42,839 nucleotides of DNA from a bacterium (GTDB lineage Bacteria > SM23-31 > JAUVVT01), in contig JAUWXV010000003.1 of assembly GCA_030616165.1 (NCBI GenBank), positions 1 through 42,839 of the forward strand, written 5' to 3'. Positions 1-42,839 of this stretch are shown here, one piece after another (position 1 is the first letter of the stretch; every line of letters begins with the position of its first letter). The notes beneath the pieces were generated by a model that did not search any database, had not been told where the DNA came from, and saw nothing but the letters and a program-made list of their open reading frames with translations. The position numbers and the translations under genes were made by a program.

Positions 1-939
1 ATTTTTTGTAGTTTGTCAAGGTTTTATATTTTTTCTGAAAATCCCCCATTTTTTTGATACTCCTCAAATTTTAGTTCTAATTGGGAAGTTATTTTCTTTA
101 TTAAAGACCATTTCAATTCTCAATTCAATTTTTGCAAAGAATGTTCTCACCACATAAGTTAATTTATAATATCCAACTGCTTTAGTTTTAAATAACATAG
201 GTATTGTTAAATTATCTAATAGTATAAATAAATGAAACAGCTAATCAAAAAAGGAAATCATTGTTTTAAAGGTTTTATATCGTTGTAAATTATTAACTAA
301 TCCTTGGTTATAAGATTTTCATTTTGTTTTAAATATCTATTTTATAATGAAATTAAAAATTTATAAGGTTTACTATTTTTTAATAGTTGAAGAATTTAAA
401 ACTTAATTTTGTTGATGGTGTACGATGAATTTGATGGAATTGGAGCTATTTCAGTTCAGTGAACTGCACGAAATCCATAAATAGATTATTTTGCATACAT
501 ATTAATCAAGCTTTTAAGTTGATTTTTATTCAATTTTGTGAAAGGACACAATGCCATAGTTATTTTGTTTAAAACTTTTAATCGATTTTCAAGAACTTGA
601 TTATCGGCTTTTACCTTTTGAAAAGCCCGGCTCAAAATATTACTTCACTAATTTTTACTATTCTTAATGTAAAATCAATTTGTAATTACAATAAAAATAA
701 AAAAAATAAATGTGTCTATTTGTGGCAGAAATGGTGTTAAATATTGTCAATTTTGTCAATTTGAGGTAATATTTGTATGCTTTATAATGTGGAGACTACA
801 CTGCTAAGTTGTACTCAAATTCTTGAGAAAAATTTTATTAAAAAATCAATTGACAAAATAAAATATAAACCTTAATTTTATTGTATATGTATTTTAAAAT
901 TATTTTACTTGTTACATTTAAAAATTAAAAAAGGTAATT

Positions 940-1812
940 ATGAAGAGTATCGATAGGAGAAATTTTCTCAAGCAGGCAATGACTGGCCTGAGTATGATAG
1001 TCATGCCAGTGAAAGCAGCCAATGGGAATGAGCAAATATCTACCAATAAAGGATTTACTGCCAATGATAGAGTTATTCTTGGAAAAACCGGGATAGAGAC
1101 ATCTCGATTGGCTCTTGGTTCTGGTACTATCGGAGGGAGAAAGCAATCGAATCAGACCAGATTAGGCATGGAAAAGTTTGTTTCACTTATTCGGCACGGC
1201 TATGAACGCGGAATTACATTCTGGGATTCAGCAGACCAGTATGGCTCACATACTAATTTTAAAGAAGCTCTCAAATACATACCCAGGGAAAAAGTCGTCA
1301 TCCTCACAAAAACCTCATCTCGCAGTATGTCGAATATGAAAAATGATATAGAACGGTTCAGGAAGGAACTCGGAACCGATTATATTGATATCATTTTATT
1401 GCATTGTATGATGAACGAAAATTGGACTAAAACGATGAATGGAGTCATGGAGGTTTTGGCAGAAGCAAAAGAAAGCGGGATTATCAGAGCACATGGTGCA
1501 TCGTTTCATTCCGTGGGTGCCCTGAAATCAGCCGTCAAAAACCCTTGGACTGATGTCATTTTAGCCCGTATCAATCACGCTGGAAGTCATATGGACTCTG
1601 AACCCGCAAAAGTTATTCCTATATTGAAAGAAGGCAATATTTCTGGAAAATCTATACTTGGAATGAAAATTATCGGTGAGGGGGATTTGAGGAATCAGAT
1701 TGACAAATCTATAAATCTCGTTCTTAACCTCGAATTTGTTGATGCTATTACTATTGGCTTTGAGAGTACGAGTGAACTGGATGATGTCATCAAAAAGATA
1801 TCGGAAGTTTAG
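940..1812 (+). CDS. Aldo/keto reductase family oxidoreductase with twin-arginine (Tat) signal peptide
   Basis: N-terminal DRRNFLK Tat motif. AKR hallmarks: LGKTGIETSRLALG, GITFWDSADQYG (Asp/Tyr), ILTK (Lys), LGTDYIDIILLH (His). Confidence 0.88.
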   Translation: MKSIDRRNFLKQAMTGLSMIVMPVKAANGNEQISTNKGFTANDRVILGKTGIETSRLALGSGTIGGRKQSNQTRLGMEKFVSLIRHGYERGITFWDSADQYGSHTNFKEALKYIPREKVVILTKTSSRSMSNMKNDIERFRKELGTDYIDIILLHCMMNENWTKTMNGVMEVLAEAKESGIIRAHGASFHSVGALKSAVKNPWTDVILARINHAGSHMDSEPAKVIPILKEGNISGKSILGMKIIGEGDLRNQIDKSINLVLNLEFVDAITIGFESTSELDDVIKKISEV

Positions 1813-1943
1813 TTCTATCACTGAAATATAAATTGGACAGGAAGGTGTTTATTTTTTTTAAAATTTTGAGACCTTGCCGCTTATGTTATCAACCCTTTAA
1901 CTATTTATTTTAACGTTAGGGTATAGAAATATAATGTTTATTA

Positions 1944-1972
1944 TTGACAAGTTTTGAATATTAGGTTATATT
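1944..1972 (+). promoter_or_regulatory. sigma70-type promoter upstream of dodecin
   Basis: TTGACA (1944-1949), 17-nt spacer, TATATT (1967-1972). Confidence 0.6.
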
Positions 1973-2061
1973 GAACAAAGTGAGAATTATTATAAAATCT
2001 ATCATTATATGTTTAAAATATTTTGAAGGAGTATAGACAATTAACTAAAGGAGGCATTATT

Positions 2062-2274
2062 ATGTCTAATAGTGTTTACAAAGTAATTGAAGTGGTAGGA
2101 ACAAGCGATACTTCTTGGGAAGATGCAGCCAAGAATGCAATAGAAACTGCAAGTAAGACTCTTGAAGACTTAAGAATTGCTGAAGTTACTGCTCAAGACT
2201 TAAAAATCGAGGATGGAAAAGTTGTTGCCTATCGAACCAAGTTGAGTTTATCATTTAAATTTCGGGAAAAATAA
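2062..2274 (+). CDS. Dodecin family (flavin-binding) protein
   Basis: SVYKVIEVVGTSDTSWEDAAKNAIETASKTL...YRTKLSLSFK is the dodecin pattern. AAGGAGG ribosome-binding site precedes ATG 2062, so the true start is downstream of the ORF-track start. Confidence 0.88.
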   Translation: MSNSVYKVIEVVGTSDTSWEDAAKNAIETASKTLEDLRIAEVTAQDLKIEDGKVVAYRTKLSLSFKFREK

Positions 2275-2320
2275 TCAATAAGACAATAATAAATAGTCAA
2301 ATGTATATTCATACTGAACA

Positions 2321-2375
2321 AATTTGATAGTCTTTAGATTTATTCAATGAAAAAATCAGAAAGACTATCTCAATT
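2321..2375. terminator. Long imperfect hairpin between convergent genes, possible bidirectional terminator
   Basis: GATAGTCTTT...AAAGACTATC inverted repeat with inner GATTT/AAATC pairing, between the 3' ends of dodecin and the 942-aa gene. Confidence 0.45.
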
Positions 2376-2501
2376 AAAAACACCTTGCCGATTCTTGCCG
2401 CTTTTGGTATGAAATTTAATCAATGTGATTTTTTGAATATATTTTGGATTTTTGGTTTACCTTTTGTAATATTAATTTATCCGAGTTAATTTCAAACGGA
2501 A

Positions 2502-5330
2502 CTACTTTATAAGAATCATTTTCTTTGTTGAAATGTATCTGCCGGCTTTAAGTTTATATAAGTATATTCCGCTGTTAACCTTGTTTCCCAAATCATCCAT
2601 ACCATCCCATATTACGGAATAACTGCCCGGGTGCTGGACTTCATCAATCAGGGTTATAATTTCCTTGCCAAGTGGATTGTATATTTGCAAAGTAACATTT
2701 GTTATTTTTGGGATTTCATATTCAATTACAGTATGCGGGTTAAACGGATTGGGATAATTTTGTTTTAATACAAATTCTTCCGGTGATTTCTCGCTCTCAT
2801 CCACTGATACCGGGGCTTCAATGACAGTGATTATAAAACTGCACGTATCCAAACCACCTCTGTTATCACTGGCTATTAAACTTACTTCAAATTCACCAAG
2901 TACAGGCGGTTTCCATATCAGTTTCTCATTATCATTCAATGTTCCCATAGGACCCTTATCCATAATAACATATAATTTGTCACCATCAGGGTCTGTAACT
3001 ATAAAATAATAAGTGGAACGCACGTCAACTGCAAATGTCGTATCTCTCGAAGGGGCAAATACCGGCGGCCTGTTTAAATCATTTACCGTTATTTTAACTG
3101 TAACCGAATCAGCCCCTTCATATCCGTCGTAAACGGCAAATATTATCATATATTCTCCGGACTGTTCATAGGTGGGTGTCCAGCTAAAAGTATCACCCTC
3201 TACACTTGAACCTGAAGGATTATCAATTAAACCGAATGTTAAGGTATCTCCGTCAATATCTTCAGCAGATACTTTTATCGTTAATGTCTGTGTCTCGCTG
3301 ATTGTCGTATCGTTTATGCTTGATAAAACAGGGGCGAAGTTGATTCTTTTTACTCTTATTTTAAAACTCTGGGTATTTGTCAGCTCCCCGTCAGAAACCT
3401 GGACCGCTACATCATGCTCACCAATATCCGCATTTACCGGTGCCCATTCTATCAGTCCCGTGGCGGCATCTATCGTCATATTATCCGGGGAGGTTAAAAG
3501 GGAAAACGTTAATTCATCTTCATCAAAGTCATAAACCTCCACATTATAACTGTAAGGTTCGCCTTCTGTTATAACCGTAATTGGTGAGGAGGTGAAACTC
3601 GGTCTGAAATTGACATTATTTACGGTTATTCCCACAGTCACATCAACATAACCTTTACCGTCAGATGCCCTGAATTTTACCGAATAATTCCCCGATTGGT
3701 CGTATGCAGGTTTCCACGTAAATATATTGCCTTCCAGACTTGAACCGGGCGGATTGTTAAATACACTGTATGTGAGCGTATCACCGTCGGCATCCGTTCC
3801 TGATAAGGTCAGCGTCAAATTCCTGCCCTCATCTACTACTCTTTCGCCAATTATATTCAAAACGGGCAGCCTGTTATATTCGCTCACGGCGATAATGAAG
3901 CTCTGTGTATCCTTTAAGTCTCCGTCCGTAACCTCAACGGTGACATTATGGCTGTCAATCTGGGATTTTGTCGGTGTCCATGTTATCAGTCCCGTTGAAG
4001 AGTCGATATTCATTCCAGCAGGGGATGTTGTCAGCGAATAGGTTAAAATGTCCAGGTCGGGGTCTTCTGCATCTACGTCATATTCGTATTGAACGGTTGC
4101 AAAAGCAAATGTAATTCCCGTGGATGTTATGCTCGGAGCACGGTTAACGTCATTGACCGTTATTGTTATCGTATCTGAATCGGAGTCTATGTAATCCGAA
4201 GCCGTGAATGTTACGGAATATGACCCCTGCTGAGTATAATCGGGCGTCCATGTAAATACACTGTCTGTCAGACTTGAACCTGTCGGATTGTTGGTAACGC
4301 TGTATGACAGAGAGTCTCCGTCTTCGTTTGCTGCCGACAGGATTATTGTCAGTGCCTGGTTCTCATTTACCGACTTATCACCTATGGGTGATAATACAGG
4401 CGGGTAATTCGGAGATTTTAAAATTGTTCCTCCACTACCAACAGCCCATCCGTGATAGAAATCTGTGAAATGGACACCATAAAGCCATTCAGTAGTTCCG
4501 CTGGTCTGGGTGCTCCAGTTTGTCCCTCCATTTGTGGTATGACGGATTGTTCCAAACAATCCAACAGCCCAGCAGTTATTGGAATCTGTGAAATGGACAC
4601 CCCTAAGATCCCAAGTAGTTCCGCTGTTCTGAGGGTTCCAGCTTGCTCCTCCATTTGAAGTATGAAGGATTGTTCCATTAAAACCAACAGCCCAGCCGTT
4701 ATTGGAATCTGTGAAATGGATACCATAAAGCGTATTAATGGTTCCGCTGGTCTGGGTGCTCCAGTTTGCTCCTCCATTTGAAGTATGACGGATTGTTCCG
4801 TTCTCACCAACAGCCCAGCCGGTATCGGAATCTGTGAAATAAACTCCATAAAGAACATTAGCGGTTCCGCTGGTCTGGGCAGTCCAGTTTGTCCCTCCAT
4901 TTGAAGTATAAAGGATTGTTCCATAATAACCAACAGCCCAGCCGTTATTTGCATCTGTAAAATGGACACCCCAAAGATCCCCACTGGTACCGCTGTTCTG
5001 GGTGCTCCAGTTTGTCCCTCCATCAGTTGTATTAAGAATTTTTTCATAAAAACCAACAGCCCAGCCGTTATTGTCATCTGTGAAATGAACTCCACGAAGA
5101 TGATTACCAGTTCCGCTGGTCTGAGCGCTCCAGTTTGCTCCTCCATCAGTGGTATGAAGGATTGTTCCATAAGCACCAACAGCCCAGCCGTTATCTGGAT
5201 TTGTAAAATGGACATCCAAAAGCGCATTATTTGTTCCGCTGGTCTGAGCGGTCCAGACACTCTGCCCGAAAATATTATTATAATTGAATAAAATAAAAAT
5301 AAATATTAATAAACCTCTTATCGGTTTCAT
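2502..5330 (-). CDS. Secreted protein: 7-bladed Ycf48/BNR-like beta-propeller, about 6 cadherin/He_PIG-like Ig domains and a C-terminal FlgD-Ig/T9SS-like sorting domain
   Basis: Signal peptide; seven 41-aa repeats (WxxQTSGT..L.GVHFTD..NGWAVG..GTIL.T.NGG); repeated N.PP.....D.D.D.L.Y....P.G...F.WTP modules; C-terminal LKQNYPNPFNP...KKMILIK. Confidence 0.85.
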   Translation of the reverse strand: MKPIRGLLIFIFILFNYNNIFGQSVWTAQTSGTNNALLDVHFTNPDNGWAVGAYGTILHTTDGGANWSAQTSGTGNHLRGVHFTDDNNGWAVGFYEKILNTTDGGTNWSTQNSGTSGDLWGVHFTDANNGWAVGYYGTILYTSNGGTNWTAQTSGTANVLYGVYFTDSDTGWAVGENGTIRHTSNGGANWSTQTSGTINTLYGIHFTDSNNGWAVGFNGTILHTSNGGASWNPQNSGTTWDLRGVHFTDSNNCWAVGLFGTIRHTTNGGTNWSTQTSGTTEWLYGVHFTDFYHGWAVGSGGTILKSPNYPPVLSPIGDKSVNENQALTIILSAANEDGDSLSYSVTNNPTGSSLTDSVFTWTPDYTQQGSYSVTFTASDYIDSDSDTITITVNDVNRAPSITSTGITFAFATVQYEYDVDAEDPDLDILTYSLTTSPAGMNIDSSTGLITWTPTKSQIDSHNVTVEVTDGDLKDTQSFIIAVSEYNRLPVLNIIGERVVDEGRNLTLTLSGTDADGDTLTYSVFNNPPGSSLEGNIFTWKPAYDQSGNYSVKFRASDGKGYVDVTVGITVNNVNFRPSFTSSPITVITEGEPYSYNVEVYDFDEDELTFSLLTSPDNMTIDAATGLIEWAPVNADIGEHDVAVQVSDGELTNTQSFKIRVKRINFAPVLSSINDTTISETQTLTIKVSAEDIDGDTLTFGLIDNPSGSSVEGDTFSWTPTYEQSGEYMIIFAVYDGYEGADSVTVKITVNDLNRPPVFAPSRDTTFAVDVRSTYYFIVTDPDGDKLYVIMDKGPMGTLNDNEKLIWKPPVLGEFEVSLIASDNRGGLDTCSFIITVIEAPVSVDESEKSPEEFVLKQNYPNPFNPHTVIEYEIPKITNVTLQIYNPLGKEIITLIDEVQHPGSYSVIWDGMDDLGNKVNSGIYLYKLKAGRYISTKKMILIK
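4420..5260 (-). repeat. Seven tandem 123-bp intragenic repeats (propeller blades)
   Basis: The (t)ccgctg(g/t)tctg anchor recurs at 4496, 4619, 4742, 4865, 4988, 5111 and 5234, an exact 123-bp period. Confidence 0.95.
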
Positions 5331-5958
5331 TTTTTATATTCCTTTAATTTAATTTTTGTTAATTTTATTAAAAAATAAATAAGTTGAATCTGCAGTATGT
5401 TGGTTTTATATATTCAGGAAGTATAAAATGTTTAACTCAGCAAATTCAGAATAAAAATCTTTGAATATTAAAAGGAACCTCATAAGATTACGGGTATATG
5501 TTTCTTTATTATTATATTACAATAAAAAAATAAAAAAGCAATATTTTTTTTTCTTATAAGGAAAACAATGAGGTATGTTTAAACTGTGGAGAAATCTCAA
5601 ACGACCTCTGGATATGCAGAATAACGTGTAATGAGGGACTTCCCATTACCAGGCATGAAGGGGGGATGTACCTCCAGAGAAAGCATTAATGTATCAGTTT
5701 TCGAGGGAAGCTAAATATGACAGGCCGGGCAATTTCATATAAAACCAATTTGATTTAGCCAATTTATCGTTTGGACTCGTTCGAATTTCACAGGAATTTT
5801 AAGTTACTGTAATTAAAATTGAAAAATCCCGGTAAATTTTTTAAGGCTCCCAATCAAACATAGAGTTGTACATGGGATGATATTGCTTTTGTTATTGGAG
5901 AATACCGCTGGGAAAGTAGTTATTACACGTGTAGCCGCATTTATTTGTTAATATTCCT

Positions 5959-8900
5959 TTATTTTAACAAAATCATCTTTTTGGTCTGAACAAAACCATC
6001 GGCTTTAAACTGATATAGATAAATTCCTGATGATACTTTTATCCCAAGATTATTAGTTCCGTCCCACATTATTTGATAATTCCCCGGTTCTTGTTCTTGG
6101 TTAATTAAGGTCTTAATTTCTTGCCCAAGAATATTGAATATTTTTAGTGTAACCTTTGTTATTTTTGGAAGTTGATATTCTATTTTCGTATATGGATTAA
6201 ATGGATTGGGATAGTTCTGATATAAGACAAACTCTTTTGGCAGCATAGCTGTTACCTGAAGAACCTCATATTGTTTGATAATACCGGAAATATTAACCGA
6301 TTCCAACTTGTAATAATAGATTTTTCCAGGTTCAACATTATTGTCTTCAAACGTATATTTCATATCACCACTGCTTGGTATCAATTTGGAATTTATTTTC
6401 TCAAAGCCGTAATCGGGTGATAGACTTCGGTAAATATTGAATCCGGCATTGCCGTTTTCACTGACTGTTTCCCAATCAAGTTGTATTGCACCGACAATTG
6501 ATTTTCCCGTAAATACAGCCAATTGAACATCAACAGGAACATCTAAATAAAATTTTCCTGTTTCGGACCAGGGACTGTTAAATATTCCGTCATTGCTTCT
6601 TACCCGCCAATAATATTGTGTATAATTTTCCAATTCTGTCTGTGGTGCATAACTTGTTGTATTTTGATCTTCCGTGATTCCTGTTTTGTATACTGTAAGG
6701 TTGAGAAAAGTCGAATCGTAAGCAACAGCAAACGTATAGGTCATGGGCTGTCTGGTGCTGACGGAATTTTGTACAATCAATGTCGGTCGGAAAGTACTGC
6801 TGATTACTGCATCCTTGGACGGGGATGAAATTACGGGAGCAGTGGCAACGGAATCTGCATTTGGCTTAACTAAAAATGGCTCAGAACGTCCACTTTCATT
6901 AGGAGGATAAACATTATCCATAGAAGATATATAATAAGCATAGGAAGTATCATTCTTTACGCTCCTATCATAATAGTATGTATCCTTGATTTGAGTGGCA
7001 ATGGATATATAGTCTTCTTCTAATCCCTTACTTCTGTAAATATTATAACCGTTCAAATCTCCCGCCGCATTCGGAACTTCTGCCCATTGAATATATACCT
7101 CATTATTTCCGCCGACAGCAAATGAAATTTCCGGCACTTCAGGAGGAGTTGTGTCAGGTGATGCAGAGGTTTTAAACAAGTAAGTATCTGGTGCATAGGT
7201 TACATTATCGCTCTTATCAACAGACCCTGCTGTATATATATAAGTAACATCAGGTTCAAGGTTGGTTAAGGTAATTTCATGTTCGGTAACATCTTTTGCA
7301 CTCCCGACATTATTCTCCCATTCATTTTCATAATAGTTCGTAACTTTCCTTAGAGCATTTCGTTTTTGGAATGAAGCGCTGTCACTGAACATCACAAAAC
7401 TGTCGGATAATTCGTCTGTTATCCATTGGATAGTGGCAGTATGGTTAGTTATTGAGACTACCCTTGGACCATCTATAATTTGAGGCGGGATTAAATCCTT
7501 TATTGCATAGGTCCGAAAATATTTATCGGCGCTGAATGTTGGACCATTATCCTCAAGGTCAACGGATGCTACACGAAAATAGTAAATTGTGTCCGGCAGT
7601 AAATTCGTGAGTGTTATCTGATGAAAAGTCACGTCCTCAGCAAGAATTCGGATTTCGGGGGGACCTGAGATGGTATCCAATATGCCGAATGTCGAATCTA
7701 AAGTAAATTCAATATAGGTGTCACTCGGTTCATCGGTTTCCCAGAGAATAGTTGCCTGATCGTCAGTGATAGATGTAACTACAGGACCGGCAATTATCTG
7801 GGGTGGGATAATATCGGTTTCAGCATCAGTCGTCACGGTAGAATTTAGACTTAATGAAGGACCATATTGATTGATATCCGTTGAACTCACTTGATAATTA
7901 TAGGTAGTTGAAGGTTCCAGGTTCGTCAGAGTTACACTATGTTCTACTACATTGCTTGCCGATTGCTTTGATAGTGTATAATCCTCAGATATTCCATATT
8001 CAACAATTGAATTACTCTGCTCATCAGTAAACCATTCTATGGTAACATTGGTAGCACTCTTGTTAGTAACAGTGGGCCCAGAAATTATTATAGGTGCTAC
8101 ATCGTCCCGGATGCTGCTTGTTGTGAATCTTCCGGTACCACCTGGAGGCTGAGCAGTACGTGCTTCTTCTAATGTTCTGTATAGCGAGCCCACATACTTG
8201 GTCGGGAATGTAATCACATTATTGCTTCTGTCGGATGATGTTATAATGAAGATATATTCCTCTCCCGGTTGAAGGTTTGTTATTACAATGTTGTGTTTCC
8301 TCGACAAATCGGCGCTGCCGTACTTTTCATAACGGGCACCGGCTTCAATAGAATCGGCAATTCCATAGTAGATGAAACTATTTGAGGGTTCGTCAGTTAC
8401 CCATTCAAATGATGCCGACCTCTCTGTTGTAAAAACTATTGGACCTTCCACTATAAACGGTTTTGTTGTATCCGCGGCAACAGGAGTTAGGAGTTTGTTT
8501 ATTATTCTTGTTTTTTCATTTTTATTTCCGTCGATATCTGTAGAATTCACCACATAATAGTATTTCTCACCCGGTATTAAGTTGGTCAGATTCACAGAGT
8601 GATCAATAGTGAGCTCTGAATTACCTTCACTATAAGTCATACTATCTTTTCTAAATCTGTATACTACAAATCCATCAGATGGCTCATCGGTAGTCCATTC
8701 GATTGTAACGGAAGATAATATCTTTCCCAACGAACTCTCAGATGAAATAAGGTTTGTTACTATAGGTCCCCTGATAACCTTGGGTTTTTTCCTGTCTTTT
8801 TCCTTTTTCGTGCGGAAACTTATCGGTGTATCCCTTGTTTCTATGACATTGCCGTTAAGGTCAATGGAACGAACGTATGCAAAATATTCAGTTGCCGGCA

Positions 8901-11900
8901 AGAGATTAGTAAGTATGAATTTGTGATTTCTGACATTTTCTTCATTCGAAACTGGTCCCTCATTGTATGTCGTGTCGGTCCCAAATTCAACAATAGTGTT
9001 TGATTGTTTATTGGTTTTCCATTTAATCAATGCCGAATTCTCAGTAGTATGCACCACAATCGGTCCCTCAATTATATCCGGCGGCAATGTATCGGGAACT
9101 GCCTTGGTATAAAATGCATATAATCTGTCCCTTGTATTGACTTCATTCCTGCTTATATCTTGGGACATTACTGACACATAATAGAGTGTATTCGGCTCGA
9201 GATTTGTCAGGCTCACCCTTCCCACTTTTATAAGGTCTGCACTTCCGGTCTTGTTTCCTAAACTTGTTGAATCAGTGCCAAACTCCACAAAACTTGATGT
9301 CCTTTCATCCGTTTCCCATACTATAGTAGCGCTGTTGTGTGTAACATTCATTGCAATAGGACCTTTGAGAATAACAGGGGGTATAGTGTCAGGTGCTGCA
9401 CGGGTAATAAATTGCTGTATTGCGCCGGTAAAAGAATTGCCATTTAAATCAATTGAACGGGCTCGATACCAATAACGGGTTGAACTTGAAAGATTTGTCA
9501 GTAAGAGCGAATGTATAGTAACTTTTTCCGCATCTTCTACTGTCTGGTCAAGATTCGTTGAATCGGTACCAAACTCGATATAACTATCCGAAAGTTCATC
9601 GGTCTCCCATACAATTGTTACTGTATTATGAGTCCGGTTAACGGCATTGGGTCTCCTTGTCCATCGAGGTTTAATTGTATCCGGTTCGGCTTTTGTTTTT
9701 AACTTGAAAAAGTAACTGAATTTATAATTGCCGCTTGGGTCCTCAGACTTTACTTTGTAATAATAAATCGTACTGGATGAAAGATTTGTCAGAGATATGG
9801 AATGAAACGTGATGTCTTCCTCATGCCCAACTAACTCTGTTGAAGATGTATCTGTGCCAAAATATACAAAACCATCACTCACTTCATCCGTAACCCATAC
9901 AATAGTTGCTGTGTTGTAAGTGCGGTTTTTGACTATAGGTCCATTTAAGATAACCGGCGGTTTTTTATCTTCTTCTTTTTTTGTTTTGAATGAAAAATCT
10001 TCGCTTTGATACTTATTTCCGGTAATATCCGTGGAGATTATCTTATAGTGATATTCAGTGTCCGGAGTAAGGTTTGTCAAAGGTATTATGTGCTCCTTTG
10101 AATATTTTTCCGTACCCGTGATGTCCCCATAGGCTTCCGTTTCCCCAAACTCCACATACCCGTCTGCTAATTCGTCTGTTTTCCAGCGAATTGCAACCTT
10201 TACATCCGTTTTTCCAATCTCTTCCGGACCCGCAGCAATTATAGGTGCAACAGTATCAGGTGACGTTAATGTCTTAAATCCCCATAATCTGCTTTCAACT
10301 GTGTTTCCGCTGGCATCCGTGCTCCTGACTCTGAAATAATACAAAGTATCCGCAGTGAGATTGGTAAGAATTATCTTATGTTCTTTGACATCTGATGCAT
10401 CTTCTTCTGACTCCTGAAGTGTTGTATCCAGCCCGAATTTAACATAACTGTCACTCGGTTCATCAGTTACCCATTCAATTGTCGCAGAATTGTGTGTTTT
10501 CGCTGCTACAATAGCCCGGGCAAGAATTATCGGGGGCTTCTCATCTACATCAATCCTTGTCATAAAAGTAAAATCACCACTGATAAACGTATTCCCGGAT
10601 AGGTCTGTAGAGGAAAAACTGTAGTGATATTCGGTTCCCGGAATCAAGTTTGTTAATCGAACGAGATGGGTTAATTTATGTTCAGACTTTTCCTCAACCA
10701 TATCATAAGTTTCAGTCGTCCCATATTCCACGCGACTGTCAGAGGGTTCATCAGTCTTCCACTTTATTGTTGCCTGTGTCTTTGTCCTGCCAATAACAAT
10801 CGGCCCCGTCAACACAACCGGGGGAAGTGTATCCGGCGCAGCCCTTGTTATGAATTCCTTTATCTCACTTGATACTGTATCCCTGCTTTGGTCTATTGAT
10901 AGAACCCTGTAAAAGTATGTGGTTAAAGAGGACAGGTTAGTCAGAGTAATGTTGTGTTCCTTTACATTGGAAACATCTACCTCGATTTGTCCAATCTCCA
11001 AAGTAGTGTCATATTCAACAATGCTGTTAGACAATTTATTGGTTATCCATTTAATTGTTGCAGAATTATGAGTACGGCTGACAACAATAGGTCCGTTCGT
11101 AATAATCGGTTTGATAACAATAACCTTCAACTTGGTCTTAAATGTGCCTGTCACTTCACTCGATATATTATTAGACCCATCCTCAGACTTAATTCTGTAA
11201 ACGTACTTTGTATCACTTACAAGCCCTGTCAGCATAACATAATGATTCTTGACAAGGTCTCCACTGCTGATGGTCGTTATCACTGTATCACTTTCAATAT
11301 TAAATGAGACTACACTGGTTGCCAGTTCATCTGTCTTCCAGAGGATAACAGCACTATTTACAGTAATCCCGGTAACAACTGGACCTTCTATGATGACAGG
11401 GGGAGTTATATCTGGTGCTGATTTTGTACGGAACCGACGCAGTGGTCCCCAAAGTACATTGCCGTTGACATCAACTGAACGAATCATATAGTAATAAAAT
11501 GTCTCGGTTTGAAGTCCTGTTAATTTTACATAATGTAACTTAACACGCTCCGTCAAAACAACAGGTTCCGATTCTTTTACCTTTGCGCTGTCAATTGCAT
11601 AATATACCTCACTCGTGGAATTTTCATCAGTCTTCCATTCAATTACTGCATAATCATGACCTTTCCCGGAAAGAACAGAACTTGAAACAAGTCTTGGCGG
11701 TGTAACATCAGCCTCTACTAATGTCTTAAATGAAAATCTCCTTAAAATTGTCTTGTTACCATCAGCATCTTTGGACCCTATATTATACATATATCGCCTT
11801 CCGGCAAAAAGTCCTGTAACCGGAACGGCATGCTCTAACACGAGTTCGGGATTGCTGAAAATAAACTTCTGCGTGTCAGCCGCAGCCAATACAGAAGCCG

Positions 11901-14040
11901 CAGTTATCATTGTTAGTTGTACATAACTGTCAGATAGTTCATCGGTCTTCCACACTATCTTTGCACTGTTCTGGGTAATTTCAACGGCAGCAGGACCCTC
12001 GGTTACAAAAGGTGGTATCGTGTCTTTCTCGGCTTTTGTAGTAAAGGTACGGTCTATTCCAATTAGTGCATTATCACTGCGGTCTGTTGAACGAATGCGG
12101 TAATGATATTCAGTTTTCGGCTCTAAGTCTGGCAAAAAGATTGAATGATATCTTACTAACGTGGAATCGTAAACAGGGTGTTCATAATCAGTTGTTAAGC
12201 CAAATTCCACATAACTGTCCGATATCTCATTCGTTACCCATATAATCCTTGCGCTTATATCAGTAATACCGCCTGCAACAGGTGGGTTAACTAATATAGG
12301 TGCAATTGTGTCTTTTACTGCTTTTGTACGAAAACCGCCCCACAATGTATCACTTGTATTCCCGAATGCATCTATCGAATAAATTCTATATTCATATCCT
12401 GTATCGTATGATAAATTAAACAGTGGTACAATATGCTTCAATGTTAATATTTCTAAATTAATCTCCTTATAAGGTTCATCGCTTCCTGACACCCGGTAAC
12501 CTAAATCGCTTGTAGCCGGTTCATCCGTATGCCATATTACAGCAGCGCTATTCATCCTGATACCTGCAGCAAAAGGTCCCTCTACAATCACTGGCGGAAT
12601 AGTATCTTTCTCTGCTGCTGTTATAAATGTCAAATTCCTGCTGTAAACAGGTCCGTTACCTGCAGAATCAATAATCGATACCCTGTAATTATACTCAGTT
12701 TCGGGTATTAAACTATCAAGAGTAACACTATGCAATTTCGTTAAGGTAGTATCCTGAACGGAATCCGTATACGCAGTTGTCGTGCCGTAATAAACTATGC
12801 CTCTTGTCAATTCATTCGTCGTCCATCCAATAGTGGCTGCATCCTTCGTAACGCTCACATCACGAGGCCTTAAAACATAAACAGGCGGCATAATATCCGT
12901 TCCGGGAAGTATTATAGTAAATCTATATATCTTTGAAATGTGAACTTTTCCATCAGGATTCATTACCTGTACGTCGTATGTCCCGACAGGTAAAGAACCT
13001 GCAGGAATAATAATCTTTATAGGCAAAACTATCACAGTAAACTCAACCTTTACCACATTAAAAGGTGCTGTACCAATCGTTATCTTAAGCCCAGGTTGAA
13101 AATTTTTACCGGAAATCCGTACCTCTATATCCTCATTAGAAAATCCTCTTATAGGTGAAATACCGGTTATAATAGGGTAAAGTTCAATTGCTACAATCAT
13201 AGGTCTGCTGTAAAGAGTTAACTCGGTGGCAATAGTATTGGTTATCTGACAGGTATATATTCCAGAAGATGCTGCAGTTGAAGATGCAATCGTATAAGTA
13301 CTGCTGTTTGCGTCAGAAATAGGTGTACCGTTCCTGAACCATTGATACTGATTGGCTGTTCCACCAACTGATACAGACAATGTAATACTTGTCCCGGGAG
13401 CAGCAGAATGGACTTTCTCCTCACCAACCACGTCCTGCGGTGAATATATAAATCCTTCAAAATGGCCGATATTGGGCTCAATATCTTCAAAAGTTAATTG
13501 ATTATCGTCCACCTTTAAACTATCTAACGATTCTAAAGAAGATAGAACAGGTAAATCGGTAAACTGATTTTTATGAAGATATAAATAATATAAATTAATC
13601 AAATTGCCTATCTCAGTAGGGATACTGCCCGTAAGTTGATTATCATTAAGACGTAGACTTTTCAGATTAGCAAGATTCCCAATTTCTTTGGGTATTTCTC
13701 CCGATAAATTATTATTATTCAAGTCAATACTTATTACATATCCATTAGTATCCACTTGTACCCCGTTCCATGTTCCTACAGGTTCATCACTCAACCAGTT
13801 AGTATTATTACTCCAATTTGACCCGCCAAGGGCATTATACAACTGAACAAGAGTTAATGAATCTGGACTTTCCGTCTGTGCCTGAGTTGAGTGTGCAGTC
13901 GCCATCAGCAATGTGCATATAAATAATAAACATGTTATACATTTAACCGAATCTTGTGCTGCTTTTCTCATATTCTGTTTAAATAAATTACTACTCTTCA
14001 AACGAGATAATGCAGACAAAATAATTTTTAAAGTTTTCAT
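5959..14040 (-). CDS. Giant secreted protein: short LRR module, Ig/IPT domains, about 19 tandem FN3-like repeats, further FN3 domains and a C-terminal FlgD-Ig/T9SS-like domain
   Basis: Plant-receptor-type LRR (LNNNNLSGEIPKEIGNLANLKSLRLNDNQLTGSIP); about 100-aa repeats D..PP.I..GP......A.I.W.TDE.S...V.FG...H...L.NL...T.Y.Y...S.D..GN; C-terminal LYQNYPNPFNP...TKKMILLK. The start may be the downstream Met (MRKAAQ). Confidence 0.85.
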   Translation of the reverse strand: MKTLKIILSALSRLKSSNLFKQNMRKAAQDSVKCITCLLFICTLLMATAHSTQAQTESPDSLTLVQLYNALGGSNWSNNTNWLSDEPVGTWNGVQVDTNGYVISIDLNNNNLSGEIPKEIGNLANLKSLRLNDNQLTGSIPTEIGNLINLYYLYLHKNQFTDLPVLSSLESLDSLKVDDNQLTFEDIEPNIGHFEGFIYSPQDVVGEEKVHSAAPGTSITLSVSVGGTANQYQWFRNGTPISDANSSTYTIASSTAASSGIYTCQITNTIATELTLYSRPMIVAIELYPIITGISPIRGFSNEDIEVRISGKNFQPGLKITIGTAPFNVVKVEFTVIVLPIKIIIPAGSLPVGTYDVQVMNPDGKVHISKIYRFTIILPGTDIMPPVYVLRPRDVSVTKDAATIGWTTNELTRGIVYYGTTTAYTDSVQDTTLTKLHSVTLDSLIPETEYNYRVSIIDSAGNGPVYSRNLTFITAAEKDTIPPVIVEGPFAAGIRMNSAAVIWHTDEPATSDLGYRVSGSDEPYKEINLEILTLKHIVPLFNLSYDTGYEYRIYSIDAFGNTSDTLWGGFRTKAVKDTIAPILVNPPVAGGITDISARIIWVTNEISDSYVEFGLTTDYEHPVYDSTLVRYHSIFLPDLEPKTEYHYRIRSTDRSDNALIGIDRTFTTKAEKDTIPPFVTEGPAAVEITQNSAKIVWKTDELSDSYVQLTMITAASVLAAADTQKFIFSNPELVLEHAVPVTGLFAGRRYMYNIGSKDADGNKTILRRFSFKTLVEADVTPPRLVSSSVLSGKGHDYAVIEWKTDENSTSEVYYAIDSAKVKESEPVVLTERVKLHYVKLTGLQTETFYYYMIRSVDVNGNVLWGPLRRFRTKSAPDITPPVIIEGPVVTGITVNSAVILWKTDELATSVVSFNIESDTVITTISSGDLVKNHYVMLTGLVSDTKYVYRIKSEDGSNNISSEVTGTFKTKLKVIVIKPIITNGPIVVSRTHNSATIKWITNKLSNSIVEYDTTLEIGQIEVDVSNVKEHNITLTNLSSLTTYFYRVLSIDQSRDTVSSEIKEFITRAAPDTLPPVVLTGPIVIGRTKTQATIKWKTDEPSDSRVEYGTTETYDMVEEKSEHKLTHLVRLTNLIPGTEYHYSFSSTDLSGNTFISGDFTFMTRIDVDEKPPIILARAIVAAKTHNSATIEWVTDEPSDSYVKFGLDTTLQESEEDASDVKEHKIILTNLTADTLYYFRVRSTDASGNTVESRLWGFKTLTSPDTVAPIIAAGPEEIGKTDVKVAIRWKTDELADGYVEFGETEAYGDITGTEKYSKEHIIPLTNLTPDTEYHYKIISTDITGNKYQSEDFSFKTKKEEDKKPPVILNGPIVKNRTYNTATIVWVTDEVSDGFVYFGTDTSSTELVGHEEDITFHSISLTNLSSSTIYYYKVKSEDPSGNYKFSYFFKLKTKAEPDTIKPRWTRRPNAVNRTHNTVTIVWETDELSDSYIEFGTDSTNLDQTVEDAEKVTIHSLLLTNLSSSTRYWYRARSIDLNGNSFTGAIQQFITRAAPDTIPPVILKGPIAMNVTHNSATIVWETDERTSSFVEFGTDSTSLGNKTGSADLIKVGRVSLTNLEPNTLYYVSVMSQDISRNEVNTRDRLYAFYTKAVPDTLPPDIIEGPIVVHTTENSALIKWKTNKQSNTIVEFGTDTTYNEGPVSNEENVRNHKFILTNLLPATEYFAYVRSIDLNGNVIETRDTPISFRTKKEKDRKKPKVIRGPIVTNLISSESSLGKILSSVTIEWTTDEPSDGFVVYRFRKDSMTYSEGNSELTIDHSVNLTNLIPGEKYYYVVNSTDIDGNKNEKTRIINKLLTPVAADTTKPFIVEGPIVFTTERSASFEWVTDEPSNSFIYYGIADSIEAGARYEKYGSADLSRKHNIVITNLQPGEEYIFIITSSDRSNNVITFPTKYVGSLYRTLEEARTAQPPGGTGRFTTSSIRDDVAPIIISGPTVTNKSATNVTIEWFTDEQSNSIVEYGISEDYTLSKQSASNVVEHSVTLTNLEPSTTYNYQVSSTDINQYGPSLSLNSTVTTDAETDIIPPQIIAGPVVTSITDDQATILWETDEPSDTYIEFTLDSTFGILDTISGPPEIRILAEDVTFHQITLTNLLPDTIYYFRVASVDLEDNGPTFSADKYFRTYAIKDLIPPQIIDGPRVVSITNHTATIQWITDELSDSFVMFSDSASFQKRNALRKVTNYYENEWENNVGSAKDVTEHEITLTNLEPDVTYIYTAGSVDKSDNVTYAPDTYLFKTSASPDTTPPEVPEISFAVGGNNEVYIQWAEVPNAAGDLNGYNIYRSKGLEEDYISIATQIKDTYYYDRSVKNDTSYAYYISSMDNVYPPNESGRSEPFLVKPNADSVATAPVISSPSKDAVISSTFRPTLIVQNSVSTRQPMTYTFAVAYDSTFLNLTVYKTGITEDQNTTSYAPQTELENYTQYYWRVRSNDGIFNSPWSETGKFYLDVPVDVQLAVFTGKSIVGAIQLDWETVSENGNAGFNIYRSLSPDYGFEKINSKLIPSSGDMKYTFEDNNVEPGKIYYYKLESVNISGIIKQYEVLQVTAMLPKEFVLYQNYPNPFNPYTKIEYQLPKITKVTLKIFNILGQEIKTLINQEQEPGNYQIMWDGTNNLGIKVSSGIYLYQFKADGFVQTKKMILLK

Positions 14041-14795
14041 CTTTTATTTTCCTAATTAAATTTGATTTAATGTTCAAAAATAAGCTTCTTCGGACTTTTT
14101 ATTTGCACAAAAAAGTCAAGTAAATTTCAATTTATATTAAATCGGTAATTTTATAGCAACTTTTAACAAATAAAATTTTTTTTAATTTAATAAGTAAAGT
14201 GTTATAAGTCAAGTATTTAAAAATTACGGCGGTTTCATTTAATAATATTGGTAAAAGAATTAAATGATATATTCCAGAATGAACATAGCCTGTATTTTCT
14301 AATAATTATTTGCACATTGAGAAATAAAAAATAATACTTTACTTTTATTTCTTATAAAATTATATTATAATATAATTTTAGTTCTTACAACTGTTATCAT
14401 TTCGTACACTTCTTAACGACCAGGTAAATTTTCCCTGTCATCTTGTCCCGATATTTTTAGACCAGGCTCTACAACATAATTATCTCGAATAATAGGAAGG
14501 TATGACGCCGGCGTTTAATAAATTTGTAAAACTTAATATTAAATCCAGGTATTTTTCTATTTGTTAAAGTAAAAATAAGTTACTTGACTTTAAAAACTAT
14601 ATGTAAATGTTATTATTGAATTAATACTATTTTAATTTTTAATGTTAACCGTCAAATTTTTATGTTAGTTAAAAGTTAGTCGTGTACAAAAGTTAGTAGA
14701 AAAAATATATTAATATTTAATACATGTAAGTTTTATAATATTAATAAAATAGTTCGGTGATTTTATTTTACACTTACCTCAACAAGGAGGTTTAC

Positions 14796-15440
14796 ATGAA
14801 TATTAAAGATTACAAAGAAATACATAAAAATGATAAGCAAAACAGACGTAGGTTTTTGAAAAAACTTGTGAAGTGTACCGTTTTTATTCCCCCAATAATT
14901 TATCAATTGAAAACTTCGAAGACTTCTCATGCTGCTTTACCACCTAAAGGATTAGACGAAATAAAGGGGCAAGAATTTTACGATGAGATTCTGAAAACGG
15001 CTTATGAAAGGATGGTTGGTTATACTTGAGCTGAAGCAAGCTTGCAAGGTTTGCAAGAAATGTGGGACTTACCAAAAAAATGGTACTCCTGGGCTACTGC
15101 GGGATATGGTGGGGCTATTGGATCAGGGCAAACGACGTGCGGTCTTTTGATTGGCAGTAGTATAGCTATTGGCTTTCGCTATGGTCAGGGCAAAGATGGT
15201 ATTCCAGGGAAATTTAAGGACGAAAGAACCAGAGCCATTCGAGCTGTAGGTCTGTTGTATGAGGACTTTTTAAAAGAATTCGGCAGCACGCATTGCCAGA
15301 CGCTAATCGGCATTGATTGGTCCAAACCGGAAGACAGAAAAAGATATAAAAATGATAAAATTGGTCAAACAAAATGTGGTGTTTTTTTAAATTTTGTGAT
15401 GAACAGATTTATCGACCTGACAAAAGAAGGAAAAATATAA
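14796..15440 (+). CDS. C-GCAxxG-C-C family redox selenoprotein with Tat-like signal; Sec at UGA 15027-15029 (codon 78), 214 aa
   Basis: AAGGAGG RBS before ATG 14796. ORFs 14757..15029 and 15042..15440 are in the same frame, joined as YT-UGA-AEASLQG, where family members have C-A-E-A. Downstream GYGGAIG..TTCGLLIG...FGSTHC...KC. SECIS-like hairpin follows the UGA. Confidence 0.85.
15027..15057 (+). promoter_or_regulatory. Bacterial SECIS-like element
   Basis: TGA, then 11 nt (GCTGAAGCAAG), then the perfect hairpin CTTGCAA-GGT-TTGCAAG (15041-15057) with GGU at the apex. Confidence 0.8.
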
Positions 15441-15523
15441 GAATTACGTATATTGAACGTTTTAACATTGTTGATATTTATATTTATGTCAAATTATTAA
15501 TCCTTTAATAAGGAGATTTTGTC

Positions 15524-16816
15524 ATGAATACTAATGAACAAAAATTCGATGTGATAGTCGTTGGAACTGGGGCAGGTGGCGCAACTGTAGCAAGAGAATT
15601 ATCTCGGAAAAAAAAGAAAGTGCTTATGCTTGAATGGGGAGATTATGTACCATTAACAGGAAGCTTCAAGCATTGTTTTAAATCACTTTTATTCCCTGGC
15701 AGAGGATTACTATTTACAAATCAGATGCTTGGTTTACTCAGAGGAATAGATACTGGTGGAAGTACGGTCTTTTCCTGTGCAACATTTTTTCCTGTACCTT
15801 TTGAGATGCTTAAATCTTATGGTATAGATATTACTGCAGAAGTGGAAGAGCAAAAAAAAGAACTCCCAATCGCACCTCTTAAAGATGAAATGATTGGTCC
15901 CATGTCAAAAAGGATCATGGAAAGTGCTCAGGATCTTGGTTATAACTGGCAAAAACTGGACAAATGTATGTACCAGGACAAATGGAAACCTGAATACAAA
16001 TTTAGTCATTACGGTGATCCTCATGGTGTAAAGTGGAGTGCAAGAATGTACGTCGAGGAAGCTATAGCTAATGAAGCATCACTTATAAACGGAGCAAAAG
16101 TTAAGAAAGTAATAATAGAAAAAAAGACTGCAATTGGAGTTGAATATAAAAAAGACGGAAAGAAACTCAAGGTTTTCGCACCAAAGATTATTATTTCCGC
16201 AGGTGGAATCGGTTCTCCAGTGATACTCAGAGCAAGCGGTATCAAAGAGGCCGGTTATAATTTCTTTTTTGATCCTGTTATTGTAGTTCGTGGTATAGTA
16301 AAAGACATTGATGTCCCATCTCATGAGATTCCTATGGCCGCTGGTATACACATGGAAGATGAGGGTTATATTATGACCGACATGGCATTTCCGGCTGCAA
16401 TAACTGCCATATCTGCTTTTCAGGTTTTTAGGTTTGATAAAATGCTGTCACGTCGAAAAACACTCCAGATAATGATTAAAGCCAAGGACGCCCTATATGG
16501 GAAACTTACAGATAATGGTGGAGTTAGAAAAAACCTTAAAAGAGATGACAAACAAAAACTGATGAGGGGATTTGAAAGAGCAAAGAAAATTCTGAAAAAT
16601 GCTGGTGCAAAAAGCATTTTTAAGACTTGGTATTTTGCCGGTCATCCTGGTGGTACTGTTAAGGTTGGTGAACTTGTAGATTCAAATCTCAAAACTAAAT
16701 ATGAAAACTTATACGTATGTGACTGTTCAGTTATTCCTGAAGCTTGGGGATTGCCACCAGTAGCTACAATTATTGGTCTTGGTAAGCGGCTTTCAAAGCA
16801 TCTTACTAGTGAATAA
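15524..16816 (+). CDS. GMC (glucose-methanol-choline) family FAD-dependent oxidoreductase
   Basis: FDVIVVGTGAGG dinucleotide-binding motif, GGST, IISAGGIGSPVILRASG, HPGGTVKVG, ENLYVCDCSVIP...PPVATI. AAGGAG RBS. Confidence 0.88.
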   Translation: MNTNEQKFDVIVVGTGAGGATVARELSRKKKKVLMLEWGDYVPLTGSFKHCFKSLLFPGRGLLFTNQMLGLLRGIDTGGSTVFSCATFFPVPFEMLKSYGIDITAEVEEQKKELPIAPLKDEMIGPMSKRIMESAQDLGYNWQKLDKCMYQDKWKPEYKFSHYGDPHGVKWSARMYVEEAIANEASLINGAKVKKVIIEKKTAIGVEYKKDGKKLKVFAPKIIISAGGIGSPVILRASGIKEAGYNFFFDPVIVVRGIVKDIDVPSHEIPMAAGIHMEDEGYIMTDMAFPAAITAISAFQVFRFDKMLSRRKTLQIMIKAKDALYGKLTDNGGVRKNLKRDDKQKLMRGFERAKKILKNAGAKSIFKTWYFAGHPGGTVKVGELVDSNLKTKYENLYVCDCSVIPEAWGLPPVATIIGLGKRLSKHLTSE

Positions 16817-16892
16817 TCCAGTCAAATAAGAGAATCTTTAAAGGAAGTGTCAGAATAACCTCTAAATTATTATTTTAAAAAGGGGATATAAG

Positions 16893-16997
16893 ATTAGTAA
16901 AATAAGAAAAAATTTCATTTTTTTAATCACTGTCATTACCTTTGCGGTCTTAGTAGTATTTATGGCTGGGTGTGGTAGTGAACAAAAACATTTATAA
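16893..16997 (+). pseudogene. Orphaned lipoprotein signal-peptide coding remnant
   Basis: After AAAAGGGGA the frame reads ATT-SKIRKNFIFLITVITFAVLVVFMAG-C-GSEQKHL-TAA: basic n-region, hydrophobic h-region and lipobox, but no ATG and an early stop. Confidence 0.55.
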
Positions 16998-17011
16998 AAA
17001 GGAGTAATATT

Positions 17012-17596
17012 ATGAAAGAACATAATAGAAGAGTATTTTTGGGGTTATCCACAGCTGGATTATTAGCATTAGCTGGTTGTGGTAAAGAATTAGAAATTGA
17101 AAAAGGAGTAACCAAGATGGCAAGTGAAGATGCCTTTAACGGTGCCAAGAACGCATTCACCACTTTCTATGCATACTTCAACGCGGTTGCGCAGGAAATA
17201 GGCATGGAACAAGCCCTCGCCCTGTATACAAAGGTGTTTGAGGCAGGGGGCGATGCGCGGGGCAAGATGATTAAAGAGCAGGCTGGCGTTGAGGAATTAG
17301 ACGCCAAAGCAGCGGCTCTGCTGATAAAAAACCTTTCAGAAGGCACTGGCGGTAGCTTGGAAGTGATAGAGGAAAGCCCTCAAAAGGTTGTTATCAAGTT
17401 CGGAAGGTGCCCCCTTTACGAGGCAGCCCAAGTGGTGGGGATGGATGCCGAAACCATCGAGACTCTGTGCCGTGCTGGTGGTCTCAGAGCTATGGACACA
17501 ATGGTTAAACAACTCAACCCCAATCTCAGTCACCAGTTGAGGAAGTATCGGTCAGCTGCAGATGACTTCTGCGAAGAAACAATCGTGCTGGGTTAG
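17012..17596 (+). CDS. ATC-hydrolase-like (L-2-amino-thiazoline-4-carboxylate hydrolase/V4R-like) protein, copy A, with Tat-lipoprotein signal
   Basis: NRRVFLG Tat motif and LAG-C lipobox. Core has AVAQEIGMEQAL and three Cys (RCPLYEA, LCRAG, DFCEE). A second RBS plus in-frame ATG lies at 17117. Paralog of 20837..21316. Confidence 0.7.
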   Translation: MKEHNRRVFLGLSTAGLLALAGCGKELEIEKGVTKMASEDAFNGAKNAFTTFYAYFNAVAQEIGMEQALALYTKVFEAGGDARGKMIKEQAGVEELDAKAAALLIKNLSEGTGGSLEVIEESPQKVVIKFGRCPLYEAAQVVGMDAETIETLCRAGGLRAMDTMVKQLNPNLSHQLRKYRSAADDFCEETIVLG

Positions 17597-17628
17597 CCAT
17601 GTTCGTTTCCTGAGTAGGATTTGAATGT

Positions 17629-17860
17629 ATTTCGGGGACACAATACTAAATATAGACAACATACGAATAAATTCGGAAACACAATCCTTATTTCTTGACA
17701 ATATTGTTAGAAAATTACACATTTTCGTATGGAACGATTGTCGAGAGTTGTGGCACATCTCCAACGGTTTATTGAACTCATGCTTTCACAAAAAAAACGG
17801 GGAAGAAAAATAAAAAATAGAAAAAATATGTATGGTGTCCCCAAATTTCTAATTTTATAA
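17629..17860 (+). mobile_element. Internally deleted REP-associated tyrosine transposase (RAYT)-like remnant with inverted repeats
   Basis: Inverted repeats ATTTCGGGGACACAATAC (17629-17646) and GTATGGTGTCCCCAAATT (17830-17847). Mini-ORF 17729-17860 MERLSRVVA...QKKRGRKIK...YGVPK resembles fused RAYT N- and C-termini. Confidence 0.55.
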
Positions 17861-17881
17861 CTAATAATATGGGAGGTTAAT

Positions 17882-18511
17882 ATGAACACAAAAACTTCAT
17901 CTTTAGGTCAAAGCCGCAGGCAGTTCTTTACAAAATTTCTGCCAGCGGGGGCAATATTCTGTTTTGGATGCAGCAAGTTGCTGGCTTGTGATCAGTCAGA
18001 GGAAAAATCTATAGTTTCAACCGGACAGCACAAGTTCCTGGAAAATTCAGGAATGAGTTTTGAAGAAGTTTTTAATTTCGCTTTTAAAGAATTTTATATT
18101 CCTATTGCAAATAATCTTAAGAAAGATATTGGAAAAGACAAATTTATCGAGATGTTAAAAAAAGCCAGTTCTGAGTTTGCTGTACAAATAGGGAAAAATT
18201 TAGCTACAAGTCTTCAAAAAAATGATATCGCTGCCTTTGCTTCTTTTATGAAAGAAAATGAACTCTATAAACATATTTTGACATATGAAATTGTTGAAGA
18301 AACGGACAAGGCTTTTGAAACGAAAGTTACCGAGTGCCTTAATGCTAAGACTTTCCGCGAGGCTGATGCTTCAGATATCGGATATGCTTCCATCTGCCAT
18401 CAAGATTATGCTTTTGTTCGTGCCTTTAACCCTAAAATGAGATTGATTAAAAACAAGACTTTGATGCAGGGGCATGACTTCTGTGATCCCAGATGGGTTT
18501 TGGAAGGATAA
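17882..18511 (+). CDS. ATC-hydrolase family protein with Tat signal
   Basis: SRRQFFTK Tat motif. KVTECLNAKTF...IGYASICHQD...FNPKMRL...TLMQGHDFCD matches the family pattern. GGAGG RBS. Confidence 0.82.
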   Translation: MNTKTSSLGQSRRQFFTKFLPAGAIFCFGCSKLLACDQSEEKSIVSTGQHKFLENSGMSFEEVFNFAFKEFYIPIANNLKKDIGKDKFIEMLKKASSEFAVQIGKNLATSLQKNDIAAFASFMKENELYKHILTYEIVEETDKAFETKVTECLNAKTFREADASDIGYASICHQDYAFVRAFNPKMRLIKNKTLMQGHDFCDPRWVLEG

Positions 18512-18584
18512 CCAGCGGTTGCACCTGCCCGCCTCGCTCACGCGCAATTTTCAAGTTCTTTTTTGTAAGTGTCGGCGGCAGGTG
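18506..18584 (+). mobile_element. Truncated integron attC-like site 1
   Basis: The upstream gene's stop lies in GGATAAC (R''-like). CACCTGCCCGCC (18522-18533) pairs with GGCGGCAGGTG (18574-18584) leaving one unpaired base. The R' end is missing. Confidence 0.55.
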
Positions 18585-18771
18585 TCCCCTTTACGAGGCA
18601 TCCATAGTGCTGGGGCTGGATTCCGAAAACATAGAGGCTCTGTGCCGTGCTGGTGCTCTCAGATTTATTGAAACAATGGTTAAGCAACTCAATCCTAATC
18701 TCAATCACCGGTTGAGGAAGTATCGGTCATCGGCAGATGACTTCTGTGAAGAAGAAATCATACTGGGTTAG
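18576..18771 (+). pseudogene. 3'-half fragment of the ATC-hydrolase-like gene (copy B)
   Basis: GRCPLYEASIVLGLDSENIEALCRAG...DDFCEEEIILG is nearly identical to the C-termini of copies A and C. The 5' half is absent. Confidence 0.85.
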
Positions 18772-18989
18772 CCATGTTCGTTTCCTGAGTAGGACTTGTC
18801 TACCTGAACTGAAGGAAGTCCTGTTTTGCTCTGATAGCGCCCGGTCTCTGCCAGTCCTCTGAATGCCGAAAGCGATGGGACATTGCTTTCATGGGATTTA
18901 TCTGAGGTGCTGTTTTCAACTGCGACTTGGCGGTCGGCAGCATCTTACCGCTCGGCGCGGCACATAATCGCAGCCGCACGCCTGAGCAG
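18772..18989. repeat. 218-bp GC-rich direct repeat, copy 1
   Basis: Colinear with 21317-21534; the last ~100 bp differ at one position. The first ~23 bp also follow copy A (17597-17619). Confidence 0.92.
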
Positions 18990-19100
18990 CAACATTCACG
19001 AGTTATAAGAGTGGTTGTTGAGCCAGGTCAAAGCCGGATTATCCTGACATGGTGAGAGGCGAAGTTACATAGCCATTCGATTGTAACTATGAGCCAGTGC

Positions 19101-19293
19101 GCCTAAAAATGTTATTTCAGTCGACCGCCCAATCTTGATCTTTATTGTGTGTGGTGTTGTCAACAAAGGTGGCTTACCCTTCAAAATTGGTTACAGCAGC
19201 ATAGGTCATATACTATCAAAGAGGTGTTTTAATTCGTTACTTGTTTTCAAATTTAAGTCCACTTGGACGGCGGCTGAATAGCGGTCGTTATAA
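19101..19293 (+). mobile_element. Degenerate integron attC-like site 2
   Basis: GCCTAAA (R''-like) then TTATTTCAGTCGACCGCCCAA, which pairs imperfectly with TTGGACGGCGGCTGAATAG, then GTTATAA (R'-like). Confidence 0.5.
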
Positions 19294-19574
19294 TACAATC
19301 GGAATGTTGCACTTTTAGAAATAGTGTAACATATGGAAAGTATGTTTGTTTCACTTTTTCTCTGACAAATTAAAAGTCTTAATTAAATGTGCTGAGTGAA
19401 ACTATCTTTTAATCTGTTATTTTACCAACAGGAAGAAATCAAAATGAAAGTGGGTTACCTGAAATTTCTCAAATAAAGCCTTAAGAGGAATTATTAATAT
19501 TCCTCCGAAGGCTTGAGTTTTTTTCGAAATTACCCCAACATTCACCAGAAACTATTTGCAGGAGGAATTTAAAG

Positions 19575-20501
19575 ATGAAAAAATCAACCGAAGAATTTTG
19601 TAAGATGTTCGGCGAGGATAAAGAAGCATTGGGTAAAATGGTAGAAGGCTATACCTATTTTAAATGGTTAAACTTGTACATTTATCATATGCGAAAGATT
19701 GGAACTACTTTCGCCCCCGATCCGGAAGTGACTCTCCGCTATCCCAAAGAGATAGCAACTCCTGATGCAGATGAGTTGGCACAGATGGCTGCTGCAAAAA
19801 CACTCCCCACTCTCCTTAGTGCCGAAACAAGCACTTATCATAGCAAGGTTGTCAAATTAGATGATGCCAAGAACCTGGTGACTATTAATAAAGAGATCTC
19901 GCTGACTGACCTGGAGACCATTATCCCCTATAAACACGCCCGGGACATCATCTTAAAAAACCCGGAAAATATCGCTGTACTTGACTGTTGTTGCAGGATG
20001 ACGAAAGAAAATCCATGCGAACCTTTGGATGTTTGCTTGTTTGTAGGCGAACCCTTTGTAAGTTTCATACTGGAGCATAATACGAATAATCCTCGAAAAA
20101 TTAGTCAGGGAGAAGCTGTTGAAATTTTAAAGGCTGAGGACGATAGGGGACATATACATACCGCTTGGTTCAAGGATGCTGCGGGAGACAGGTTCTATGC
20201 TATCTGCAATTGCTGTAAATGTTGTTGTGGAGCGATGCGTGCCTTTTTTAGAAATATTCCCATGATCGCTTCCTCGGGCTATGTCAGCGAGATAAGCGAA
20301 GACTGTGATGGCTGCGGAGAATGTGCTGAGTATTGCCAGTTTGGAGCAATCAGCGTCAATGATCGAGCACTGGTAAATTACGAAAAGTGCATGGGCTGTG
20401 GAGTATGTGAGTCAAAGTGTCCCATAGAGGCTATCAGTTTAAAGAGAGATCCAGCCAAGGGTGAACCTTTGGACATCAGGGCACTCAGTGAACAAGTGTG
20501 A
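19575..20501 (+). CDS. Cys-rich 4Fe-4S dicluster domain protein
   Basis: C-terminal CDGCGECAEYC and CMGCGVCESKCP ferredoxin motifs. Extra Cys clusters DCCCR...PC...VC and ICNCCKCCC. AGGAGG RBS. Confidence 0.87.
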   Translation: MKKSTEEFCKMFGEDKEALGKMVEGYTYFKWLNLYIYHMRKIGTTFAPDPEVTLRYPKEIATPDADELAQMAAAKTLPTLLSAETSTYHSKVVKLDDAKNLVTINKEISLTDLETIIPYKHARDIILKNPENIAVLDCCCRMTKENPCEPLDVCLFVGEPFVSFILEHNTNNPRKISQGEAVEILKAEDDRGHIHTAWFKDAAGDRFYAICNCCKCCCGAMRAFFRNIPMIASSGYVSEISEDCDGCGECAEYCQFGAISVNDRALVNYEKCMGCGVCESKCPIEAISLKRDPAKGEPLDIRALSEQV

Positions 20502-20515
20502 AGAAAACTAATATA

Positions 20516-20654
20516 AGCTAAGTCAGATACCTCGCACCTGACCCGCCTCGCTATGGTGTAATTTTGACAGCTATATTTTTGCCGAACATTTATACCGCTT
20601 TTTCAAGTTTCGATGAAATCCAACGGCGGGCTGGTGATTATCAGATCGTTAGGG
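20516..20654 (+). mobile_element. Degenerate integron attC-like site 3
   Basis: AGCTAAG-TCAGATA..CACCTGACCCGCC pairs imperfectly with GGCGGGCTGGTG..TATCAGA..GTTAGGG. It shares GCACCTG(A)CCCGCCTCGCT with site 1 and begins 15 bp after the Fe-S gene stop. Confidence 0.55.
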
Positions 20655-20836
20655 AGCACACAGCAATTTTCAGTGCTTAAAGGAGGTGATGTCGGACAAT
20701 AAAAAAGGCAATGTAATTTCTCAGAAGATATTTTGAGAGAAGTAATCAACTACTACCCACTGCCAATTAATGGGCATAATGGCCTGTGGCAGGGTGGGGT
20801 AGTGAACAAAAACATTTATAAAAAGGAGTAATAAAG

Positions 20837-21316
20837 ATGGCAATTGAAGATACCTTTAACGGTGCCAAGAACGCACAAACCTTCTTCTATGCATACTTCA
20901 ACGCGGTTGCGGAGGAAATAGGCATGGAACGTGCCCTCGCCCTGGTTACCAAGATGGCTGAGTCAATGGGCGCTAAGACGGGCAAGATGATTAAAGAGCA
21001 GTCTGGCGTTGAGGAATTTGACGCCAAATCAGCGGCACTGCAGGTCATAAACATGGCTGAAGGCCTTGGTAACATATTGGAGGTGATAGAGGAAAGCCCT
21101 CAAAAGGTTGTGATCAAGTGCGGCAGGTGCCCCAGTTACGAGGCAGCCCAAGAGGTAGGGCTGGATGCCGAAACCATTGAGGCTGAGTGCCGTGCCAGTG
21201 CTCTCAGGGTTTTGGACACAATGGTTAAGCAACTCAATCCTAATCTCAATTACAAGTTGACGAAGTATCGGTCATCGGCAGATGACTTCTGCGAAGAAGA
21301 AATCGTGCAGGGTTAA
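20837..21316 (+). CDS. ATC-hydrolase-like protein, copy C (no signal peptide)
   Basis: High similarity to residues 36-194 of copy A with the same three Cys. AAGGAG RBS. Confidence 0.72.
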   Translation: MAIEDTFNGAKNAQTFFYAYFNAVAEEIGMERALALVTKMAESMGAKTGKMIKEQSGVEEFDAKSAALQVINMAEGLGNILEVIEESPQKVVIKCGRCPSYEAAQEVGLDAETIEAECRASALRVLDTMVKQLNPNLNYKLTKYRSSADDFCEEEIVQG

Positions 21317-21534
21317 CCATGTTCGTTTCCTGAGCAGGAGTTGTCTACCTGAGATGAAGGAAGGCCTGTTTTGGTCTTATAGCGCCCGGTCCCTGCCAGT
21401 CCTCTGAATGCTGAGAGCGATGGGACGTTAGTTTCATGGGATTTATCTGAGGTGCTGTTTTCAACTGCGACTTGGCGGTCGGCAGCATCTTACCGCTTGG
21501 CGCGGCACATAATCGCAGCCGCACGCCTGAGCAG
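21317..21534. repeat. 218-bp GC-rich direct repeat, copy 2
   Basis: Colinear with 18772-18989. Confidence 0.92.
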
Positions 21535-21560
21535 TATTTCAAACTTTAATTAAAAAGTTC

Positions 21561-21589
21561 TTGACAATACGAATATTTTTTATTATATT
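21561..21589 (+). promoter_or_regulatory. sigma70-type promoter
   Basis: TTGACA (21561-21566), 17-nt spacer, TATATT (21584-21589). Confidence 0.55.
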
Positions 21590-21846
21590 TAAAATATGTT
21601 ATTTTATATAATAACTTAAAAAATGCTTAATTTTATTATTTTAAAAAATATTTTACATTTTTAGAGTATGAAATAATATAAGTTAAATAAAAATAATACC
21701 TCAAAAATTGAAAAATGGGAATTTTGGGAATTTCTGACACAATTCCCCCAAAAATACCTATGAAAATGGGAAATATTCCCAAATTACAATAAAAAATAAT
21801 ACCATCTTTTTTTAATTATCAACCCGTTTAAAAAGGAGAAATAATA

Positions 21847-24204
21847 ATGCGTATTTCGAAAATAATCTTTATTTCCCTGATATCATTTTTACTCTTACCT
21901 GCCCTTTCCATGTCACAGACAATTCAACTTGACGAAATGCCTGCTGGGGACGGCGAATGGGGCTATTGTCCTGCCGAGGGCTCCGTGTCGCAGGTAAATC
22001 CGCCGAGTTTTTCGTGGAGACCGATGGAAAACATAACATGGGAAATTCAATGTGCCCGGGACGAAGAATTCAATAATATTGAGTATAGTGCAGAAAAAGT
22101 TGAATTCAATGTCCATTGTCCTCACCGCACATTCCTGCCGGGTAGTTATACCTGGAGATACCGCGGGAAGAATAAAAACGGAAATAACACAAACTGGAGC
22201 AGGAAGCGGACCTTCACAATCGCGCAAGACGCTTCTTATATGCCTCTCCCAATGCGTGAAGAACTCTTAAAAAGAATTCCGAAAACCCACCCGCGTTTGT
22301 TTTTACGTCCTGAAAATCTTGAGAATCTGCGTGAACTTGCTCGCGGTGAATTGAAGGGCAAATATGACGAATTGGTTAAGAAGTGCGAAGAGATTCTGGC
22401 AAATCCACCCAATCTCGAAGAACCGCCGAAGTATCCGGAGGGAACTGAATCCCTGAGCGAGGTCTGGAGAGAAATCTGGTGGGGCAACCGTGAGCGGACT
22501 ATTACTGCCCTCAACGGCGCAGCTGCACTCGCCTTCACACGCCTTCTCGGAGGTCAGGAGAAATACGGTTTGGAAGCAAAACGAATTCTTTTAGCATGCG
22601 CCAAATGGGACCCAAAAGGCAGTACCGGATACCGTTATAATGACGAGGCAGGAATGCCTTATGCCTATTACTTCTCCAGGACATACACTTTTGTAAACGA
22701 CCTTTTGACAGAGGAGGAAAAGAATTTTTGCCGTCATGTGATGAAAATCCGCGGCGATGAGATGTACAATCACCTCTATCCACGGCATTTGTGGAGACCT
22801 TACTCCAGCCACTCCAACCGTGCCTGGCATTTTTTGGGAGAAGTCGGTGTTGCTTTTCTAAGCGAAATCGAAGGTGCAGATGACTGGGTCTGGTTTGCAA
22901 TGAATGTATTCTTCAATGTTTATCCTGTCTGGAGCGACGACGATGGTGGCTGGCATGAGGGTTCTAATTACTGGCAGAGTTACCAGGGCAGATTTACGTG
23001 GTGGTCAGATGTAATGCGTGAAGCTATGGGAATTAACGCTTATGAAAAACCATATTACTCAAAAGCAGGATACTACGTAATGTATCTTATGCCGCCGGGC
23101 AAGATAGGCGGAGGGCTTGGTGATTTGACGGCTAATTTCACATCAAAAAGATTTGTACCTTTGATGACAACTTTAGCTTCTCAGGCACGCAATCAGCATT
23201 GGCAGTGGTGGGTTGAACAAAACGGAGGCCCAAGACCTGCTGAAGGATACATCGGTTTCATAAGAGGAGCCCTTCCCAAAGTTAAGGCAGAAAAACCGGA
23301 CGACTTGCCTCTTTCACGCGTCCTTTGGGGCACAGGACAGGCTTATCTAAACAGCAGTCTGACTGATGCAGCAAACAGCGTTCAGGTTGTCTTCAAGTCC
23401 AGCCCGTTTGGAACACAGTCTCACGGCTACGAGGCAAACAATTCTTTCCTGTTATGGGGATATGGTAAACGCTTATTAATCCGAACGGGTAGACGTGATA
23501 TTTACGGCAGTGAACACCACAAAAACTGGATGTGGAGTACACGTTCAGTCAACTGCATCAGGATTAACGGTAAAGACCAGCCGAAACGCTCTGCGGCTGC
23601 AAAGGCGAAAATCACCGCATTCAAAACTACACCCTCTATGGATATTGTGGTTGGCGAAACTGAAAACTTCGTCCGTTCGGTAATTTTTGTAAAACCAGAA
23701 CTGATAGTAATCTATGACCGCCTCGAACCGGAAGAACTATCGACATACGAATACTGGCTCCACGCTGTTAACGAAATCAATGTTGAAGACCAGCACAATA
23801 TTCAGGTAATAAATGATGACGTTGTCTGTGATATTGACTTCCTCAGACCGGAAGGATTAACTTTTACTCAAACTGACCAGTATGATCCAAACCCACGTCC
23901 TCGTGTCAAACTGCGTGAATGGCATCTTACTGCAACCACATCAAAGAAAAGTGAAAGAATGGAATTCATAACTCTTTACCGTCCACATCGTGTTGAATAT
24001 AAACTTCCGAAAGATGTAAATATTGAGCAAATCGATGGAGGCTACGCACTTAAGGTGAAACTTTCAGACGGTGAACTTACAGTTCTTCTGCCTACTGATG
24101 ATGAAAAAACTTTAAATGCATTCGGACTAAAAAGCAAAGGTGCTGTCAAAATGCGGCTGATTGATGATACGGGACTGACAAAAATCCTGAGTCTTGAAGA
24201 ATAG
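21847..24204 (+). CDS. Secreted DUF4962/heparinase II/III-like polysaccharide lyase
   Basis: Signal peptide; NPPSFSW N-terminal Ig-like domain; HPRLF; NDEAGM; SHSNRAW; GGWHEGSNYW; FKSSPFGTQSHG...NSF. Confidence 0.8.
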   Translation: MRISKIIFISLISFLLLPALSMSQTIQLDEMPAGDGEWGYCPAEGSVSQVNPPSFSWRPMENITWEIQCARDEEFNNIEYSAEKVEFNVHCPHRTFLPGSYTWRYRGKNKNGNNTNWSRKRTFTIAQDASYMPLPMREELLKRIPKTHPRLFLRPENLENLRELARGELKGKYDELVKKCEEILANPPNLEEPPKYPEGTESLSEVWREIWWGNRERTITALNGAAALAFTRLLGGQEKYGLEAKRILLACAKWDPKGSTGYRYNDEAGMPYAYYFSRTYTFVNDLLTEEEKNFCRHVMKIRGDEMYNHLYPRHLWRPYSSHSNRAWHFLGEVGVAFLSEIEGADDWVWFAMNVFFNVYPVWSDDDGGWHEGSNYWQSYQGRFTWWSDVMREAMGINAYEKPYYSKAGYYVMYLMPPGKIGGGLGDLTANFTSKRFVPLMTTLASQARNQHWQWWVEQNGGPRPAEGYIGFIRGALPKVKAEKPDDLPLSRVLWGTGQAYLNSSLTDAANSVQVVFKSSPFGTQSHGYEANNSFLLWGYGKRLLIRTGRRDIYGSEHHKNWMWSTRSVNCIRINGKDQPKRSAAAKAKITAFKTTPSMDIVVGETENFVRSVIFVKPELIVIYDRLEPEELSTYEYWLHAVNEINVEDQHNIQVINDDVVCDIDFLRPEGLTFTQTDQYDPNPRPRVKLREWHLTATTSKKSERMEFITLYRPHRVEYKLPKDVNIEQIDGGYALKVKLSDGELTVLLPTDDEKTLNAFGLKSKGAVKMRLIDDTGLTKILSLEE

Positions 24205-24487
24205 CCTGACTTGCATTATGTGTAATGGACAAAACTTAATCTGACTAAACCTCCGTATAATTAACTGTCTGTAAAGTATTATTTATACCTTTCAAAAATA
24301 TTTAGCTATTTGGTTTATATGAAATAATTTAAAAATTTGAAAAAAATTCTTGACAATTTCAATGAAATTTATTATTGTAGTTCATATAGCTTAATTGGTT
24401 CAAATATTACTTTTAGTTCAGTTAATATAATTAATGATTACTTTGTTTTTTATTTATTTATAATATAGTAATAAGAGGAACAAACAG

Positions 24488-25051
24488 ATGAAAGATGTTT
24501 TTACAACAACACAGGTAGCTAAAATTTGTGGAACTTCCCGGGTTACAGTAGACCGATGGCTTAACAAAGGCGATTTAAAAGGTTATAGACCTACCCCTAA
24601 TTCTAACTGGAGAGTTACAAAAAAAGAACTTATAAATTTTATGCTATCCAATAATATTCCTACGTATTTGTTAAAGACTAATAAAATAAAAATTCTCATA
24701 GTGGATGATGACGAAAATATAACTTCTTTAATTTCAAAAGTTTTGGAAAAAGAAAGAAATTTAGAAATTGATATAGCAAATTCAGGATTTAAAGCTGGTG
24801 TAAAAATAACAGAATTTAAGCCTGATATAATAATACTTGATATAATCTTAGGTGATATTGATGGTAGAGAATTTTTTCAACATATTAAAGAAGAACCAGA
24901 ATTAAATGGAATAAAAGTTATAGGAATCTCAGGTATAATTGATCCTTCAGAAGAAAAGTCATTGCTTGACCTTGGATTTAGTGATTTTATAAGAAAGCCT
25001 TTTAAGATAAAGGAACTCAAAGATACAGTTTTTAAAGTAATAGAAGGTTAA
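24488..25051 (+). CDS. Response regulator with N-terminal excisionase/MerR-like HTH and C-terminal receiver domain
   Basis: FTTTQVAKICGTSRVTVDRWLNKGDLKG; KILIVDDD...PDIIILD...FIRKPF. Confidence 0.88.
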   Translation: MKDVFTTTQVAKICGTSRVTVDRWLNKGDLKGYRPTPNSNWRVTKKELINFMLSNNIPTYLLKTNKIKILIVDDDENITSLISKVLEKERNLEIDIANSGFKAGVKITEFKPDIIILDIILGDIDGREFFQHIKEEPELNGIKVIGISGIIDPSEEKSLLDLGFSDFIRKPFKIKELKDTVFKVIEG

Positions 25052-25137
25052 TGTTGATAATTAACATGGAAAGAAAGTAAATAACCGGCTTAGTAAATAA
25101 TTTTTTTTACGAAAAAGTTTTACAGAGAAAAACACAT

Positions 25138-25412
25138 ATGAAAGATTGTAAAATTATAATTGTAGAGAATAATATAAAGCTAAGTAGTCTTTATAAAACT
25201 ATAGAAGCTGGGATAGTCATGAAATTAATCAGCCCCTCAATGCCTTGAAAGTAACAACAGATGGAATGTTATACTGAAAAAAACGTGGTTATGAAACTTC
25301 GAAAGAAGAATTAAACCAAAACATTTACTTTATTTCAGGACAGGGAGAGGGAGGCGCATATTTTACTATTTATATACTCGTGGCTTCAAGTAAAAAGGAG
25401 GTGGATTTATGA
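25138..25412 (+). pseudogene. Collapsed sensor histidine kinase remnant
   Basis: Fragments: MKDCKIIIVE (receiver-like start), AGI/HEINQPLNALKV (H-box, frameshifted, His codon 25218-25220) and GEGGAYFTIYILV...DL-TGA (HATPase C-terminus). Its stop overlaps ATG 25409. Confidence 0.7.
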
Positions 25413-26857
25413 AAATTCTGTTGGTTGAGGATGACATTGACTGTAGGCTGAGCCTCGCGAAATTTTTAGAGTGGCATGGGCATAAAGTTATTGAATGTAA
25501 TAATGGGCAAGATGCACTGAATATATTGAATAAAGAAATAATTCATTTGGTTTTGTCAGATATAAGGATGCCTTATATGGACGGGCACGAATTTTTAAGA
25601 CGAATTAAAAAATCTCCACTTTATAAGGATGTGATAGTTATTTTAATCACTGGATATGGCGATGTAAAGGGTGCTGTAAGTGCCTTGCGAGATGGAGCTT
25701 ATGATTATTTACTGAAACCCATAAATCTGGAGGAATTGTCTGTCATTACAGAAAAAATCGCCGAGTACATTATACTCAAACAAGAAAACTTACAGCTTAC
25801 AGAAAACTTTGATCGGCAGTTGAAAGAAGCCACTAAAGATATTAAAAAGGAGTTGAATGACCTTAAAAAAGCTTATGCTCGCGAAGTTGGAACGGCGGAT
25901 ATTGGAATTTTTTCAGACAAACTTCGGCAGGTATTCATAATGGCAAGACGTCTTCATGGCAATCATGATATCCCAGTGCTTATTGAAGGTGAGACCGGGA
26001 CCGGTAAGGAGATTATTGCTCGTTTCATTCACCACGGAGAAGGAGATGTTACTTCTCCATTTGTGGGATTAAACTGTTCTGCTATCAGTCCTACTCTATT
26101 TGAGAGCGAAATGTTTGGTTATGAAGCCGGGGCTTTCACTGGCGGAAAACCAAAAGGGGAAAAAGGAAAACTTGAATTAGCTGAGGGAGGAAGTATATTT
26201 CTCGATGAGATTGGTGATTTGGCATACGACCATCAGGCGAAATTACTCCGGGTTATTCAAGAACGTGAATATTATCGTGTGGGAGGATTGAGAAAATATT
26301 CCACGAATGTACGGTTTATTACTTCAACAAACAAAGATATTAAAAAAATTGTATCTGAAGGCTCATTTCGCGAGGATCTTTATTATCGATTAAATGTAGG
26401 TTATATTAAAATACCGCCTTTGCGTGAACGGCGTGAGGAAATAGTTCCATTAGCACGAATGTTTATCTCACAATTGCGCAAACAAAAAAAGACCCACTTC
26501 AATAAAATCAGTGTTGGTGCTTGTAAAATGTTAGAGGAATATAATTGGCCTGGGAATATCAGGGAACTAAAGAATTCAATGGAACGCCTTGCTTTGTTCT
26601 CAGATGATATAGAAGTAAAACCCAGACATCTGGATTACATCATTCGAAATTATCCTCTTATTAATCGGGAAAATGGATCATTTAAGAGTTTTCAATCAGT
26701 GATTTTTACTTTACCAGAGAAAGGTTTAGACCTTAATAAATTTACATTAGAAATAGTAAAAAAAGCCCTCGCAAAAAATCATGAGAACAGAACAGAAACT
26801 GCAAAGTTTCTTGGTATATCCCGCAGCACTTTATATACTTACATGAAAAAACTTTAA
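25409..26857 (+). CDS. Sigma-54-dependent response regulator, NtrC/AtoC family (REC, AAA+, Fis-HTH)
   Basis: KILLVEDD receiver; GETGTGKE Walker A; ESEMFGYEAGAFTGG; FLDEIG; FREDLYYRLN; WPGNIRELKN; TAKFLGISRSTLY. Confidence 0.95.
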   Translation: MKILLVEDDIDCRLSLAKFLEWHGHKVIECNNGQDALNILNKEIIHLVLSDIRMPYMDGHEFLRRIKKSPLYKDVIVILITGYGDVKGAVSALRDGAYDYLLKPINLEELSVITEKIAEYIILKQENLQLTENFDRQLKEATKDIKKELNDLKKAYAREVGTADIGIFSDKLRQVFIMARRLHGNHDIPVLIEGETGTGKEIIARFIHHGEGDVTSPFVGLNCSAISPTLFESEMFGYEAGAFTGGKPKGEKGKLELAEGGSIFLDEIGDLAYDHQAKLLRVIQEREYYRVGGLRKYSTNVRFITSTNKDIKKIVSEGSFREDLYYRLNVGYIKIPPLRERREEIVPLARMFISQLRKQKKTHFNKISVGACKMLEEYNWPGNIRELKNSMERLALFSDDIEVKPRHLDYIIRNYPLINRENGSFKSFQSVIFTLPEKGLDLNKFTLEIVKKALAKNHENRTETAKFLGISRSTLYTYMKKL

Positions 26858-26970
26858 AAGTGGCAAATAAAACTTGCACTTCATCATCCAGCCTTCACTA
26901 AGTCATCTTTTTTAAACTATCGTTATAACTTTGAATTATACTAAATATAAACTTTCCATCTTTTTTAGTG

Positions 26971-27000
26971 TTGTAGTTATCTGGGCACAGATAACTACAA
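26971..27000. promoter_or_regulatory. Perfect 13-bp inverted repeat, candidate enhancer-binding site
   Basis: TTGTAGTTATCTG-GGCA-CAGATAACTACAA, followed by another TGTAGTTAT half-site at 27002-27010. Confidence 0.5.
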
Positions 27001-27106
27001 ATGTAGTTATTAATACATATCTGTTATATTTTTTTTTGGTGTTATAAAATTTCATTCTTTAAGTAAAAATAGATAGTTGCATAATATTTTTACTTCGTAA
27101 TTTTCT

Positions 27107-27123
27107 TCGGCACTATTCTTGTA
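27107..27123 (+). promoter_or_regulatory. Candidate sigma-54 (-24/-12) promoter
   Basis: TCGGCACTATTCTTGTA: GG-N10-GT, compared with consensus TGGCAC-N5-TTGC. It lies about 110 bp downstream of the palindrome. Confidence 0.45.
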
Positions 27124-27625
27124 TATAACTTCACAAAAATAATATCGAATAAATGGGTGGGATATAAAATTTAACAATAGAAGCAAAATCATAGATAGAA
27201 AATTTGGGCAATACTAAAAACTTTATGAAACGAGTTGCTGAATTGATACATACTTTGCACAATGCAGGTGATGCAGAAACAGCACTCGTGATGATGCGAC
27301 TTTCCAGCAAAAAACTGGTTAATACCGGTTTCGGCTGTGTTGATTTAATAGTTTATTCATGTATTTAGTTATGTTTGTTGCAAGAACAGGTATTACCTGG
27401 TTATACAACACACCCAATGATTGAATGTTATAGAATTGTATAGAGTCAACCGATACTCTGATTATACGCTGATTGTATTCAGTGAGGTCATCTCCAAACA
27501 TTGAGATTTGTGCGATATATAAAGATTCCTGGATTAAAAGGTTTACAGTTACTATACTTATCAATTTATTAACATGTTAACCTTCAAAAAGCAACTTTGT
27601 TATAAAATTATTGCCGGAGAGAAGA

Positions 27626-28066
27626 ATGATTATGAATAATAAAAAGAAAGGCATCCGCGAACTGAACATAGAAATTAACAGGCTCAAATCCGAACTCGAT
27701 AAAACTTACAATTCATTCAAAGAGATGTTAAGTGAACTGGAAGTCAAATTTGAGGAGGTGATGCAGGACAATCAGCCTGTGCTTGTGGAGAGCGATCGAC
27801 CTATGTCAAAAAGAGAAGACCTTTTCAAAGCCACTCTGGAAATGGCAAGAGCAGCATCCCATGAACTTGCACAGCCATTAACGATACTGATTGGTCGATG
27901 TGAACTTCTCAATATGTTAGTTGGCAAAAATCCTGAAATAGCAAAGCATATTGATTCAATACTGTCAAGTGCTAATAGAGTGGCAAAAATTGTTCATAAG
28001 ATACAGTCAATAAACAAAAAAATAGTGGCGCAGTGTGCAGAAACCAGTTCCATTAAAAAAACTTAA
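27626..28066 (+). CDS. Small coiled-coil protein with a HisKA (DHp) domain and no ATPase domain
   Basis: ATLEMARAASHELAQPLTILIGRCELL H-box followed by a stop shortly after the DHp helices. GGAG before ATG 27626. Confidence 0.65.
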   Translation: MIMNNKKKGIRELNIEINRLKSELDKTYNSFKEMLSELEVKFEEVMQDNQPVLVESDRPMSKREDLFKATLEMARAASHELAQPLTILIGRCELLNMLVGKNPEIAKHIDSILSSANRVAKIVHKIQSINKKIVAQCAETSSIKKT

Positions 28067-28224
28067 GAAAAATTCAGATTCCAATTTATCTTTGTAGGTT
28101 TAATCTATGTTCAAAAAAATATAAATAATTTGATACAGAACAGTTATAAGAAATTATACTTAATGTAGTGATATTATGGGAAACTCTATAAATGAATTAG
28201 AATGTATAATAAAATAGGAAAGAA

Positions 28225-28745
28225 ATGTTAAAATAATATATGCTGAACTTAATAATTTTATAGATTTGAAATATGCTTTGGTCGCTTTTATAAATTACAT
28301 CAAGATATTAGCGGATTGTGAGGAAGTGAGTATTCGGCTCCATGATGATGGGGATTATTCCTACTATGTTTATAGTGGTCTTCCTGAGTCATTCATAGAA
28401 AAAATAGCTTATGTGCAAAAGATGAGAATGGAAATATAATACTTTTACCCGATGGGAAAGGTTGTTTGTTGGAATGTATGTGCAGGAATATCATTCGGGG
28501 TGGATTTGATTCCTCTCTACCTTTCTTTACAAAAAAATGGCAGTTTTTGTTTAAATAATACATCTGACTTATTAGCTTTAACGAGTGATGAGGAACGTCA
28601 GAGCAGGACAAGAAACTACTACAATTCATTGGGATATGAATCAGTTGCTTTAGTTCCGCTCAAAGCCGGAGATGAGCGAATTGGGTTGATTCAGTTAAAT
28701 GATAAAATTCAACCGCAAGTTATAAAATTAGCTCAGAGTGAATAA
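28225..28745 (+). pseudogene. Frameshifted GAF-like sensor domain gene
   Basis: Across frames it reads CEEVSIRLHDDGDYSYY...PESFIEK / NSLCAKDENGNI...LECMCRNIIRG.FDSSLPFFT / KNGSF...RTRN....GYESVALVPLKAGDERIGLIQLND. The breaks are at A-runs near 28400 and 28531. Confidence 0.75.
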
Positions 28746-28749
28746 ATAA

Positions 28750-28897
28750 ATGAAAAATCTGTTAATTTATTAATTACTGATTACAAAGAAGAAATTTTAG
28801 ACCTGTTAAAAACTGCTGTTATGACTCAAGGAATAATGCTTATCCTGCGAAAGACGAAGTGGAAGCGATTAATAAAATTAGAGAAAAAGAAGGATAA
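28750..28897 (+). pseudogene. Receiver-domain remnant
   Basis: Broken frames give NLLITDYKEEILDLLKTAV..QG / AYPAKDEVEAINKIREK, resembling the first part of a REC domain. Confidence 0.45.
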
Positions 28898-29125
28898 GAA
28901 AAATTAATTACCTGAAAATTGCTATAGTGAAAAATTGAATATATAATATGAAGTTTATATTTAAAATAAAATAAGGGTTGGAGATACTGAAATTGAAAGC
29001 AAGAAGAATGAAGAAGATATAATAAAAATTAATTTAAAGGAGAAGTATAACAATATGGATATTCAGCGTATGATGTTAAAAGGATTAATTTACCGGATGA
29101 ATCCAAAAAATTTTTAGGGGAAAGC

Positions 29126-31444
29126 ATGTCAAATACAAGAACTAGAGTTTTATTAATTGAAGATAATAAAGTTGACCAGATGGCTTTTAAGCGTTTGGTT
29201 AAAGATGAAAATCTTTCATACGACTGTACTATAGCCGATTCTGTTTCGGAAACTAAAAAGATTTTAGATGCTAAAAAATTCGATATTATTGTAGCTGATT
29301 ATCTTCTTGGGGATGGCACAGCATTTGATATCTTTGATTTAGTCAAAGATGTTCCGATTATTATTACAACTGAAGTGTATAATAAAGAAATAATATCCAA
29401 AGCCATGCAAGTCGGTTCTTCCGATTACCTGATAAAAGATTCTGAACGTTATTATTTTAAACTCCTACCAGTGACTATCGAGAAAGCAATCGAGTATAAA
29501 AATATAGAAAAAATTTTTAGAGAATCTGATAAAAGACTTAGTTCAATTCTAAAAACCATTCCTGATATTGTCTATAGGTTAGATGTCAACGGAATTATAA
29601 CTTTCATAGGTGATGCAGTGAGAAAATATGGATATTTTCCCGAAGAGTTAATCGGTACTGATTTCTTAGAATTAATTCATCCTGAGGACAGAAAAAAAGC
29701 ATGGTTTAGAATCAATGAAAGAAGAACTGGGGATAGGAGTACAAAATGTTTAGAGGTACGACTATTGAAAAAAGATCATACTGCTGTTCCATTTCAAATC
29801 AAATCAAGAGTTATCGAAAAAGAACCAATTTTTCTTATATCTGCAGAAGGATTTTATACTTCAGATAGACCCAAAACAGAGAATTTTATGGGAACTCAAG
29901 GTATTGCCAGTGACATCACAGCACAAAAGATAATAGAAGAGAAACTTAAGCGAGTTGAGCAGGAAAAAGCCACCATTCTTAACAGTATTACAGAACTTGT
30001 GGAATATAAAGACAAAGAAATGAAAATAATATGGGCAAACAAAGCTGCATGTGAATCAGCAGGTTTGCCTTTAAAAGAATTGGTAGGACGTCATTGTTAT
30101 GAAATATGGCAGCACCGTACTAAACATTGTGTAGAGTGTCCGGTTTTGAAAACCCTTGAGAATGGTAAAGTACAAGAAGGAGAAATAACTTACCCAGATG
30201 GAACAGTCTGGTTTGTACGAGGTTATCCAGTTTTAGATATAAGTGACAATGTCGTAGGTATGGTACAGATTAAATTGAACACCACTGAGCATAAATGTTT
30301 AAAGGAACAACTCCTCCAATCGGAAAAACTTTCTTTAGTTGGACAATTTATGTCAGGAATTGCACATGAACTAAATAATCCATTGGGAATCATATCTGGA
30401 TACTGTGAATTAATGAAATCTTTTCCAAATATTGGAGATGAAGAACAAAAAATACTTGATAAAGTGGTTCAGGCAGCTGAAAAATGTTCGACTATTGTAA
30501 AAAATTTACTCAAGTTCTCACGAAAACATGAGACGGAAAAAGCAAATATAAATATAAATAATATATTATATGATGTTGTAAGTATAAGTAAAAATCAATT
30601 TAAAGTTAACAACATTATAATAGAGAAGAACTTTTCTGAGTTATTACTAATGACAGTCGGTGATTCAAATCAATTAAATTCTGTATTCTTAAATCTTATT
30701 AATAATGCTTACGATGTAATGTACAGTGCAAATAAAAAAGGTAAATTGATAATAAAAACATATCAGGAAAATAATAACATAGTTATTGAGTTTATCGATG
30801 ATGGTCCAGGAATTCCCGAAGAGATTCAATGTAAAATATTTAAACCTTTCTTTACAACAAAAAAAGTTGGGAAAGGAACTGGTTTAGGCTTAAGTCTTTG
30901 TGCTGGAATTATTCAGGAACACAGAGGGCAATTATATTTAGATAAAACCTATAATCAGGGTGCAAAGTTTGTTGTTAAGATTCCTATATTAGAATCAATA
31001 AAAGAAAAAGTTATCAAAGAAAAAGCTATGGAACTTCCATATAAAGCAAATATCTTAGTGATTGACGATGAACCAGAAATATTAAGTTTACAAAAAAATC
31101 TATTGGAATCTAAGGGTTGTTATGTAGATATTGTTGATACTGGTAAAAAAGGTTTTGATTTAGTTAAGAAGAATAATTATGATATAATTATATGTGATAT
31201 GAAAATGCCAGGTAATATGGATGGAGAGGGGATATACGAACAGATAAAATTAAAAGATGAGGAATTGGCAAAAAGAATTATTTTTGCAACAGGTGATATA
31301 TCAGATGAGACTAAGGAATTTTTCGAAAAAAATAATATTTTATACATAATAAAGCCATTCAAGATTAAAGATTTTTTAACTGTAATTGGTCAAGGAATGA
31401 AAAGGAAAGTGTTTGTAAAAAAGTGTGAGGAGAATTGTTCATAA
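29126..31444 (+). CDS. Hybrid sensor histidine kinase (REC-PAS-PAS-HisKA-HATPase-REC)
   Basis: VLLIED receiver; PAS motifs (ELIHPEDR; WANKAA...GRHCYE); GIAHELNNPL; NLINNA, DDGPGI, FFTTKKVGKGTGLGL; C-terminal ILVIDDE...CDMKMP. Confidence 0.95.
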   Translation: MSNTRTRVLLIEDNKVDQMAFKRLVKDENLSYDCTIADSVSETKKILDAKKFDIIVADYLLGDGTAFDIFDLVKDVPIIITTEVYNKEIISKAMQVGSSDYLIKDSERYYFKLLPVTIEKAIEYKNIEKIFRESDKRLSSILKTIPDIVYRLDVNGIITFIGDAVRKYGYFPEELIGTDFLELIHPEDRKKAWFRINERRTGDRSTKCLEVRLLKKDHTAVPFQIKSRVIEKEPIFLISAEGFYTSDRPKTENFMGTQGIASDITAQKIIEEKLKRVEQEKATILNSITELVEYKDKEMKIIWANKAACESAGLPLKELVGRHCYEIWQHRTKHCVECPVLKTLENGKVQEGEITYPDGTVWFVRGYPVLDISDNVVGMVQIKLNTTEHKCLKEQLLQSEKLSLVGQFMSGIAHELNNPLGIISGYCELMKSFPNIGDEEQKILDKVVQAAEKCSTIVKNLLKFSRKHETEKANININNILYDVVSISKNQFKVNNIIIEKNFSELLLMTVGDSNQLNSVFLNLINNAYDVMYSANKKGKLIIKTYQENNNIVIEFIDDGPGIPEEIQCKIFKPFFTTKKVGKGTGLGLSLCAGIIQEHRGQLYLDKTYNQGAKFVVKIPILESIKEKVIKEKAMELPYKANILVIDDEPEILSLQKNLLESKGCYVDIVDTGKKGFDLVKKNNYDIIICDMKMPGNMDGEGIYEQIKLKDEELAKRIIFATGDISDETKEFFEKNNILYIIKPFKIKDFLTVIGQGMKRKVFVKKCEENCS

Positions 31445-31513
31445 ATTTTCTATCAATGAAAGGAGCAACTGATTTTCTTGCCAAAAAATCTTGTAAACTC
31501 TTGTTATTATTAG

Positions 31514-31587
<74 letters not shown>

Positions 31588-31623
31588 GTGTTTTTTTAAA
31601 GTATGTTGCAAACATACTTTATA

Positions 31624-31665
31624 TGATTAAGAGTCAGTTGCTCTGACCAATTCAACTATTGGCGC
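31624..31665 (-). pseudogene. Degenerate 5' half of tRNA-Lys(CTT)
   Basis: GCGCCAATAGTTGAATTGGTCAGAGCAACTGACTCTTAATCA matches the adjacent tRNA up to the anticodon stem. The T-arm and 3' acceptor strand are absent. Confidence 0.85.
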
Positions 31666-31683
31666 AACTTTTTTAAGCATGAG

Positions 31684-31757
31684 TGAGGCTGGAAGGAATC
31701 GAACCTTCGACCAACGGCTTAAAAGGCCGGTGCTCTACCTAACTGAGCTACAACCCC
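31684..31757 (-). tRNA. tRNA-Lys(TTT)
   Basis: Minus strand reads GGGGTTG TAGCTCAGTTAGGTAGAGCA CCGGC-CT-TTT-AA-GCCGT TGGTC GAAGG-TTCGATT-CCTTC CAGCCTC A. CCA is not encoded. Confidence 0.95.
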
Positions 31758-31773
31758 GTTTTTAAAAACCCTA

Positions 31774-31802
31774 AATTTAAAAATTAGATATTTTAATGTC
31801 AA
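31774..31802 (-). promoter_or_regulatory. sigma70-type promoter of the tRNA-Lys operon
   Basis: Minus strand TTGACA, 17 nt, TAAATT, ending 16 nt before tRNA-Lys(TTT). Confidence 0.6.
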
Positions 31803-31812
31803 ATAAAAAATT

Positions 31813-33201
<1,389 letters not shown>

Positions 33202-33284
33202 GTAAATATTTCCTAACTTTTTCTTGACATTATTTATTATTTACTATATTTTAAAAAATATAAATAGTTTTTATTTTACGGTAT

Positions 33285-33509
33285 CTGAACTTTGGTAATT
33301 TTTATAAAATTCAATATTTTTCACAAAATTTGCATATGGCTTTTAGATAAAACCTGCTACCTTGTCATTCCGAAACCTGTGCTGAACTTGATTCAGTATT
33401 GTTTCGGAATCTATTGTTTAATTATAGTTTAGATGCTGAAACAAGTTCAGCATGACTGAATTCTCTTACTTTAATTTGAACTACATTAAATAAATTTACC
33501 AAAGTTCAG
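33285..33509. mobile_element. MITE-like element with 14-bp terminal inverted repeats enclosing a palindromic repeat
   Basis: CTGAACTTTGGTAA ... TTACCAAAGTTCAG. Internal GTCATTCCGAAAC..GTTTCGGAATCT and AGATGCTGAAACAAGTTCAGCATGAC palindromes. Confidence 0.6.
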
Positions 33510-33545
33510 TAAGACATATAAAATTTTGAGGTTATATTTGTGGAA

Positions 33546-33645
33546 AAAATGGAATGATATGAAAAACGAATCTTTTTAATTGATGGGTATGCATCGGCGC
33601 ATAGCTCATATTTTACATTTATAAGTAATCTCTTAATAAATTAAA
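33546..33645 (+). pseudogene. Degenerate duplicate of the polA 5' end (upstream bases and first ~29 codons)
   Basis: aaatggaatgatatgaaaaa...tttttaattgatgggtatgcat.ggcg...cttaataaatt aligns with about 35198-35297. Confidence 0.88.
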
Positions 33646-33647
33646 CA

Positions 33648-33705
33648 GATTTATTTAGATATTAGGATTTAGGATTTATTTAGATATTAGGATTTAGGAT
33701 TTATT
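33648..33705. repeat. Tandem repeat, 25-bp unit x 2.3
   Basis: GATTTATTTAGATATTAGGATTTAG twice, then GATTTATT. Confidence 0.9.
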
Positions 33706-33773
33706 ATTGTGTTTAGGTTTCCATTTTTTGTGTTAAAATTGAACAGAACATTATATTAAATTGAGGCATTAAA

Positions 33774-35131
33774 ATGAATCATATTAATGAAACGCTCATA
33801 TTGGTGTTGTTGTTTGTTATTCTTATATCAACAAATGTGATTGCAGGGGACATGATAAAGATTGGAGTGGCGACTGTTGATATAACTCCTGAGGAAAAAA
33901 TCTGGCTTGCAGGGTATGGAAACAGAAATAAGCCATCGGAAGGAGTTATACATCCGCTTCATGCAAAAGCGATAGCTTTCGAGGACGAAAGCGGCTCAAA
34001 AGCCGTTATAGTTACCACGGATTTGATTGGTCTTCATCGTGAACTTACAGAGGAAATTGCCAGCCGTGTCAGAGATGAACTTGGTATACCGCGAGCACGA
34101 TTGATGCTCACCTCAAGTCATACACATACCGGGCCGATTTTGTATGCATCGAATTTGCAAATGTTCGACCTATCGGAAAAAGAATGGAAAACAATTGCCG
34201 ACTATACCGGGTTTCTCAAGCGTGCATTATTTAAGGTCATACAAAATTCTATACTTGACTTATCTCCGTGTTCTCTCTCGTTCGGCAAGGAAGAGGCAAA
34301 CATTGCCAGGAACCGAAGGATTTCTGTAAAAGGTAGGGTTAATATCGGCAATAATCCGGCTGGACCGACTGACCCTGAAGTACCTGTATTGGCTGCTTTT
34401 GATACAGAAGGTAATCTAAAAGCGGTCTTATTTGGGTATGCATGTCATGGAACCACTTTAACAGGAAGGCATTACCGGATTTGCGGTGACTATATGGGAT
34501 TTACTCAGGAGTATCTGGATTTGGCTCAACCAGCCTCTATGTTCCGGGATGTGGTGCGGATGCTAACCCGTATCCACGAGGAACTTTAAAAGATGCCCGG
34601 CTTAACGGGATGACTATTGCGGGGGCAGTGGCGGATGTTCTCAGGCATGAAATGAAACCCATCATTGGGTCCATTAAATGTGACTATAAACTTGTGGATT
34701 TAGCATTTGCAGAAATACCCTCTGCCGGTGAGTTTCGGAAGCGGCTTAATTCTAAAAACTCCACTGAGCGCCGGCATGCACGTCACTTTTTAGATATATT
34801 GGAAAAGGGGGAAGCAATTCCCAACACGTATGCTTATCCTGTACAGGTTTGGCGATTTGGTGATGATTTGACAGTTGTCTCCCTTGGTGGTGAGGTCGTG
34901 GTTGACTATGCCTTGCGACTCAAAAGAGAACTTGCAACAGAAAATTTATGGACAATTGCTTTTGCTAATGATGTATGTGGATACATTGGTTCGGCACGAA
35001 TCCTCTATGAGGGAGGATATGAGGCTGACGGTTCGGCGATTTATTATACCTTGCCTACACGTTGGGCATACGATGTGGAAGAACGTATAATCTCGGCAGT
35101 TCATGAAATTGTTGAAAAGATGAAAAATTAA
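33774..35131 (+). pseudogene. Neutral/alkaline ceramidase-like secreted hydrolase, frameshifted
   Basis: VDITP...LAGYGNR, SHTHTGP, RNRR, GYACH.T, GDYMG. The frame changes near 34535 to LYVPGCGADANPYPRGT, continuous with ORF 34610..35131 (GGEVVVDY, ANDVCGYI, EGGYEA). Confidence 0.82.
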
Positions 35132-35210
35132 CCGCAGAGGCGCAGAGAAGAAGAGAGAAAATATTTTAAAAGGATAATATTATTTTTTTCCCCATATAAA
35201 ATGGAATGAT

Positions 35211-37928
35211 ATGAAAAAAAGACTATTTTTAATTGATGGGTATGCATTGGCGTATCGGTCTTATTTTGCATTTATAAAAAATCCCTTAATAAATTCAAAA
35301 GGCGAAAATACAAGTGCAATGTTTGGATTTTCTAATTCGCTTTATAAAATATTAAGAGAGGAGAATCCTGATTATATAGCGGTTGTATTTGATACACCTG
35401 CACCTACATTCAGGCATAAGAAATTTCCGGATTATAAGGCAACCAGACAGAAAATGCCCGATGAAATGCAACCGCAAATTCCAAAAATAAAGGAGATTGT
35501 TGAAGCTTTCGGGATACCGGTGATAGAACTCGATGGATATGAAGCAGACGATATTATGGGCACTATAGCAAAATCTGTAAAAGACAAAGGATTAGAGACT
35601 TTTCTTGTTACCGGTGATAAAGATTTTCTGCAACTTATTGAGGATAATATTAAAATGTACAACCCTAAAAAAGGGGGTGAGGAAACGGAGATAGTTGATA
35701 AAATTAATATTGAGCAAAAAATAGGCATCAAACCGGAGCAGGTGACAGATTTCCTCGGGCTTATGGGGGATAGTTCGGATAATGTGCCGGGTGTTCCCGG
35801 AATTGGTCCGAAAACTGCATTACAGTTATTAAAAGAGTTCGGCAGTATTGAAAATATTGTAAAAAATAAAGAAAATATTAAAAAAGAGAATATAAGAAAT
35901 AAAATAAAAGAATTTTCAGAACAGGCATTTTTATCACGTGAACTGGTTACTATTGATACTAAAGTTCCGCTTGACATCGATGTTGAATCCTTAAAATATC
36001 ATAAAATTTACAGCCAGAAACTTGCAGAACTTTTCAAAGAACTTGAGCTTAACTCTCTTTATGATAAAATATTTGAACGCTATGTGTCGGAAGAAGTAAA
36101 AAGGAAACGAAGATATCATACAATAACTTCATCAGAAGAATTATCAAGACTAATAGATAATATTAAATCTCAGGCAAAATATTTTTCATTCGATACTGAA
36201 ACCACCAGTGAATATCCATTTACTGCCGAACTTGTAGGCATATCGATTTCTTTTAAAGAGAATGAAGCATATTATGTTCCTGTTGTGCATCCGGAGATGA
36301 ATGAAACTAATACTATCACCCTTGAAGAAATAATAGAGAAATTAAAACCATTATTAGAGGACTCCACTTATGGGAAATGCGGTCAGAATGTAAAATATGA
36401 CGTTCATATTCTCGAAAGGTATGGGATAACCGTTAAGGGGATAGATTTTGATACTATGGTCGCATCATATCTTATTAATCCCAGCCTCCGTCAGCACAAT
36501 CTGGATGCATTAAGTGAGAGATTCTTAAATTACAGGAAAATCCCAACTTCTCAACTAATTGGAAGTGGTAAAAATAAGATTAGTATGGATAAAGTTCCAC
36601 TGGAAAAGATTTCAGAATATGCCTGCGAAGATGCTGATATAACATTAAGGTTAAAAAATTATCTCGGGAATGAATTAAAAAATCAAAGATTGTGGGACCT
36701 ATTTAGGAATGTTGAAATCCCGCTAATCGAGGTACTTATTGAAATGGAGAGGAATGGAGTTTCACTTGATGTATCATTACTTAAAGAGATGTCTATAAAA
36801 ATAGAAAAACAATTGAAGGGATTGGAAGAAGAAATATATAACATAGTGGGTGAAGAATTTAATATCAATTCCCCTCAGCAACTCGGTAAGGTTCTCTTTG
36901 ATAAACTTGAAATCCACAAGGAATTAGGATTAAAGAGACCTAAAAAGACAAAAATCGGATACTCAACAGATGTGAGTCAACTTGAAAGATATATTCGTCA
37001 TCCTCTTATTAATAAATTACTCGAATATCGACAGTTAAAAAAATTGAAATCGACCTACGTTGATTCTCTTCCAAAACTGATTAATCTTACAACTGGAAGG
37101 ATTCATACTTCGTATAATCAGACCGTAACCGCTACTGGAAGACTTTCTTCAAGCAACCCGAATCTTCAGAATATTCCAATTAGAAGTGAATTAGGTAGAG
37201 AAATAAGAAGAGCATTTATACCTGAACATCCTGATTGGTTTATCCTTTCCGCCGATTATTCACAGATTGAACTGCGCCTTATGGCTCATCTTTCAGGTGA
37301 TGAAAAACTTGCTGAATTGTTTATAAAGGGTGATGATATTCATAGAGAAACAGCAGCACTTGTATTTCATATTTCCTCTGGGGATGTCACAGAAGAGATG
37401 AGATATAAGGCAAAGTCCATTAATTTTGGTATAATTTATGGAATGGGTGCCTATGGACTTGCTAAGGAACTCGATATAACCCCTGAAGAAGCCCGGGAGT
37501 TTATTGATGCATACTTTATAAATTATCCTAATGTGAATAAGTATATTATAAGTCAAATATTCTTAGCACGAAATAATGGTTATGTCTCTACACTTTTAGG
37601 AAGGACGAGATATCTTCCTGATATTAATAATGATAACCAGAGGATAAGAAAGAGTGCAGAAAATATTGCGATTAATACACCGATTCAGGGCACTGCTGCT
37701 GATATGATAAAACTCGCTATGATTAATATTTACAGAAAGATAAAACAAAATAAAATAAAGACGAAAATGATCATTCAGATACACGATGAACTGGTATTTG
37801 AACTTCCAGAATCGGAAATAGAACTGGCTAAATCAATAATAAAGAGCGAGATGGAGAATGCTTTAAAATTATCAGTCCCGATAAAAGTGGATATAAGTAT
37901 AGGAAAGAATTGGCTTGAAGCACATTGA
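35211..37928 (+). CDS. polA: DNA polymerase I
   Basis: LFLIDGYALAYRSYFA 5'-3' exonuclease; FDTET proofreading domain; TGRLSSSNPNLQNIP, SADYSQIELR, AKSINFGIIYG, QIHDEL. Confidence 0.99.
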   Translation: MKKRLFLIDGYALAYRSYFAFIKNPLINSKGENTSAMFGFSNSLYKILREENPDYIAVVFDTPAPTFRHKKFPDYKATRQKMPDEMQPQIPKIKEIVEAFGIPVIELDGYEADDIMGTIAKSVKDKGLETFLVTGDKDFLQLIEDNIKMYNPKKGGEETEIVDKINIEQKIGIKPEQVTDFLGLMGDSSDNVPGVPGIGPKTALQLLKEFGSIENIVKNKENIKKENIRNKIKEFSEQAFLSRELVTIDTKVPLDIDVESLKYHKIYSQKLAELFKELELNSLYDKIFERYVSEEVKRKRRYHTITSSEELSRLIDNIKSQAKYFSFDTETTSEYPFTAELVGISISFKENEAYYVPVVHPEMNETNTITLEEIIEKLKPLLEDSTYGKCGQNVKYDVHILERYGITVKGIDFDTMVASYLINPSLRQHNLDALSERFLNYRKIPTSQLIGSGKNKISMDKVPLEKISEYACEDADITLRLKNYLGNELKNQRLWDLFRNVEIPLIEVLIEMERNGVSLDVSLLKEMSIKIEKQLKGLEEEIYNIVGEEFNINSPQQLGKVLFDKLEIHKELGLKRPKKTKIGYSTDVSQLERYIRHPLINKLLEYRQLKKLKSTYVDSLPKLINLTTGRIHTSYNQTVTATGRLSSSNPNLQNIPIRSELGREIRRAFIPEHPDWFILSADYSQIELRLMAHLSGDEKLAELFIKGDDIHRETAALVFHISSGDVTEEMRYKAKSINFGIIYGMGAYGLAKELDITPEEAREFIDAYFINYPNVNKYIISQIFLARNNGYVSTLLGRTRYLPDINNDNQRIRKSAENIAINTPIQGTAADMIKLAMINIYRKIKQNKIKTKMIIQIHDELVFELPESEIELAKSIIKSEMENALKLSVPIKVDISIGKNWLEAH

Positions 37929-37963
37929 TTTTTTTTAGAATATTTTTAAATATTTCATATATT

Positions 37964-38106
37964 AAGATACTACTGAAAAAGTAGATTACCATGTTGTTGC
38001 ACTACTCGTGATGACATGTAAGTTTATTGTCATTGCGAGTCCCGAGTACTCGGGACGTGGCAATCTCATCTTAAATTAACTGTATATTTGACTTTTTCAA
38101 CAGTCT
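37964..38106. repeat. MITE/REP-like palindromic element downstream of polA
   Basis: Degenerate ends TGAAAAAGT / ACTTTTTCAACAGTC. Internal AGATTACCA..CTCGTGATGAC and GTCATTGCGAG..CGTGGCAATCT arms, plus the perfect 18-bp palindrome GTCCCGAGTACTCGGGAC (38039-38056). Confidence 0.6.
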
Positions 38107-38573
38107 TATTAAAATAAAAAAATAAATTAATTTTTTTAAATGATTTATTTTTGAATTGATGTATCTTTAATTGGAAATTCTTACATCAAACAAAAATAAA
38201 TTTTTTTTATATTGTGATATATATCACAGTAATTATTTATTAAAACCTTAAATTTTATGTAAGATAACTTTATTTTTGGGCTTATAATGTGTAATTCCAA
38301 AAAGATTTTCCATTATCCAAAAAAAGAAGGCAAATTCTTAAAAGCCAAAAAAAATGTCGTTCATTAAATAATAATTGTTATTAAAAAAAATAATTTTTAT
38401 ATTAAAGTATATCTTTATCTAAATTTAAATATAAAGTTTTGGTATAATTTATTTGAACTTTAGTAAATTTTTATTTTCATTAAATCTTCTACTTTCTTTT
38501 AAAAAAGAGAGTAGGTTCTGCTGCAGTCTGACTGAGGCAGAAAAAAAACTTAAAATTATCCCTGATATTCGGG

Positions 38574-41500
38574 ATGCTTAAATTTTTCATCTGCTATATG
38601 AGAAAAAATTTACATTTGCAAATTTTTGTATTTGTAATAATTATACTTTTTTGTTTACCTGCCGTTCTATATGGAGGGATTTTAAGGAAGAATCTTAGTA
38701 TAGAATTACCCGGAGTCTACGCTGGAGCGGTTGCTTGTGGGGACTTGAATAAGGACGGTCTTCCTGACCTTGTTATTATTGGTGAGACAAAAATAAACGG
38801 AAATTTGATAAGAATAGCAAAAGTATATCAGAATACCGGGAGTGGATTTATTGAAGATGAAAATACTATTACAGGTCTCTATTTTGGTTCAGTTGCACTG
38901 GGGGATTATGATAATAATGGGTATCTGGATCTGGCTGTTTCGGGAATAGATTCGGAAGATAATAATGTGCTTGAAGTTTATAAAAATATTTCTTCTAAAG
39001 GAGGTAAAATAAAATTTGACCTTGATAATCAGCAGTCAGAAATATTATCTTTAAAATACCAACTTCGATACAGTTCACTTGATTGGGGCGATTATAATAA
39101 AGACGGATTATTAGATTTAGCAGTCTGCGGGATGAGTTATTTTGGCGAAGCAAGCACGATGGTTTTTAAAAATCGAGGCGGATTGACTTATATTTTGGAA
39201 GAAGATGTTTCTCAGGTTCTCCTTAATGTAAATAAGGGACAGATAAGGTGGGTGGATTATGATAATGACGGCGATCTTGACCTGAGTGTGTGCGGATTTA
39301 ATACTCTGGGAAGAAGAGCCGCAAAAATATTTAAGAATGACCCGGTTGGAATTTTAAGAGATGATAAAGATAATTCTGAGGTCATTTTCAAATTATCGAG
39401 TTGCTATTTAGAGTGGGGAGACGCCGACAATGATGGAGACCCCGACCTTTTACAGTCGGGATGGAATGATGTATGGTGGGCACATGTTTCTCTCCTTGAA
39501 AATAAATTGGGCGGAAATCTTGGCGATGATATTTTAAATGAATTGACATATTATAATCCGGAACTATTGATGGTCGGTCCTGTTGCATGGGGTGATTATG
39601 ACAACGACGGTGATTTTGATATTGCGATGATGGGAACAAATGAATTTTCTCAAGTTCTTGCTTTCGTTCTGAAAAATAGTAAAGGAAAATTTGAAATAGA
39701 TAATCAGCAGACCGAATTTACAGGGCTGAAAAACGGATTTCTGAAATGGTTCGATTATAATGACGACGGAAAACTTGACCTGATTGCTGGAGGAGAGGAT
39801 GAATATGGTAACAGAAAAACTATAATTTACCAAAATGACGAGACAAAAGTTGCTTCGAAACCTTTCCCCCCAAATGAACTCAAACCTGTTTTTGTTACCA
39901 ATAATGATGTAACGTTTTCCTGGGGTGAAGGCGACGATGTTGATTATACAGACAGCAGGATTCTTACATATAACCTTAGAGTTGGTCAGACACCCGGGGG
40001 AAATGATATATATTCAAGTGAGATTCCTGTTGGAAACGGAAATGTTGGAAATAAATTGAGTTTTAAATTAAATATCCCTCTCTCAAGAACAACCTACTAC
40101 TGGTCGGTTAGAACGGTGGATGCTCAGTATCAGGTTTCTGAAGAATATTATCCTGAAAAAAGTTTTCTGGTGAGAAGATTTGTAAACTCTAACCAGAGCA
40201 TAACAGATTTACAGCAGTCTGCCCTTGCATGGGGTGATTATAATAACGATGAATCTCCAGACCTTGTAGTCTCTGGTGAGGATATTAACGGTAAAAGCAG
40301 AACTGTTCTGTTTGACAATGAAAATGGTGTATTGAAGGAAAATACTGAAATCATACTTCCATACTTTAAGAACGGCTCTTTCGCTTGGGGAGATTATGAT
40401 AATGACGGTGACTTAGACCTTGCTTTATCTGGAAGTTTAGAAATGGGGATAATTTCTCTTATTTTAAAAAACAATCCCACGGGCACTTTGGTGTCAGATG
40501 AAATAAATTCATATACGATTGAAAATGTCGATCAATCTTCAATGGATTGGGGTGATTATGATAATGACGGTGATGTTGACCTTGTTCTGATCGGAGTGGA
40601 TGGCAGTGGAAACTACATTACCAAAATATATCAAAATTCCAATGGTACTTTAAAAGAGGACACAAATCAAAATCTTTCGGGCTATGCAAATGGTAAGGTA
40701 AAATGGATAGATTATGATAATGACGGTGACCTTGACCTGACAGTTATTGGAGATAATCTTGATTATGATTCCGGAAGGATTTATATAAATGATGGTTCTG
40801 GAAACCTCACTGAAGATACTGCTTCTAATCTCCCCGCGGTCTTTTCAAGTGATATGGCATGGTGTGATTTTGATAGTGATGGTGATTTGGATGTTGTTGT
40901 TACCGGGTGGTCTCTCATTACGGATGATATTGAAATAAAGGTTCTGATTAATGACCCGGTCGGGAAATTAACAGTAGAGTCCGCTTTATCTTCGAAGTTA
41001 AAAGGGGTTAGGGGAGGTTCTATATGCTGGGGAGATTATGATAATGATGGTGATGCTGATTTAGTTATTTCCGGAAACGATGAAAATAATCAACCTATCT
41101 TAGAGGCTTATGAAAACAGGTACAATACTTTTAATCTCGATTATTATCAGATATTTTCTGGGGTTCAATTCAGTTCTATATCATTGATTGATATTGAAAA
41201 CGATGGAGACCTTGACCTTGTTACTATTGGTGCAGGTGGTATCGGCCTTACTTCATTTTCTACAGTTTACGATAATAATGAATCGGTCGTCAATCCAAAC
41301 GAAGCTCCTCAACCACCATCCAGATTAAAGTATGAACTTAATGAAGACCAGGTTGTATTAAGCTGGAACAGGGGAACAGACCTTGAAGATAACGGGACTG
41401 ATTCGCTTGCTTTAACTTATGTTTATAAAATGGGAACCACCCCGGGAGGAAGTGAAATAACATCCGCTAAATTTGAACCTGGATTCGGAAAACTGGGATT

Positions 41501-42677
41501 TGCAAGGTCGGTGAAAATCATAAATCTTGAAAGTGGTTTATATTATTGGAGTGTGAAATCAATTGATAATGGATTAAAGGAATCTGAATGGGTCGGCGGT
41601 CAGTCATTTATGATTGATTTAATTAAAACAGATGTGGTTGCAAAGTATCCAGAGCAGGGAGAGATAGGTGTTTCTGTCAGTACAACTTTGAGAGCAATGT
41701 TCAATGAGGGTATTAATAAAGAACAATTTGTTTCGGAGAAATGTTTCAGGCTTTATTATAACGGAACGATGGTAGATGGTACCGTTGATTATAATATTGA
41801 TACAAAAGAAGGTATCTTCATACCTAAAGATAAACTTAATGGGAATTCACAGTATGAAGCCCGTATCACCGGTAAGGTTAAGGACATTTTTGGGAATTTA
41901 ATGGGGGCTGATATTACGTGGAAATTTAAGACTGCCGAAACCGTTCTCGCAAGTGCAGGCGGTCTTATAAAAAATAAACTCGGAAATGTTCAAATTTATT
42001 TTCCACCTAATGCTTTGGGAGCCGATGAGGAGGTTCCGATAAGTAGTTATGAACCAATAACCGTTGAACCGCCTGAAGGAGTGACATTTACTGGAATAGC
42101 GTTTTTAATTGGACCCGAAAACAGTGTCACTTTAAAAAAACCTGCTATTCTGACAATAGGATACGATAAAAATATATTTCCACCCGGGATAGATGAGAGT
42201 AAGTTAAAAATATTTGGAGCGAGTACTTCCAATCCAGATGTATTTTTCTATGATGTGCCGTTCGGTGGGACAGTGAACATAGCTGATGGTGAGATTGTTG
42301 CTCCCATACCAAAACTTGGGCTATTTGGTTTATTTGAGGATGAAAGGGAGGGATGGCTTCCACAAGGAATATCAAGGGTGAATTTTTCACCGAGAGTTTT
42401 TTCGCCTTTGGGTTCTGGTGGAATAAATCTACCCAGTCAAACAGGTATTTCATTTGTGCTTGGTGAGCCATCGAATGTTACAATAACTATTTTTTCCCCG
42501 AGTGGTAGATTTGTCAAGAGACTCGTAGACAGTGAATCCTTTAATGACGGCGACCAGGTTGTATTCTGGGATGGTAAAGACGGAAATGGATATGTATGTC
42601 CGACCGGTATCTATATAGTAAAAATTGATGGTGCCGGTTCATCAGTGCTGAAGACAGTGGCTATCTTAAATAAGTAA
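38574..42677 (+). CDS. Secreted FG-GAP/VCBS repeat protein: two propeller+FN3 units, Big_5-like Ig domain and C-terminal FlgD-Ig
   Basis: Signal peptide; about 14 WGDYDNDGD.DL repeats in two blocks, each followed by ..TY....G.TPGG..I FN3-like module; terminal FSPRVFSP...VFWDGKDGNG....GIYIV. The start may be 38598. Confidence 0.87.
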   Translation: MLKFFICYMRKNLHLQIFVFVIIILFCLPAVLYGGILRKNLSIELPGVYAGAVACGDLNKDGLPDLVIIGETKINGNLIRIAKVYQNTGSGFIEDENTITGLYFGSVALGDYDNNGYLDLAVSGIDSEDNNVLEVYKNISSKGGKIKFDLDNQQSEILSLKYQLRYSSLDWGDYNKDGLLDLAVCGMSYFGEASTMVFKNRGGLTYILEEDVSQVLLNVNKGQIRWVDYDNDGDLDLSVCGFNTLGRRAAKIFKNDPVGILRDDKDNSEVIFKLSSCYLEWGDADNDGDPDLLQSGWNDVWWAHVSLLENKLGGNLGDDILNELTYYNPELLMVGPVAWGDYDNDGDFDIAMMGTNEFSQVLAFVLKNSKGKFEIDNQQTEFTGLKNGFLKWFDYNDDGKLDLIAGGEDEYGNRKTIIYQNDETKVASKPFPPNELKPVFVTNNDVTFSWGEGDDVDYTDSRILTYNLRVGQTPGGNDIYSSEIPVGNGNVGNKLSFKLNIPLSRTTYYWSVRTVDAQYQVSEEYYPEKSFLVRRFVNSNQSITDLQQSALAWGDYNNDESPDLVVSGEDINGKSRTVLFDNENGVLKENTEIILPYFKNGSFAWGDYDNDGDLDLALSGSLEMGIISLILKNNPTGTLVSDEINSYTIENVDQSSMDWGDYDNDGDVDLVLIGVDGSGNYITKIYQNSNGTLKEDTNQNLSGYANGKVKWIDYDNDGDLDLTVIGDNLDYDSGRIYINDGSGNLTEDTASNLPAVFSSDMAWCDFDSDGDLDVVVTGWSLITDDIEIKVLINDPVGKLTVESALSSKLKGVRGGSICWGDYDNDGDADLVISGNDENNQPILEAYENRYNTFNLDYYQIFSGVQFSSISLIDIENDGDLDLVTIGAGGIGLTSFSTVYDNNESVVNPNEAPQPPSRLKYELNEDQVVLSWNRGTDLEDNGTDSLALTYVYKMGTTPGGSEITSAKFEPGFGKLGFARSVKIINLESGLYYWSVKSIDNGLKESEWVGGQSFMIDLIKTDVVAKYPEQGEIGVSVSTTLRAMFNEGINKEQFVSEKCFRLYYNGTMVDGTVDYNIDTKEGIFIPKDKLNGNSQYEARITGKVKDIFGNLMGADITWKFKTAETVLASAGGLIKNKLGNVQIYFPPNALGADEEVPISSYEPITVEPPEGVTFTGIAFLIGPENSVTLKKPAILTIGYDKNIFPPGIDESKLKIFGASTSNPDVFFYDVPFGGTVNIADGEIVAPIPKLGLFGLFEDEREGWLPQGISRVNFSPRVFSPLGSGGINLPSQTGISFVLGEPSNVTITIFSPSGRFVKRLVDSESFNDGDQVVFWDGKDGNGYVCPTGIYIVKIDGAGSSVLKTVAILNK

Positions 42678-42782
42678 TCTACTTTCTTTGTAAGATAGGA
42701 CGGCAAAAATGCTAAAAAACTTGCTTTTTAATATTTCTCCTGAGATAACTTCAATTGTAAAATATGGAATTAGGTTAATATT

Positions 42783-42810
42783 GTAGAGACATGCCATGGC
42801 ATGTCTCTAT
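42783..42810. repeat. GTAG-type REP-like perfect palindrome
   Basis: GTAGAGACATGCCATGGCATGTCTCTAT; 42784-42809 is a perfect 26-bp palindrome. Confidence 0.7.
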
Positions 42811-42839
42811 TTTTTGCCGTGTCATCTTGTAAAGAAAGT

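Follow-up and report, generated by a model that had tools for sequence, protein, structure and literature searches.

In a bacterial contig, we identified a complete gene of 214 codons that very probably encodes a selenoprotein of the C-GCAxxG-C-C family and carries a SECIS hairpin within its coding sequence. With high confidence, we infer that the single in-frame UGA at position 15027 is decoded as selenocysteine (Sec). The two proteins deposited for this locus in the public record (77 and 126 amino acids, aa) would then, in all likelihood, be two parts of one 214-residue selenoprotein. The argument is built on the alignment of the UGA with a conserved cysteine (Cys), on the comparative behavior of the hairpin, and on the Sec machinery of the same genome.

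Gene anatomy and family membership

The window, i.e., the whole stretch of 42,839 nucleotides that was analyzed, contains the features listed in Table 1. The gene anatomy can be read directly: the frame begins with the ATG at 14796–14798, ends with the TAA at 15438–15440, and is interrupted solely by the TGA at 15027–15029. Translation through the TGA yields 214 residues with the junction GYT-U-AEASLQGLQEMW. ORF calling with translation table 11 splits this frame into an N-terminal ORF of 77 aa (90 aa if counted from an upstream GTG) and a second ORF of 132 aa starting at TTG 15042, with no AGGAG-like site 5′ of that TTG. A preliminary description of this DNA had reported one frame split by the TGA with the hairpin CUUGCAA-GGU-UUGCAAG 11 nt further on, had found the downstream part devoid of a ribosome-binding site (RBS) of its own, and had expected standard gene callers to miss the gene; the sequence agrees on the first two points, and the two entries of the public record bear out the third. 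TGA terminates 357 of the 1519 open frames of at least 300 codons in this genome and is otherwise an ordinary stop there. The AAGGAGG-N5-ATG layout recurs in two metagenome orthologs (L088 and L089, 75–77% identical), which retain the N-terminus together with its start and RR motif, and likewise the TGA and the hairpin.

Table 1. Coordinates of the predicted selenoprotein gene, its elements, and the adjacent downstream gene.
Feature	Position	Strand	Basis and remarks
RBS, AAGGAGG	14784–14790	+	5 nt upstream of the ATG; read from the sequence
Predicted selenoprotein gene, complete, 214 codons and TAA, single in-frame UGA	14796–15440	+	Homology; read-through match over 14796–15437
Putative N-terminal signal peptide, probably Tat, residues 1–46	14796–14933	+	Motif and alignment; AlphaFold pLDDT <50 over residues 1–52
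First helix of the C-GCAxxG-C-C domain, ~residues 55–77	14958–15026	+	5′ of the UGA; alignment with ~160-aa forms
UGA, predicted Sec U78, aligned with the first conserved Cys of the family	15027–15029	+	Alignments; profile position
Remainder of the domain with C115 (in TCGLLIG), C167, and C194	15030–15437	+	Invariant columns; Pfam match to residues 76–201
Putative SECIS core hairpin with a 7-bp stem and the loop GGU (15048–15050)	15041–15057	+	Comparative pairing; 11 nt 3′ of the UGA
GMC-type FAD oxidoreductase, short (430 aa), without signal peptide	15524–16816	+	Context only; 83 nt 3′ of the selenoprotein gene

Membership of the 214-aa product in the C-GCAxxG-C-C family, as proposed earlier, is directly supported by PF09719. 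The read-through protein scores 57.6 bits (Pfam cut-off 27) with residues 76–201 on profile positions 1–111, and in a search of the genome with this profile (51.3 bits) the match begins at base 15027, which is profile position 3. The NCBIfam model TIGR01909 gives 33.1 bits, below its cut-off of 47.4; the protein is a divergent subgroup with respect to TIGR01909, and the Pfam membership holds. The top-scoring NCBIfam model was NF045501 (HUGP/GUXX-star fusion selenoprotein; 73.5 bits, residues 70–211 on profile positions 15–157), which indicates that the N-terminal half of that model is a related C-GCAxxG-C-C domain. Membership in NF045501 was rejected, its score being far below the cut-off of 325 and the part past 157 of the 236 profile positions being absent from the read-through protein.

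The four conserved Cys positions of the family correspond to U78 (the first, which may be Sec), C115, C167, and C194, and the columns of the latter three are invariant across 22 aligned sequences. The Gly-rich motif at the second Cys reads C-G-L-L-I-G, which retains the Cys and the two Gly and has Leu in place of Ala; five of six distant members show C-G-A-x-x-G at this site and the sixth (L092) C-G-A-x-x-S. The alignments directly place U78 on the Cys of YTCAEASLQ, which is found in all but one of the 16 rows covering this column, the exception (P0003) having His. Among 67 related loci on genome contigs, the codon at this column is TGA in 38, TGT or TGC in 28, and unplaced in one, and in six distant relatives (24–31% identity) it is Cys four times and TGA twice. 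The claim that the UGA aligns with a family Cys is thus upheld by close homologs, distant members, and the Pfam profile. Judging by record titles, archaea account for 26 of the 28 Cys forms, and L060 and L073 are the two bacterial ones. The region 5′ of the TGA (~residues 55–77) is homologous to the N-terminus of uninterrupted Cys forms.

We found no ortholog in any of the 11 other genomes of the class, and a protein search of 40 other genomes returned matches in five, all of them distant (26–33% identity). For two proteins of this genome, the closest named relatives come from a Latescibacterota MAG and a KSB1 MAG, respectively. A 77-aa database fragment with 87% identity terminates at the same place as the N-terminal ORF of the window. 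Contigs of four sequencing runs from three studies show no change at 15027–15029 among the 40 differences listed, with 108 more outside that list, in a comparison made at contig level, and the differences immediately 5′ of the TGA in other runs are in-frame 3-nt indels. Given the TGA of the orthologs, the end point of the fragment, and the lack of a listed difference in the four runs, the TGA is not a private error, in keeping with the expectation that it is neither a mistake nor a recent allele. Between the window and the two orthologs, dN/dS values are 0.89 and 0.90 for codons 1–77, which evolve almost neutrally, and 0.36 and 0.19 for codons 79–214.

The AlphaFold model of the protein is all-helical (mean pLDDT 67.7; 70–90 within the domain), with the first domain helix at residues 59–75 and residues 1–52 unstructured apart from one low-confidence helix. 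A search of PDB sequences with the family profile gave no match at E ≤ 1. Foldseek likewise found no match for the model in the PDB at E ≤ 0.001, and the fold therefore provides no clue to function.

N-terminal extension and gene neighborhood

Provided that the gene is real, its N-terminal ~46 residues are most likely an export signal bearing a twin-arginine motif, and the protein would probably leave the cytoplasm by the Tat route. The extension comprises a long n-region, R17-R18-R19-F-L-K (14844–14861), the h-region LVKCTVFIPPIIYQL, and KTSKTSHA, followed by A47, before which the cleavage site was placed by eye. N-R-R-R-F-L-K-K (residues 16–23) follows a polar n-region, RRRFLK is the textbook Tat core, and basic residues lie upstream of the putative SHA cleavage site. 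RRxFL is invariant in all six N-terminally extended relatives (the window protein, P0123, L088, L089, P0002, and P0003; 57–87% identity), with x varying (R, G, T, T, G, and A), and the genome encodes both translocase components TatC (208.8 bits) and TatA/E (75.1 bits), each above its cut-off. The extension of ~50 residues is seen in just these six sequences and is absent from the 38 Sec loci, which encode ~160-aa proteins.

The same selenoprotein could also carry an extension that is no Tat signal, i.e., a Sec-pathway signal, an uncleaved anchor, or a non-targeting leader, which we regard as possible but somewhat unlikely. Such an extension would account for the Tat profiles PF10518 (Pfam) and TIGR01409 (NCBIfam) giving zero matches on residues 1–55 even at E ≤ 10, although the signals of L100 and L101 from the same genome, which served as positive controls, score 21.2 and 16.6 bits. 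It would also fit an h-region that differs from the Ala/Gly/Ser-rich ones in the signals of FdnG, L100, and L101, the dN/dS of ~0.9 across codons 1–77, and the largely unstructured extension of the model. The invariant arginine pair, the textbook core, the basic residues before the cleavage site, and the presence of tatA and tatC argue for Tat instead, as does the 77-codon frame, which is open in all four Sec-type sequences and in which their differences are in-frame. The label "Tat-type" given in the preliminary description therefore stands as far as the motif and the translocase genes are concerned, whereas the two profiles lend it no score.

Between the selenoprotein gene and the GMC-type gene downstream, no terminator-like site occurs, and the relatives of the GMC protein (~420–450 aa), whose matches begin at residues 2–10, have no signal either. 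In membrane-bound FAD dehydrogenases, small subunits with a Tat signal carry their partners across the membrane by "hitch-hiking". By analogy, the rare extended Sec forms might represent a periplasmic branch of a family that is otherwise cytoplasmic, and the selenoprotein of this genome might act as Tat escort and redox partner of the GMC flavoprotein. Gene order, the lack of an intervening terminator, and the signal-less GMC protein and relatives favor this idea, and the lack of this adjacency in L088, the sole ortholog with downstream sequence, opposes it; overall, we consider it improbable. If true, it would describe a new extracytoplasmic selenoprotein–flavoprotein oxidoreductase. Across 69 loci (L021–L089, i.e., 67 plus L088 and L089), no informative shared neighbor was found. 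DUF6125 occurs near 10 of these loci and SDR near 12, and a 22-locus neighbor cluster without Pfam match may consist of shadow ORFs.

The hairpin downstream of the UGA

The TGA is followed by a spacer of 11 nt (15030–15040) and by CTTGCAA-GGT-TTGCAAG (15041–15057), a hairpin of seven perfect base pairs and a 3-nt loop that encodes S-L-Q-G-L-Q-E. The hairpin is present with the same spacing (columns 15–21/25–31) in all 41 TGA forms, i.e., the window, 38 loci, and the two metagenome orthologs, of which 38 distinct rows were used for pairing statistics. In the Sec forms, 98.1% of the stem cells are paired, compared to 46.9% in the Cys forms (n = 28), a value equal to that of their shuffles, and to 23–46% at slid control positions. 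Covariation is directly evident: both-side changes occur in four of the seven pairs and are seen in 36 cells, versus 9.5 ± 5.4 in shuffles, with none of 500 shuffles reaching 36. Codon variants covary as well (CTG..CAG, TTG..CAA, and the mixed CTGCAA/TTGCAG). Compensatory changes thus preserve the stem among Sec forms, and the Cys forms lack it, an absence that is partly confounded with descent since the Sec/Cys split largely tracks Bacteria versus Archaea. One genome (G017) carries two Sec paralogs with 29–31% identity, both with the hairpin at the identical 11-nt offset, and the loops of the 41 Sec forms are GGN or GUU. At the level of sequence comparison, it is pairing, covariation, orthologs, and paralogs that show the hairpin to be more than chance.

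These data also bear on the possibility that the UGA is read through with Cys or Trp by near-cognate decoding and that the hairpin is a mere by-product of the peptide LQGLQ. The stem is indeed made of two Leu-Gln codon pairs, TTGCAA and CTGCAG being self-complementary (reverse), so that a repeat at the peptide level creates a stem, and its folding energy is unremarkable. The Cys forms, however, encode LQALL or LQGLL at this site and have no stem, which indicates that LQGLQ is tied to the TGA and not demanded by the fold. Furthermore, pairs 16–30 and 21–25, which are synonymous sites, covary with zero C-A or A-C mismatches, a subgroup with ILQVLRE instead of LQGLQ retains the pairing via other codons, and groups with VLQVMQE or VLRVMQE likewise keep the stem with different residues. 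Taking into account the full Sec machinery of the genome, we judge near-cognate read-through to be very unlikely.

Viewed from the window alone, chance is not negligible as a source of a SECIS-like hairpin. Nine perfect hairpins with a 7-bp stem and a 3-nt loop occur in the 42.8 kb (4.8 ± 2.1 in block shuffles), and a TGA followed after 11 nt by such a hairpin is expected ~0.19 times per window before demands on frame, loop, and homology are made. Folding energies are unremarkable, and the thermodynamic support is weak: the 17-mer alone reaches z = −2.67 with six of 200 shuffles equally good, its 40-nt and 56-nt contexts give z-scores of 0.03 and −0.41, and the window's own z-scores are uninformative. 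An Rfam search in evalue mode (14500–15700) returned no SECIS family and chance matches only (snoRNA, miRNA, and similar).

The bSECIS model, as summarized in the legend of Figure 2 of PMC13188914, has an apical loop of 3–9 nt and an upper stem of 4–16 bp; it further has a G at loop position 1 or 2, often followed by G or U, a distance of 16–37 nt between UGA and apical loop, and a minimum free energy (MFE) of ≤ −7.5 kcal/mol (PMC13188914). The window hairpin agrees with the model in loop and stem size (3-nt loop, 7 bp), in its loop GGU with G first, and in a distance of 18 nt (11 + 7). With regard to the energy, the 17-mer folds at −5.6 kcal/mol, the 40-nt context at −7.8 kcal/mol in a shifted register, and the 56-nt context at −11.7 kcal/mol with the hairpin present. 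The shifted 8-bp register of the 40-nt context was rejected, as it shows no covariation and pairs in 71.4% of cells versus 70.9% in shuffles.

The preliminary description had compared the element to that of E. coli fdhF, and the geometry it gave proved accurate on K-12 DNA: both share the TGA, the 11 nt, and a 17-mer with GGT at nt 22–24 counted from the U of the UGA, and in both the loop begins with GG. The fdhF element has a bulged U (17-mer position 3 or 4), six pairs, and the 4-nt loop GGUC, and its 40 nt form one long stem back towards the UGA (−13.1 kcal/mol), whereas the window element has seven uninterrupted pairs, the loop GGU, no bulged U, and no conserved lower stem. In fdhF, the bulged U and the G and U of the loop contact SelB. 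The window element resembles fdhF in its geometry and is not a copy of it.

Sec machinery, related selenoproteins, and significance

The Sec machinery foreseen in the preliminary description is directly present and complete in the genome. The genes selA (488.5 bits), selB (352.9 bits), and selD (362 bits) are located together with a tRNA-Sec(UCA) (70.3 bits; called tRNA-SeC with anticodon TCA by ARAGORN) on contig C100, all four above their cut-offs; the 5′ end of selA is on contig C84, and selD itself contains an in-frame TGA. Sec use is common in the class, as selA was found in 10 of 12 of its genomes. The genome has further selenoprotein genes with TGA and hairpin, including an FdnG-type formate dehydrogenase with a Tat signal (TIGR01553, 1340.7 bits; N-terminus MKISRRSFLG). 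In total, 25 candidates with TGA and hairpin were found genome-wide, of which nine were examined. A candidate at 18860 in the window was rejected because it translates to junk, and another at 21258 because it is out of frame with the ORF at 20837–21316.

In the mechanism that we propose, translation would begin at ATG 14796, and SelB with Sec-tRNA(Sec) would be drawn to the UGA by the hairpin, which would be a bacterial SECIS core inside the coding sequence with its GGU loop 18 nt from the UGA. Sec would take the place of the first of the four Cys conserved in relatives, and translation would continue to TAA 15438. Once exported, the mature domain may function as a module for selenol/thiol redox chemistry or metal binding. 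Alternatively, the locus would not be one gene, and the TGA would be a true stop separating two small genes, a nonsense allele of recent origin (pseudogene), or an artifact of assembly or sequencing. This would suit the two annotated proteins and the two table-11 ORFs but is hardly credible, as 38 of 67 loci, two close orthologs, and two distant paralogs have the TGA at this codon, the residues 5′ of it match uninterrupted Cys forms, no listed difference of the four runs falls on it, and the downstream ORF would be left without the family's first Cys and without an RBS.

A single selenoprotein gene is also in line with what is known of the family. Zhang and Gladyshev described this family in 2007 (PMC1976440) from the Olavius delta-1 symbiont as a selenoprotein family named "putative redox protein", and both PMC13188914 and PMC9312934 list a "form 1" and a "form 2" of it; these sources confirm that Sec forms were already known, and the window gene adds a member to a selenoprotein family catalogued since 2007. 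We liken it to the published Olavius family at the family level: the domain is the same, and the position of the predicted Sec, at the first conserved Cys in the window and 38 bacterial loci, comes from our alignment. One of the 38 Sec loci (L083) originates from an Olavius-associated Delta 1 genome. The SECIS position is common to the window and the family-wide Sec forms, and the window protein differs from its ~160-aa Sec relatives in the extension with RRxFL and in its TIGR01909 score below cut-off. With FdnG-type formate dehydrogenases, it has the twin-arginine N-terminus, the in-frame UGA, and the downstream hairpin in common; FdnG, however, is a ~1000-residue molybdopterin enzyme of known chemistry, whereas the window protein is a small all-helical domain without a solved relative.

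The finding leaves the knowledge of Sec decoding itself unchanged; its weight lies in annotation and in the family. The 77-aa and 126-aa entries would be corrected to a single 214-aa selenoprotein, and many database entries of 126–134 aa starting with MQGLQ or MWDL appear to be truncations of the same type. Moreover, the gene offers a clean example of a SECIS within a coding sequence, in which position and pairing persist across the family despite a varying peptide and the stem disappears where Cys replaces Sec, and this example could help to train selenoprotein gene finders. It would also add a secreted-looking subgroup to the C-GCAxxG-C-C proteins, a family with a putative redox role.

Reading frame and hairpin in the window

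Re-reading of the region bore out the open frame, single TGA and hairpin at 11 nt of the preliminary description (see table). The motif AAGGAGG precedes the ATG by 5 nt, and the frame from this ATG to the TAA is interrupted once, by the TGA (U78). Translation with read-through yields a product of 214 residues (MNIKDYKEIHKNDKQNRRRFLKK...GYT-U-AEASLQGLQEMW...). The sequence CTTGCAA-GGT-TTGCAAG, starting 11 nt past the TGA, forms a 7-bp stem without mismatch and a 3-nt loop. The window alone did not provide compelling evidence for this hairpin: it contains nine perfect hairpins of this type vs. 4.8 ± 2.1 in block shuffles, and the chance expectation of TGA, 11 nt, and hairpin combined is ~0.19 per window. 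Folding of the hairpin by itself gave −5.6 kcal/mol (z = −2.67); z-scores were 0.03 and −0.41 in 40-nt and 56-nt contexts, with a shifted register as the 40-nt optimum. An Rfam search of the region returned no relevant match. Upstream lies, on the opposite strand, an open frame of 2693 aa that contains many repeats of ~90 residues and carries a C-terminal tail of T9SS type (...YQNYPNPFNP...); it ends 750 nt from the selenoprotein gene, with an AT-rich spacer in between.

Coordinates of the features discussed
Feature	Sequence	Position	Strand
AAGGAGG motif	window	14784-14790	+
Selenoprotein gene (ATG at 14796)	window	14796-15440	+
In-frame TGA	window	15027-15029	+
Hairpin	window	15041-15057	+
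TAA	window	15438-15440	+
2693-aa open frame	window	5959-14040	-
ATC_hydrolase-like paralogue	window	17012-17596	+
ATC_hydrolase-like paralogue	window	17882-18511	+
4Fe-4S ferredoxin-domain gene	window	19575-20501	+
ATC_hydrolase-like paralogue	window	20837-21316	+
Metagenome orthologue with flanking genes	L088	1-2679	
sel cluster	G000:C100 and G000:C84	1-4619 and 3-332	
L100	G000:C2	1906-3483	+
L101	G000:C223	3384-5000	-
L103	G000:C84	604-2655	+

The geometry given for E. coli fdhF, i.e., spacing and apex position, was confirmed on the K-12 sequence, which, like the window, has a TGA, 11 nt, and a 17-mer with GGT at nt 22–24. However, a U is bulged out in fdhF, the loop there comprises 4 nt, and a long lower stem is formed (−13.1 kcal/mol over 40 nt), whereas the stem in the window is perfect and no conserved lower stem is present. 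Compared to the bacterial SECIS model, as given in the available parts of a 2026 review (PMC13188914), the element agrees in loop/stem, loop-G, and the 16–37-nt range, and is borderline in energy.

Conservation of the UGA and the stem

A scan covering one genome per species identified 67 related loci, of which 38 have TGA and 28 have TGT/TGC at the Sec/Cys column, while L087 could not be placed. By record title, the 38 loci with TGA are bacterial without exception, and archaea account for 26 of the 28 with Cys. Two further close orthologues, L088 (77%) and L089 (75%), both with TGA, came from a scan of metagenomes. The hairpin lies at the identical offset in 41/41 TGA forms, as CTTGCAA-GGY-TTGCAAG, CCTGCAG-GGN-CTGCAGG, mixed arms (e.g., TCTGCAA/TTGCAGG) or, in an ILQVLRE-encoding subgroup, CCTTCAA-GTT-TTGAGGG. 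The TGA alignment has 41 rows, 38 of them distinct; across these 38, 98.1% of cells are paired, and both-sided changes occur at four of seven pairs. Such changes affect 36 cells vs. 9.5 ± 5.4 in shuffles, and none of 500 shuffles had as many. Sliding the 3' arm by 1–3 columns left only 23–46% pairing. The equivalent columns of the 28 Cys forms, which encode LQALL or LQGLL at the stem position, are 46.9% paired, i.e., at shuffle level, and the stem is absent from both bacterial Cys forms too. Covariation in TGA forms and the missing stem in Cys forms argue that the stem is an RNA-level constraint tied to the UGA, and not a mere by-product of the peptide LQGLQ. The shifted register of the window's own MFE received no comparative support (71.4% paired vs. 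70.9% in shuffles). Two C-GCAxxG-C-C paralogues in one unrelated genome (L092 and L096 in G017; 29–31% identity to the window's protein) have TGA at the first-Cys column and a hairpin 11 nt past it.

A sequencing error or recent nonsense allele would also explain an in-frame TGA, but L088 and L089 retain it together with RBS, start, RR motif, and hairpin. A database protein of 77 aa (87% identity) terminates at the same point as the window's upstream frame. Contigs of four runs from three studies cover 15024–15050; none of the 40 differences listed (of 148) falls on the TGA, and indels immediately upstream of it in other runs' contigs are multiples of three. Purifying selection acts on codons 79–214 (dN/dS 0.36 and 0.19), but not on codons 1–77 taken together (0.89 and 0.90). 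Residues 53–77, identical to L088 at 19/25 positions counted on the alignment, are homologous to the N-terminus of uninterrupted forms. As predicted, gene callers missed the selenoprotein: the public record divides the gene into 77-aa and 126-aa products.

Selenocysteine machinery and further candidates

The Sec machinery implied for the lineage was found in the same genome (3.74 Mb, 90% complete), comprising selA (488.5 bits), selB (352.9 bits), selD (362 bits), and tRNA-Sec (70.3 bits; anticodon TCA by ARAGORN), in this order on a single strand. All four lie on contig C100, with the 5' end of selA on C84; as selA is divided between two contig ends, these contigs probably abut. SelD has an in-frame TGA of its own (KCAG-U-AGK), and a hairpin whose loop reads GGA lies downstream of it. 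TGA terminates 357 of 1519 long open frames and is thus a normal stop in this genome. Ten of the 12 genomes examined from the class have a selA match above the cut-off, so Sec is generally used in the lineage.

A crude genome scan for TGA, hairpin, and open frames gave 25 candidates. Seven were compared with NCBIfam, and five of these look real: a Tat-signal FdnG-type formate dehydrogenase, SelD, a T9SS-tailed ResA/AhpC-like protein, and two paralogous Tat-signal proteins without family. The paralogues (L100 and L101, ~520 aa) have an in-frame TGA 53 codons ahead of the stop (...EMM-U-RTK...) and, 13 nt past it, a 7-bp hairpin with loop AGTT that covaries between them. NCBIfam gave no match to them at E ≤ 1e-5, and the sole Pfam hit, TAT_signal, stayed below threshold. 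Among 324 relatives, 7/7 aligned full-length forms have Cys at the TGA column, and 5/5 aligned shorter ones, including KSB1 and Planctomycetota, end exactly before it. L100/L101 represent a candidate selenoprotein family without curated model. The T9SS-tailed protein (L103, 684 aa) combines LVIVD repeats, an AhpC/TSA-redoxin domain with TGA inside the redox motif (ASW-U-PVC), then a hairpin, and a T9SS C-terminal sorting domain. It adjoins the 5' end of selA and, judged by sequence, looks like a selenoprotein secreted via the type IX system.

Protein family, export, and function

PF09719 (C_GCAxxG_C_C) matched the read-through product with 57.6 bits (cut-off 27; profile 1–111 on residues 76–201), and its sole match in the whole genome begins at base 15027, at profile position 3. 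NCBIfam NF045501 (73.5 vs. 325 bits) and TIGR01909 'C-GCAxxG-C-C family (seleno)protein' (33.1 vs. 47.4 bits) remained sub-threshold. A search of a 5.8-billion-protein collection gave 379 candidates, including 198 relatives. Aligning 21 of these with the query placed the UGA, as anticipated, on the Cys column of the family, within the conserved YTCAEASLQ stretch of ~160-aa forms; C115, C167, and C194 are invariant. Many 126–134-aa entries start just past this column (MQGLQ..., MWDL...), the pattern that gene callers should produce by truncating Sec forms. In other genomes, six distant members (24–31% identity) have Cys (four) or TGA (two) there. P0003, an extended metagenome protein of 216 aa with an RRAFL signal and LQGLQ kept, has His (...ETWHAEAILQ...), which may indicate that the position can serve as a metal ligand, or may be an artefact of translation or assembly.

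In their available parts, reviews from 2022 (PMC9312934) and 2026 (PMC13188914) include 'C-GCAxxG-C-C family protein' among the selenoprotein families; the 2026 review cites Zhang & Gladyshev 2007 for form 1 and, for form 2, the GOS study of 2008. The 2007 paper (PMC1976440), in the part available, describes a 'putative redox protein' family that has a predicted SECIS and is represented by three Sec proteins in the Olavius delta-1 symbiont. L083, from that symbiont's genome, has TGA at the Sec/Cys column.

The ~50 N-terminal residues of the window's protein are missing from ~160-aa forms and were modeled with low confidence. RRxFL, with variable x, is kept in 6/6 extended relatives, and the genome encodes tatC and tatA. 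Tat signal profiles gave no score on this region even at E ≤ 10; PF10518 does score two other signals of the same genome. The preliminary assignment as Tat-type thus holds for motif and machinery but not for the profiles, and we consider export by Tat somewhat more probable than its absence. The text of the 2026 review nowhere contains 'twin-arginine', 'periplasm', or 'signal peptide', and the literature searched held no description of the extended subgroup.

No solved relative was found by sequence (PDB, E ≤ 1) or fold (model, Foldseek E ≤ 0.001), and neighbor analysis of related loci revealed no conserved neighbor. The GMC flavoprotein gene downstream in the window is not a neighbor in L088. 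Downstream of it, on the same strand, lie three small ATC_hydrolase-like (PF14196) paralogues and a 4Fe-4S ferredoxin-domain gene, possibly forming a functional cluster with the selenoprotein. L088 is flanked by unrelated GC-richer genes (a left-handed-beta-helix-like ORF upstream, a 191-aa ORF downstream), which, together with the lack of an orthologue in 11 other genomes of the class, suggests that the selenoprotein gene moves horizontally.

The initial call was correct and well reasoned: 14796–15440 is a real, mis-annotated selenoprotein gene. Its product is a new member of an already known selenoprotein family, set apart by a rare N-terminal extension that is probably of Tat type, and is best interpreted as an extracytoplasmic module for selenol/thiol redox chemistry or metal binding.
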